A DNA stretch of 5,991 bases from the NCBI RefSeq assembly GCF_006345805.1, contig NW_021829525.1, positions 1 to 5,991 of the forward strand. Reading direction: 5' to 3'. Positions 1 through 5,991 of the stretch are shown here, in pieces. A program made the position numbers and the translations under genes. Within the stretch, counting starts at the first letter, position 1, and each line of letters begins with the position of its first letter. This stretch comes from Octopus sinensis. Taxonomy: Eukaryota. Below the pieces are notes generated by a model. That model saw only the letters and a list, made by a program, of their open reading frames with translations, was not told where the DNA came from and made no database searches.

Positions 1-112
1 GAGACGAACGTCTTTCTACGGAAAAGTAAGAAAAAACAAAATGGAGTTAAAATGGAAGTAAGACCGGCGGGCAAACGTGTGAACGCGCAGTCGGCCATAA
101 CTTTCCGACTGG
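1..112 (+). other. possible coding exon end (open frame from the window edge to a splice donor)
   Basis: Frame 1 is open from base 1 (ETNVFLRKSKKKQNGVKMEVRPAGKRVNAQSAITFRL) and ends at a consensus donor TGG|GTGAGT (GT at 113-114). The sequence is non-repetitive. No recognisable protein similarity. Confidence 0.2.
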
Positions 113-289
113 GTGAGTCGAAGTGTGTTCTGCCTGCTTGTCAAAGTACCACTATTATGATTCCCTGGTGGCAGGCTTCTTGCGATAGCAGAAAGTCAAA
201 CAAACGAGGAATGTCTCATTTTCTCATTGCATATTTCAACCTAAATCATTCGACCGATAGATATTTCAATCAAGAATAATATAGGGTGT

Positions 290-373
290 GATGGTGGAGA
301 TGGTGGTGGTGGTGGTGGTGGTGGTGGTGGTGGTGGAGATGGTGGTGATGGTGGTGGTGGTGGTAGTGGTGGT
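290..373. repeat. (GGT)n trinucleotide microsatellite with GAT/GGA/AGT interruptions
   Basis: Direct reading; it produces the poly-Pro of the 241..471 minus ORF. Confidence 0.95.
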
Positions 374-469
374 AGGCGTCTGAGGGAAACAAACAGAAAA
401 TACGTACAACATATTTTCTCTGTAATCATTTCTTCAACAACAGAAACACGTATGACAGCAATAGTAAAC

Positions 470-511
<42 letters not shown>
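470..511. repeat. (AAT)n microsatellite
   Basis: Direct reading, perfect repeat. Confidence 0.97.
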
Positions 512-512
<1 letters not shown>

Positions 513-565
513 ACTACTTCCACTAACCTAGCCCACAAGCTCATCCACACACACCTGCGATGATC

Positions 566-576
566 ATATATATATA

Positions 577-643
<67 letters not shown>

Positions 644-1085
644 ATATATATTATATATGTATATATATAGCGTATGCATATGTATAATATATATGTATAT
701 GTATATATATACATATGAGTATATATATATGTGCGTGTGTATTTATATATTTCCATATATTACATTAGATATATCTTTATATATATACACATATATATAT
801 GCATACACAAATACACACGCGCACATATGAATGTATGCATATATATATATGTATGTATATGTATATATAAATGTATGTATGTATGGATTATGTATGTATG
901 TATGTATGTATGTATGTATGTATGTATGTATGTATGTATGTATATGCTGCACGCATGCTTAGAATGTGATATACACACATAGATACATATCAGTACATAT
1001 TCATACATACGTAGATACAAACCTACGTATGTACATATACAGATATAGATATGCATATATAACACATAGCTATATCTGTACATAC
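566..1085. repeat. compound (AT)n / (ATGT)n / (ATAC)n low-complexity tract
   Basis: Near-perfect (AT)n at 566-639, (ATGT)n at about 872-943, degenerate units between and after. Confidence 0.9.
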
Positions 1086-1244
1086 TTAAGTAGATGCGTG
1101 AGAGGAAATTGAGATATGGCATTCTTTCAAATAAAACGTATACATATTACATTGGCACTTAGATATTCACACTAACAAAAGTGTATACATACATGCATAC
1201 TCACAGACAAGAATAATACATTTTTAAAGGCATTTGTAGGCAGG

Positions 1245-1498
1245 CACACACACACACACGCACACACACATACACACACACACAGTTATATATGATTTTA
1301 TCTGTATAGGTACGCTCTCACAAATACATCCATAATTATATGTGTGTGTGTGTGTGTGTGAGTGTGTAGAGAGAGGGGGAGCAGAGAGAGCGAGAGAGAG
1401 AGTGAGAGACAAACAGACAGAAAGACAGAAACAGACAGAGACAGAAATAGAAAGTGCAGACATTGTTGTGTGTGTGTGTGTGATTGTGTGTGTCTGTC

Positions 1499-1533
<35 letters not shown>

Positions 1534-1577
1534 CTGTCTGTCTGTCCGTCTGTCTGTCTGTCTGTCCGCCTGTCTGT
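1245..1577. repeat. compound microsatellites: (CA)n, (TG)n, (AG)/(GACA)n, (TG)n, (TCTG)n
   Basis: (CA)n 1245-1283, (TG)n about 1339-1366, AG/GACA-rich about 1368-1447, (TG)n about 1467-1493, (TCTG)n with TCCG variants about 1493-1577. Confidence 0.92.
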
Positions 1578-1699
1578 TTGTATACACGCAGTCACATGCA
1601 TCGGAAATTGCTATATACAAGCATTCGGAGATATGCAACACAGTCAAACACAGATACAAACAAACAAACAAAAAATATTCATACATAAATACGTATAGG

Positions 1700-1935
1700 G
1701 GGTTACTTGAGAGAATCGGTTTAACGATAGAAATATGCATTTCTCTAGCTCTCCGCGATGTGAGTTCAAATCCGGTCAAGAGCTATTAACATTTCTTTCT
1801 TCGTGGGTCGATAAGGAATGCGTCCGCTGATTGTTGGTGCTACACCCTCTCCTCCCGACTTCCCCTGCCTCCTTGTGTTGCCGGGTCGTGCTTGGGTGGC
1901 GGTGCTGAAATGGTAACTAAATAAGAGCACCAGTT
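1700..1935 (+). mobile_element. old, diverged tRNA-derived SINE
   Basis: B-box-like GAGTTCAAATCC at 1762-1773, followed by TTTCTTTCTTCGTGGGTCGATAAG. That segment aligns with CCTTTCATCATTTCGGGGTCGATAAA in the SINE at 3345-3565. A short hairpin GGTGCT(1901-1906)/AGCACC(1926-1931) lies near the putative 3' end. Boundaries approximate. Confidence 0.55.
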
Positions 1936-1936
1936 C

Positions 1937-2603
1937 GATAGATAGATACCTTTCTTTATTGGCCACACAGGGCTGGATACAGAGGGGACAATTACAAATG
2001 TAGAGCTTTTCTTTTCGGAGATGGAAAAGGAAAAAGAAGAAAAAAAGGAAACAAATGTAAAATTTCGATCAAAAGGGATGGGAAGAAAAAAAGCGATCAA
2101 AAGGGATCGTGTATCACAGAAAGAAAAAATTACTTTTTTTAAGAGTAAGAAACAAGATTAGGTTCATCCGTGGAAAGAAAAGCCTCCAGAAAAGACCACG
2201 GTAACCTCAGGCAGGGAGGAAATAAACACATGAGAGCAAAGTGCTCTCTCTTTCTCTCTTTTACGATTTACAGGATCATGCTCAAAGTGGTTTCGTCAGT
2301 CGCACGCACCATCTTTGCTACACTCATCCACCATTTTTTAAACGTTCACGAGTCAAAACCTGCCTCTACATTCTCACCTTCCTTTTCAATGGTACTTGAA
2401 AAGTTGATTGGCCAGAGAGGAAAGTGTTTGTCTCTAAACCTTTCGCTCGAGTTCACCACTCACATTCTTTCACTATGTCTACCAGTACGATGCATACTGT
2501 CTTGCGGAGCAATTTTCACGAGAGACTCGGCCGACAAGCGAACTCGTCCCACACGTGACAACAGCCGTTCGGCATAAGCCCACAGGTCCGAAATGGTTGC
2601 ACA
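1937..2603 (-). mobile_element. 5'-truncated non-LTR retrotransposon (L1/Tx1-like LINE): ORF2 C-terminus, 3'UTR and tail
   Basis: The minus strand carries a broken ORF ending at TAA (2270-2268). A pyrimidine-rich 3'UTR follows, ending CCCTGTGTGGCCAATAAAGAAA (AATAAA at 1960-1955) and then (TATC)3. The 3'UTR matches a second copy at 3719-4107. Confidence 0.8.
2268..2603 (-). pseudogene. decayed LINE ORF2 C-terminal fragment (from the last Cys of the presumed CCHC/zf-RVT motif)
   Basis: Stitched translation across frameshifts: CATISDLWAYAERLLSRVGRVRLSAESLVKIAP / IVLVDIVKECEW*TRAKGLETNTFLSGQS / LKRKVRM*RQVLTRE / KWWMSVAKMVRATDETTLSMIL*. The C-x6-W followed later by a W-W-x-R-like motif resembles L1/Tx1 ORF2 ends. 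In-frame stops and frameshifts are present. Confidence 0.7.
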
Positions 2604-3160
2604 CGTGTATGTGCGTGTGTGTCTGTGCCCATGTGTGTATAATTGTGTGCGTGTCTGTATGAGTATTTGTTGGAGGTATATGTGGGAATCTGTGTTGGTG
2701 TGTGTGTGTGTGCGTGTATTATGTGCGTATGTATGTGCGTGTGTGTGTATGTGCATGTGTGTATGTGCATGTGTACATGTGCGTGCGTGTGTATATGTGT
2801 GTGTGAACGTGGAGATGTGTGTCAGGTTGTGTGCGTGTGTGTGAATGTGATGTGTGTCAGGTTGTGTGCATTTTGTTGTGTGTACGCGCGTGTGCTTGAG
2901 TATGTGCGTGTATGTGGTTGTGTGTACGTTTATATGTGTGTGTGTATGTCTAAAGGTATGTGTGTCTGTGTGTGGGGTTGGGTGGGATAGGTTTCTGTAC
3001 AGTCCTGTGTGTGTGTGTGTACGTTTGTATACGTGTGTGTGTACGCGCATATGTTTGTGTACGCGCATGTGTGTGTGTACGCGCATATGTGTGTGTGCGC
3101 ATGGGTGTATGTAGGTGTGTGTATATGTATATGTATGCGCACGCCCGTGTGTGTGTATGC
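2604..3160. repeat. long degenerate (TG)n-rich low-complexity tract with internal minisatellite units
   Basis: TG/TGTA/TGCG units throughout. GATGTGTGTCAGGTTGTGTGC occurs twice (about 2814 and 2849), and GTGTACGCGCAT three times (about 3039-3086). Confidence 0.9.
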
Positions 3161-3265
3161 AAGAAGGAAAAATTGAACTCAAAATATGTTATGTGTATAT
3201 TTTTACTAATATTCAGCAGAGTTAACAGAGTGACTCAAGGTCCGAAAGTTTGATAAGTGCCAACG

Positions 3266-3311
3266 TACGAAACCCCTCGGGCCCTTATACGAAACCCCTC
3301 GGGCCCTTATA
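3266..3311. repeat. perfect 22-bp tandem duplication
   Basis: TACGAAACCCCTCGGGCCCTTA at 3266-3287 and 3288-3309. Confidence 0.95.
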
Positions 3312-3344
3312 TTAATACGCGTGCGTGTGCATGTGTCTATTACA

Positions 3345-3565
3345 TTTTTTTTTTTTCTACTGTAGGCACAAGGCCCGAAATTTTAGGGGAGTGGGAGCCA
3401 GTCAATTAGATCGACCCCAGTACGCACCTGGTACTTAATTTATCGACCCCGAAATGATGAAAGGCAAGGTCAACCTTGGAGGAATTTGAACTCAGAACGT
3501 AAAGAGAGACGAAATATCACTTAGTATTTCCCACGACGTACTAACGTTTCTGCCAGTTCGCCGCC
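3345..3565 (-). mobile_element. full-length tRNA-derived SINE (octopus-type)
   Basis: The minus strand starts GGCGGCGAACTGGCAGAAACGTTAG (A-box-like). It has a B-box GAGTTCAAATTC (3493-3482), a central GCCTTTCATCATTTCGGGGTCGATAAATTAAGTACCAG block, and ends GGCCTTGTGCCTACAGTAG plus poly(A) (T-run 3345-3356). It resembles an abundant octopus SINE as recalled. Confidence 0.88.
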
Positions 3566-3637
3566 TTATCATATTAAATCAAATTATACAGAAGAACTTC
3601 GGTTTACAAACGCCTCTGATCACGAATAAATAGTGCT

Positions 3638-3656
3638 TTATCTATTTCTATATCTT

Positions 3657-3709
<53 letters not shown>
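3638..3709. repeat. (TCTA)n microsatellite
   Basis: Direct reading. Confidence 0.96.
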
Positions 3710-3718
3710 AACAATATT

Positions 3719-4107
3719 GACCAAGGTTACCGTGGTCTTTTTCGTAGGCTTTTCTTCCCACGGATAAACCTTACTTGCTTTCCCCTTTACACCATATATC
3801 ATAACACTGTGATACACGATCCCTATTGATCGTTTTTTTTCCTCTTCCCCTTTTTTCCCCCTTTTTTCTTCTTTTTTTCATTTCTCTCTTCTTTTGTTCT
3901 TTTTCCTTTTCTTCTTTTTTTCTTTTTCTTTTTTTATTTTTTATTTTATTTATTTTGTTCTTTTCTTCCCTTTTACGATCCCTCTTGATCGAAAACCTAC
4001 GCCCCCCCCTTTTTTTTGTTTCTTTCATCCCCCAAAAGAAAAGCTCTACTTTGTAACTTTCCCATCTGTGTGCAGCCCTGTGTGGCCAATAAAGAAACTT
4101 ATCTCTA
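3719..4107 (+). mobile_element. 3'UTR-only copy of the same L1/Tx1-like LINE family, opposite orientation
   Basis: Shares ordered blocks with the reverse complement of 1951-2207: AGGTTACCGTGGTCTTT, AGGCTTTTCTT, CTGTGATACACGATCCC, AAAAGAAAAGCTCTAC, CAGCCCTGTGTGGCCAATAAAGAAA (AATAAA 4088-4093). It has an expanded T/C tract at about 3833-3974. Confidence 0.85.
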
Positions 4108-4317
4108 AATATATATATTAACGAAAGCATACACCCGTCAATCACCATATGTACAGCATACATACTGTCCCCTTCCTATTTAAAAAAAAAAAACTTCCTC
4201 CTTCCATCCAACTTTGACGTCATTGCTTGTAACGGATTATATTAAATAATTAATTGTTACTGTGGAAATCATGTAGGCAGTTATTAAGAAGTTTTTGTCC
4301 GTCTTGAGGCTGATATA

Positions 4318-4420
4318 GGTTCCTTGTATTTCCTGATGAGAAGACGGCATAATGCAACCTTCATTCCTTCAGAATTAAGAGTATGCAGTCTTCGAAACAT
4401 ATGTCGAAAGTAAAGGAATT
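4318..4420 (+). ncRNA. type I hammerhead ribozyme, canonical core
   Basis: Stem I: TTTC(4329-4332)/GAAA(4406-4409) plus TTCCTT(4320-4325)/AAGGAA(4413-4418). Core CTGATGA at 4333-4339. Stem II: GAAGAC(4340-4345)/GTCTTC(4388-4393) plus GCATA/TATGC. GAAA at 4394-4397. Stem III: AC-ATAT-GT. Cleavage triplet GUC, with the cut after 4405. Confidence 0.85.
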
Positions 4421-4580
4421 TTGTTAAAATCTTCGTTCGACTCCATTCTTTTCATTTATTCATATAAAAAAACACACACATTTCCACACACAAACACGGA
4501 GTTCTGACCTTGGCATGTAGCTTCAACCGTGTTTTACTGACGTGAATTTGCTACTCAGGTATCGATTAACCGAATTATCC

Positions 4581-4609
4581 ATACTAGGATAATTCATTCA
4601 CCTACTTAA

Positions 4610-4641
<32 letters not shown>

Positions 4642-4853
4642 AAAGGGCTTAGTAAAATAAATTACTTTGCCACATACTGAACTCATTAGAAATAGTAGCT
4701 AAAAAAACTTTTTTAAAACTATTTCTAATACTTAAGAAAATCTCTCTCATATAGTGTTTGCTCAATTCAACTCACGAAAATTAATTTTACCCTCAATTGT
4801 TTATAAATATATATATATATATATATTTAAGTAGGTGAATGAATTATCCTAGT

Positions 4854-4855
<2 letters not shown>
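4581..4855. repeat. perfect 30-bp inverted repeat (extending inward through (TA)n) enclosing an AT-rich spacer; MITE-like or inverted retroelement terminus
   Basis: ATACTAGGATAATTCATTCACCTACTTAAA (4581-4610) is the exact reverse complement of 4826-4855. Confidence 0.9.
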
Positions 4856-4887
<32 letters not shown>

Positions 4888-4968
4888 GTAATGTAATGTA
4901 TGTATGTATGTATTTATGTATGTTTTAGTTGATAATTGTGTAATGTATGTATGTATGTATGTATGTCT
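4853..4968. repeat. (AT)n / (ATGTA)n / (ATGT)n microsatellite
   Basis: Direct reading. Confidence 0.9.
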
Positions 4969-4979
4969 GTAATGCCATG

Positions 4980-5200
4980 TTAAAAAGCAACAGAAATATC
5001 CAAAAACGTTACTCATAGTTTCCGCTCCGAAACTGTTTCAGTCGAGACAGTTTGATTCAGAATCTAAACAAAACTGTCCGAGGAACGGCAGCGCGAAAAT
5101 CTGAGTAACAGTTTTTGTGTCATTTTTGCTGATTTTTAATAAAGCATGTTACTCTACCTCTGGTATTCGACTACTATTATTTCCACCTTGTTTCTTTATT
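4980..5200. mobile_element. head-to-head inverted pair of putative Penelope-like element termini
   Basis: The reverse complement of 4982-5022 (GAAACTATGAGTAACGTTTTTGGATATTTCTGTTGCTTTTT) resembles 5095-5137 (GAAAATCTGAGTAACAGTTTTTGTGTCATTTTTGCTGATTTTT). The symmetry axis is near GATTC-A-GAATC (5054-5064), and both arms carry hammerhead-like motifs. The family assignment is inference. Confidence 0.5.
5070..5115 (+). ncRNA. variant, partly decayed minimal type I hammerhead ribozyme
   Basis: Stem I: AAAACTGT(5070-5077)/ACAGTTTT(5108-5115). Core CCGAGGA (U4C variant of CUGANGA). Stem II: aCG-GCAG-CGc. GAAA at 5095-5098. Stem III region ATCTGAG. Triplet GUA, with the cut after 5107. Mismatches at the base of stems II and III. 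Confidence 0.6.
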
Positions 5201-5437
5201 TGCGAGCAGAGTTGTTCGAAAACCGAGGTACTACTGTATATATTTACATATGCTACTGTACTTTCAAACTTGCATACTTCTACACGAATACACACACCAC
5301 CCACCACATACAGCCATCTCTAAACACCTGAATGTCACAGACCAGGCGAGATAATCCACCTCGGAATCTCCGAGAATGGTGCATGCAATATTTCGCCATT
5401 ATTGTGGTTTACCAATATCATGTAGTCAGACCGTCTC

Positions 5438-5577
5438 GACCGATTGAGTAAGTGTTAGTTTTTAAAAGAATATAAGTACTATGGTCGATCTGTTCGTTTA
5501 AAAATTCATCAAGGCGGTGCCCCAGCTTGGCCGCAGTGCAATGTCTGAAACAAGTAAAAGATATAAAAAGTAAAAGA
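5438..5577 (+). mobile_element. 3' half of a second SINE family (octopus-type), 5'-truncated
   Basis: GGTCGATCTGTTCG...AAGGCGGTGCCCCAGCTTGGCCGCAGTGCAATGTCTGAAACAAGTAAAAGA followed by an A-rich (TAAAAG) tail and then microsatellites. It matches my recollection of a common octopus SINE 3' end. Confidence 0.7.
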
Positions 5578-5579
5578 TT

Positions 5580-5598
5580 TATACATACATACATAGAC

Positions 5599-5653
<55 letters not shown>

Positions 5654-5792
5654 TAGATATATACATACATACATACATACATACATACATACATACAAAC
5701 ATACATATATATATATGCGTCTGTGCTTGTGTTTTGTGTGTGTGTGTGTGTGTGTACATCTAGTAAATAAGTGTGAGAGAGACAGAGAGAGA
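5580..5792. repeat. compound (ATAC)n/(ATAG)n/(ATAC)n/(TG)n/(AG)n microsatellite
   Basis: (ATAG)n about 5599-5660, (ATAC)n about 5661-5705, (TG)n 5735-5755, AG-rich 5775-5792. Confidence 0.94.
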
Positions 5793-5991
5793 TAAATGGA
5801 AACAATGGACTATTGTCAGAATTACAGGATATGAATTGTATCCAAGTTTCTTCAAACATGCATATAAATATCAACATGGCTGTCTGTGCGAAAATCTGAC
5901 AGTGGTTGTCGTCTGCGTAATTCTGTGTATCTGCATTACGTCCGCCGTTGACGAATTCACTTACGTGCGTTAGCTCACATGTCTGATCTTG

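Follow-up and report, generated by a model that had tools for sequence, protein, structure and literature searches.

A hammerhead motif with a long helix II domain in a truncated Penelope-like element of Octopus sinensis, and its probable action as a dimer

Hammerheads in the pseudo-LTRs (pLTRs) of Penelope-like elements (PLEs), their action as dimers and the presence of Hydra elements in octopus are already known. Elements of the Hydra clade, which includes Hydra-1_Obim, are described as having a single frame with a reverse transcriptase (RT) and, at its C terminus, a GIY-YIG endonuclease (EN), with DKT, CxxC before E, a C-terminal CxH and (TA)n targets, along with 5' truncation, an inverted 5' partner and a hammerhead close to the 3' end (Craig et al. 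2021, PMC8557442). The minimal or short-helix-III PLE hammerheads are type I motifs in pLTRs with a G10.1-C11.1 pair and with palindromic 15.2-16.2 and loop 3, and their elements form opposite-strand pairs 100-700 bp apart and mostly single truncated copies (Cervera and de la Pena 2014, PMC4209133). The non-LTR retrozymes of animals also carry type I hammerheads with low G+C and a short helix III (PMC7229834; bioRxiv 2026.07.22.740005). The window analysed here is an entire 5,991-base contig of the 2.72-Gb Octopus sinensis genome; the hammerhead within it and the family to which it belongs share the above features with each of these systems.

The likeness ends at several points. The helix II domain measures 39-62 nt here, whereas 26 of the 26 Hydra rows in File S2 have 3-10-nt loops and 3-7-bp stems, and helix III is an 8-nt palindrome here compared with arms of mostly 9-10 nt with unpaired centres in Hydra (PMC8557442). 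The unit is ~3.6 kb rather than <3 kb, the tail is 140 nt rather than the 30-40 nt of the Hydra comparison, and the Hydra-1_Obim ribozyme is a different sequence from that of the window (PMC8557442). The hammerheads described in PMC4209133 have a helix II of at most 7-8 bp and an extra base between positions 9 and 10.1, whereas the motif here has a multi-segment domain and no extra base. The animal retrozymes are 170-400-nt tandem non-coding repeats, whereas the window motif belongs to the end of a coding element (PMC7229834; bioRxiv 2026.07.22.740005). Precedent for a long helix II comes from spike-moss PLE-X1, in which loop 2 is 35 and 29 nt and is flagged as deviating (File S2, PMC8557442); unlike the elements here, these are EN-lacking plant elements with a 28S rDNA target and non-canonical helices (PMC8557442). 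The Rfam hammerhead families have their core and topology in common with the window motif, yet Rfam returns no match. The Naiad 'HHR_half_core' was considered as the same ribozyme and rejected; in Naiad_Ovul, one of eight and read by eye, the GAAA half precedes the CUGAUGA half, and a type I motif of the long-helix-II kind was not seen there. The long-helix-II form was also not found in the literature on octopus hammerheads, cephalopod Penelope ribozymes and extended helix II, represented mostly by open-access texts without figures. As read from sequence, the features that appear to be new here are the 39-62-nt helix II domain without an Rfam match, the 140-nt tail, a slight surplus of copies whose first base follows the cut site, and a linker that has lost its zinc finger in a lineage still targeting (TA)n.

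The hammerhead is carried in a 490-nt 3' fragment (4117-4606) of a PLE set in (TA)n (Table 1). It is the only ribozyme match in the window, and the window copy is solitary, frameless and outside any tandem array. The inverted piece of tail end downstream is probably a separate tiny insertion at the next (TA)n run. The contig is filled with repeats, and its 5,991 bases yielded no identifiable host exon. A search via 4975-5440 for the locus in a chromosomal or an empty state recovered only another repeat family. Among the neighbouring sequences, 4980-5200 is a distinct, MITE-like repeat, self-matching on both strands and with 2,074 candidates in the O. sinensis genome, 3366-3577 and 5438-5589 are SINE-like dispersed repeats with 72-84% identity to several unrelated loci, and 1928-2215 and 3718-4097 are, by eye, opposite-strand copies of another repeat end. 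The hammerhead element was placed in the TA run directly after the repeat end at 3718-4097. Taken singly, the window locus is ordinary repeat debris.

Table 1. Features of the hammerhead-bearing fragment and its flanks, in window coordinates
Feature	Positions	Strand	Evidence
(TA)n target, left flank	4107..4118	.	Sequence
3' fragment of a 5'-truncated Penelope-like element (3' UTR end/pseudo-LTR and tail)	4117..4606	+	Sister-copy alignment, 87-99%
Type I hammerhead ribozyme motif	4320..4418	+	Sequence, fold, covariation over 16 clusters
Helix I, 5' strand, including 3-nt internal loop 4326-4328	4320..4332	+	Sequence, fold, cluster comparison
Catalytic core CUGAUGA	4333..4339	+	Sequence
Long helix II domain, 54 nt	4340..4393	+	Fold, cluster comparison
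Catalytic core GAAA	4394..4397	+	Sequence
Palindromic helix III ACAUAUGU, with predicted inter-ribozyme pairing	4397..4404	+	Self-duplex energy, cluster comparison
GUC triplet (4403-4405) with predicted cut C4405/G4406	4403..4406	+	Hammerhead topology, weak genomic footprint
Helix I, 3' strand	4406..4418	+	Sequence, fold, cluster comparison
UUCGAC, predicted partner of 4403-4408, hiding the cut site in the monomer	4436..4441	+	Fold prediction
First 3' end of copies (pseudo-LTR end; putative RT start)	4459..4466	+	16/43 arms
140-nt tail, part of the following unit's 5' UTR; also second 3' end of copies (putative RT start)	4467..4606	+	24/43 arms
(TA)n target, right flank	4607..4641	.	Sequence; (TA)4 within 20 nt at 35/40 family ends
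Inverted 29-nt piece of the tail end	4827..4855	-	Inverted repeat I11, sequence

The initial annotation had proposed a complete type I hammerhead, and reading of the sequence bore out all of the core nucleotides and helices that it had placed. Hammerhead position numbering is used for the core and helices. The letters at 4397-4404 read ACATATGT, and G4340 and C4393 are present as the G10.1-C11.1 pair. Helix I pairs 4329-4332 with 4406-4409 and, beyond a 3x3 GTA/GTA loop, 4320-4325 with 4413-4418, while helix II consists of the segments 4340-4345/4388-4393, 4347-4351/4382-4386, 4359-4361/4377-4379 and 4363-4366/4372-4375. Folded alone, 4320-4418 gave pair probabilities of 0.84-0.89 for proximal helix I, 0.98-0.99 for proximal helix II and 0.9 for the CUU/AAG pairs, and just 0.01-0.02 for a monomeric helix III. 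We looked for the canonical contact between loop 1 and loop 2; loop 2 is replaced by the long domain and the loop-1 letters are variable, the GUA/GUA internal loop differing between subfamilies. The folding z-score of the whole region was a modest -2.05, with 5 of 200 shuffles equally good. An Rfam search gave no hammerhead match for the window at E<=1 or for 4290-4450 at E<=10, and a short-helix-II hammerhead pattern had zero matches within the window. The case against chance rests on comparison with other copies.

A pattern describing the core with a long helix II, its spacer set to 35-65 nt, matched 5,451 times in the O. sinensis genome, compared with 8 matches for a reversed-pattern control. 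This pattern fixed the core, position 7 included, and required a helix II of 30-70 nt, and for this reason core conservation and helix II length are both biased measures here; the count is a lower bound because position 7 is variable in nature. In full-length relatives that position of CUGAUGA is T, A or C, and the other core positions match the search pattern. The fetched loci held 123 pattern matches, which reduce to 95 distinct sequences and 16 clusters, and the helix II domain spans 39-62 nt across the cluster representatives within the range set by the pattern. Both helices I and II formed in 60 of 96 distinct O. sinensis matches, and in none of 116 metagenome matches to the same long-helix-II pattern (2 of 64 collection parts searched).

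Pairs I.1-I.4 are kept in 15, 16, 15 and 13 of the 16 clusters and pairs II.2-II.5 in 16, 16, 14 and 12, each kept pair being represented by two to five pair types. Watson-Crick pairs account for 14, 15, 14 and 12 of the 16 representatives at I.1-I.4 (shuffle means 5.0-7.2) and for 16, 14, 14 and 10 at II.2-II.5 (shuffle means 4.1-8.1). When the helix I strands of these representatives were slid against each other, 17-29 of 64 pairs formed, versus 48 in register. The fifth helix I pair and the sixth helix II pair did no better than shuffles over the 16 representatives. The shuffles ignore kinship between clusters, and related clusters inflate such tests; with 7 coarser clusters most positions were still at p<0.05. 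The check that had been suggested for the ribozyme, a search for genome copies with covariation in stems I and II, yielded thousands of matches and, across the 16 cluster representatives, covariation of both helices, and core, topology and cross-copy covariation together support the type I assignment. The long stem II had been called atypical. The term holds against the published Hydra table and fails as an oddity of this locus, since thousands of copies share the long form. The nearest sister copy (L002, 98.6% identical) has lost G10.1.

A search with 4260-4480 gave at least 54 matches of 91-100% identity among the best 40 of 2,207 candidates that were scored. The stretch common to the window and 29 matched loci is 4117-4606, followed by (TA)n. 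Sister copies run further upstream with staggered 5' ends, into a frame that ends in a GIY-YIG endonuclease; this endonuclease frame lies upstream of window-family sequence in L014, L026 and L030. A search for the endonuclease gave 15,704 first-look candidates, of which the best 150 were scored. In L082, RT and EN share a frame of 616 aa; its EN has 95% identity to that of L026, and its pLTR has 90% identity to the window. L142 and L147 belong to related subfamilies and are complete elements, in which same-sense ribozymes flank frames of 906 and 899 aa at ribozyme-to-ribozyme periods of 3,674 and 3,621 nt. The full-length order is a pLTR with ribozyme, a ~260-nt 5' UTR, a ~900-aa RT and GIY-YIG frame, a 3' UTR and a second pLTR with ribozyme, which places the predicted cut ~260 nt ahead of the ATG in full-length relatives. 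Copies at least 90% identical were inspected for lack of an upstream RT-EN frame, and the frame was found present. The proposed link to PLEs is therefore sustained, with the motif in a pseudo-LTR collinear with the end of an RT-EN element, while the further description as a non-autonomous retroelement is not supported: the window holds a 5'-truncated copy whose sisters carry the RT and GIY-YIG frame upstream, and there is no tandem array. The conditional suggestion that an intronic ribozyme here could cut a host pre-mRNA likewise gains no support from a contig in which no host exon was identified. Recent activity of these families is possible, as frames of 850-920 aa are open in several related copies (for example L142-L150). 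Another hammerhead family, with ACGT in loop 3 and a GUA triplet, forms a near-perfect head-to-head pair at L031:3090-3910, about 600 nt upstream of a window-family copy.

Pfam gave no match above cut-off for RT or EN, so the RT and GIY-YIG call rests on motifs (L082, L083, L142, L147) and on 39 homologues at E<=1e-20, the best named protein match being from Argonauta hians (37% identity). RT and, at the C terminus, a GIY-YIG endonuclease lie in one frame, as in C-terminal EN+ PLEs, and the elements have pseudo-LTRs by partial tandem, inverted 5' partners, a tail and 5' truncation, as PLEs do. SDKT, with DKT in place of DKG, is found in all five listed frames that reach the motif (L083, L142, L144, L147, L148), and CxxC before E and a C-terminal CxH in 8 of 8 endonuclease frames. 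CCHH is absent, with a single Cys between the GIY and YIG halves by eye. The RT motifs resemble those of the Hydra-1_Obim protein in a by-eye comparison (PMC8557442). By the motif definitions given in that source, the predicted element protein is of Hydra type (PMC8557442). Two departures stand out. The N-terminal RWK of Hydra (PMC8557442) keeps its place with a changed third letter, reading RIRWL in four frames and RIRWF in L132. The CxCx5C linker before EN that is described for Hydra (PMC8557442) occurs in all 31 of those homologues, out of 39 found, that have an EN end, as well as in L091, which is a different O. sinensis family. It occurs in 0 of 8 frames of the window lineage, where an Asn/Ser-rich stretch of 136-169 aa replaces it. 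The lineage is filed for this reason as a Hydra-type variant rather than a plain Hydra member. The zinc finger is gone from the linker region of L082, L083, L142, L144 and L147, and the window lineage still inserts in (TA)n. The Neptune clade, our first reading, was dropped on motif definitions and alignment; for Neptune and Nematis the CX2-5CxxC linker, CCHH and DKG were looked for and not found. The non-LTR retrozyme class, with tandem non-coding units of 170-400 nt, does not describe this copy either, which has one ribozyme match and sisters that continue into a coding frame.

Copy ends were surveyed at 27 distinct loci (two duplicate loci dropped) with 43 arms. Twenty-four arms end near 4606, 16 near 4466 and 3 elsewhere, and (TA)4 occurs within 20 nt after 35 of 40 family ends, as expected of (TA)n insertion. 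The tail sequence continues for about 55 nt to an ATG in L114, L116, L128, L132 and L135. Sixteen head-to-head pairs were identified by eye, 13 of them with one arm of the 4606 kind and one of the 4466 kind; the other three combine a 4606 arm with an irregular arm, and zero pairs have two alike. Two reverse-transcription start sites are described as defining the tail of an Anolis element (PMC11167929), and the mixed pairs would fit a similar use of two starts here. Both 3' ends lie downstream of the predicted cut, which implies that most copies derive from RNA uncut at that ribozyme. Short TA-like stretches at window 4461-4466 and 4606-4613 match the (TA)n target at both ends (weakly in the L031 family) and could prime reverse transcription. 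Within the tail, CAG|GTATCG at 4556-4564 resembles a splice donor and has similar counterparts in related subfamilies, and a pyrimidine-rich AG lies about 60 nt beyond it in full-length 5' UTRs; a 5' UTR intron in the element is possible.

We then considered helix III. Loop 3 occurs as eight perfect palindromes over the 16 clusters, and its two central, adjacent bases are complementary in 16 of 16 (15 Watson-Crick, shuffle mean 5.7) and in 7 of 7 coarser clusters. Purine-purine combinations at the centre make up 85 of the 5,451 matches, and about half of these rows (some 40 copies) belong to one family with the non-palindromic loop 3 ACCGAGGT, the clear exception to palindromy, exemplified at genome coordinates C1:98388997-98389061. 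Tandem G-A pairs are a self-pairing motif, and we read this loop 3 as one that would still self-pair through them. From the sequences compared, palindromy, rather than sequence, is conserved in loop 3. Adjacent central bases are unable to pair inside one loop yet remain complementary, which argues for cleavage as a dimer. The window palindrome has a self-duplex energy of -7.0 kcal/mol. The dimer type of helix III that had been put forward for the window motif is thus upheld by the eight palindromes and by central complementarity across clusters. Published assays agree in direction with this dimer reading by analogy. The minimal hammerhead monomer is reported inactive and its dimers weakly active (PMC4209133), and a ribozyme with a 2-bp helix III and a tetraloop was 22% cleaved in 1 h as a monomer and far better as a dimer (PMC7229834).

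Cleavage after C4405 is predicted from hammerhead topology. With 60-200 nt of flank, helix I was predicted to be lost (p 0.01-0.18) in three of five contexts and was retained at about 0.8 in the two with the shortest flanks, and in the long context just 11.5% of 113 copies kept it; these context folds are monomer models, in which neither tertiary contacts nor the dimer helix are represented. Occasional copying of cut RNA would be expected to give copies that begin at 4406. At fourteen loci the three bases ahead of 4406 are other than GTC, and 12 of these are true junctions by eye; in 2 of the 12, both head-to-head arms stop at the cut site. A control site at 4397/4398 gave 6 matches compared with the 14 at 4405/4406, the two patterns being unlike. 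Of 42 short head-to-head junctions, 22 are without overlap and give 44 arms, 5 of which start at +1, with 0, 1, 1, 0 and 0 at 0 to -4 and 3 and 4 at +3 and +4. Some short arms are wrongly assigned by the script, and the cut site is spanned by a TCGA palindrome, which the GUA families lack. The excess of copies starting at the cut site is weak and suggestive, a lead. Contigs of four sequencing runs, three of them presumed RNA, include family members, with no ends, strand or level readable. For the Anolis element, RNA-seq reads are reported neither to have begun nor to have ended at the ribozyme site (PMC11167929).

We consider it likely that the motif is the pLTR hammerhead of a Hydra-type PLE, present here as a solitary truncated copy in (TA)n, and that the ribozymes of the parent element cut after C4405 only as a double hammerhead joined through the palindrome. 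A read-through or tandem transcript would hold two ribozymes that pair via the helix III palindromes, probably helped by protein; a PLE ribozyme is described as having required the protein of its element and as being dispensable for insertion in vitro (PMC11167929). The cut at the upstream ribozyme would free the unit and leave a 5'-OH end before the ATG. Cleavage would be partial, since the downstream cut site is contained in genomic copies, whose template RNA was thus uncut at that site, and reverse transcription would start 61 and 201 nt downstream of the cut site. The window copy, lacking both a cis partner and a frame, is likely an inert passenger.

Alternatively, a single ribozyme might be active on its own, with a non-canonical tertiary contact supplied by the long helix II together with the extended helix I such that a 2-bp helix III suffices. 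The helix I internal loop lies at the expected distance for this, folded representatives have an internal loop or bulge after 4-7 bp of helix II, and a 2-bp helix III with a tetraloop is described as typical of efficient invertebrate retrozyme ribozymes (PMC7229834). However, a monomer gives no reason for the central loop-3 bases to stay complementary in 16 of 16 clusters, the internal-loop letters vary, and the helix III pair probability is 0.01-0.02, and we judge this alternative unlikely. Somewhat less likely still is that the fold is kept chiefly for protein binding or translation, as part of the 5' UTR, with cleavage rare or secondary. Most copies do span the cut site, ribozyme mutants of the Anolis element left insertion in vitro unaffected (PMC11167929), and type I hammerheads in the 5' UTRs of fungal viruses serve translation initiation, there via cleavage (PMC13725137). 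Against this reading, thousands of copies from divergent families have the entire catalytic core together with a triplet that is GUC or GUA, and there is the weak excess of copies that begin exactly at the cut.

We assign a very low probability to a stand-alone non-autonomous retrozyme or SINE-like element, or to an intronic ribozyme that has been domesticated and acts on a host transcript. A precedent for the retrozyme exists in the same genome: L096:1500-3023 (C1:46318500-46324500) holds a 400-402-nt tandem array of 3.8 units, each with a long-helix-II hammerhead with TGCA in loop 3 and with no RT-EN match in 6 kb, and looks from its sequence like a non-LTR retrozyme of another O. sinensis family. 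The window copy, in contrast, is single and collinear with the 3' end of RT-EN elements, is recent, being 98.6% identical to another locus, and sits in a repeat-filled contig without an identified host exon; this alternative is already largely refuted by the frame that sister copies carry upstream.

The dimer reading of a Hydra-type hammerhead may extend further. Tentatively, and with more doubt than conviction, we suggest a Hydra-type radiation with an obligate-dimer hammerhead in which helix II is a module, the palindrome a family barcode, copies at the cut site a record of germ-line cleavage, and (TA)n targeting kept without the finger. If this were true, the 40-60-nt helix II might be, for example, a protein-binding cleavage switch or a translation element before the ATG, and the barcode would let only like ribozymes pair. 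Cleavage in living germ-line cells would have left its genomic record in the copies that start exactly at the cut, and the (TA)n target would be kept without a zinc finger, perhaps via short TA matches at both RT start sites. The lost finger bears on the proposal that the CxCx5C linker directs (TA)n targeting. One published core descriptor, as its text gives it, has a spacer of 7-17 nt, which the long helix II here exceeds; with no Rfam match in addition, counts may miss thousands of ribozymes in genomes of this sort. The role of the hammerhead in PLEs has been called unclear (PMC8557442). Thousands of divergent copies, eight palindromes and full-length open frames make that role directly testable, and the eight loop-3 palindromes would be a natural compensatory series for the dimer model.
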